A DNA stretch of 64,000 bases from Dictyostelium discoideum (taxonomy: Eukaryota), in NCBI GenBank assembly GCA_000004695.1, contig CM000151.3, positions 3,968,001-4,032,000 of the forward strand. Reading direction: 5' to 3'. Positions 1-64,000 of the stretch are shown here, in pieces; position 1 is the stretch's first letter, and the number at the start of each line of letters is the position of its first letter. Both the position numbers and the translations under genes were made by a program. The notes beneath the pieces are model-generated. The model searched no databases and was not told where the DNA came from. It saw only the letters and a list, made by a program, of their open reading frames with translations.

Positions 1-2879
1 GACCCAGATGAAGAACCATTGAATGTTTATTCAATTAGTGGTTTCCTTTCAAAGTCTTTGATATTTTTAATTTCTTTACTTCCATCTCGTTTAGTTGAGA
101 AATTATTATTATTATTTGCTTGGTTACAATATGAACTTTTAAAAGCAAAAGGTAGAAATCTTGGTGGTACTCAACAAAGTTTTTCAAAATTAAAGGTAAA
201 TTATAAATTATAAATTATGTAAAATATTAATTTATTTTATGATTTTTTTTTATTAATATATATTGTTGTTTTTTTTTTTTTATATATATATATATTTAAT
301 AGAAAAAAAGAAAATCACAAAAGAAAAAGAAGAATAAATTATTAACAGCAAGTTTAACACCATCGTCATCGAGTTCAACTGCTGCAATTCTATCATCTAT
401 TCAAACAACTGGTGGACCAATTCCAGTTGCTCATTCAAAATCTTCACCATTGGTTGCGACAAAACACCAAAGAAGATCATCATTATCGACATCGACACCG
501 GGATTAAATTCAATTTTAAAAGCCCATACTAAACCACCCATCTTAGGTGGTAGTAATAGTAATAGTAGTAATAATATCGTTGGTTTAGGTTCTTCATCCA
601 TATCACCATTGAATGGTCATCATGGTACTGGTATTCAACATTTAAATGCTATTAAAGATAAATTAGCTCATCAACAACAAAAGCATTTACAACATAGAAT
701 TCACTTACATCAACAAGCTCAACAACAAGCACAACAACAACAAGCACACCAACCACAACAAGAATTAAAATTATTCCCAACAACTAGTATTCCTGATCAA
801 ATTCCAGTTACCGCCACTGGACAACCATCAACACCAACTATTAAATTAACAAGTGTTGATTCAACACCAGAGTTTGAATCACCAATTTCAACTACAATCA
901 ATGAGAATGATGAAGAAAAATCAACAGAACAACAAGATCATCACCAAGAAGAAGAAGAAGAACAACAACAACAACAACAACAACAACCATTGGCTGATAT
1001 TGATTTCACTAAAATTAACTTTAAACATAGACCATCAATTACTGAATTAGAATCTTCAGATAGTGATACTAGTAATAAGAGTGGTATTACAAATTTAAAA
1101 GTTACTTTCTCTGATAATCTTAATAACCACCTCAACAATAACAACAATAACAATAACAACAACAATGGTAAAATGTTAGATTGGAATACTTATTTAAATC
1201 CAAACGATTATCGTTTAGGTAATCATCAAATGAGTCAAGAGAATTTAATGTTACAACAACATAGTCAACATTTACAAAAACAACAAAAACAATTACAACA
1301 TCATCATAATATGAATCAATCTGATGAGGAGAATTCAAATGAAGATATTCCAACAATGGGTAGACATCGTTCAGATTCAATTTCAGTATTACCATCGTTA
1401 GTAACAAAACCAATTTCTGAAATTCGTAGAGTAAACTCTGAACAAACTTTATTCCAATCGTCAGAGGATACACTTAGATTTGAAGCCAATCAACAAAGTA
1501 AGAAAGAATTTGAAGACTTTTTACGTTCAGTTAAGGATATTAAAGATGTTCATAATTGGTTAAGAAATTTCAGTGGTTCCGCCTCTAAAAAGATTGCCAT
1601 CGTTAAAATCTCTCGTAGAATTTTAGATACTCCATATGGTATTGAAAGTGCTGCCGCCTCTTTATGTTTTATGTACAAGTTTGGTCTATACCCAATTGTA
1701 ATTCATGGTGGTATGAATGATATCTCAAAGTTACCAATTAGTCAAGTGGTTAAAGAACGTAGAATGAGATCTGCCCTCTTGAAAGAAGCAATCAAAAAGA
1801 ATGGTGTAGGTTGTAGTGTTTTGACACCTGATATTTGTGAAATTGAACCATTCATTCAACCAGAGGGCAATGGAAGTGGTGGAGATACTTCATCCGATCT
1901 CTCTGGTGATGAGATTGAGTATGGTCAAAATGATATTCTCCCAAGTGGTGGGTTAAGTATGAAAATCGATTCTTTCGATTACGATATCCTAACTCAAGTT
2001 TTAGATAAAGGTAAAATTCCAGTGTGGGATTCAGTTTGTGAATCGGTCGATGGTGTTGATATCCCTATCAACTCGGATATCACCACTTTTGAATTGGCAA
2101 AACGTATTCAACCTTACAAGATTCTATTCGCTTGCAATGATGGTGGTATTCTAGATAGTGATCATAAGGCCATACCAGTGGTATATATGGATCAAGATTA
2201 TCAAACCTTGATAGAGGCCGACCATACAACCAATCGTCGTAGGGTTCAATTGAAACAAATGAAAAGAATCGTTGATAATTTACCATCATCCACAACGGTT
2301 GTCGTCACTTCCATTGAAAATGTCACACATCAATTGTTGTTCCCTCGTTTAGCCAATGGTACTATCATTAAAAAGTCTGAAGAGAACAAAGTATTAATAT
2401 TTGATAATACAAATTATCAAAACATCGATATGGATAGACTCAAAGAATTGATTGAAAATAGTTTTGGAAAAATGTTATCCACCGATTATTTCGATTACTT
2501 GAAAGATTCCCTCTATAGATTATATCTTTGTGTTTCATCCGATGGTGAATACAATGGTTGTGCAATCGTAACTTTTAAAGAACCAGATTATATTCCTTAT
2601 CTTTGTAAGTTTTGTGTGAAAAAGAGTGCTCAAGGTTTGGGTTTAGGTGATCTCGTTTGGAGAGCTCTTCAAAGAGATAATGAAAAACTCTATTGGAGAT
2701 CAAGAAATAGTAATCCATTAAATCCTTGGTATTTCCAAAGATGTCAAGGTAGCTTTAGAGCTGATGAATCTTTCACTATCTTTTGGTATGGTGATGATAA
2801 ATTTGAAGATGGTAGTTTCTTGGTTGAAACTGCTTTAAGTAAACCAGTTACAATTATTCCAAATCCAACAGTTTCATAA
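1..2879 (+). CDS. N-acetylglutamate synthase-like protein (amino-acid-kinase-like domain plus GNAT acetyltransferase domain), 5'-partial. Exons about 1..195 and 303..2879.
   Basis: The open frame runs from nt 1 and is interrupted by one canonical intron (GTAAAT at 196 to ...TTTAATAG at 302). ORF-track frames 19..213 and 450..2879 join in phase across it. The C-terminal third carries 'IAIVKISRRILDTPYGIESAAASLCFMYKFGLYPIVIHGG' (amino-acid-kinase fold, lacking the KxGG catalytic glycines as in eukaryotic NAGS). Further on lies 'CAIVTFKEPDYIPYLCKFCVKKSAQGLGLGDLVWRALQ' (GNAT acetyl-CoA binding motif Q/RxxGxG/A). The N-terminal half is Q/N-rich low complexity. Confidence 0.5.
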
Positions 2880-3712
2880 TAATAATAAAAAATTAAAAAA
2901 AAATTGAACAAATAATAAAACCAAATAATAAATAATAATAAATAATAGTAATAAAATATGAAATTTAAAAATTTAAATAAAAAAAAAAAAAAAAAAAAAA
3001 TAGGTTTTAATGACTAAATTTTAATAATAAAAATCTCACCCAGATCTTTTTTTCTTTTATAAAGGTTGGAATATAAATATTGAATGAAGTTCCATTTTTT
3101 TTTTTTTTTTTTCCTCAAAACTTTGGAACAAAATAATAATAAGAAATTTTGCCAAAAAAAAAAAACAATTCCAATAGAATTAAGATACTTTGACTACCAT
3201 TAATTATCATTTAATGATAAAGAATATTGAAGTGATCGTATTATAAATTGATGGATGATCATGACAAGTCAATGATGATATTAAAAATAAATAATAAATC
3301 ATAATAAAAAAAAATAATAGAATAATAAATTTTTTTTTTTAAGTTGGGGATTGAAAAATAAAAAAATTTTAAAAAAAAAAAAAAAAATAATTTATTAATT
3401 TTTTAAGTTACAAATTCATACATACCAAAAAAACACCTTTTAAAAAAGTTTAGCCGCCTTTTTTTATTTTTTTTTGGTTCAAATTATTTGAAAATAAAAA
3501 ATAAAAAAAAATTTTTTATTTTTTTTTTTTTAATTTTAAGTTTATTTTTTTATTTTTTTTTTCTCCAAGATTCTTTTTATTAAAATTTATTTTGTAATAA
3601 ACTTAAAAAACACTACCACTATATTTTCCCACGCTGTAAAAACAAAAAAACAAAAAACAAAAAAAATAAAAAGAAAAAAAATCTAAGAATCAAATACAAA
3701 ACTTTAAAAACA

Positions 3713-6843
<3,131 letters not shown>

Positions 6844-6976
6844 ATAAACAAAATAAATAAATAAATAATATATAAAATAAATTAAATAAATAAATAATAT
6901 ATTTGTCAATTCTTTTCTTTTTTTTTTTTTATTTTTTTTTTTATTTTTAAATATATACAATTTTATTTTATTTTTA

Positions 6977-7525
6977 TTAACCTGCTTTAAATAAAAGTAC
7001 AGAATGTTTATTAATGTTAAAATAAATAAAATTTTTAGTTTCGTGTGTTACAAATGAACCAAAACTTTTTCCAACTATACAATGCCATGTTGGTGAATAC
7101 TTTTTATCAAATTCTAAAATAAATATTATTAGTAAATTTATAAATATACTTTAATTACTAAACATGTGTTTTTTTTTTTTTTTTTTTTTTTTTTGATACT
7201 TACCTTTTTTAATAATCATAGCTATATCTCTTTCAATATTTGTTTCTTCAAAAGCTTTAATTGTACATTCTGTTGCATCTTGTTGCATAAAATCTATAAA
7301 AATAAATAAATAAAATGTTAATTATTATGTGTAACAAACATTGTGTAATTTTTTTTTTTTATTTTTTTTTTTATTAAGATTTTTTTTTTTTAAAAACGCG
7401 CGAAATATATATATCTCGTGTGTGTTAATTATTTTATTTATTAAAAAAAAAAATATATGTATATATATAATCTTACCTGGCATATCAGCATTTTTAACAT
7501 TTATTATATATTTATTTGAAGACAT
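6977..7525 (-). CDS. dlcB: Dynein light chain LC8 (DYNLL). Three exons at about 7477..7525, 7204..7293 and 6977..7113 (minus strand).
   Basis: The spliced translation is '[91 protein letters not shown]'. It aligns almost residue-for-residue with canonical LC8 ('[81 protein letters not shown]'). Donors are GTAAGA and GTAAGT; acceptors are TTTTTATAG and TTTTAG. Confidence 0.85.
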
Positions 7526-7880
7526 TTTTTTTTTTTTTTTTTTTTTTCCCCTTTTACTTTTATATTATATAAATATAGAATAATATAAAAAAAAAAAATA
7601 AACAAATAAATTAAAAAAAAAAAAATTAAAAAACTAAAAAAAGTGTGTGGACAAAATGAAAAATGATGAAAATTTTTTTTTTTTTTTTTAAATTTACAAA
7701 TTTTCACATTTTTTTTTTTTTTTTTTTTTTTTTCAATTAATTTATTGGAAAAAAAGATTTTTTTAAAAAAATTTTTCCGATAAAAAAAAGGTTGTAAACG
7801 AACCCCCAGTTAAATAATAACAACAACAATAATAATAAAAATAAACACTATATAATATATATATATATATTTATAAAATA

Positions 7881-8547
7881 ATGAAGAAGGGAATAGCTAA
7901 AATATTTTGTGTTATAGGAATTTCTATATTTTTACACACTGTTTATTCTGCACTTCAACGTATGTTTTTTTTTTTTTTTTTTTTTTCTTCAAAAATCCAC
8001 TTTTTTTTTTTTTCCACTTTTGTTTTATATTTTCCAAATATTAATATTAATTTTTTTTTTTTTTTTTAAAATTAAACAAATAGATAGAAAATATTTAAGA
8101 TTAACAGATCAACCATTCGAGGGTGTTCCTTTTGATGTAAGAGTTAAAATTATAATAATTTAAAAAATAATAATAATAATAATTATTTTTTAAATTAAAA
8201 TCTATTAACACTTTATTATTATTATTATTATTATTTTTAAGATTGTGGTCGAGTGTATTATATCTTTATTTTTATTTGCGTGGGGTATTATAAATTCACA
8301 ATTTTTAATACCAATTAAAGCATCAACTCATTTAGCAAAAAAGTATTTTCATTTATTTTTTTTTATTCCACTCCAATTTATTTTTAATTTTACTTTTTTT
8401 TTTTTAAAAAAAAAAAAATTATTAATATTAATATTATTATAATTAATTTTTATTATTTTTAGGAGTTTCGATTCATATGACTATAGACCAAATTTTACAG
8501 TTTTTAATCATAGAGGAAAATATTTAAATGAAATTTTAAATAAATAG
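7881..8547 (+). CDS. ER membrane protein complex subunit 5 / membrane magnesium transporter (EMC5/MMGT) family. Four exons at about 7881..7959, 8084..8136, 8242..8342 and 8463..8547.
   Basis: The spliced product is '[105 protein letters not shown]' (105 aa). It matches the MMGT1/EMC5 pattern ('[29 protein letters not shown]...FYVFNHRG'). There are two TM helices. Donors are GTATGT/GTAAGA/GTATTT, and the phases close. Confidence 0.8.
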
Positions 8548-8616
8548 GATATTGGTTTTTTTGTAAATAAAATAAAAAAAAAAAAGGTACGATATATATA
8601 AAATATATAAATTTTA

Positions 8617-8667
<51 letters not shown>

Positions 8668-9235
8668 AAATGTGTTGGCTTTTTGTTTTTTTAAAGAGAT
8701 TCTTTTTATATATATTCCAAATTTTTTTTTTTTCCATTTTTTTCCTGTGTATTTGGATGATATATTTTTTAAATTTCTTTTTGATATCTTTTAGAAATAA
8801 CATTTAAAAAAAAGATTTTTTTTTTTTTAAGATTTTTTTATTTTCTAAAAATGGTCAATGCAGGTTAAAGTTTTTTTTTATTTTATTTTATTTTTTTTTT
8901 TAGTTTTTTTTTTATTTTTTTTAAAAAAACTTTTTTTTATTTTTTTCCTTTTTTAATTATTTTCTTTTACAACACTCGTGGTTTAAAAACTTATACACTC
9001 ATAAGTTAAAAAAAATAAAAATAAACTAGATACATTTCTTAATACTCTTTTTTTTTAAACAAAAAAAAAAAAAAAAAACCAAAAATAAAAACAAAAAAAG
9101 AAATAGTATAATAGAAATAAAAAAAAAAAATAAAAAAAATAATAAAAAAAAAATAAATAAATAAATAATAAAAAAATATATTTATAAGAAAAAGGAATTG
9201 TTTTAAAATTAAAAAAAAATAAAAAAAAAAAAAAA

Positions 9236-9869
9236 ATGAAAAAAACATTTGTAAAGATACTATCTAAATCATATGTTGAAGGATATCCAGTTGGTTTTTT
9301 TATTGGATTAATCATTTTGGCAATATTTGGTTCAATGGTATGCATATTTTCATTTATGCATTATAGTGAAGAAGAGAATTCCAATATACAAATGGATTTA
9401 GAGAGATCTTCAAAACAAATCATTCATAATATTCAAATGAATGCAATGTATTTATTATCCTCAATTGATACTTTAAAGGTAAGTCAATACTTTAATATTA
9501 ATAATTTACTACTATATATATGGAAAATTTCATAAATAATATACAGGCTATTATTAATAATTGGAATTTTTTTTTTTTTTTTGAAGGCACTATATTATGT
9601 AAATCCAAATTTCGATAGAAATGATTTTAATGTATTTTTAAATACGACATTAAAGAATTCAGAATTTCAATATTTATTTTGGATAAAAAAGATAAATAAT
9701 AATGATAGGAATTGCTTTGAAGAGAAATTTTCAAAAGAAATTAAAGATACTTTTCAAATTTATTCTTTTGATGAAAATACAAATTCAATTCATGTTGCAA
9801 AAAATAAATCCTCTTATTTTCCAATTTTACATGCTTTTCCAGATATTAATAAAGTAATTATTTTTTTAT

Positions 9870-9910
<41 letters not shown>

Positions 9911-11934
9911 TATTAATTAATATTAATTTTTTTTATTATTAAAGGATATAATTGGATTAGATATTAATTCAACAGATTATATGAATGAAACAATAAAGAA
10001 ATCAATATTTAATAAAAAACCAACAGTACATTTAAATAAAAAAGTATTATTAAGTAAAAGAAATATAGATATTTTAATTGTATCACCAATAATAGTGACA
10101 AAAACATTGGAATCAACAAATGAAACTATGGAAGATATGAGTCATATATCAAGTGGGTTATTCCTAATGGAAAAGAATGTTCAAGCATCAAGAATTGAAG
10201 TTGAGAATGGTAATGATTTCACAATATTTCTTTCGACTACAAATGGTGAAATAGTTTATCAAGAGAATTATTTAAACTTTAAAACCCTCTATCAAGTTCA
10301 TGAATCTGGTCTATTTGAAGATAGATTAAAGTATGAATCAAGTTTAAAGATTGCAGATTGTGTATTAAAATTATGGATTTTTACAACGGAAGAGTATGAA
10401 AATAATTCCAAAACCTACTTACCATTACTTGTATCAATAATATCGGCGGTGATTTTAGTGTTGTTAATAACCTATTCGGTGGATCAAAGAAAACAGAAAT
10501 CTTTGATTGCAAAGATAATGAGAGAAAAGAATAATTTAATCAATAAGATTCTACCATTGGAAGTTTCTGTTAAATTAGAGAATGGTGAAGATGTCGTGGC
10601 GGAGCGTTCAAATAATGCTTGTGTCTTCTTTTTAGATATCGCTGGTTTCACAAGATTCTCTTCAATTCATTCTCCGGAACAAGTTATACAAGTTTTAATT
10701 AAAATTTTCAATTCAATGGATTTACTTTGTGCAAAACATGGTATTGAAAAAATTAAAACCATAGGTGATGCTTATATGGCCACTTGTGGTATCTTTCCGA
10801 AATGTGATGATATTCGTCATAATACTTATAAAATGTTGGGTTTTGCAATGGACGTTTTGGAATTCATACCAAAAGAGATGTCCTTTCATTTGGGTCTACA
10901 GGTTCGTGTAGGCATTCATTGTGGTCCAGTTATATCGGGTGTCATTTCAGGTTATGCAAAGCCACATTTCGATGTTTGGGGTGACACTGTCAATGTCGCC
11001 TCTAGAATGGAGTCTACGGGTATAGCTGGTCAAATCCATGTTTCCGATCGTGTCTATCAATTGGGTAAAGAGGATTTCAATTTCTCTGAACGTTGTGATA
11101 TCATTCATGTCAAAGGTAAAGGTAGAATGAAAACTTGGTATCTCATGGGTAAGAAATCAAGTGATTTCAGTTTGAAAAAGGATTTCTCAAGATCACGTGT
11201 TCAACCATCTCTATTCAATCGTAAACAATCCCATGTTCATTGTATTTATCCTGAATTTCCAAGTGGTCTTCAAGCATTAAACATTGAAAACAATCTAAAC
11301 AATACTGATGCAGGTTGTGAAAATTGTTCAAAAATTTTAAAGAAAACTTATGCTTACTCACCCGATCATTCAACTAGTAACTACTATTATCATGGTGATG
11401 ATAATTCTCCACCACCACCATCACTAAATTCAAATGATCTAATAGATGGTAGTGAATACCATGATGATCCATTTCCAAGTGATTCAAATGTTGGTTATCA
11501 TGATACTTCAAAAGATATTAAAGAAGATGAAAATGAACAAAATGAAACTTTATTATTTAATCAAGAACAATTAAAAAAGAAACAAATTGAAAATATTCAA
11601 AGAGATTTATCATTAAATGATTCAATTGAAGCAATTAAAATTTTAAATAATAATAATAATAATAATATAAATGATAATAATATTAATAATACTAATTTAA
11701 ATAATAATAATAATGATATTAATATAAATAATAGTGATAATGTTAATAATTATGAAAATAATAATAATTTTTCTGATAAAATAGAAAATAATGATGGTGA
11801 TAATAATAATATAAATGATAATAATTATAAATCAACAAATGAAAATAATATAAAATCAAAAACTCTTTTTAAAGATTCAAAATCGCTTATTAATGATATT
11901 AAAATGGCAAAAGAAAATTGTGATAATAATGATG

Positions 11935-11980
<46 letters not shown>

Positions 11981-12011
11981 CGAAAATGTAGAATCAAAAA
12001 AAAATAAATAA
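9236..12011 (+). CDS. acgA: Adenylyl cyclase G-type receptor cyclase: N-terminal signal anchor, extracellular CHASE-like sensor, one TM, cytoplasmic class III nucleotidyl cyclase domain. Three exons at 9236..9478, 9587..9853 and 9945..12011.
   Basis: The exons join in phase: GTAAGT at 9479 to AG at 9586, and GTAATT at 9854 to AG at 9944. This gives 81+89+688 = 858 aa, the length I recall for Dictyostelium ACG. Catalytic domain motifs are 'VFFLDIAGFTRFS', 'KIKTIGDAYMATCGIF', 'VRVGIHCGPVISGVISGYAKPHFDVWGDTVNVASRMESTG' (metal-binding Asp, substrate-binding and transition-state residues all present). The extracellular part has CHASE-like features and lies between the N-terminal TM 'GFFIGLIILAIFGSMVCIFSF' and the TM 'LPLLVSIISAVILVLLITYSV'. 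The C-terminus is an N-rich tail. Confidence 0.8.
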
Positions 12012-12091
12012 ATATGTATATATGTATATAATCTATATTAAATTGTATATACAATAAAATTGTTTTTTTTTTTTTTTTATTAATTGTTTAA

Positions 12092-13225
12092 TTAATGATA
12101 TAAACCAACTATATCTTTAATTATATTTAAATTTTTATTTGCAATTTTATTTGCTTTTTCAGATCCTTGTAATAAAATATCTCTAACTAATTTCGGATTT
12201 GATTGATAATAATTAATTTTTTCACGAATTGGTGATATATTTTTAATGATTGAATTTGAAAGAAATTCTTTAAAGATTGCGTTTGATTTATCTTTAAATT
12301 CAGATTGTAAATCAGTGATTGGTATACCAGAGGTTTCAGATGCAATTGATAATAGATTTGAAATATCAGGACGATTAATTGGATCATAGGTTATACCAAT
12401 GATTGTATCAGTTTTTGATTTTTTAATTTTTAATTTAATTTGATCATCAGTATCTGTTAATGAAATTCTTGAAATCTCTAATGGATCAGATTTACTCATT
12501 TTCAAACGACCATCTTGTAAACTCATAATTCTTTTAGATTGCTCAGAAGTTATAATTGAGGGATATGGAAAGAATTTACTCTTGAAATTACTGTGAAATG
12601 CTTGTGCGATATCTCTGGTGAATTCTAAATGCTGAGTTTGGTCCTCGCCTACTGGTACATGTGTGGCTTTATACAATAAAATATCGGCAGCCATTAAAAC
12701 TGGATATGATAAAAGTCCATTTGAAACTGATGCTTCGTTTGATGATTTAGTTTTCTCTTTAAATTGAATCATATTACTTAGCTTTGAAAATGAGGTAATA
12801 CAATTTAAAATCCAAGTTAACTCTGAATGTGCTGGTACCATTGATTGATTAAATAAAATCACCTTTTCTGGATCAATTCCACATGCTAAATAATTTATTG
12901 CAACTGAAATAGTATTTGATTGTAATTCTTTTGGTGATAATGATTTAGTTGATGTTAATGAATGTAAATCAACAATTGAAAATATTAATTTATGTTTTTC
13001 ATTTATTTTTGTAGATTGTGATGATGATGATGATGATGATGATTCTGATAAATTTAATAATTCCTCTTCTTCTTTATTATTTTTTGTAACTAAATCTTGA
13101 ATTTTTAACCAATTACCCATTGCACCTAAATAATTACCTAAATGTAATGCTGAACTTGTTGGTTGCATACCACTAAATACTGTAACTTTAGTTTTATCTT
13201 TAAAATTAACTTCATCAATTTTCAT
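12092..13225 (-). CDS. Tryptophanyl-tRNA synthetase, bacterial/organellar type (probably mitochondrial).
   Basis: The 377-aa ORF carries 'KVTVFSGMQPTSSALHLGNYLGAM' (HIGH-region variant; compare E. coli TrpRS '[21 protein letters not shown]'), 'VPVGEDQTQHLEFTRDIAQAF' (GxDQxxH) and 'KMSKSDP' (KMSKS). A poly-S/E low-complexity insertion is present. Its 3' end converges on acgA with only about 80 nt between the stop codons. Confidence 0.85.
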   Translation of the reverse strand: MKIDEVNFKDKTKVTVFSGMQPTSSALHLGNYLGAMGNWLKIQDLVTKNNKEEEELLNLSESSSSSSSSQSTKINEKHKLIFSIVDLHSLTSTKSLSPKELQSNTISVAINYLACGIDPEKVILFNQSMVPAHSELTWILNCITSFSKLSNMIQFKEKTKSSNEASVSNGLLSYPVLMAADILLYKATHVPVGEDQTQHLEFTRDIAQAFHSNFKSKFFPYPSIITSEQSKRIMSLQDGRLKMSKSDPLEISRISLTDTDDQIKLKIKKSKTDTIIGITYDPINRPDISNLLSIASETSGIPITDLQSEFKDKSNAIFKEFLSNSIIKNISPIREKINYYQSNPKLVRDILLQGSEKANKIANKNLNIIKDIVGLYH

Positions 13226-13594
13226 AATATTCGGTTTTGTTATAGTTGATGAATTTGTTGTTATTGTTGTTGTTGTTGTTGTTGTTGTATAATTTTTTAT
13301 TGATAATACATTTTTACCAACTCTTTTACATGAGTTATCATATAATAATTTATTCCTTATTTATTTTAATATATCTCTTTTTATTTGAAAATGAAAAATC
13401 CAAAAAAAAAAAAAAAAAAAAAAATGAAAATAAAAATAAAAAACTCGTTGTGATTGTTTTTTTTTTTTTATTTTTTGTTTAAATTAAATTTTTTTTATTT
13501 TTATTTTTTTATTTTTATTTTATTATTATATTTAATATGTTTTTTCAATTTTAATTATAATAATAATAAATTAATAAATTAATAAATAACTTTT

Positions 13595-14107
13595 CTACCA
13601 ATCAGAAGCTTTTTTACATATTTCTTCTTTTTTTTCATTGCAAACACAAGGTGGATTTTGAGGATTAAAAGGTATTTTTGAATGAACTCCATCACAAAAT
13701 GGTGGTCTACCAGTATATCTACAACCACAAAGTAATTGAATAGTTTGTTTCTTTTTTAATTGAAATGGTGTTGGTGTAAATTTTGTACCTATACATGATT
13801 TTTGATCACATAATGGTTGTTGACCTTTTGTTAAACCACAAGTACAATAATAATAGGTTTCACCTGGTTCTAAACCTCTAATTGAGTATGGTCCATATAA
13901 TGGTATCTTATCTGGTACGTATTTACATAATCCACAATCATCACATTGACTACTTTCTTTTTCTTCTTCATTGTTATTGTTGTTATTGTTGTTGTTGTTG
14001 TTGTTGTTATTACCACCACAACAAGTTATTTTTTCTGTTGTTTCGCCTTTATCTTGAATTTCAGTATTATCTTTACATTCTTCCTTTTGTTCTTTTTCCA
14101 TATTCAC
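13595..14107 (-). CDS. CDGSH iron-sulfur domain protein (mitoNEET/CISD3-like) with two CDGSH-type motifs, one of them degenerate.
   Basis: A 170-aa ORF. The canonical motif is 'CGCRYTGRPPFCDGVHSKIP' (C-x-C-x2-T-x3-P-x-C-D-G-x-H). An upstream related copy, 'CTCGLTKGQQPLCDQKSC', has the His ligand replaced. The N-terminus has a poly-N run. Confidence 0.6.
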   Translation of the reverse strand: MNMEKEQKEECKDNTEIQDKGETTEKITCCGGNNNNNNNNNNNNNNEEEKESSQCDDCGLCKYVPDKIPLYGPYSIRGLEPGETYYYCTCGLTKGQQPLCDQKSCIGTKFTPTPFQLKKKQTIQLLCGCRYTGRPPFCDGVHSKIPFNPQNPPCVCNEKKEEICKKASDW

Positions 14108-14535
14108 AAATTTATTTTATTTGTTTTTTTTATTTTATTTTTTTTTATACTGCTTTAAATATGTTTAAAGATAACAATAATAAAATAAAAAAAAATTTGA
14201 AAAAAAAGTGTTAAAAAATTACAAAAAAAAAAATAAAAATAAAAAAATAAAAAATAAAAAAAAGATATTTCCCCAAACGCCATTATAATGTCATATCTGA
14301 TTAAAATGAAATTTAAAAAAAATAAAAAAAATAAAAAAAATAAAAAAAATAAAAAAAATAAAAAAAAAAGGATAAATCAATATTTTAATTAAATATTTGA
14401 TGTATTAATTTTTTTTTTTTTTATTATTATTATTTTATTCTCTCTATCTTTCTCTAACTCTCTCTCTCTCCTTAATCCCTATCTATCAATCTATTATTTC
14501 TATTTTTTTTTTTTTTTTTTTCTTTATCTATCTAT

Positions 14536-16480
14536 TTATAATTTATTAACCAATGATTGATATTCAGAATAAATTGAAATTAAAGCTTGTTTAAATTGAT
14601 CTTCAGATGGTTTGTTTGTTAATTTAATAGATGGATTTGAAATTTTAATTGAATAAAAGATTTCATCTCTTTTCTCTTCAGAGATTTTAATTAAAGAGAT
14701 AATATTTCCAGTGGTGTTATTGATATAAGTGGTTTGAGATTTTGAGAAACTTTTAGTTTTATAGAAATCGGTTGGGAATACTAAAGAGTTGGCATTTTTA
14801 TCTTTGGTAGTTTGTTCTAAGAAAGAGCTAAAGTTTTTAGGGATTGAATCTTTATCAAAGTTTTTACTCTTTGAAATTGAAATTCTACAACCAACTTTAG
14901 AATTTGATTGTTGATTGCCACTTCCTGGATAAACAGTATCGAGTGTTACAACTCTTTCATCCAATTGAGAGATACCTTTAATTGTTAAACTATTATTATT
15001 ATTATCTTGAGCAGTGGTGGTAGATGGTACTAATCTAACTTTATAGTTACCAATGAAAACACGATAGATTGAAGCATCGGTTTCCTTTACTTTGTAAGTT
15101 GTACTTTCATTATCTTTAATGAATTTAGCGATAGCATTGAAATCGGATTCTTTAATGAGATTATCTTGTTTTGAACGGAAATCTTTATAAGTTTCCATTG
15201 AATTTAATTGATCCTTTGTGAATGATGGAAGGAATGCAGTGGAACTGAGTTGATAGAAAATTGAATTACCAAATTTGAGTGAACATTTAATCTTTTTATC
15301 ATTACCGCTACCAACCAATGATTGATTTGCTTCCATTAATGGTGAAATTAATGAATTGATAATTGTATCTTTTGATGATTCTTCATCATTACAAACTGAA
15401 ATTTTATTATTATTATTAGTGGTGGTGGTTGCAGTTGATGATTTCTCTTGTTCACATTGAACTAAAGTACAAGTAATTTGTTTAACATCTTTTGCATCCT
15501 TTTCAAATAATTGATATGGTACATTAATTGAATCAAAACTTGGAATCATTGATTTAAATGTAAAGTTTTCACTATTTGATACGACAAAAGTTGATACTTT
15601 GGTTGGATAGTTATATGGTACAAAATTGGCAACTTGTTTTTCAATCCATTTTGCAATATCACTACAATCTTCTGGATTCTTTGCTTTAATTGTTAAAATG
15701 GTTTTAATAACTAATGTTTTAACTTTAGTTTTTTTAATATCATCTTGGAATTCTAAAATAAATAAAAATAAAATAAAAAATAAAAAAATATATTAATAAT
15801 TGATTTATTTATTTTTAGAAAAAATAAAATAAAATAAAATAAAATAAAATAAAATAAAATAAAATAAAATGAAATAAATACATACCTTGGAAAGCTTTAC
15901 CAGTAATTTTTGAAGATTTTGAAATTTCATAGACTGTGTTTGATAATTTAACAAATGGTTTATATTTTTCAATGATTTCTTTAATGATATCATATTCAGC
16001 AACTTTAATAATACATAATGTATTGAATGTAACTTGAGCTCTTTCTGAGAAATCTATTAAAATTTTTAAAAAAAAAAAAAAAGAAATATTTTGTATTAGT
16101 ATTTTTTTTTTTTTTTTTTTTTTTATGATTGGTTGACTGATTGATTGAAAAAAAGGTACTTTACCATTATCTTTGATTAATTTACCAATTGGGTAATAAT
16201 CTGGAATATCCATGGTTGAGATAAAACCACCACTGAATGGACGTGGGGTTGGATCGGCTTCATTGGTTAAAGTAGTTTGTGCGCTACCAGTGGCAGCGGC
16301 GGTGGTGGTGGTGGTGGTAACAGTTGGTTGTTGTGGTTGTTGTTTGGCAACATTAAGATTATTAGTGGCATTGACAACTTCTTCTACTTGATCATCATCA
16401 CTATCATCAAATGCAAGATTATTGTAAACACTTTTCTTTGCTTCAACTTTTTTGTTTTGTTGATTGTTATTTCTTTTCAT
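14536..16480 (-). CDS. Hypothetical protein (~566 aa) in three exons at about 16165..16480, 15885..16052 and 14536..15752. No family recognised.
   Basis: ORF-track ORFs 15815..16480 and 14536..15549 are parts of one gene. The first intron has donor GTAAAG (minus) and acceptor TTAATAG. The second has donor GTATGT and acceptor TTTTAG and contains a (TAAAA)~10 repeat. The phases close ('...IKDNG|DFSERAQVTFNTLCIIKVAEYDII...KAFQ|EFQDDIKKTKVK...'). Codon usage is typical for the organism. Confidence 0.55.
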
Positions 16481-16975
16481 CTTTTAATTGGATTGATTGT
16501 TTTTCTGATATCTTTTATTTTTTTGATCACACAATGAGAAACACGAAATCGAAAAAAAAAAAAAAAAAAAAAAAAAATGAAATTTAAAAAAAATAAAAAA
16601 TAAAAAAAAAAATTCAAAAAAAAAAAATTCAAAAAAAAGTGAATTTCTATTTTTGTTCATTTAAGATATATCCCCTTTTTTTTTTTTTTTTTTTTTTTTT
16701 TCGTTTTATATTATTTCTATTTTTGTATTCATATGATAAAATTAAATAATACATATAAGGGTTGTTAATTTTTAAATTTAAATAATTTTAAATTTTTCCT
16801 GTGGATTGCACAATAGAAATGACCATTTTCGATCCCAACACCATCGCTATTTTCCTTAAAATAAAAAAAAAAAAACAGTATTTTTATTGAAATTAAAGGA
16901 AAATTTTATTTATAAAATACCTAAAATATTTTGGGTTGTTTTTTAATTCCTTATTTGAATCTTTTTTCTTTTTTT

Positions 16976-17012
<37 letters not shown>

Positions 17013-17804
17013 CCCAAATCGAATTAAATAATCAAAATTCATTTCAATATAAATTAAACTTTAATCATATAAATAATATCAAAAAATTATGAAGTATGTG
17101 TGTGTATATTATTGTGTTAGATCACATTTTATTAACCGTTTCAGTTAATTAAAACACACACATTAAAAAAAAAAAAAAAAAAAAAAATTATTATTATTTT
17201 CAATGTTATTTCTCACACCACACCTCCCCACTTATATATTTTCTCACAATCCACACACACATTTTTTTTTTTAATATTAAATAATCGCCATAAAAAATAA
17301 TACACCAATACATATAAATATGGCAAAAATTGCTGTGTTAGTGGTAGGTTTATCTATTTTTATATTATTTTTATTTTTTTATTTTTTTTTTTTTATAATA
17401 ATTTTATCACAATTAAAATAATTTTTTTTTTTTTAATTTTTTTTTTTTTTTATATCAAATCAAAGTTGTTTATTAAATTAATTTTTTTAATTTTTATTGT
17501 ATTTATTAAACTCATCATTAGTATTTTTACTATTTTTTTTTTTTTTTGTATCCATACAAATATTTATAGTTACCCTTTTAATTCAACATTCATCAAATTT
17601 TATAATAATTCAATTTTAATTTTTTTTTTTTTTTTTTAAATTATTTTTATTATTTATTTAATTTATTATTATTATTTTTTTAAATTCATTTCAATATCAA
17701 TTTAAATAATCCACTAAATTTTCAATAAATAAAGTGTATATATAAAACAAATAAAAAAAAAAAAAAAAATAAAAAAAGTGATTTATAAAATAAAATAAAA
17801 AAAA

Positions 17805-19046
17805 ATGAAGATATTATTTTATTTTTGTTTAATTTTATTTTGTATTAAAAGTATAAATGGTGCATGTACACAATATCAATGTTTAAATAGTGGAGATGGT
17901 TGTACTAGAAAAGGTACATATTGCCCACCAGGTACATACTGTGAAATTACTTTCGATAATCCATTATGTACAGAATCAAAGAAAATTTTTGATTCTTGTT
18001 CATATCAAGCTCAATGTGATTCAGGTTTAGTTTGTTATAATGAAGGTGATGATCAATATTGTGCAAATATTAAATATAAAGGGTAAATTTTTTTTTTTTT
18101 TTTCTAAATTTTTATTAATATTTTTTTAAATTATGAATAAAATAAATATTTATTATTTATTAATATTTTTTTTTAAAATGTATATATAGACAAGGTGAAA
18201 GTTGTAAAAAAGATATAGAATGTTCAGATTCAATGAGTTGTACAAATAAAACATGTACATATAGTGGAACCTCATGTAAAGCTTATACATGTAAAACAGG
18301 ACAATTTTGTAATTCCCAAAAAACATGTCAATCATTTTTTGCCGATGGTACTCAATGTACAAAAGATTTAGAATGTAAACCAAATAGTAGATGTATAGTT
18401 ACTTCCAATGCTAAAATATCAAAATGTACATCAATTAATTCATTAGGTGCTGGTTTACCTTGTAATTCCGCTGATTCATGTGATATTGGTTTAAATTTAG
18501 TTGTATGTTTAAAAAATTAATTATTTATTGTTGTACATTTTATTTTTTATTTATTTATTTATTTATTAATTGTTTTTTTTTTTTTTAAATTCATTTTTTT
18601 TATTTTTTTTTTATTATATTTAGTGTTTCCAAGGTTATTGTTCAGAATATAAATCAGCATTTGATAGTAATTCAACATGTAGTGATAATACACAATGTAT
18701 ATCAGATAAAGCGCAATGTATTTGTGATTCAGTTAAAGTTCCAACAGGTCCTGGTACATGTCAAGAAATCTATTCAATTGGATCAACTTGTAAAAAAGAT
18801 AAATTAAATTATTACAATTGTATAGCAGAATCAAATTGCCCATTACAAGTTACAAATAAAAATAGTAATGAAACTTGTATTTCCAAAAAATGTGGTGATC
18901 TTAAATGTAAATATGAAGTATCTTGTGTAAACTCTGATTATCAATGTGGTAAAGGTCCAGTTTGTAGTGATTCTTCATTTTTAAAACATTCTTCATTATT
19001 ATTTTTATTATCATTAATTATTTCAATGGTAGTAATATTAATTTAA
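17805..19046 (+). CDS. Secreted cysteine-rich repeat protein with a predicted C-terminal GPI-anchor signal (ponticulin-like/prespore-antigen-like). Three exons at about 17805..18082, 18190..18502 and 18624..19046.
   Basis: An N-terminal signal peptide ('MKILFYFCLILFCIKSINGA'). Six-to-eight-Cys modules recur ('CTQYQCLNSGDGCTRKGTYCPPGTYCE', 'CKKDIECSDSMSCTNKTCTYSGTSCKAYTCKTGQFCNS...'). The C-terminus is hydrophobic ('SDSSFLKHSSLLFLLSLIISMVVILI*'), typical of a GPI signal. The introns are GTAAAT...TATATAG and GTATGT...TATATTTAG. Confidence 0.6.
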
Positions 19047-19187
19047 AAAAAAAAAAAAATAAAAAAAAAAAAAGAGTTTAAATAAATATACAAATATATA
19101 TATATAATATTTTTAAAAAAAGTTATTATTTATTTGTACAAAATTAGAAAAATCATTTTATTATTATTATTATTTTTTTTTTTTCAT

Positions 19188-20660
<1,473 letters not shown>

Positions 20661-21395
20661 TCTTTATTTAATTATTTAATTATTTAATTTTTTAATTTTT
20701 TTTCTTTTTTTTTCTTTTTTTTTCTTTTTTTTTTTTTTTTTTTTTTTTTTTTGAGAAAATAGAAATAAAAATAAATAATAATAACAAAAATAAGGAAAAT
20801 AAAAACAAATAAAAAAAAAAATAATAATAAATAAAAATAATAATAAAAAATAATAATAAAAATAAAAAAAAAAAAACTTAAAATTTTTCAAAGATTATTT
20901 TTAAGAAAAAAGAAAAAAAAAAAAAAAAACAAAAAAAAAAAAATTAAATTTCAATTTTGATAAGAATAAAAAAAGAATTATTTTTGTTGAAAATTGTTTT
21001 GTTTAGATATTTGAAAAAAAAAAAAAAAAAAAAACAAGAGTTAAATAAGGTTAAACAGATACATTGTTTTTAAAATGATTCTTTTTATAAAAAAAAAATT
21101 AAAATTAAAAAAATAAAAACAATTTTCTTTTTTTTTTTTCTAATAATTATGCATCATAATTTGGTTTTTTTTTGTTTTTTTTTTTTTTAAACATTTAAAC
21201 ATTTCATTACCACTGACACCAATACTATGATCTTTAATATGAGATATTGAACCATTGGATTAAGAAAGTGAAAATGAAGAAGATTAAGAAATGGAATAAA
21301 AAAAAAAAAAATAAAAAAAAAAAAGGATTTTAAGTTTACTAAAAAAAGATAATAACACGGTAATATAATTTGGTTTATTTTGTATTTTAATCCAT

Positions 21396-22691
<1,296 letters not shown>

Positions 22692-22734
22692 TGAGCTAAA
22701 TGGGAAAATGAATTTAAAATTATTACAAACTCCA

Positions 22735-23848
22735 TTAAAATATTGGGAAATTCCAATTCAAGCCATATAAAAACAAATTCACCAACTCCAATGGTGTATA
22801 AAGTTCATCAGTATAAGAATTCATTTCTAATTGATTTTTTAAACCTAGATATATATCACCACTTATGTTTGCAGTTAAAATTGAGTTTAATCTTAATAAA
22901 TGCTTTGGTTTTTGAATGTTTGGAATGTTTTTAACCCAAAATGGGTGTGACGGTTTAAGGAATTTTGAAATTAATTCTTTCATTGAATTATCTGTATCAA
23001 TTACTAAACCTTCACAAACTAATTGAACACAACCATCTTTTTTTATAAATTTAGGATTAGTTTGTGATTTTCCAACCGAACTTGCATAATACCTTAATGC
23101 TGATACTGCTCTATTTTTATATTGTTCTACTTCTTCATTTTCACTTACCAATACATTATAAACATTTAATTTCTTAAAAATTAATTCATTTTCATTTTCA
23201 ATTTCATTTTCATTTTCATTTTCATTTTCATTTTCATTTTCATTTTCATTTTCATTTTGAATTTCATTTCCAATTTCATTTTCAATTTTATTTTTAAAAT
23301 TATTTTTATTTTCAATTTTATATTCAGAAAATCTAATGAATTGTTCAATTTTATTTGATAATTTAAATTTGTTTAAACCAGTTGGTGCTGGTAATTTTGT
23401 AAAAAAAATTTTTTCTTCTTTTGAATTACTTAAAATTAAATCTCTTAATAGTTTATAATTGTATTCACCAGTTTCTTCATTATAAAGTGGTTTTGTAAAT
23501 TCTGATAAAGTTTTAGTTTCTTTATTGAAATTTATATTTTCATTGATGAATGAAATATACCCTGAAATTAAATTTTCTACTGTGCAACCACTAACTTTTA
23601 CAAAATGATCAGTACCACCTAAAATCCAAAGATTTGCAAAATCTACTAAAATTTGTCTACCAACACCATTTTGAAAATTAAGATCTTTAAAATCAATTTC
23701 TTTAGAAATGGTTTCACCAATTATAAATCTTTGAATAGATTCTTTAAGTTTATCAACATCAGTTATTAAATCTGATTCCTTATTCCAAATATTAATTGAT
23801 TTATTTTTTGCTAATATTGAAAATAAAATTACATCTGAATCACTTTTT

Positions 23849-23879
<31 letters not shown>

Positions 23880-24659
23880 TTAATTATTAATAATTTAAAT
23901 TATAATAATAATAATTATTATAATATTTACCTTGAATAAATTAAAATTGGTTCTCTAGGTTTAATATTATCACTATTAATCATTTCAAAAATTTTCCATT
24001 CACCTTCACCATAACGATCATGTGGTGAAATATAAACATTTTCTAAATCTTCGAAATAACCTTTCCACTTAAAATTTTTAGTAATTGAATATAAAATTGC
24101 TTTTACATAACCCATAGTATCTGTACCTGATGTAAATGAATCTGATGTATAACATTTATCTTCAACTATTGATGATTGATCAAACCAACTATCTTCAACA
24201 AGTTGAAGATCTGATTTATTTTCATCTCCCTCTTGTAAATTTAATTTTTTAGTATTAAGTTTATGTAAAAAATTTGGTAATGCATCATTCTAAAAAATAT
24301 TTTTTGAAAAAAAAAAATTATTAATATTATGAAGAAAATAAAAAAATAAAAAAAATAATAATTACTTTAAATCTTCTATCTTTTTGCTCACTAAATTTTG
24401 ATATTGGACCTGGACCATCAACTGCAAAGAAAATTGATTTTTCAACATCAACCTTATCAAAAAGTGAATAGATTTGTAAATTTACAATATCAAATAAAGT
24501 TCTATCTGGTTTTGTTTTAGAATATTTGTATTTTCTATACAATAAATTATTTACATCAACGAATAAATGATCAACCTTTATTTTTCCATTACCCCTTTCT
24601 TTAATACATGTACCTTGGAATTTTGAATTTATAAATCCAGATAAACCTGGCACTGTCAT
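22735..24659 (-). CDS. XRN-family 5'-3' exoribonuclease-like protein, catalytic N-terminal region. Three exons at about 24366..24659, 23931..24289 and 22735..23842.
   Basis: Exon 1 is 'MTVPGLSGFINSKFQ...VDHLFVDVNNLLY...IFFAVDGPGPISKFSEQKDRRFK' (XRN_N motifs: Mg-binding Asp, 'AIDGVAPRAK..QQRSRRF' equivalent). Exon 2 has 'YGEGEWKIFEMI' (the PGEGEHKI equivalent). Exon 3 opens with 'ILIYSSDSDVILFSILA' (the GLDADLIMLGL equivalent). Acidic active-site residues appear conserved. The donors are GTAATT and GTAAAT. The exon-3 ORF is open from 23842 to the stop at 22735. Confidence 0.55.
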
Positions 24660-24773
24660 TTTTTTATTTTTTTTATTTTAATTATCTTTTTTTATTTTTT
24701 TTTATTTTATTTTTAGATTTTAATTTTGGTTGTTATTGGTTAAATAAATAAATAAAAATAAAATACAATTTTC

Positions 24774-24813
<40 letters not shown>

Positions 24814-24926
24814 GTTTGCAATAAAAAAAATGAGTGTAATAAAAAAAAAACAAATGTAAAAAAAAAAAAACGAGTGTAATAAAAAAAAACGAACAAAACG
24901 AACAAAAAAAAAAATGAAAATGAAAA

Positions 24927-24966
<40 letters not shown>

Positions 24967-24985
24967 GAAAATGAAAAAATCTAAT

Positions 24986-26203
24986 TTAATTTATTTTAAT
25001 AAAATTATTATTATTAAAATCTTTTAAAATTGAATAAAATATAAATGATTTTTTAAAAACTATTGGATTAATTTGATTCTTTTGATTAATATAATGGTTA
25101 TATAATTTCTCTAAAAATTTCTTTATAAATTCATTGTTATTATTATTAATATTATTAATATTATTATTATCATCAATGAAATTATTATTAATTGTAATTA
25201 AAATGAATAAAATGTTCAAAAATGATATTTGTACTCTCCAATGTTGATTTAAATCAATCATATTAATCATTACACTTTCATTACAATTATCAATTAAAGA
25301 TAGTGATAAAATAGGTTGCTGTTTAATTATTCTATAAAATGCTGAACTTGATGAAATTTTTATATTATTATTTAATTCATCTTCTAAATTATTATCATCC
25401 TTTATATATTTTAAAAATTGATTCAATAATTGTTTACTTTTAATTGAAAAATATTTTATATAAATTGGACGTGTTATTAATAGATTATCAAATGTTTTAA
25501 TTAAATATAATAATATAGTTTTATCAATTGCTTTATTTGTTGTTATTATTGAACTAAGTGAAATTTGTGGAAATAATGATGGATTTGGTATTGATGATAA
25601 TAATGATGGTGAAGTAGATGATGGCGATGATGGCGACGATGACGATGATGACGATGATGGTGGTGGTGATGAAGATGGTGATGATGAATCATTTATTAAA
25701 AATAAATTTAACAATGTGTTTATATATTTCTCTAATGAAAGTATACCCCATTTAGTTGAAAGTGTAATTTCATCCAATGTTGAAAAATAAAATAAAATTT
25801 CACCAAATGTTGATACTAATTTCCTTTTTAATGATAATTGTATATTATTATTATTATTAAAAGATGATATTTCATTATTTAAGTATTCTAATAATTGTAT
25901 TATTGAATCTTTTGAATTTATTGATAGGTTATTTGACTTTCCAATAATTATACCTAATAAATGAATAATTTTTACTTTTATAATTGTATCATTTGAAATT
26001 TTAATTTGTTGTACTAATTGTTTTATTAATATCGTATGTTCATTTATTATTATTAATAATTTTTCAATAATTGATGAATATTGATTATTTGATAATAATA
26101 ATAAATCTATTAAATAATTTAATAATGTTAATTTCGTAATAATTGTAGTTTTAGTTTTAATAAATTTTGATATAAAATTAAAATATTCAATAATTTCTTG
26201 ATA

Positions 26204-26281
<78 letters not shown>

Positions 26282-26607
26282 TAACAATTGTAAATCTTTA
26301 ATTGTTTTATTAAAAATTATTGGAACTGAAGAAGAAGAAGAGGAAGAACAAGATGATAAAGATGATAAAGGTGGTGATGATGGTCTATTTGGAGATATAA
26401 TTGGAGAAGCTTCAAAATCAATTGAATGATCGAATTCACTAATTAATCTTGTAAAATTATTATTTTCAATTAAATTTGAAAAATCATTTAAACTATTTGT
26501 TTGTGAAATATTTAATGGTGGAATTTTCACTTTATTTAACCTAATAACTTGATTTTCTAAATTTGGTGATGATATATTATTTGGTTGTTGTTGTTGTTGA
26601 AATGATA

Positions 26608-26680
<73 letters not shown>

Positions 26681-27145
26681 ATTTAAAAGTTGTAAAGTTG
26701 TATTTGAAGATTTATTTATAATTTCATTTACTTGTTGAGTTTGTTGATTTTTGAAAAATGGATGAATAAATAATTTTGGCCATGTTATTCTTTTTTGAGG
26801 ATTTTTCTCTAAAATTTTTGAAATTAAGTCATTGAAATGTTGTTGTTGTATTAAATCATTATTATCAGATGGTAATCTAATGATTGGATCTAAATAATTG
26901 TCGTATATTATTGACTCTATTAATTTGGTTGCATCATTAGAGTAGAATGGATAATATCCAGTTATACATTTAAATAGTAATACACCAAATGACCAAATAT
27001 CTGATGAAAAACTATATGTATATCCTTTTAAAACCTCTGGTGATAAATAATAAATTGATTCATTTATATTATTATTATTATCATTATCAATATTATTATT
27101 ATATAAATTAAATATTTGTTGTCTTGATGTTATCATTATTTGTTG

Positions 27146-27214
<69 letters not shown>

Positions 27215-27550
27215 TTCAATTAAAATTGAATTATTTATTGAATTTAATTTAAATATTCCTTTTGAATCAATTAAAATATTTGATGGTTTTAAATCAGCAT
27301 ATATAATATTATTAGAGTGTAAATAGTATAAAGCATTCATTATATTTTTTGAGAATATAATTGAAGTATCAATTGATAAATATTGATCAGAATTTAAAAA
27401 TTCTTTAAATGAATATTCAAATGATATTCTTTTAACTAAATAATAAGTACTTAAATTTTCTTTAACATTTTCATCAACATAATTTATTTGATCTTGATTT
27501 TGATTTTGATGATCTGATTTTATTCTTTTAAATGATTCTTTTATTGGCAT
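24986..27550 (-). CDS. Protein kinase-like (probable pseudokinase) domain followed by a long helical/low-complexity C-terminal region (SCY1-like architecture?). A candidate upstream exon lies at about 27762..27921.
   Basis: The catalytic-loop equivalent is 'IIYADLKPSNILI' (HRD replaced by YAD). DFG is replaced by 'FKLNSINNSILIE'. An APE-like 'YYLSPEVL' and helix-F 'SDIWSFGVLLF' are retained. No GxGxxG loop is seen. The upstream ORF 27626..27982 contains 'MKISNYYIVEDFDISEEN...YVAKARKQ...' ending at a GTAAAT donor. That could be the missing N-lobe, but its phase does not join cleanly to M27550. Confidence 0.6.
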
Positions 27551-27946
27551 ATATTTTCATTTTTTAATTTTAAATTTTTATAAATCTCGATCTATTTTAA
27601 TTATTTTTTTGTCATAAAAAAAAAATTAAAAAAAAAAAAAGTGAAAAAAAAAAAAATTAAAAAAAATAAAAAAAAAAAGGAAAATGGACTGGTTAAAAAA
27701 TTTATCTACTTTTTTTTTTTTTTGTCGAGATAAAAAAAAAAAAAAAAAATTAATATTTACCTCTTTTTTATAATTATTATCGTTTTTTGGTCTACCAATT
27801 ATTAAATAATAATTAAAAGAATTTTGTTTTCTTGCTTTTGCAACATAATTTATATTATTAATAAGATTCTCCTCTGAAATATCGAAATCTTCAACAATAT
27901 AATAATTTGAAATCTTCATTTTGGCATTGTATTTTATACTATATCT

Positions 27947-27982
<36 letters not shown>

Positions 27983-28442
27983 TAATTTAATATGTATTAA
28001 ATATATTGAAAAACAAAAAAAAAAAAAATAAAAAAAATAAAAAATTTTAATGATAATATAATAATAATAAAAATATAAGGATATATATATAAATAAAAAA
28101 AACTATAATCAAACCACAAAAGAATGAGATTATAAGAAGTGTCCAAATTACAAAATAAAAAATAAAAAATAAAAAAAAAAAAAAAAAAAAATAATTCAAA
28201 AAAAAAAAAAATGGTTTTTGTGCAAAGATTTTAAAAGTGTGAAAAAAAAATAAAAAAAATAAAAATAAAAAAAAAAATAAAAAAAATAAAATTAAAAATA
28301 AAAATAAAAACACTTGTGATGATTGAACTTTAATTATCTTTGATGAACCCCCACCCAAAAACAAAATTTTAAAAATAACAAAAATGTTTTAAAAATAACA
28401 AAAAATAAAATTTTAAAAAAAATTATTTATTTATTTATTTAA

Positions 28443-29344
28443 TTATTGTGATGGTTGTGAAGATTTTTTATAAAAGAATAATGAATTTGCATTTTTAAAT
28501 TCTTTATCATGAATTAAATTTACATCAATTAAATCATCAGTCCAAGCAGCAGTGAAATCTATGGATAGTTCATTGATTAGGTTATCATAACGTTTGAAGA
28601 TGCAATCAAAGCCTTTTGGAGTTACGTTCTTTGCCTCGACACTACATCTATGTTGACCATTAATATTCGAGTAATCCAATGATTTTATACCTAACGATAT
28701 TTTTGGAATTCCGATAAACTCTTTTTCAAATTGAACTTTACGGGTATACTCTAGAGGTGATTTCTCATTTCCCAAAGTTTTATCGCCAATTGATATAGTA
28801 CCCATTTGAATCTGTGGTGAAAGTTCTTCAAACTCTTTTGTATAAAGTTCCCAACGTAATCCGATATCGTTCTTCCACTGTACTGGATGTATTGAAATTG
28901 ATCTTGCTATAATTGGTGGATCCAACGTCTGACTTACAATAGACTCATTATCAGTATTTCCTTTAAAAATTTCACCATTCTTATATTCATACCATTTCTT
29001 ATTATTTAAACTATATCTAATTATATAACTTGTTACAAATGATTCTGAATTACCTGATCCTTTTTATTTTTTAAAAAAAAAAAAAAAAATTAATAAAAAT
29101 TAATAATAAAATTATTAATAATAAGTAATAAAAATTATTTTACCTTGTAAATCCAATTTAACAAATTTCATTGGAATCATTGATGATGCAATAATAAATT
29201 GATTTCTATCACTAATTGATGGTTTCCATCCTTCACCTCCTTTACCCATACCTTTTCTATCATATTTAAAATTTAGAATACCTGATTTTATTAAATTAAA
29301 AAAAATAAAAGATTAGTTTTTAGGAAATGTTTAAAAATAAAATT

Positions 29345-29388
<44 letters not shown>

Positions 29389-29499
29389 TACTTTACCTTG
29401 TTTTACACCATGGTCTGCATCAAAATCACTTGAAGATCTTAAATTTAAGCATGCAAATGCAAAACATGGAACTAAATCTTGATTACTAAAATCTGTCAT
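28443..29499 (-). CDS. Discoidin-family lectin paralog (N-terminal F5/8 type C 'discoidin' domain plus C-terminal H-type lectin domain). Three exons at about 29397..29499, 29144..29281 and 28443..29059.
   Basis: The spliced product (~285 aa) parallels discoidin I. 'FVTSYIIRYSLNNKKWYEYKNG' matches '[22 protein letters not shown]'. 'PIIARSISIHPVQWKNDIGLRWELYT' matches '[26 protein letters not shown]'. 'VTPKGFDCIFKRYDN' matches 'ITTKGFDCVFYTWNE'. The N-terminus 'MTDFSNQDLVPCFAFACLNLRSS' matches 'MSTQGLVQLLANAQCHLRTS'. Donors are GTAAAG/GTAAAA and acceptors are ATCAG/AAAAAG. Confidence 0.8.
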
Positions 29500-29809
29500 T
29501 TTTTTTATTGTTTTAAACTGGAAGTTATTCTATTTAAAAAAAATAAAAAAAAATAAAAAAAAACTATACGATTTATAAAGTTTATCACAAAAAATAAAAT
29601 TAATTTATTGAACTGCAAAACACACAAATGAATATAAAAAAAAATAAACAAATAAACAAAAATTAAAAAATATTGATAATTATGTGTGTGTGTTTGAATT
29701 TCAAATGGTGGAAAATGTATAAAAAATAAAATAATAATAGTAATAAAAATAAAAAAAAGTAAATTTACTAAATTGTTTTTACCCCCTTTTGGGTTGGATT
29801 ACAAATTTC

Positions 29810-29846
<37 letters not shown>

Positions 29847-30158
29847 AATTAAAAAACAAATAAAAAAACATTATTAATTATAACAAGATTTTATTTTTTT
29901 TTTTAATTTTTTATTATTTTTTTTTTTTTTTTACAATATATTATATAATATAATATAATAACAATGAGTTAAAGTGGGTACAAAATGTATGAACACACGC
30001 ACACACACACGCACACAATGTTATTTGTAACTTGATAGTGCTACAATAAATTAAATAATAATAAAAATAATAGTTAAATTGTGTAAAGATTTTTTTTTTT
30101 TTTTTTTTTTTTTTCTAACATTACATTTATTCATAATAATTATTAGTTGAACATAAGT

Positions 30159-30254
30159 TTATTGAGCTAATTTTTGGAGATGGTTGATGATTTTAGTTTT
30201 TATCCATTCTTTGTTGTATGGTGTGTAAGCGTTGATATGAGATGTGTATCTGTA

Positions 30255-30288
<34 letters not shown>

Positions 30289-30708
30289 AATTATTAATAA
30301 ATATTGATATTACTACAAATATAAAATACTATATCATATTATATTTTGAAAATCCATTGATTCTATTTAAAAAAATTCAATGAAAAAAAAAAAAAAAACT
30401 TTACACCAAACATGATAAATCGGCTAAACTATCTATAAATTTAAATAATTGAGAAATGTCATAGGTAATATTTTTCTGATTTGGACGTTCTTGTTTAAGT
30501 CTTTGTTCATACATATTACAAATACCTAAATTTTATAAAATTAAAATGAGTGAATGATTGAATCCCATTTTAAAAAAAAAAGGAAGAGAGAGTTAAAATT
30601 TATATTAAAAAAAAAAAAAAAAAAAATGAAATGTAAATAAATAAACTCACCTTCAATAGCTTGGTTTACAGATTCGTAATCCATAAAGGTACGACTTGAT
30701 TTTCCCAT
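30159..30708 (-). CDS. erh: Enhancer of rudimentary homolog (ERH). Three exons at about 30651..30708, 30405..30525 and 30159..30249.
   Basis: The spliced product is '[89 protein letters not shown]' (89 aa). It aligns with human ERH ('[82 protein letters not shown]'). The donors are GTGAGT and GTAAAG. Confidence 0.85.
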
Positions 30709-30789
30709 GGTGGTTTGTAATAAAACGATTGTGTGAGACTAAAATTTTTAATTTGAAAATATTGAAAAGGTAAAAAAAAATATATAAAA

Positions 30790-30821
<32 letters not shown>

Positions 30822-31004
30822 TAATAAGTTAATAAAAATAAATAAAAAAATTAACTAATAATAAGTTGTTTTTAACTAAATTAGGAAATAAAACCATACC
30901 ATTTTATTTTTTTATTTTTGTTTTTTTTTTATATATTAATTCTTTTGGTAATTTAAAAATGATCAAATGAAAAAAAAAATTTTTAGAAAAATGAAAAAAT
31001 TAAA

Positions 31005-31037
<33 letters not shown>

Positions 31038-31204
31038 TAAAAATAAAAAAATGAATTTGGAACTCCAAGCATAATTTTATTTATATATTTTTTTTTTTTT
31101 AAATTTTACCCTTTCTTTGTTTTTAAATACCTTTTTTAAAAAAATGATTTTTTGTATTTTTTCAAATAAAAAATAAAAAAATTAAAAAAAAATTTATAAT
31201 TTTT

Positions 31205-31237
<33 letters not shown>

Positions 31238-31703
31238 AAATAAAATAAAGTAATAAATATAGAATTATTAATAAAAAATAAAAAAAAATTAATAATTATT
31301 AATAAAAACTTACATAAAAAAAATATTAAAAATAATAATTATAAAATTTTAAAACAATTTATAAATAAAAAGTAATTTTAATAACCAACCAAAAACATTA
31401 TTCTTTTTCTTTTTCTTTTTCTTTTTTTTTTTTTTTTAGATCCTGTTCGTTTATTTTTTTTTTTTTTTTTTTTTTTTTTCTCTTTGTTTTTAAATTTGAA
31501 TTTTTCAAAAAAAAAAAAAATAAAAAAAAAATAAAATAAAAAACCTTTTTTTTTTTTTTTTACTCTCATTACATTTATTTAATATCTTTAACATTTTTTT
31601 TTTATATATATATATATAAAACTATCTTTTAAAAAAAAATTTCTTTTTTTTTTTTTTTTTATTATAATATAGATATAAAGATCTTTTCTCAAATATTCAA
31701 AAA

Positions 31704-33665
<1,962 letters not shown>

Positions 33666-33853
33666 ATGATTGATTTCGACCAACTAAAATAAAAAAATAA
33701 AAAATAAAAACAAAAATAAAAAAAAATAAATAAAAATGGTTATTATCCACAATACTTTTTATGTAAATAATCTTTCCTAGTGTTATAAATAATATAAAAT
33801 AAAGTTTTTGTTTTTTTTTTTTTTTTTTTTTTTTTTTAATGTGCAAATCTGAT

Positions 33854-35873
<2,020 letters not shown>

Positions 35874-36148
35874 TTTTAACAAAATAAAATGAATTTTTTT
35901 TTTTTTTTTTTTGTCATATGTAAAATTTTTATTTTTTTATTTTTTTTTAAAAGAGAAGCGAATTTATGGGATAATAATAAAATAACTTGGAAACTTTTTA
36001 TTGGTGATAAAATAATAATAATAAATATATAATTAAGATACTTTTTTTATTTATTTCTTAATTATATATTTATTATTATTATTTTATTATTTCCTTATTT
36101 TTTTTTTATTTTATATATTTTTATATTCTTTTTACATTTCTTTATTTA

Positions 36149-36189
<41 letters not shown>

Positions 36190-36220
36190 TTAATTATATA
36201 ATATAATATTATAAATTTGA

Positions 36221-38226
36221 TTATTTTTGAACTAAAATTGAAGTACCACCTTTAAATTTAGAATTTTTAAATTGTGGTATTTTATTAACTTCCCAATTGA
36301 TTTTATTTGAAAGGTTTTCATCCAAAATATTTGAAATATCTAATGTGTAGATATCATCTATTGATTCTTTTGTGACATTATTATATCCACCTAAAATGTG
36401 AACTATCCTTTTCGAAGAATCAAAAATTATAGAATTACCATTTATCATCATTGGTTTTGGTAATAAAAGATTTTGTAGACCACCACCACTATCACCATCA
36501 TCATCATCATCATCATCATGATTATTGGTTAAAACTGACCAACTATTATCTAAAAGATCATATCTTTGAATTATTGATAAACATTTATTCTCTTTTGAAT
36601 TGTAACCACCTAAAACGTAAATATAATGTTCTTGATCATCATAGAAAACACCAGCACCATAACAACTGACTGGTAATGGAGATAAGGTAGTAAAACTATC
36701 ATTATCAATATCATAACGTTCAAGTGTATCAACTGATTGTCTAGTTATATTACAACCACCAATTAAATAGATTGAATTATTATCTTCTTTATAAATTGCA
36801 CCCATACTCCAAAGATTTCTTGAAGATGTTGTAGATTTGGATTGCTGTTTTGAAAATTGTTCAGTGATAATATTAAATTTTAAAATTGATGTCGATCTTT
36901 GGGAATCCACCAATTAAATAAATATTTTGTTTACCATCAAATACTGAAACAATGTAAAAATCTACCATTATCTGGAATTTCAATATTACCATTGGCACCA
37001 TTAGCACCATTATTATTATTATTATTATTATTGTTTGTTTCAATAATCTCCCATTGGTCTTCTAATAAATTATATTTTAATATACGAGTTGGTTGTAATG
37101 AGCCACCAAATAGATAAATATGATTCTTTCCATCGAAATTACCAGTGAAATCATTATCCATTATTGATGGTATCGATTGTAATGATCTCCATAAACCTTG
37201 TTTAAAATCAAATTTTTCAATTGAATATTGGTCGAATCCATCCTTACATTTTCCACCAATTGAATAAATACATTTTGTATCTTCTAAATTTGAATTCAAT
37301 CTTTTATATTCCAAAGTTTCAATAATTTTAAATTTTAATTTTCCAAATATTTTTAATTTTTTATTTGATTTCATTTTTAAACTATCACCATTATTATTAT
37401 TCTCACAATTATCAAAATCATCTTTATTATCATTATTATTATTATTATTATTATCATAGTCATCTGTATCATCATTATTATTTGAAAATTCTTGAAATTT
37501 TTTATTTAAATCATCAAAACTTTTAAAACTACTATTTAATATTAAATCTGAAGCCATTGATGAAATTGGTTTTGGTTGTTTAATTATTTTTCTATTGGTT
37601 GTATTATTCTCTTGAAATTCATCTTTCCAATCCCATTCAATATATGATATTGATTCTTTTAAAACTTGTAAATAATCAGTTTGAAATGAAGTTGACTTTT
37701 TTAATGGTGATGTCATTGGATTGTTATTATTATTATTAGTGACCATTAATGATGATGTTGAATAATTTAAAGGTGATGAAGCGAAACCTGATGATGCTGA
37801 TAAATAATTTGATAAATTACCACTATAACTTGTACTATGTGATAATCCACCACCACCACCACCGCTAAATACTACTCCTCCACTACCACCGCCACCACTT
37901 GAATTAATATTAATATCAAATTTTGAAGGTGAATTCATTTTCTTATTTAATTGTTCAATTAACATCATTGATTTATCTCTATTTGATTCAATTTGTTGTT
38001 TATGTGCTTCTAATTCTTCACCTAATTGTTGAAGTAATTCAATCTTTCTATCTGTAAGATAATTTATAATTGTATCGAAATCTTGACAAATCTTTTTCTT
38101 TGTTTCTATAAATGATTCATCACATCTTTCCAAGGTTTGTTCGCTAATATCCTTGTAGATTGATAATTTTTCAATGGTATTTCTCCAATGATCATTTAAA
38201 TTTTTAAATTCTTCATTTTCTATCAT
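36221..38226 (-). CDS. Kelch-repeat protein with an N-terminal coiled-coil region. It lies in two overlapping reading frames (ORFs 36937..38226 and 36221..36913) separated by an apparent 1-nt frameshift at a T5 run near 36950.
   Basis: Kelch blades recur on both sides of the break ('CIYSIGGKCKDGFDQYSIEKFDFKQGLWRSL', 'NHIYLFGGS', 'NIYLIGGFPKID', 'IYLIGGCNITRQSVDTLERYDIDNDSFTTL', 'YIYVLGGYNSKENKCLSIIQRYDLLDNSWSV', 'VHILGGYNN'). Removing one T from 'AGATTTTTACATTG' gives the continuous '...EIPDNGRFYIVSVFDGKQNIYLIGG...'. Confidence 0.7.
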
Positions 38227-39290
38227 TCTAAAAATAAATAAATAAATAAATAAAATTTATATATATATATATATATTTCTATTTCTAAAATTTTCGGTTT
38301 AAATATATAATATATATAATTATTAATTGTGTGTTTATTATTTTATTTTTATTATTATTAAAAAAATGTTTTTACAATATTTTATTTTATTTTATTTTAT
38401 TTGAATATTACAATTATTTATTAATCTATAGATTTTTTTTTTTTGTATTTTATAAATATAAAAAATAAGTTAGAGATTAAGCATGGAGGAAAAAAAAAAA
38501 AAAAAAAAAAAGTTGTAAAAAAGCAGTAATCGTGTTTGTCCCAACAATTTTAAAAAAAACAAAAAAACAATAAAAAAAAATCTTTTTTTTTTTTTTTTTG
38601 TTGTTGGGTTTTTTTATATTTTTTTATTTATTTATTTATTTTTTTTTTTTTGAGGATTTTTTAGTATTATTATTATTATTATTTTTTTAATAAATATTTT
38701 TTTAGTTTTCTTTTTTTTTATACTCACTTTTGTTTATTATTTTCTTTTAATTATCATGAATTATTGTTTAATTTTTATTTTATTTTTTATTTTTCTTTTA
38801 TTAAAATTTTTTTTTTTTTTTTATATAATTTTGTGGTTTTTATATTTTTCAAACTGTATTACATATTTTCACCACACAATGCTTATGTTGTATTAAAGTG
38901 TGTGGGGTGTATTTATGTATGATATACGTATGTGAGTGGTAATGAAATTTTTTTGTGGTTATATATAAATATTTCCCATTTAAACCCCATTTTTTAATTT
39001 TTATATATTTTTCTTAATTTAAAAAAAAAAATAATAAAAAAAAAAAAAAAAAAAAAAAAAAATCACCAATGGTGATATGATTATTCTAAAAAAAGCCACA
39101 AATATTTACATAAACACAAAAAATTATTTATTTTTTTTATTTTAAGAAAATCCATTTTTTTTTTTTTTTTTTTTTTTATAAATTAATACACGATTAGAAA
39201 TATTTAAATAGATTTCGATTACTATTAATTTTAATAATTATTAATTTAAATTTTTTAATTTTATTTTAAATATATATATTTAAAAATATT

Positions 39291-39719
39291 TTATTTTGAA
39301 ATTAAATTTAAAGATGATAAAGTTTTATGATAATTCTTTTCCAATTCTTTATAGAGTTCAAGTATTTCTTCTAATCTATCTTTTTCAATCTCTTCTTTAT
39401 TTTTTTCAGGTCCTGGAGGTGTTGTCAATTCTTTAGGCTTGATATCGACTTTAATATTTGTACCATTTTTTTTATTTTCAATATCTTGTAACTCTTGTAA
39501 TTCCTCTTGTTCAAGACGTAAATTCTCTTGATTCTCTTCAGCCACTTGTTGTTTAATCTTTTCAATTTGTTCTGAATCACCAATATTTTGTTTATAAAGT
39601 CTTTTTTTAATTGAAATTCTATATTCTTTATATTTTGTATCTGAATTTGGTGTTCCTAAAAATTTACTAAATAAATAAATTTCTAAACAAAGTTTTGATT
39701 GTTTCTACAAAAAATAAAA

Positions 39720-39754
<35 letters not shown>

Positions 39755-40027
39755 ATTAATAAATGATATTTGAAAAAATTATTTATAAAATAAACATACA
39801 TATGGAATTAATAATTTCTTTCTAATTTCTTCAAATACAGATTTATTATTTGCATTTAAATCTAATATTACATTATCAAATAATTTTTCATCCATTATAT
39901 TCTTTAAATCAACATAATTTCTTAATAAATTAAATTCATCAGCTGGATCTTCAATTGTAATATCATAAATTGGTCCATAAAATCCATCATTTGTTTTATA
40001 ATATTGATAAATTGAATTAAATAAATA

Positions 40028-40068
<41 letters not shown>

Positions 40069-41014
40069 TATGTGTATATTTTTTTAAAATTCGACGATGA
40101 TAGTAATTATTATTATTATTAATTACTTACTTCCATGACCCATTCTTTGATAAGGTGGTAAAATTAAATATTGACTAATTCTAGCTCTAGTTTGTTCAGG
40201 ATGATGATAAAAATTATAAATTGTTGAATAACCTGTGATACCATATCTTTTTTCACCATCTATAATTCTCTTTTCAAAAATGAAAAATATATCCCAATTT
40301 GGATCATCAGTCCAAATATAGGAGGAACCATCTATATACCATAATACAAATATTTGAAGTTTCTCATGATATCTAAAAACGACTTGATCTGTTATCCTAC
40401 CAAAATAAATTTCATACTCTGTTTCTTTACCACTTTCTTTATCTATAATTGAATATTCATGTATTTTTTTACCAATTGGTTTAAATAATTTTTCTTTTTC
40501 TTCTATATACTTTTTTTTAAAATTTTATTAGTATGTATATATTAAAAATAATTGTTGTATATTTATAGATAATTACTTTATAAAATGATTGTTTTGAAAT
40601 TGGTGGATCTTGTTTTGAAAAAACTTTTAAAAATTCACCTTCAACATTTGTTAAATTTTTAGATTGTAATGTATAATTTGTATCAATATATGATGTTAAA
40701 GAACCTGCTCCCATATAGATATCAATTTTACAAGGTTCATATCCTTGAATTTTATCTTCATTAAATATTTGATGAGAATATGTTGGATGAAATGATATTG
40801 GTCCACCATCATCTTCTTTCTCTTCCTCTTCTTTTTTTTCTTTTTGTTCTTCTTCTTCACCTTCATCTTTTATATGTGCTTTATTTTCTTTGTCTTTATT
40901 TTCTTTATTATCTTTATTCTTTAATTCTTCAATATCCCAAACTAATTTAATATTGGTTACTTCATTTGCATCAAATGTTAAAAGTGTATTACTTGATTTT
41001 ATTCTATTTGTCAT
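39291..41014 (-). CDS. hat1: Histone acetyltransferase type B catalytic subunit (HAT1). Four exons at about 40577..41014, 40131..40509, 39800..40029 and 39291..39704.
   Basis: Exon 1 carries HAT1_N motifs ('GGPISFHPTYSHQIFNEDKIQGYEPCKIDIYMGAGSLTSYIDTNY'). Exon 2 is 'IQIFVLWYIDGSSYIWTDDPNWDIFFIFEKR...ARISQYLILPPYQRMGHG' (acetyl-CoA-binding motif, compare 'RISQMLILPPFQGKGHGAQLL'). Exon 3 is 'KYLFNSIYQYYKTNDGFYGPIYDITIEDPADEFNLLRNYVDL' (compare human '...VLDITAEDPSKSYVKLRDFV'). The donors are GTAATT, GTAAGT and GTATGT, and the phases close to a 486-aa product. Confidence 0.8.
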
Positions 41015-41423
41015 TTTATTTGTTTAGGTTTAAAAATTTTAATACAATATATATATAAAAAAAAAAAAAAAAAAAACTAATTAAAAAAATAAAAATAAAA
41101 AAATAAATTAAAAAAAAAAAAATTAAAAAAGAGGCGCTAAAAAAAAAAAAAAAAAAAAATTTATATGTATGTTGGGGCAACATACTAATTAAAAATATTA
41201 TTTTCAATTTTTTTTTAAAAAAAAATAAAAATAAAAATAAATAATAAATAATTTATTATTTTCCAGGAAAATTGAAAAAAATAAAATAATATATTTTGAT
41301 AATAATAATAATAAATAAAAATATAAACATTATGTAATTGTTTTTTAAAATTAAATTTGTTTAGATTTTTTCAAAATCTGTGAAATTTATTTTATTTTTA
41401 TTTTATTTTATTTTTTTTTTTTA

Positions 41424-41771
41424 TTACATAAATAAATCATCTTTGGTTTTTTCAACAAGAAATGGTGAAAAATTATACTTTCTTGTTATATATGCCGACA
41501 AATGATTATGTCTCTTTAAATTATATACCACAGGGGTGGATGGGTCTATTACAACATGCTTTATTTTATATGTGTTTCCATTCATTGCTGATAATGTATT
41601 ATGTATCAATTCTTCACCCCCACATATTCTTTTTAGTGAATTTGATGAACATTTATATTTCATTCTTAATTTAATCAATTTTCTCTTAACATGTTCATAT
41701 CCTTCCCAATTTTCAATATACTTTTGTTGATTTATATTTGTTTTTGTCTTTTTAACGCTTGTATGTGGCAT
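41424..41771 (-). CDS. Small hypothetical protein (115 aa ORF). No family recognised. It may be part of a spliced gene.
   Basis: A clean ORF with typical codon usage in a GC-elevated island ('MPHTSVKKTKTNINQQKYIENWEGYEHVKRKLIKLRMKYKCSSNSLKRICGGEELIHNTLSAMNGNTYKIKHVVIDPSTPVVYNLKRHNHLSAY...'). There is no homology I can name. Confidence 0.3.
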   Translation of the reverse strand: MPHTSVKKTKTNINQQKYIENWEGYEHVKRKLIKLRMKYKCSSNSLKRICGGEELIHNTLSAMNGNTYKIKHVVIDPSTPVVYNLKRHNHLSAYITRKYNFSPFLVEKTKDDLFM

Positions 41772-41999
41772 TGTGTTTTTAAATATTTATTTTAATAATT
41801 AAAAAAAAAAAAATTTATATTTTAAAAAAAGAGGGGAAAAAAAAAAAAAAAAATATGTAATATATTATATTTTTATATTTATTTTTTTCAATTATTTGAT
41901 TTAGTTATTTCAATAGTTTTTTTATTTTTATTTTTTTAATATAATGTAACAACATGTTTTTTATTATTTTATTTTATTTTAAAATAAATAAATAAGATT

Positions 42000-42052
<53 letters not shown>

Positions 42053-42058
42053 AATTCA

Positions 42059-43285
42059 TTAAAATAATTTTTTAATAAATTTTTTAGCATCTTTACCAAC
42101 TTGTTGAGCAGTACTTGGATTCTTTTTAACATAACCATTAATGATAGAATAACCTTGTGGTGGGTATTTATTATGATAGATACCTAATGGTTTATTTTTC
42201 TTTGCTTTATGATCATTTTTCTTTTGTTTATTTTTTAATTTTTCATTACCTTTCTTTGAGATTGATGGAATGGAAGCTCTCCATCTTTCATAGTCATATT
42301 TATAAGTTGGTGGTACTAATTCTCTACCGAAATTGATTGCAGTAATTGCAATGTTAATCTCACCATGTGGGACAAAACTTAATTGTTCAGTAGTGACAAC
42401 TTCAATACCACGTGGGAAAGTGGAGGGGTCCAAAGCGACGAACCCAATCAAATCGTCGGAACCCACTTTATCATGGTCGTAAACTTCAATGATGACTAAA
42501 TCATTGACGCAATTGCCTAGATCGATATTAAAAGTTTCATTCCAAATTGGGTTCAATGATTTACTAATATGTCTAGTTTTATAATCTTTGCCATTGGTAG
42601 CTGGTGTTTTAATCTTTACATAAGGATCTGAAGTTCCACCAACATCTGCTGCAATTAAATTACGAGCTGATAAAATTTTAATTTGGAATGTTGAGATTGG
42701 TGATGATGTAAATCTTGCACCTGGTGGTAAAGGAATACTTTTATTTGGACTAATTAGTGGTGCATGTTGTTGTTGTGGTAATGGTGGTGGTACTCCAAAT
42801 GCACTTGGTGGTGGTGGTCCAAATGCACTTGGTTGTGGTGGATATCCAACACCTTGTTGTGGTGGGTAAGCACCGTATTGACCTGGTTGTTGGTGGTGTG
42901 GTGGTGGTGCGCCATAATGGCCTGGTTGTTGTTGTTGTGGTGGGTAAGCACCATATTGACCTGGTTGTTGTGGTGGATAGGCACCATATTGACCTGGTTG
43001 TTGTGGGTATCTATTTAAAAAAAAAAAAAAAAATTAAAAATATGAGATTAATAAATTATTAAGGGTGGTAGGATGTAAAAATTTCATCATTAAGGTGTAG
43101 AAGAGTGATTTTAGGCGGCGCTGGTGGGTTTGTGGCCTCTATTTTTTTATTTTCTATGCGACTCCCCCTATTATTTCCATTAATTTTTTTCTTTTGTATT
43201 TTTTTTTTTTTTTTTTTTTTTCCAAAAATGTCTGGGAAAAAAAAAAAATTAAAAAGAAAATAAAAAATATTTACCCGTTACTCAT
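42059..43285 (-). CDS. C2-domain protein with a Pro/Gln/Tyr-rich N-terminal region. It has a micro-exon 1 (about 43275..43285, 'ATGAGTAACGG') plus the main exon about 42059..43010.
   Basis: The main exon is open from the 'AAATAG' acceptor at 43011. It begins with 'YPQQPGQYGAYPPQQPGQYGAYPPQQQQPGHYGAPPPHH...' repeats. The C2 domain follows ('FQIKILSARNLIAADVGGTSDPYVKIKTPATNGKDYKTRHISKSLNPIWNETFNIDLGNCVNDLVIIEVYDHDKVGSDDLIGFVAL'). Exon 1 was inferred from 'ATGAGTAACGG|GTAAAT', which gives an in-phase 'MSNG|YPQQ...' join across a 264-nt intron. Confidence 0.65.
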
Positions 43286-44480
43286 ATTATTTATTTATTT
43301 AATAATAAAAAAAAAAAAGTTGATTTCTATAAAATTTTTTGTTTGAAAATTAATATAAGAAAACAAAAAAAAAAAACTATTTATATTAATTTTTTGTTAG
43401 TGTGAAAAATAAAAAAAAAAAAAAGAAAAAATAAATAATTAAATAAAATAAAATAAAATAAAAAAAATTAAATCCCACATAAAAAAATGGTTTGATTGAT
43501 TTATTATAATGTTAGTGTAAATGCTCCTCAATTGACATTATTTGTCTGAAAGTATTAAATTATTATTTAAAAAATCATTTTTTTTTTTTTTGACATTTTA
43601 TTCGAAAATGTAAAAAAGTGATTAAAAAAAATAAAAAATAAAAAATGAAAATAAAAAAAAAAAAAAAAAATAAAAAATTAAAAACAAAAAAAAAAAAAAA
43701 AAAAACAAAAAAAAACTCTGGTAGGAAAGTCTAATTAAACATCAACACACAACAACAACACTCCGTTATGAACTAAGAATTAATTAAGATAATAGAAAAT
43801 ATCAAAAAAAAAAAAAAAAAAAAATTAAATAAAGTTCTTTTTTTTTTTTTTTTTTTTTTTCACTTAAAAACTATTTTTAATTAACCTTACCACAAGGTTA
43901 AATATTTTATTTTTGTTTTTTTTTTTTAAAACATTTAGAATTTATTATTAATTTTTTTTTTTCCAAAATAATATATATATATTTTTTTTTTTTCTTTTAC
44001 ACAAAGAAATACAAATGATAAATTTTCTTTATATATAAGTATTCAACTAAATAATTTATCCATTGTTTTTAGTTTATATATTATCATATCTTTTTTTAAA
44101 AAATAAATATTAAAAAATGAATTCATCATTAAATTATATATATTTTTTTGAATTGAATTGAATTATATTTATTTTTTAAAATTTTGGAAATAAAAAATAA
44201 TAATAACCTATGAGAACTAATAGAAAAAAAATTTCTAAGAATCTGGTTTATTTTTGATTATTTTTTTTTTTTTTTTTTTTTTTTGGGTATTTTATCCAAG
44301 AGCAATGACACACTATAAAAAATTTTAAAAAAAAAATATTTGAAATTATCCATATCCACCCAATTTATAACACTAAAAAATACTTAAGTATTTTTATTTA
44401 TATTATGATTTACTATAAAAATGTTTTTTGTTTTTTTATTTTTTTATTATTTAATTATATTTTTATTTTTTATTTATTTT

Positions 44481-54919
<10,439 letters not shown>

Positions 54920-55176
54920 TTTATTTTATATTACATATATATTTTTATTTATTTAATTTATTTTTATCAACACTCTTTTGTAAAATAAAAATAAAAAAAT
55001 AAAAAAAGATACACTTTTTTTTTTTTTTCTGTTTTTATTTGAGATGTAATTGTGTGTGACTTTTTGTGTATTTCAATCGATGTTGTTGAGGAAAAAAAAA
55101 AAAAAACCAAAAAAAAAAAAAAAAATTTTGGCCCACAGATTCAAAAAATATTTTTTACGTTGTCTTTGAATTTTTG

Positions 55177-55209
<33 letters not shown>

Positions 55210-55837
55210 AAAAAAAGAAAAAAAAATATAAAAATAAAAAAAAATTAAAAAAAAAAAAAAAAGTTAAATCCAAATTTGTAGTTGGAGATTGATATATATC
55301 GTTGAGAACCAAAAAAAAAAAAAAAAAAAAAAAAAAATCAAATAAGAAAAGAAAGTTAAGAAAAGAAATAGTCCAATTTAGTAAAAAAAAAAATTTTATT
55401 TAATTTTTTTTAAGAAACATAATTTAGTAAAAAAATAAAAAAATAAAAAAAAAAAAAAAAAAAATAAAAAAACTACATATTTTAATAAATAAACTCGGGC
55501 CACATATTATTTTCTGTTTTGATTGAATCTAAAAATTTTTTTCAAAAAATTGTGGGACCCAAGAAATAAGGAAAAAATAAAAAAAATGAAAAAAATAAAA
55601 AAAAATAAAAAAAATAAAAAAATAAAATTTTTTTTTTTTTACAAAAATAAATATCTCACAAAAATTAATCTAAATTTAGCGCCATTGAAAGAGCTTTTTT
55701 CTTTTTCTTTTTCTTTTTTTTTTTTTTTTCTTTCTCTCAAAGACACACCACGATTATATTTGAAAAAAAAAAAAGGTGTGAAAAAAAAAAAAATAAACTA
55801 AAAGTTTAAACATAAAAAAAGAAATACTATAAGAAAG

Positions 55838-55873
<36 letters not shown>

Positions 55874-56350
55874 GGATTGATTTAAAAAATAATTAAAAAA
55901 AATAAATTAATTAAATTCTTAAATCATTTTGGAAAAAAGCATAAATAAAAAAAAAAATAAAAAATATTTTTTTTTTTTTCCAAAAATTAGATTTTTATTT
56001 TTATTTTATTTTTTTTATACTTTTTTTTTTTTTTTTTTTTACTTTTTTTATTTTTTATTTTTTATTTTTTATTTTTTTATTTTTTTATTTTTTAATTTTT
56101 TTTTAATTTTTTTTTTAAAATAGGAGTAAAAAGATTTATGATCATCAAACACACATAGAGGCATGGTTTATAAAGAGATAAATACACCAAAACCATCAAA
56201 CACAATCACAGAAACAATACCTCGAACACATTTAAATTGTTATAAAAATTTGTTATAAATAATCTAATCAATAAAAGATTTTTTTTTTTTTTTATTTTTT
56301 TTTGTTAAGACGATTATAAAAATAGAATCAATTAATCACACATAAATAAA

Positions 56351-56450
56351 TAATTCACCCCACTCCCCCCACCACCTTTCATTTTTTTTTTTTTTCAAAT
56401 AAAAAAATAATAAAACAAAAATAAAAAAACAACCCGGCCTCCCCCTCATT
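56351..56450. promoter_or_regulatory. Pair of C-rich / CA-rich elements ('ttcaccccactccccccaccaccttt' and 'caacccggcctccccctca') in the 2-kb divergent intergenic region between the giant sAC-like gene (-) and the RasGEF gene (+). They resemble Dictyostelium CA-rich elements / G-box (GBF-binding) promoter motifs.
   Basis: These are islands of >60% C within about 90% AT DNA. The motif class (CACCC/CCCCACC, complement GGGTGTG) is the recognised G-box binding factor target in post-aggregative promoters. The assignment is by motif resemblance only. Confidence 0.4.
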
Positions 56451-56907
56451 TTTTTATATGTATAAAAATAATAAAAATAATAAAATATTTTTAATAAAAA
56501 CACAATCACGTACATAAATAATAAAAATAATAAAAATAAATTAATAAATTAATTAATAAAATAACGGACTTTTGTTTTATCTATCTCTCTTTTTTTTTTT
56601 TTTTTTTTTTTTCATAATTTAAAATTATTTTCTAATTGTAAATTAAATTCAAATTCAAATATTATTTTCCCACTGTAAAAAAAAAAAAATAAATAAAAAT
56701 AAAAATAAAAATAAAAATAAAATAAAAATAAATCAATAATAAAAATAAAAACAATAATAAATTTAAAAATAAAAAAAATTAAGAATAACCAAAAAAAAAA
56801 AAAAAAAAAAAAAAAACATCCAATCAAAAAGTTTTATTTTTTATTTTTTATTTTTTTTTGTAAAATTGTAAAATTGTAAAAATAATAAAACAAATAATTA
56901 AATAAAA

Positions 56908-59900
56908 ATGTGGCAAAAACCATCTTTAACAAAATCAATGATGAATGAAGTTTCTTCAAATTCACCAAAATCACCTACATTAACATCATCACCATCAACA
57001 CAATCATTTGCAAATAGAGTATTACCGGGTAGAAATTTAGATGGTGGTGGTGGTGGTAGTAATAGATTAATATTTGGAGGTAGTGGTGGTGGTAGTGGTG
57101 GTGGAAGTTTACCGAGTAGTCCAGTAAGTTCACCAGTGAATCCATTTAATTTAAATGGAGGTGGAGGTGGCAAATCGAGTAGAAGAAGAGGTGTAACAGT
57201 TGCAGCAGGTTCAGAACAAGTTGAAACTAGAAGAAAAATATTATTAGGTAACTCTAGACCATTTAGACGTCGTGCTCGTAGTATGGAAATTTTAAATTCT
57301 TGGGATTTTATACCATATCAAAAAAAACCATCAGATGATGAACAAGGCCAAGTTGATCAATATATTCAAGGAGAGAATGATGAAGATTTAACATCTTATG
57401 AATCATATATTACAAACAATAATACTACTACCACTACAAATACAAATAATAGTAATAATAATAATAGTAATAATGATGGTAGTGGTAGTGGAAGTGGTGC
57501 TGGAGGTAGTTTCATTGGTACCACTACATCGGCAAAAACTACATCAACTACTAGCACATCAGCAGCAACAACTACAACAACTACAACCACATCATCATCA
57601 TCATCATCACCATCATCTTCATCACCATCATCAACATCACCAACAATAGCTTCTAATAATGATAATAATAATAAAATTGAACCGCCACAACCATCAAAGA
57701 TTGCAAATAGTGTGCCACCATTAACTTTATCACAATCACAAACTCAACAACAGCAGCAGCAAAAGGTTAAACCACCACCGCCATCACCAAGATTTTCAAC
57801 AAACAGTAGTGGCAGCCAAAGTCCACCAGTACCACCAAGATCAAGTAAATCATTAGGATTATCAAATGATTTCTCAATTAGTTTATCCTCATCAATGTCA
57901 TCGAACTCATTGTTAATCTCTGGTTCAATTAATACATTACCAACATCGTCATCATCATCATCATCAGTAGGAGGGTCAGGAGCATCGGCAGCATCAGCAT
58001 CCATTTCATCATCATCATCATTATCATCATCATCATTATCTGTTTCAAAATTAATTTATGAAAATAATGAAGAAAATAAATTTGTAGTAGTATCAGGTCC
58101 AAAAGATCAACTTGTAGAATATTTATGTAATAAAAATAAATTAGGTAATTATCTTTATATTATTATAATAATTAATAATTAATAATTAATAATTAATAAT
58201 TAATAATTAATAATTAATAATATTAACTATTTATTTCATTTTTTATTTTTTTAAAAAAAATAGATTTCTCATTTGTAAATAGTTTTATATTATCATTTCG
58301 ATATTTTATTGAACCAGAAGAATTATTTAATCATTTAATGGTAAAATATGAAACAAAGGTTCAAACAACTTCATCAATTAAAGTTTCAAAACAATTTGAA
58401 GAAATTCAAGATAGAATTAGACAAAAGTAAGTTTTTTTAAAAAAAAAACCTGATTTATATATATATATATATTAATTCTTTTTTATTTTATTATTATTAT
58501 TTTTTTTTATAAAAAAAAAAAAGTATTTTAATTATTATATCAGTTTGGGTAGATTGTAATTATAGTGATTTTGAAGATAATTTAAGTTTACATAAGAGAT
58601 TATTTAAATTAGTTCAAGATACACCACATGCTGTATTTTTAAGAGATTCAATTGATAGACAAAAAGTATCGAAAATTCCAATTTTAGATTTATATGAAAA
58701 ATTAAAAGATGAATTATTATTATCATTATCACCAAGAGGTAGTTTAAGTGGTAGTGGTGGTATTAGCAATAATAATAATGGTAGTGATTTAAAAAATAGT
58801 AATAATGGAAATAATAGTAGTAATAATAATAATAGTAGTAGTAACAGTAGTAGTAGTAGTAGTAGTAGTGATATAAAAAATATAAAAAATTCATTCTTTT
58901 CTTTAACAACAATGATGGATTGGTTAATGAATCATTTATCAATTGGTTATGCAACGGCTGATTCAATATTAAAGAAATTATTTAAATTAAAAGTAATTGG
59001 TAGTTTAGGAAGTGGTGGTGGTTTTACAAACATTTCTTCATCACATACTAATTCAAATAGTAAATCTTCAAAAGAAGAATTATACTTTTTTGTAAATGTA
59101 TTGTATTTTTTATTTTTAAAAAAAAAATTTAAAAATTTATATATATATATATATATATTTATTAATATGTTATATTTTATTTTATTTTATTTTAAAATAG
59201 ACATCAACAAAATCAATAATTAATAAAGAAATTTATTCAAGATCATTTATGGATTATAGTCCACAAGATATTGCAAAACAATTAACATTGATTGAATTTA
59301 AATTATTTCAAAGTGTGAAAATGAAAGAACTTTATCATAAGTCATGGACGATTAGTAAGAGTAAGTTTGAGAATTCACCAAATATAATGTCATTGATAAC
59401 AATGTCGAATAAGATTGCCAATTGGGTAGCAACAGAGGTGGTGACAACACCACATCCAAAGAAACGTGTTGAAGTTTTGAAAAGATTTATATCGGTTGCA
59501 GAACATTGTAAAAAGATAAACAATTTCAATACACTAATGGAGGTGATAAGTGGTCTTTCCAATAGCGCAGTATCACGTTTAAAAGAGACTTGGAAATCGT
59601 TGCCTACCAGATACGTAAATTCGTTCAATTCACTTCAAAACTTTCTAAAAACTGACGAAAATTGGAAATCTTACAGACAGACTTTAAAAACCAAAGAAAC
59701 ACCATGTCTACCTTATTTAGGCCTATTCCTACAAGATATCAATTTCATTGAAGATGGTAATTCAAACCTTTCTTCTGAAAATGATTGGGTAAACTTTAAG
59801 AAAATGAATTTATTAACTTCAGTTTTCACTGAAATTCAATACTTTCAAAGACATCCTTATTTTAGTTTTAGTACTCATCAAAATATTCAAACTTATTTCG

Positions 59901-60022
59901 AAAAGGATATAGTTATATTACCTGAAAAAGAACTTTATGCATTTTCAAAATTTATTGAATCACCTTCAAATCCATTATTTAGATTATCAAAATCAAAAAA
60001 TCAATCAATATTTAATATTTAA
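56908..60022 (+). CDS. Ras guanine-nucleotide exchange factor (RasGEF N-terminal/REM domain plus CDC25-homology catalytic domain) with an S/G/T-rich N-terminal half. Four exons at about 56908..58144, 58264..58426, 58524..59091 and 59201..60022.
   Basis: Exons 2-3 give the REM-like 'DFSFVNSFILSFRYFIEPEELFNHLMVKYE...VLIIISVWVDCNYSDFEDNLSLHKRLFKLVQD'. Exon 4 gives 'DIAKQLTLIEFKLFQSVKMKELYHKSW...NIMSLITMSNKIANWVATEVVTTPHPKKRVEVLKRFISVAEHCKKINNFNTLMEVISGLSNSAVSRLKETWKSLP...PCLPYLGLFLQDINFIEDGN' (canonical CDC25 SCR motifs). The donors are GTAATT, GTAAGT and GTAAAT, and the phases are consistent. Confidence 0.85.
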
Positions 60023-60165
60023 AAAATAAAATAAAATAAAATAAAATAAATTAAATAAATAAATAAATTAATAATAATATATTTATTTATATATATATAC
60101 ATATATAAATATTTTTTTTTCTCAATTATCCATTGCCGCCCTACCCATTATCTGTTTTTTTTTTT

Positions 60166-60203
<38 letters not shown>

Positions 60204-61039
60204 AACAAATGGTAATTTTAAAAACAAAATTAATTCTGGTGTGATACACTTCAATTATGTTTTTAATTTAAAAAATCTCTTATCTCTTTTTTATTTTTTT
60301 ATTTTTTTATTTTTTTTTTATTTTTTTTTATTTATTTTTACTTATTTTATTTATTAGTTTATGTTGAATCAAAAAGAGGGGTCAACTATATTTTATTAGT
60401 AATATTATGATAATTTCAATTATCTTTAGTTGAAAAAATTAATTTTTCCTTTTGTTTTAAAACATCTATATTATGATAGGTGTAATAAATTGAAGAAATG
60501 AGTGAGTGAGTGAGTGGTTGATTACTAAATTGTTTGTTATTGTTGTTGTCGTCTTCTATGGAATAAGCTACGAAATGCTTTGAACATTGGTATTATATTG
60601 CAGTTTTTGGTGATAATAACAATTAAAATATTGAGTGAACTTATAAAATAAAGAAATGAGTAATAGTATCATCGTATAATTTGGTTGATCTAGTTTTCGA
60701 ACACTATCCATTTTTTTGAATTAAGTTAAATCTCTTTAATAATTCCTTAACTTTTTATAAGTTAAGTAAGTTATATATTAGGAATATCCTAATAATAAAA
60801 AATAAATAATAAAAAATTATTTATTAAAATTGATAAAATTATTGTCCAATTTTATCACAATAATCTTATTATTTTCAAATATTAAAATTATAATAATGAA
60901 AATATCTTTTTTTTTTTTTTTTTTTTTTTTCTGAAAATTTTCTTTTTTTTTTTTTTTTTTTTTTTAATCACCATATTTTTTTTATTTTTTATTGTTATTA
61001 TTTTTTTTATAATTTTTTACATTTTATAATAATGTTAAA

Positions 61040-62737
61040 ATGGAATTAAATTCAAAATTATTTTTTAAATTATGGAGAAATAAAGTTATTAGATTACGTA
61101 TATTTTATCATTTAAATATATTTTATAGTCATATATTTTCAAGAGAGTTTTCAATTCATGAAATTAGATTATATAAATTTAAAGAGTATTTACAAAATGT
61201 AATATTAACAGATCAAGAATTTTATAAATGTAAAATTAATTTACCATTAAATGTTGAAAAGTTAGCATTTAAAAATTTTAATCAAGAGATTGGTTCAGGT
61301 TGGTTAGATGGTAATGAAAAATTAACTCATTTAGATCTTGGTAAAAGTTACAATCATCCTTTGAAAATTGGTGATATTCCAAATGGAATTACAAATTTAA
61401 CACTAAGTTATAATTTCGATTTCCAAATTCAACCATTTGCAATACCATCAAGTGTAACATCCATTACATTTGGTAATCGTTGGAATCAACAATTAATTAA
61501 AGATAGTTTACCAAAATCTTTAAAATCTTTAAAATTTGGTTCTTGTTTTAATAATAAAGGTAATCCAATTGATTTTTCAATATTTCCAAAATCAATTGAA
61601 TCTATTATTTTTGGTAAAGATTTTCAACAATTAATTGAACCAAATTCATTTGAAACTTTTTTACCAAATTTAGTAAAATTAGAATTTAATTCAGAATATA
61701 AAAAAAAATTAAAATTAAATTCAATTCCAAAAACTGTAAAAGAATTATTCTTAGGTTATAATAATAATTTTAATAATAATAATAATAATAATGATGAATC
61801 AATATTTAAATGTATACCAAATAGTGTTACAAAATTAACATTGGGTGATTATTTAAGTAATCCAATTGAAGCATATGATTTACCAGATTCAATTACAGAT
61901 TTATCATTGGGTTTAAATAATTCAATTAATGTTGGATCAATACCAAACTCAGTGAAATCATTGGAATTCTTTAGTTATAATAGGTCAACACCAGATGGTA
62001 CATTACCAAATTCATTGGTTAAACTTAAATTTAGTCAAGATTTTAATCAAGAATTATCATATGGATTATTTAAAAATTGTTATGAAAGTTTAACAAGTTT
62101 AGATTTAGGTTACCTTTTCAAACGTTTTAAATCTGGTGTTTTACCAAAGAATTTAAAAGAATTAAAATTTAATCGTCTTTTTAATCCAGATTATTTAGAC
62201 CCAAATTCAATACCAGATTCAGTTGAAACTTTACAAATTATGCCAAATTTTAAATTAAATCAAAATAATAATAATAATATACCAAAATCTTTAAAAAATT
62301 TAATTTTAATTAATTTTAATTGTGTAATTCCAAAAGATTATTTTAAAAATTCAAATGTTTTATGGAATCAATTAAAATCATTAGACCTTAGTGAATCATC
62401 ATTCAATTCGGTCATTCATGAAGGTTGTTTACCTTTAAATTTAGAAATTTTAAAATTTAGTTCAGAATTTAATCAAAATTTAACATTGGAAATGTTACCA
62501 CCAAATCTTAAAACTCTTCAATTAGGTTCAAATTTTAATAAAATAATTAATAGAGATAATATGCCTGAATCATTAACAACTCTATGGGTTTTAGGTTGTC
62601 CAAAATTAACCCATGATCAATTACCAATTAATTTAATTTCAATTTTCACTTATAATACTAATAAAGAATTTTTAAATTCTTTAGATTATGATTATTTTTG
62701 GTATTTTTTAAAAATTATAAAAAAATATTATTGGTAA
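61040..62737 (+). CDS. FNIP-repeat protein (Dictyostelium-type FNIP/'FNxxLxxxxLPxSLxxLxFGxxFNQ' leucine-rich-like repeats).
   Basis: The 565-aa ORF contains about 12 tandem ~22-residue units of the form 'SLPKSLKSLKFGSCFNNKG', 'LPNSLVKLKFSQDFNQELSYG', 'LPKNLKELKFNRLFNPDYLD' and 'IPKSLKNLILINFNCVIPKDYF'. Confidence 0.75.
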   Translation: MELNSKLFFKLWRNKVIRLRIFYHLNIFYSHIFSREFSIHEIRLYKFKEYLQNVILTDQEFYKCKINLPLNVEKLAFKNFNQEIGSGWLDGNEKLTHLDLGKSYNHPLKIGDIPNGITNLTLSYNFDFQIQPFAIPSSVTSITFGNRWNQQLIKDSLPKSLKSLKFGSCFNNKGNPIDFSIFPKSIESIIFGKDFQQLIEPNSFETFLPNLVKLEFNSEYKKKLKLNSIPKTVKELFLGYNNNFNNNNNNNDESIFKCIPNSVTKLTLGDYLSNPIEAYDLPDSITDLSLGLNNSINVGSIPNSVKSLEFFSYNRSTPDGTLPNSLVKLKFSQDFNQELSYGLFKNCYESLTSLDLGYLFKRFKSGVLPKNLKELKFNRLFNPDYLDPNSIPDSVETLQIMPNFKLNQNNNNNIPKSLKNLILINFNCVIPKDYFKNSNVLWNQLKSLDLSESSFNSVIHEGCLPLNLEILKFSSEFNQNLTLEMLPPNLKTLQLGSNFNKIINRDNMPESLTTLWVLGCPKLTHDQLPINLISIFTYNTNKEFLNSLDYDYFWYFLKIIKKYYW

Positions 62738-62868
62738 AAAAAAAAAAATAATAAAAAAATAAAAAAAAGAAAATTACACAACCAACGGATTTGATAAAAA
62801 AAATGATAAAAAAAAAAAAAAAGATATTTTTTTTTTCGATTATTTTGATTTTAATTTTATTTTTATTT

Positions 62869-62901
62869 TTATTATTTTTTTTTTTTTTTTTTGATTGCCA
62901 C

Positions 62902-62976
<75 letters not shown>
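62869..62976. repeat. Extreme oligo(dT) tract: a T run of about 24 nt, then 'GATTGCCACCCC', then an uninterrupted T run of about 72 nt. It lies in the intergenic region upstream of the gene starting at 63010.
   Basis: Read directly. It is the longest homopolymer in the window. The embedded 'GCCACCCC' resembles the C-rich promoter motifs seen elsewhere in the window. Confidence 0.85.
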
Positions 62977-62981
<5 letters not shown>

Positions 62982-63009
62982 CAAAAAAATAAAAAGGAAA
63001 ATAAAAAGA

Positions 63010-64000
63010 ATGAAAAATATTGAATATGAATTTAATAATAATGAAAGATTATTTTGGAAAGTTTTTAAAGATAAATTTTTATTTAATTATATATTTAATC
63101 AAATGATTACAACAGAAATAATTTATAAAGATGAAAAGAAATATTATGTTGGTAATAGAATTCAATGGAAATATATAAAATCAATTGAATGGATGATTGC
63201 AAATAATCAAATAACATTATTTAAAGATAAATTAAAATCTAATCAATATATAATTGTTGATTATTTCAGTTTAGAAATATTTATTAAAGAATGTAAAGAT
63301 ATTGAATTAATGAAATTATTAATAGATAAAAGAGGTGACGATTTACCAATTGAAAGTTTAGTTAGTTTATCATTAAATCTTGGTAATATTGTAGCATGTT
63401 CAGCTTTTATTGATTTAAATTTACCATTTGCTCGTTCCTCATTTACAAGTGCGATTTCAATTGGTAATCTTCAAATTTTTAAAAAATTATTAACAAAATT
63501 ATCACCTCAAGATTTTGATAATCCATCAAAGTATCCAAAACATGAAATTTTTCAATTAATTGATTCAAATAATGAAATTATGGAATTTATTTTACTTGAT
63601 GAAAATCTTTATTCAAAAAACCACCAACATGATAATGATAAAACACAATTAGTATCAATTCAAAATTATTTTTTATTTAAAAAAGAAATTTCAAAAAAAT
63701 TATTAAAATTAAATTTAGTAAATAAAAAAATGAATAATGAAGAAAATAATAATAATATTAACAGTAATAATGATAATAATAATAATAATAATAATAATGA
63801 TTTATCAATTCATCATTTAATATTAAGAATTATAAAAAATGAACCATTAGAAATTGAACAAGATGAATTATTATTTTTAATTGAATCTTATTATTTAGTA
63901 TGTTTAAATTTACAAGAAATACCAATACAGATTTTAGATAGAATTGAAAAAATTAAATTATTAGATACCTCTAGAGATAATGAACTTACAAAACGTTATC
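63010..64000 (+). CDS. Hypothetical protein, 3'-partial (the frame runs off the window end). No family recognised.
   Basis: ATG at about 63010 ('MKNIEYEFNNNERLFWKVFKDKFLFNYIFNQMITTEIIYKDEKKYYVGNRIQWKYIKSIEWMIANN...'). The frame appears open with typical codon usage to nt 64000. It is not in the ORF track, presumably because no stop is reached. Confidence 0.4.
   Translation, partial: MKNIEYEFNNNERLFWKVFKDKFLFNYIFNQMITTEIIYKDEKKYYVGNRIQWKYIKSIEWMIANNQITLFKDKLKSNQYIIVDYFSLEIFIKECKDIELMKLLIDKRGDDLPIESLVSLSLNLGNIVACSAFIDLNLPFARSSFTSAISIGNLQIFKKLLTKLSPQDFDNPSKYPKHEIFQLIDSNNEIMEFILLDENLYSKNHQHDNDKTQLVSIQNYFLFKKEISKKLLKLNLVNKKMNNEENNNNINSNNDNNNNNNNNDLSIHHLILRIIKNEPLEIEQDELLFLIESYYLVCLNLQEIPIQILDRIEKIKLLDTSRDNELTKRY

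Follow-up and report, generated by a model that had tools for sequence, protein, structure and literature searches.

A single surplus C, best explained as a reference error, splits an XRN-like nuclease gene of Dictyostelium discoideum

In the D. discoideum chromosome 2 reference, an open reading frame (ORF) for an XRN-type catalytic domain abuts an Asn-rich ORF in a different frame, which raises the question whether the locus holds two genes, a broken gene, or one gene that is misread in the reference. The stretch analysed, 64,000 nucleotides of contig CM000151.3, is referred to as the window; the gene lies on its minus strand. Three-frame translation of 24800-21300 showed that the XRN_N-bearing frame closes at a TAA at 22737-22735, as an earlier note on this DNA, made from the sequence alone, had placed it (stop at 22735). 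The downstream frame, +1 relative to the XRN_N frame, carries a TGA at 22760-22758, is open from 22757 only, and has its first ATG at 22691, at the head of an ORF of 431 codons. These positions bore out the coordinates given earlier for a second ORF in another frame (Met at 22691, open to about 22757), and the overlap, put at about 20 nt, is 23 nt by sequence. The upstream-frame part of the interrupted exon contributes 368 open codons from 23841.

The break was compared with four other D. discoideum-group assemblies, GCA_054859355.1 (L003), GCA_054859385.1 (L004), GCA_054859205.1 (L005, 'D. cf. discoideum') and GCA_054883475.1 (L006/L007), from a Nanopore plus Illumina set that includes the AX2-214 laboratory strain and tropical isolates (Holland et al., PNAS 2025; PMC12745789). 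Assembly DNA was fetched around the Trp-tRNA synthetase genes, and the junction, 9.5 kb away, was covered; the complete gene copy in GCA_054883475.1 (L007, 4012-7271) was reached via the neighbouring RING/ZZ gene at window 19188-20660. At 22747-22745 the window reads TTTCCCAAT (CCC), whereas all four other assemblies have TTTCCAAT (CC). Over the wider junction the four read TGGAATTT-CCAATATTTT and the window TGGAATTTCCCAATATTTT, and CC keeps the frame unbroken (...GLNWNFQYFNGVCNNFKF...). Annotation gives products of 947 aa in GCA_054859355.1, 989 in GCA_054859385.1, 940 in GCA_054859205.1 and 1032 in GCA_054883475.1. With CC, the window sequence likewise gave a continuous ORF of 1032 codons in three exons, the same as the annotation in GCA_054883475.1; the check proposed earlier, translation after 1-nt indels, was thus answered by the loss of one C.

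The surplus base lies in the CC doublet of TGG AAT TTC CAA TAT TTT AAT. In the corrected frame the bases of the TAA fall inside TTT-AAT (Phe-Asn), and CC brings back a Tyr that is conserved in the family (WNFQYF). As the window is written, the frameshifted upstream product is 586 aa long, and 446 further codons fall in the +1 frame. The codon for this Tyr, TAT at 22742-22740, is in the +1 frame, 5' of the TAA, and the Trp is in the upstream frame; the lesion therefore lies in TTCCCAA and not at the stop codon. Judged from sequence comparison, the two abutting ORFs are the halves of one XRN-type exonuclease gene split by one surplus C.

The whole gene runs from 24659 to 21396 (minus strand), with three exons and a 1032-residue product. 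Exon 1 (24366-24659, ATG at 24659) encodes the start of XRN_N with the catalytic Asp35 and Asp81 and ends at a GTAATT donor at 24365. Intron 1 (24290-24365, 76 nt, GTAATT...TTTTAG) has 6.6% GC. Exon 2 (23931-24289) encodes the middle of XRN_N with the GEGEWK motif (Glu193, Glu195). Intron 2 (23843-23930, 88 nt, GTAAAT...AAAAAG) has 2.3% GC and is 85 nt long in GCA_054883475.1. The upstream-frame part of exon 3 (22748-23842) carries SDSDVIL (Asp219, Asp221), LVDF...GGTDHF and the start of the G-L-N-W-N-F motif. Frame is lost at the CCC run with its one surplus C (22745-22747; CC in four of four other assemblies), which cuts the XRN core motif G-L-x-W-x-x-x-Y-[FLI]-x-G-x-C-x-[DN]-[FY] (22720-22764; GLNWNFQYFNGVCNNF with CC), and the spurious TAA (22735-22737) exists only through this frame error. 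The +1-frame remainder of exon 3 (21396-22744) carries FKFIFPF plus PLPFYPLLFSHML (XRN conserved region 2), the SQLTFQPT motif, an Asn-rich tract at about 22290-21500, a conserved C-terminal tail and the stop at 21398-21396. This exon structure, applied to the GCA_054883475.1 copy, yielded exactly its annotated 1032-aa product. No second copy of the gene (paralogue) was found within the 64-kb window. In the family alignment the C-terminal tail is common to the D. purpureum orthologue and, weakly, to others, which ties the Asn-rich ORF to the XRN-like gene.

Sequence inserts and ends vary in this family. A (GAAAAT)n repeat (window ~23190-23262) encodes NENENENE between two conserved regions of the XRN core, as part of a larger insert that is absent in all homologues from other genera. 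The homologues end, after unalignable low-complexity sequence, in a short basic/hydrophobic tail (window 21396-21460), whose last residues are ...FKSLKLVKKLNK (D. discoideum), ...FKLIKKL (D. purpureum), ...LGLLKK (Synstelium) and ...RVLRLL (Acrasis). This tail may serve in targeting or in an interaction.

Membership in the XRN family is clear for the N-terminal part: residues 1-237 matched positions 1-238 of the 241-position XRN_N profile (Pfam PF03159; E=3e-41, 141.8 bits against a cut-off of 22.9). The Pfam XRN_M model gave no match to the single D. discoideum sequence, nor did the junction segment alone match an XRN in the PDB; detection of homology there needed a family profile. An exhaustive HMMER search with the conceptually frame-corrected protein returned single-chain homologues from D. 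purpureum (XP_003293585.1, 727 aa), Polysphondylium violaceum (KAF2078160.1, 875 aa), Synstelium polycarpum, Acytostelium subglobosum (XP_012756148.1), Planoprotostelium fungivorum and Acrasis kona, plus two eukprot entries. The set spans five other dictyostelid genera and two amoebae of more remote descent. A word-index protein search (corrected 737 aa, 288-aa junction segment, 394-aa N-terminus) gave zero matches although relatives exist, and this index is evidently blind here; the 586-aa upstream, 431-aa downstream and 1007-aa intron-spliced models were absent from the protein collection by exact look-up. We found no paper on this XRN-like gene or on recoding in Dictyostelium.

Nine residues, D35, D81, E193, E195, D219, D221, K88, Q92 and R96, do not vary among the nine sequences of the family alignment; they match the DxN, DG, GEGEHK and DxD motifs of XRNs with known structures. 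We take Asp35, Asp81, Glu193, Glu195, Asp219, Asp221 and the Asp of LVDF to be the published Xrn1 catalytic residues, and Lys88, Gln92 and Arg96 to form the 5'-phosphate pocket. With these catalytic and pocket residues conserved, the protein is probably an active 5'-3' exonuclease.

The junction itself falls inside an ungapped conserved block of the nine-sequence alignment, in which Trp581 is invariant. The family profile matched K. lactis Xrn1 (3pie_A) in one stretch that runs across the junction (E=1.5e-57; profile 1-523 to chain 1-596). In this profile alignment the junction block falls on 'GLqWVLyYYyrGCpsWsWYYryHYaP', NNFKFIFPFSSMNRY, directly 3' of the junction, corresponds to the Xrn1 'WsWYYryHYaP' motif, and PLPFYPLLFSHML aligns to the next motif along, 'PFkPFqqLMaVLP'. 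The earlier suggestion that the downstream ORF holds XRN conserved region 2 and belongs to the same gene agrees with homologues that are continuous across the junction; its pairing of PLPFYPLLFSHM with XRN 'YPYHYAPFASD' was in the wrong register, PLPFYPLLFSHML falling on 'PFkPFqqLMaVLP'.

How the surplus C arose was examined through the other differences between the window and GCA_054883475.1. Within the gene (window 24659-21396) there were 0 substitutions over 3264 aligned nt; the sole differences in the GCA_054883475.1 copy were one C fewer at the junction and 3 T fewer in the intron-2 poly-T. Over 21.3 kb the two were 99.67% identical, with 43 difference events, 28 substitutions among them. 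When these substitutions were polarised by the three more distant strains, the outgroups shared the GCA_054883475.1 base at 26 sites and the window base at none, and 2 were uninformative. Because GCA_054883475.1 carries no derived change and the poly-Asn repeat lengths are equal, the two presumably share a laboratory lineage; by elimination and from this lack of derived differences, GCA_054883475.1 is presumably AX2-214. Laboratory strains of one lineage are expected to show true differences much more sparsely than 43 per 21 kb. If two strains had really diverged, the changes should split about evenly between the branches, and the one-sided 26:0 polarisation argues for sequencing error in the window. 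Differences on the window branch amount to ~1.3 substitutions per kb, mostly A/T transversions, and form clusters in two 50-nt patches (window 8714-8665 and 7786-7736). The clustering, doubled G/C and A/T transversions look typical of poor read ends and not of mutation.

With the other differences error-like, the surplus C most probably belongs among the reference errors, and we consider it very likely that it is a base-calling error of the Sanger-era reference with no biology behind it. CC would have been written as CCC at 22747-22745, and the frame pushed into the TAA eight bases on; the 446 codons left in the +1 frame would then give the appearance of two abutting ORFs. The real gene would be intact, encoding a nuclease of 1032 residues with all catalytic acidic residues. 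Counting against such an error, the surplus C stands alone, 1.5 kb from the next difference and outside the obvious low-quality clusters. Nanopore sequencing can shorten homopolymers, a possible bias of the comparison assemblies; it is very unlikely, though, that all four would miscall a 3-base run identically and that a conserved ORF would result in every case.

Other parts of the window differ from the comparison assemblies as well. Further single-base doublings (GG for G, CC for C) stand at 16976, 13400 and 7747, against all other assemblies. The intergenic 50-nt patches at 8665-8714 and 7736-7786 hold 10-12 differences each from the near-identical assembly; in both, the three more distant strains side with that assembly and the window shows smeared A and T runs. 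The quality of the chromosome 2 reference is probably low in both patches. By exact look-up, the ORF at 12092-13225 is XP_643957.1 (377 aa), the mitochondrial Trp-tRNA synthetase of D. discoideum AX4, and the window is evidently AX4 reference sequence. At 13355-13357 (minus strand) the window has AGG, and the four other assemblies all have ATG, which starts a Trp-tRNA synthetase of 406-421 aa (MNKLLYDNSCKRV...) in them; the window frame is open through the AGG (...*IRNKLLYDNSCKRVGKNV...). XP_643957.1 probably lacks 44 N-terminal residues, likely a presequence, through reference error. A second difference, T to G at 13317, replaces Val by Gly in the N-terminal extension of the same protein. Just upstream of the XRN-like gene, a kinase-like ORF of 854 codons (24986-27550) has a 921-aa counterpart product in L007 (762-3696); the kinase-like gene probably has an extra 5' exon that is invisible as an ORF in the window.

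Strain relationships were also visible. L003 and L004, labelled D. discoideum, show ~91-92% nucleotide identity to window 2076-23378, and 'D. cf. discoideum' (L005) ~83-93% over the same segment, values that fit the cryptic species suggested among these isolates (PMC12745789). Logan contigs of SRR26869266/7 (L001, L002) match exons 1-2 without substitutions and end in intron 2 before the junction. They lack 8 nt of intron 2 (window ~23917-23924; GTAAATAATTATT... against GTAAATATTATAATAATTATT...), where L007 has the window version, which indicates another D. discoideum stock or strain.

Selection at the junction was gauged from 288 codons around it. dN/dS was ~0.33 in five of the six strain pairs, and there were no stops. 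The sixth pair, the near-identical strain against GCA_054859205.1, gave 0.92, to which a 2-codon indel in the alignment may contribute. Values of ~0.33 in most strain comparisons indicate that the junction region is under purifying selection. A decayed pseudogene or paralogue was rejected: there was no other lesion, there were 0 substitutions against the near-identical strain, and dN/dS was mostly ~0.33.

An alternative to a reference error is that the one-base insertion is real and private to the AX3/AX4 laboratory lineage. AX4 would then make a 586-residue protein that breaks off halfway through the XRN core and has no tail, or nothing stable at all, and its locus would be a unitary pseudogene or null allele of very recent origin, the gene being kept in AX2 and wild strains. 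The CCC does stand in the window, outside any visibly degraded stretch. The representative search gave only short ORF fragments and no D. discoideum model, as pseudogene annotation would have it; the missing model is weak evidence, however, since the 1032-aa models of other strains were likewise not returned. The two likeliest prokaryote-style ORF calls of the frameshifted version (138 aa and 82 aa) had no match in read-assembly contigs. Against a private insertion, all 26 polarisable substitutions fall on the window branch, in clusters, an implausible pattern for mutation between laboratory strains of common origin; the surplus C is of the same class as the doubled G/C at 16976, 13400 and 7747; and 3.26 kb of gene hold no second lesion. 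We therefore regard a private insertion as unlikely. It is quite improbable, too, that the reference strain is a natural truncation or null mutant in which a little full-length protein is perhaps made by +1 slippage at UUU UAA. If it were, the most-used reference strain would be without an XRN-like exonuclease that is specific to dictyostelids and still present in AX2 and wild strains.

Programmed +1 ribosomal frameshifting is a further rival. At the 'shifty stop' UUU UAA (22740-22735), Phe-tRNA would re-pair on the overlapping UUU and translation continue with AAU GGA, giving ...NWNFPIF-NGVC.... The context ATA TTT TAA TGG permits exact P-site re-pairing beside the stop, the two frames differ by +1 as required, and +1 frameshift sites of comparable form are known in prfB and antizyme. 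Yet the site is unconserved, the four related assemblies and all homologues having a plain continuous ORF. The conserved Tyr is in the +1 frame 5' of the shift site, and homology changes frame at the CCC. Moreover, the folding energy of the 105 nt downstream is in the range of shuffled sequences (MFE -13.1 kcal/mol, z=0.11). Frameshifting is hardly credible here.

We also asked whether a short spliceosomal intron could join the frames. The earlier note had reported no in-phase GT...AG pair; exhaustive enumeration near the junction found several, though all were rejected as introns. Examples run from GTTTTT at 22774 to the TTTAG at 22696 (79 nt), from GTTGGT at 22786 to 22696 (91 nt), from GTTTTT at 22774 to 22684 (91 nt) and from GTGAAT at 22782 to 22623 (160 nt), all on the minus strand. 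At 24-27% GC they are exon-like, compared with 6.6% and 2.3% in the two introns of the gene, and their donors (GTTTTT, GTTGGT, GTGAAT) are unlike the GTAA.T donors of those introns. Splicing would remove the invariant Trp581 and the conserved Y-x-G-x-C motif. In the other strains the ORF is continuous without an intron, and in GCA_054859205.1 the acceptor at 22696 reads GG, not AG. The probability of such an intron is close to nil. Equally far-fetched are two independent adjacent genes, an XRN_N gene and an Asn-rich gene starting at ATG 22691, since the downstream ORF, although it has an ATG and 431 codons, overlaps the upstream one with no intergenic DNA between them and completes the XRN core, whose two halves homologues hold in one chain together with the tail. 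Among the four explanations first offered for the locus, a frameshift in the assembly thus gained support, from the C missing in four assemblies, and a decayed paralogue, an unusual splice and two adjacent genes did not.

We conclude that the XRN-like gene is ordinary in kind, and that its frame break, real in the window, is best explained by a one-base error of the reference. At this locus the reference should carry one gene model of three exons and 1032 codons in place of a broken gene or pseudogene. This chromosome 2 stretch holds other probable errors, such as the lost start codon of the Trp-tRNA synthetase; frameshift, pseudogene or recoding candidates in the D. discoideum genome should be checked first against the newer assemblies. 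The predicted product is a lineage-restricted, highly diverged protein of the XRN family, and Dictyostelia and some other amoebae retain this third, highly diverged XRN-type nuclease in a seemingly catalytically intact form.

Compared with Xrn1/Pacman and Xrn2/Rat1 (for example K. lactis Xrn1, PDB 3pie), the D. discoideum protein is alike in XRN_N and in the catalytic and 5'-phosphate residues, and its second conserved region is collinear with that of Xrn1, the GLxWxxxY..GxC and PFxPFxQLMxVLP-like motifs included. It is nevertheless very divergent from Xrn1/2, with an XRN_N identity of about 25-30%, and beyond the core it is far smaller than Xrn1. It has NENENE and long poly-Asn inserts specific to D. 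discoideum, as well as a C-terminal tail not found in Xrn1/2. The dictyostelid orthologues, named 'Xrn1 N-terminal domain-containing protein', have the same end-to-end architecture, the junction motif (WNFNYFMGKCNDF in D. purpureum) and the C-terminal tail; those of D. purpureum and Polysphondylium violaceum are 28-35% identical to the D. discoideum protein, without the frame break and without NENENE. Kinetoplastids have XRNB, XRNC and XRNE as lineage-restricted, highly diverged extras beside canonical Xrn1 and Xrn2 (PMC5862402, PMC3854532). The amoebozoan XRN group resembles these in being a lineage-restricted, diverged addition to Xrn1/Xrn2, and appears to be a lineage independent of the kinetoplastid extra XRNs.

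Follow-up and report, generated by a model that had tools for sequence, protein, structure and literature searches.

Singh et al. (2017; PMC5282741, BMC Genomics 18:120) reported 119 'introns' of less than 5 bp in 102 dictyBase gene models of Dictyostelium discoideum and, on the basis of RNA-seq, regarded them as artificial fixes introduced by curators to accommodate errors in the genome sequence, introns of 1 bp being mechanistically impossible. Read-level proof was provided for clcD and DDB_G0279477; DDB_G0274267, the gene considered here, was not individually discussed. The curated models of dictyBase combine ESTs, published sequences and similarity, and pseudogenes are flagged as they are encountered.

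DDB_G0274267 resembles these tiny-intron models in that its curated transcript, DDB0304412, contains two 1-bp skips, and no difference in kind was found between it and them. Its predicted product resembles the Kelch-repeat β-propeller proteins, with six xYxxGG blades, significant Pfam scores and full-length orthologues in four of the four dictyostelid groups sampled, and differs from them in that Pfam detects no BTB/BACK or F-box domain. The likeness to programmed +1 frameshifting, as known from antizyme, yeast Ty1 and Euplotes genes, is limited to the formal skip of one nucleotide: unlike the shifts in those genes, the sites in DDB_G0274267 are unconserved and have no adjacent stop, and two of them would be required, 48 nt apart. 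The frame break in DDB_G0274267 is most likely no biological feature, and the data presented here argue that it arises from a short stretch of poor consensus in the AX4 chromosome 2 reference.

Results

The stretch of DNA analysed (the window, 64 kb) is the 63rd 64-kb tile of chromosome 2, so that an offset of 62 x 64000 = 3,968,000 converts window positions to chromosomal ones. An exact-sequence look-up matched the TrpRS ORF in the window to the AX4 chromosome 2 protein XP_643957.1. From its ORFs, sequence and Pfam matches, the whole coding span of the Kelch-repeat gene DDB_G0274267 was placed on the minus strand at 36221..38226. DNA alignments were made with three loci, namely a second D. 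discoideum assembly (L001), D. citrinum (L002) and assembly GCA_054883475.1 (L003).

Two long minus-strand ORFs, of 429 aa (38226..36937) and 230 aa (36913..36221), each contain Kelch motifs when searched alone with Pfam, which bears out an earlier sequence-only reading of this DNA in so far as it proposed a minus-strand Kelch-repeat gene interrupted near 36950. That reading had the two ORFs in two frames and overlapping by about 40 nt. They are in fact 23 nt apart (36936..36914), the first being closed by a TGA at 36939-36937 and the second preceded directly by a TAA at 36916-36914. The figure of 40 nt fits instead the 41 nt (36913..36873) that the downstream ORF shares with a further ORF, 37043..36873, which is in a third frame and was found by three-frame translation to bear the conserved SVFDGKQNIYLIGGFP. 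The stop coordinates of the ORFs fall into three different modulo 3 classes. Since the third-frame ORF carries SVFDGKQNIYLIGGFP, two frame changes are needed to reconstruct the gene and not one.

The coding sequence can be assembled from three segments, all on the minus strand. The first (36948..38226, frame A) runs from Met1 to ...GRFLHC, a motif that is kept in the orthologues (alignment A1); read literally past this point, frame A continues as FSI* into the TGA at 36939-36937 and gives the 429-aa product. The first extra base follows within a T3 run at 36947..36949, where the window has tgTTTca and all three comparison loci have tgTTca. The second segment (36900..36946, frame B) encodes SVFDGKQNIYLIGGFP, which forms the conserved core strand of Kelch blade 3 with its GG turn, and is followed by the second extra base, within an A3 run at 36898..36900 that reads cccAAAg in the window and cccAAg in the same three loci. 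The third segment (36221..36898, frame C) encodes RSTSILKFNIITEQF... as far as the stop codon and supplies blades 4-6 as well as the remainder of blade 3. The coding sequence thus runs over three frames, and the two separate +1 insertions sit in 3-base runs 48 nt apart, both of them inside blade 3. All other indels in the Kelch gene relative to the three loci are multiples of 3.

The doubly repaired conceptual protein was used as the query for a homology search, which returned full-length orthologues from other D. discoideum assemblies, D. citrinum, D. dimigraforme and D. firmibasis and, at greater distance, from Polysphondylium violaceum, Tieghemostelium, Cavenderia, Acytostelium and one EukProt entry. 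The comparison took in ten orthologous proteins (P0001-P0009 from alignment A1, together with P0010-P0011). GRFLHCSVFDGKQNIYLIGGFPRSTSILKFN is encoded in one frame in three other D. discoideum assemblies, three other Dictyostelium species and five remoter dictyostelids, and the alignment consensus, ...EIPxxGRFLHxSVFDGKQxIYLIGGFPRSTSILKFN..., is present in all orthologues. The orthologous ORF is uninterrupted over 2016 nt in L001, 1929 nt in L002 and 2004 nt in L003, and all the other assemblies examined have the gene as a single exon. Two of the checks that the earlier reading had proposed have an answer here: the Kelch region is single-frame in every orthologue compared, including that of D. 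firmibasis, and the additional D. discoideum assemblies L001 and L003 lack the extra T and A and have an identical T5 run.

It was at this T5/A5 run that a single 1-nt change had been placed. The run (36956..36960, minus strand) is not a shift site; TTTTT is also present in L001 and L003, and D. citrinum has TTCTT. As the orthologues read GRFLHCSVF, the upstream frame is correct through the whole of the run and on to GRFLHC. The proposed remedy of deleting one T from the run does not restore the gene and produces instead 450 aa ending ...GGFPKIDINFKI*, after which a second 1-nt deletion anywhere in 36915-36875 is required to reach 667 aa. The peptide created by that deletion, GRFYIVSVF, had been considered sensible and is not ancestral, given that the orthologues uniformly have GRFLHCSVF in its place. 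Furthermore, the shift had been confined to 36930-36995, an interval that excludes the second extra base.

The gene is already annotated in AX4 as 'Kelch repeat-containing protein DDB_G0274267', of 667 aa (Q86J11 sequence version 2, XP_002649180.2, EEU04128.1; P0012). Translation of complement(join(36221..36898,36900..36946,36948..38226)) reproduces Q86J11.2 residue for residue over all 667 aa, and therefore the annotation omits exactly one T (36947) and one A (36899). These two positions correspond to chr2:4004947 and chr2:4004899. Additional file 3, Table S1 of Singh et al. (2017) contains two 'tinyintron' rows for DDB0304412, chr2 4004946-4004948 and chr2 4004898-4004900, each on the minus strand with Length=1, and both coincide with 36947 and 36899. 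Fewer than five bases are skipped at each frame break and the annotated protein is obtained only with the skips. An exact look-up for plainly called genes encoding the literal 429-aa product or the curated 667-aa product found neither, and a literature search on the name DDB_G0274267 found no papers. The frame break is thus already known, being curated in dictyBase, GenBank and UniProt and listed in the literature; the curators may have bridged it from similarity alone.

Judged by its sequence, the DDB_G0274267 product is a 667-aa, six-blade Kelch-repeat protein. The curated protein (P0012) scores 79.9 bits with the Pfam profile Kelch_1 (cut-off 20.1), 66.1 bits with Kelch_6 and 69.9 bits with Beta-prop_ATRN-LZTR1 (cut-off 50), all above the curated cut-offs, and has six tandem blades, where a Kelch β-propeller typically has 5-7. 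The six xYxxGG blade motifs, identified from sequence only, are at aa 320, 370, 435, 485, 535 and 608. Invariant columns of blade 3 in alignment A1 are D430, I435, Y436, L437, G440, F441 and P442. The literal 429-aa product has only two complete blades, so closure of a propeller would be impossible. Outside the propeller, residues 1-95 (37941-38226) are strongly conserved across Dictyostelia, with many invariant columns from F50 to D84; no Pfam profile matches this N-terminal stretch of about 95 aa, which resembles a coiled coil.

AX2-214, like AX4, is descended from NC4. Over an alignment of 22 kb, L003 shows 99.3% identity to the window. Nanopore plus Illumina assemblies of AX2-214 and of wild isolates diverged from AX4 were described by Holland et al. 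(2025; PMC12745789), who found AX2 and AX4 to be 99.5% identical at another locus. Based on its near-identity to AX4 and on this strain list, L003 is probably AX2-214. Within the Kelch gene the window and L003 have four differences, all within 150 nt: TT in place of AA at 37046-37045, the extra T and the extra A. The remaining ~1.85 kb of the gene is the same in both. The two insertions are peculiar to the window in the DNA alignments with all three loci (+T at 36949-36947, +A at 36900-36898), and the TT dinucleotide at 37045..37046 (minus strand) is likewise private to it, L001 and L003 both having AA (DNA alignments and alignment A1). The product of L003 differs from Q86J11.2 by I394K only. 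Residue 394 is Ile in Q86J11 and Lys in every other sensu stricto Dictyostelium sequence, those being the AX2-like and OT3A/CR116C-like sequences, D. citrinum, D. dimigraforme and D. firmibasis; Ile394 of Q86J11 probably derives from the error patch, the true residue being Lys.

When substitutions were polarised with L001 as outgroup, the window was the outlier in 42 of 48 and L003 in 2, and by our own count 32 of the 42 window-outlier substitutions are transversions. Such one-sidedness is unlike natural divergence. With two further loci of the L003 contig added, 55 kb of the window was covered and contained 130 differences, which cluster in a small number of short patches (7709-7786, 8656-8714, 31960-32254, 36898-37046 and 55177-55838 relative to the AX2-like contig). 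At the rate of 2.9e-11 mutations per site per generation obtained by Saxer et al. (2012), it is not credible that sister laboratory strains should differ by dozens of true changes in 22 kb. The same authors reported 1916 candidate differences from the reference that were shared, giving no positions for them, and parental AX4 was resequenced by Li et al. (2016).

Several other irregularities were observed in the window. At 31960-32254 there are ~35 window-private substitutions together with indels of 12 nt, 3 nt and 1 nt relative to the AX2-like assembly, and L001 sides with L003 at almost all of the differing positions. This patch breaks an 86-codon exon segment of a neighbouring gene, which is open in L003 (...LKLNPADLKSKYESLKRKYSILSSDLNQ...), into two frames. 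It has the look of a further low-quality consensus stretch of the reference within a gene, and is absent from the tiny-intron list of Singh et al. (2017). At 27547 one base is missing in the window, which has ATGC-CAATAAAAG where L003 and L001 have ATGCACAATAAAAG. The missing base falls at the 5' end of the opening exon of the 854-aa ORF 24986..27550 (minus strand); upstream of it the frame is open in other assemblies (IEIYKNLKLKNENICTIKESF...), and in the window the frame starts at an ATG (MPIKESF...). Position 27547 may be a reference frameshift that was left uncorrected and taken up into a different gene model.

The patches at 7709-7786, 8656-8714 and 55177-55838, with up to 13 differences in 60-80 nt relative to the AX2-like contig, are apparently intergenic according to the gene calls in loci L005 and L004, and are patchy like that in the Kelch gene. 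At 61040-62737 a single ORF of 565 aa encodes the FNIP repeat protein DDB_G0274731 and equals the AX2-like annotated protein; the AX4 database model has only 518 aa and may be shorter than its open reading frame allows. Between 26157 and 48260 most indels between the window and L003 are changes of length in long non-coding A or T homopolymers (for example 42035-42048, 36175-36184 and 39746-39752). In most cases the longer run is that of the window, and polarisation with L001 is mixed; these indels may reflect genuine microsatellite variation, or an incorrect length in one or other assembly.

Discussion

We propose that, within blade 3 of DDB_G0274267, one T (36949-36947) and one A (36900-36898) of the AX4 chromosome 2 reference are spurious, and that the nearby TT for AA at 37046-37045 is a miscall, all three belonging to one 150-nt stretch of poor-quality consensus. 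The real DDB_G0274267 would then most likely be one uninterrupted exon, as it is in the other strains and species examined. The dictyBase curators were aware of the problem, and their model DDB0304412 arrives at Q86J11.2 by skipping both bases as artificial introns of 1 bp. Because the differences are patchy and one-sided and the mutation rate is low, a local low-quality chromosome 2 consensus is the most economical reading. Three-base runs are not classic sites of homopolymer error, which is a point against it. Taken together, we put the probability that the two extra bases are reference errors in a single low-quality patch, already bridged by curators, at roughly 0.88, and we infer from the sequence comparisons that the extra T and A are missing from real AX4 DNA. 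The earlier reading had left a choice between a homopolymer error of the assembly and a frameshifted allele; the former is favoured, although the site, the number of shifts and the repair were all wrongly assigned.

Under-calling of homopolymers by Nanopore sequencing in L003 was considered as a source of the discrepancy and rejected, given that the runs are only 2-3 bases long and Illumina short reads were also used. The L003 reading is shared, moreover, by two further strains and by every other species.

The foremost alternative is that the insertions are real in the AX3/AX4 lineage, in which case DDB_G0274267 would be a disabled allele encoding 429 aa with two intact Kelch blades and the 667-aa model would be over-optimistic. 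The reference does literally read with both extra bases, and loss-of-function alleles do build up in laboratory strains. AX4, the most widely used Dictyostelium reference strain, would then be a natural Kelch-propeller knock-out, and the database protein Q86J11 would not exist in it. For this, a gene that matches the AX2-like copy everywhere else would have to have acquired three independent changes within 150 nt, which is not credible at 2.9e-11 mutations per site per generation, and the window contains other dense patches of private changes, one with ~35 changes in 280 nt, that cannot all be mutations. No other stops or frame-breaking indels were found in the Kelch gene, as might mark a unitary pseudogene, and its identity outside the 150-nt patch to the intact AX2-like copy also argues against that class. 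Meanwhile, DDB_G0274267 has been retained as protein-coding by the dictyBase curators, who do flag pseudogenes. The derivation of AX3 used nitrosoguanidine, which would yield mainly transitions; clustered mutations induced by this mutagen in the AX3/AX4 lineage were rejected as an origin for the private changes, as these are mostly transversions and single-base insertions. On balance a real disabled allele is improbable.

Far less probable again is a recoding event, in which the mRNA would keep the extra bases and the 667-aa protein would be made by two programmed +1 ribosomal frameshifts or by RNA editing. The sole point in its favour is that two single-base skips, one per site, are needed for the full-length protein. 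The extra bases occur in no other strain or species, so there is no conserved recoding site, and the compared proteins (ten, P0001-P0011) and three loci (L001-L003) are all single-frame. Neither site has an adjacent in-frame stop, the zero-frame stop being 3 codons downstream at site 1 and further away at site 2; by eye, no known +1 shift heptamer or motif was seen at either. Furthermore, both sites would have to have arisen within ~50 years in one laboratory lineage.

Equally remote is a real spliceosomal intron whose excision would take out the out-of-frame stretch and bring the two long ORFs together: 34 GT/GC...AG combinations of 152-464 nt formally yield one open frame, but all 34 would cost blade 3 the sequence SVFDGKQNIYLIGGFPRSTSILKFN, kept throughout Dictyostelia, in a gene whose orthologues are single exons, the stretch has a coding-like GC content of 0.27 against 0.09-0.11 in the flanking non-coding DNA, and introns of only 1 bp are mechanistically impossible (Singh et al. 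2017, PMC5282741).

If the extra bases are reference errors, as we favour, the biological significance of the Kelch frame break itself is small. More generally, the raw AX4 chromosome 2 sequence would contain short error patches that imitate frameshifts and pseudogenes, and scans of the raw sequence will as a result keep re-finding the ~119 sites that are bridged by impossible introns of 1-3 bp, plus some that are unbridged. The new assemblies of AX2 and of wild isolates enable systematic correction of bridged and unbridged sites alike. The correct product of DDB_G0274267 would have 667 aa, and its residue 394 would probably be Lys and not Ile.

Follow-up and report, generated by a model that had tools for sequence, protein, structure and literature searches.

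A GC-rich island in intron 1 of DDB_G0274273, a C2-domain gene of Dictyostelium discoideum, is probably a young, possibly transposon-derived insertion

Results

Gene model and orthologous loci

The DNA analysed here, a 64-kb stretch from Dictyostelium discoideum AX4 (hereafter, the window), carries on its minus strand the gene DDB_G0274273, which encodes a C2 domain-containing protein. The gene opens with a micro-exon (ATGAGTAACGG, 43285..43275) that codes for MSN and the first two bases of a glycine codon, is interrupted by a first intron (43011..43274, minus strand, GTAAAT...AAATAG), and continues in a second exon (42059..43010, minus strand) encoding an N-terminus rich in P, Q, G and Y, followed by the C2 domain, up to the stop codon. 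In the frame of exon 2, no ATG, GTG or TTG was found upstream of 42556, and translation must therefore start in an exon further upstream. The 320-residue spliced product is identical at every position to XP_643975.1 (DDB_G0274273), and the orthologues from D. cf. discoideum, D. dimigraforme, D. citrinum and D. firmibasis begin with MSNG or MSHG followed by YPP; the micro-exon and the 264-nt intron are therefore correct. The initial annotation had proposed both, the micro-exon at 43275-43285 with some reservation, and its intron length of 264 nt (43011-43274, GT..AG) proved exact. The micro-exon is kept at all eight orthologous loci, and the PF00168 domain was matched in all orthologues.

For comparison, the orthologous locus was taken from eight other assemblies and, together with the window, the nine introns were aligned. 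One of these assemblies is D. discoideum with 99.5% identity to the window (L012) and two are further D. discoideum isolates (L013 and L014; GCA_054859355.1 and GCA_054859385.1). The remaining five loci are from sibling species, namely D. cf. discoideum (L001 and L015), D. dimigraforme (L002), D. citrinum (L003) and D. firmibasis (L004).

Sequences flanking the gene

The stretch 43306..43398 (minus strand) is the putative core promoter and 5'UTR of the C2 gene. It contains TATAAATA (43385..43378) and a T12 run (43376..43365), followed by a leader that is nearly invariant across eight loci and lies upstream of the conserved ATG; we infer the promoter from the TATA box and the T-run. The GC-rich island described below had initially been considered as a possible core promoter or 5'UTR of the C2 gene, a reading that does not hold, as the island lies downstream of the annotated, conserved ATG, with TATAAATA, the T12 run and the leader upstream of it. 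In L013 and L014 this promoter bears a 21-nt C-rich insertion of its own, between the positions matching 43398 and 43390 of the window and within ...AACAAAAACCAACTACCTCCAAT..., and small GC-containing indels are therefore not peculiar to the island.

Three further blocks upstream of the gene (43465-43570, 106 nt; 43585-43604; and 43716-43766) are almost invariant in seven or eight Group 4 loci, although the intergenic DNA around them consists of A/T runs. The first includes an octamer that had been singled out as resembling the DUSE upstream element (ATGTGGGAT on the gene strand), and the second is a 7-bp hairpin, ACATTTT-CGAAT-AAAATGT. Since RNAalifold returned no convincing consensus structure and no favourable z-score for these blocks, they look like cis-regulatory DNA of the C2 gene. 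Outside the conserved blocks, a perfect 8-bp hairpin on the + strand (TTAACCTT-ACCAC-AAGGTTAA, 43877-43897) overlaps a two-mismatch match to the 11-nt motif of Class I RNAs, a motif whose count is at chance. In one of the D. cf. discoideum loci (L001, 4274-6245), about 2 kb unrelated to the AX4 spacer lie between the C2 gene and a Hat1-like gene.

On the other side of the gene lies DDB_G0274271, a minus-strand open reading frame (41424..41771) for a 115-residue hypothetical protein with no Pfam domain, contained in a unit of about 400 bp (41391-41825). L013 and L014 lack the unit at this locus and retain only a 3' remnant of it, and it is likewise missing from all five sibling-species loci (L001, L015 and L002-L004). 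In D. firmibasis, a homologue with 85% DNA identity (L016) lies 3.6 Mb distant on the chromosome that carries this locus, and a D. discoideum isolate has one with 75% identity on a different contig (L017). Judged from this distribution, DDB_G0274271 is a relocated or duplicated small gene.

A GC-rich island within an AT-rich intron

The first intron contains a GC-rich island at the place where the initial annotation had put it, and the strings quoted there are present in the sequence. The figure given for its composition, about 55% GC over roughly 80 nt, was too high: GC content is 41.8% at 43090-43180, 43.2% at 43100-43180 and 50.9% over the 55 nt at 43115-43169, with values of 57-60% restricted to a core of 35 nt. 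The island nevertheless differs sharply from its surroundings, which contain 4-13% GC directly beside it, and it is the sole non-coding case among the 55-nt stretches with at least 51% GC across the 64 kb, all others falling within long ORFs. Five of its six reading frames are broken by stop codons and the sixth, in the sense orientation, is open and has no start codon. The + strand frame that is open across the GC-rich core uses atypical codons, which are rare in Dictyostelium. A protein search with the translations of the two open frames of the island yielded no candidate.

In the 5' half of the same intron, a long T-run, a short CC...GG spacer and a long A-run (43196-43252) could form a U/A hairpin; all orthologous introns preserve this layout but not its sequence.

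The island is part of an inserted block

Alignment of the nine introns, with exact junctions, identifies the island as part of an inserted block at 43055-43169. The inserted segment is 115 nt long when one copy of a flanking direct repeat is included (40% GC), and 109 nt without it (43061-43169); in the orientation of the gene it reads AGGGGGAGTCGC...CATCCTACCACCCTT-AATAAT. It is absent from all five sibling-species loci, in which the insertion site is uninterrupted. The empty site of L001 reads GGAAATAAT|TTATTAA, with close variants in L015 and L003, so that these three loci retain a recognisable, unbroken junction of the form ATGGAAA(T/A)(A/T)AT|T(T)ATTAA. In wider context, the sequence ...ATGGAAATAAT|TTATTAAC... 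of L001 corresponds in the window to ...ATGGAAATAAT, then the insert (AGGGGGAGTCGC...CATCCTACCACCCTTAATAAT), then TTATTAATC.... Copies of a 6-bp direct repeat, AATAAT in gene orientation, flank the insert at 43170..43175 (left copy, ATTATT on the + strand) and 43055-43060 (right copy).

The lengths of the introns follow the same pattern. The intron spans 264 nt in AX4 and L012, whereas the other orthologous introns measure 99-202 nt (184 nt in L013, 202 nt in L014 and 99-142 nt in the five sibling-species loci). The sibling-species introns contain no GC-rich stretch, their overall GC content being 7.7-13.4%, and the AX4 intron with the insert removed has 10.7% GC. The 3' splice site follows the insert at a distance of 44 nt, and both splice sites are intact.

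The insert consists of two halves with different distributions. The left half (segA, 43115..43169, 55 nt, 51% GC), which carries GGCGGCGCTGGTGGGTTTGTGGCC and GCGACTCCCCCT and contains both of the strings quoted in the initial annotation, occurs only in AX4 and the near-identical assembly L012. The right half (segB, 43055..43114, 60 nt, 30% GC) is common to AX4, L012, L013 and L014 and is not found in the sibling species. The 55 nt missing from L013 and L014 begin precisely at the element's left end, and the repeat AATAAT is kept in both copies; segA by itself has no flanking repeat.

This distribution bears directly on the idea that the block is ancestral intron sequence, deleted independently in the other lineages. 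Deletions do occur nearby, as illustrated by the roughly 320 bp lost from L013 and L014 at 41484-41804, where a remnant was kept. An ancestral origin would, however, call for a deletion at each of five loci from at least four species (D. cf. discoideum twice, D. citrinum, D. dimigraforme and D. firmibasis), and it fits poorly both with the uninterrupted junction that L001, L015 and L003 recognisably share and with the lack of any remnant at the sibling-species loci. We consider it exceedingly unlikely. By contrast, a non-functional, lineage-specific insertion in intron 1 of DDB_G0274273 is very likely.

Age of the insertion and rate of change

The insertion can be placed with the coding sequence of the C2 exon. 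Over 666 nt, the p-distances from AX4 are 2.3-2.9% for L013 and L014, 3.75% for L001, 6.5% for L015 and 9-10% for the other three species, and L013 differs from L014 by 1.8%. These distances order the loci as ((AX4,L012),(L013,L014)),L001,..., which places the insertion of segB on the D. discoideum stem, after the L001 split, and means that segA was either gained on the AX4 branch or lost on the L013/L014 branch, at a cost of one event each way. Both the loss of segA in L013/L014 and a second insertion in AX4 need an event at exactly the same junction.

Since its arrival the shared half has changed quickly. Between AX4 and L013 or L014, segB shows 6 substitutions in 58 positions and 7 in 60 (10-12%), as opposed to 1-2 in the 106 nt of the upstream block at 43465-43570 and none in the 51 nt of the block at 43716-43766 (0-2% in these blocks) and to 2.3-2.9% in the C2 coding sequence, making segB the fastest-changing alignable sequence of the neighbourhood in this comparison. 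By this measure, the insert is not under constraint.

The island lacks the hallmarks of a non-coding RNA gene

Because the GC-rich island includes a C-rich octamer that departs from the DUSE consensus at a single position, it resembles at first sight the DUSE-dependent small RNA genes (Class I RNAs and snRNAs), and an intronic non-coding RNA gene had been proposed on that basis. The DUSE, [AT]CCCA[CT]AA, acts from a position upstream of either the transcription start or a TGTG box, at a distance of about 60 nt, and Class I loci are conserved across Dictyostelia together with their DUSE, their RNAs sharing an 11-nt motif (PMC7919456). The likeness of the island to such an element comes down to one 7/8 match (ACCCACCA, 43122-43129, minus strand), and matches of this kind are at or below chance frequency: the window holds 171 with one mismatch, where shuffles give 194 +/- 13, and 4 exact matches, where 9.8 are expected. 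No exact consensus lies in or beside the island, and on the minus strand no AAATGTG or TGTG box follows ACCCACCA at about 60 nt. The second near-DUSE of the initial annotation does exist (TCCCACAT, + strand), at 43473-43480 instead of 43463, and is no better than chance. For the Class I motif, which we take to be CCTTACAGCAA and which goes together with a terminal stem in these RNAs, no match with up to two mismatches falls in the island, and its count in the window is likewise at chance frequency.

RNA models and folding gave a concordant picture. At the gathering threshold, Rfam returned no match in the whole window; at E<=10, the region 42800-43900 contained no credible match, and the island gave only noise (ST7-OT4_3, E=7, over 43092-43196). 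The weak miRNA matches at 43201-43252 (MIR396, E=0.04, well below the gathering score) are spurious, arising from the low-complexity T-run and A-run outside the island. ARAGORN found no tRNA. The predicted minimum free energies were -13.2 kcal/mol for the sense strand (z +0.96) and -28 kcal/mol for the antisense strand (z -0.27), with branched folds in both cases, neither of which exceeds shuffled sequence in stability.

Two other classes of small RNA were considered. Box C/D snoRNAs have box C (RUGAUGA) close to their 5' end, box D (CUGA) close to their 3' end and a terminal stem, whereas miRNA precursors form a stable, extended hairpin and give Dicer-dependent small RNAs. A box C heptamer, AUGAUGA, is present in the sense orientation at 43090..43084, but no CUGA (box D) occurs before the 3' splice site, and the box-C-like heptamer is altered to AUGCUGA in L013 and to AUGGUGA in L014. 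D. discoideum also has two intronic miRNA loci, in DDB_G0293106 and DDB_G0284713 (PMC6161686), which provide a precedent; the island, however, matched none of the miRNA sequences in Table S1 of the same study. Set against the octamer, the box C match and this precedent, the lack of any Rfam or tRNA match, the unremarkable folds, the chance frequency of DUSE-like octamers, the lack of a TGTG box or start site at the DUSE distance (PMC7919456), the missing 11-nt motif and the absence of conservation in Group 4 of an island that evolves rapidly make an intronic RNA gene, whether a DUSE-driven small RNA, a box C/D snoRNA or a miRNA precursor, a reading to which we give hardly any credence.

A G/T-rich motif in the AX4-specific half

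A second functional reading concerns GGTGGGTTTGTGG, a putative intronic site of the G-box/CA-element type for the developmental factor GBF; as a strain-specific cis-regulatory element, it would change how the C2 gene is expressed in the AX4 lineage. Half-sites bound by GBF are G/T-rich and paired, and the island offers one full KGKGKGK half-site (GGTGGGT, 43123-43129) beside a partial one. The intron has no other full half-site, and two more are all that the 1.2 kb of intergenic DNA upstream contains. A single half-site is nevertheless weak, the window containing 50 such heptamers, and the motif lies within segA, which neither the two other D. discoideum isolates nor any sibling species possesses, while the genuinely conserved upstream blocks lie elsewhere. 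We therefore regard a regulatory role for this motif as very improbable.

Structure of the insert ends and search for other copies

The ends of the inserted block may point to a mobile element. In gene orientation the insert starts with AGGGGGAGTCGCATAG and ends with CATCCTACCACCCTT, and the two ends form an imperfect inverted repeat that agrees at 14 of 20 positions with a gap (AGGGGGAGTCGCATAGAAAA versus AGGGTGG-TAGGATGTAAAA). The anchored score of this terminal repeat is 6, against 1.5 +/- 1.6 in composition-preserving shuffles, 2.6% of which reach it; the signal is weak and would be lost on correcting for the alternatives examined. The flanking AATAAT match has a probability of about 0.004 of arising by chance at the composition of the intron, and is compatible with a true duplication length of anything from 3 to 6 bp, although a microhomology left by repair would look alike.

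A search of about 145 kb of Dictyostelium DNA (the window and 11 loci, including L001-L004, L016 and L017) revealed no second copy of the island, BLAST giving T-run matches only. The 20-mer GCGCTGGTGGGTTTGTGGCC was found in 5 metagenome contigs, 2 GTDB genomes and no viral sequence, all of these being non-extending chance matches of 20-25 nt in prokaryotic DNA of 56-68% GC. Plasmid and phage collections, searched in distant mode, held no match to the island, and a full-text literature search with the gene identifier and five 15-mers of the island retrieved nothing. The initial annotation had named an untranscribed, single-copy and unconserved island as the outcome that would speak against its proposals; of these traits, the island is indeed unconserved, being absent from the sibling species, and its single-copy status extends to the roughly 145 kb covered here.

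Known DNA transposons were compared by way of the features described for TDD-4 and TDD-5, which measure 3.8 kb and have inverted repeats of 260-297 bp and 5-bp target duplications (PMC2836005). Neither their duplications nor their repeats fit the insert, and TDD-4 and TDD-5 were rejected as its source; a 6-bp duplication points to no D. discoideum DNA transposon family among those whose described features were compared here (TDD-4 and TDD-5; PMC2836005). Parsing the junctions by eye in the style of piggyBac, PIF/Harbinger and hAT elements gave no solution with both flush ends and the right duplication.

Discussion

The GC-rich island of the first DDB_G0274273 intron is a genuine anomaly of composition that probably has an ordinary explanation, and of the three readings offered initially (an RNA gene, a promoter element and a mobile-element fragment) it is the mobile element that survives. 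The comparative data favour it through the insertion itself, the flanking direct repeat and the empty site, all observed at a single locus. Taken as a whole, the account in which the island is a young insertion of the D. discoideum lineage, neither a gene nor a control element, and arrived in a transposon-like manner appears reasonably likely to us. Within this account, the insert may well be what is left of a small, non-autonomous DNA transposon; as for the vehicle of insertion, we hold a transposon responsible with slightly less than even confidence.

The sequence of events that we envisage is as follows. The insert would have entered the intron either as a small, non-autonomous element of a DNA-transposon-like kind or as what remained of the ends of a larger one, duplicating its target site (AATAAT) on arrival, and its G-rich ends (AGGGGGAGTCGCATAG and the reverse complement AAGGGTGGTAGGATG) would be degenerate terminal inverted repeats. 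The left 55 nt may later have been lost in L013/L014 by a one-sided deletion from the left end of the element, as after an aborted excision, in which a cut at the transposon end would have been followed by one-sided resection and rejoining; alternatively, segA may have been gained secondarily in AX4. At present the insert would be transcribed as part of the pre-mRNA and spliced out, with no function of its own.

Such a history would be in keeping with what is seen for MITEs and other non-autonomous DNA transposons in introns. Like these, the insert is small (109 nt), non-coding, flanked by a short direct repeat and mirrored at its ends; it is present or absent among close relatives, leaves an intact empty site and appears to be harmlessly spliced out. 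Unlike them, it has no second copy in the roughly 145 kb, its inverted repeat is only marginally above chance, and one of its halves occurs alone in another lineage. The duplication length identifies no superfamily, any value from 3 to 6 bp being compatible. The known cut-and-paste elements of D. discoideum are TDD-4 and TDD-5 (Ginger2), DDT and thug, of which TDD-4 and TDD-5 supplied the features for our comparison. Copies of thug-S are dispersed and give rise to miRNAs (PMC4894637, PMC6161686).

The main competitor to a transposon is filler DNA, captured while one or two double-strand breaks in the intron were being repaired. Stray DNA or cDNA would have been copied or ligated in by end joining, either non-homologous or microhomology-mediated; AATAAT would be the microhomology used in repair, and a fragile AT-rich site would have taken up segA and segB on separate occasions. 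Several observations sit comfortably with such an origin: the element is single-copy in the DNA searched, its structure is nested and in two parts, with no repeat flanking segA on its own, its inverted repeat is weak, a 6-bp repeat in AT-rich DNA can result from microhomology-mediated repair, and other small C-rich, lineage-specific insertions lie nearby, such as the 21 nt in the promoter of L013/L014. Together with the lack of a second copy, the empty plasmid, phage, protein and full-text searches and the misfit of TDD-4 and TDD-5 keep this explanation alive. On the other side, the 64 kb offers no local template, with no match of at least 12 nt to the GC-rich parts on either strand, the 6-nt flanking repeat is improbable by chance, and the G-rich and C-rich ends mirror one another. 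On balance, we find filler DNA unlikely, albeit worth keeping in mind, and prefer the transposon-like remnant.

A bolder version of the transposon reading is that the insert is one copy of an undescribed family of miniature DNA transposons, full-length in AX4 and 5'-truncated in the other isolates, which would have been active in D. discoideum after the split from its nearest sibling species. We think this improbable. If true, D. discoideum would have its first reported MITE-like family, and the insert would serve as a useful presence/absence marker for natural isolates. In a weaker variant, the G/T-rich core would provide a strain-specific regulatory input to DDB_G0274273 in the AX4 lineage.

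In itself, the island matters little: it is a clean, datable case of a GC-rich patch arising in an otherwise ~90% AT Dictyostelium intron. The practical lesson is that GC-rich patches of this kind should be checked against sibling genomes before RNA genes are named. A useful by-product of the comparison is that the near-invariant upstream blocks mark what looks like the real control region of the C2-domain gene. Should other copies of the insert exist, they would point to a small DNA element that was mobile until recently in D. discoideum, where few DNA transposons occur and those few are poorly characterised.
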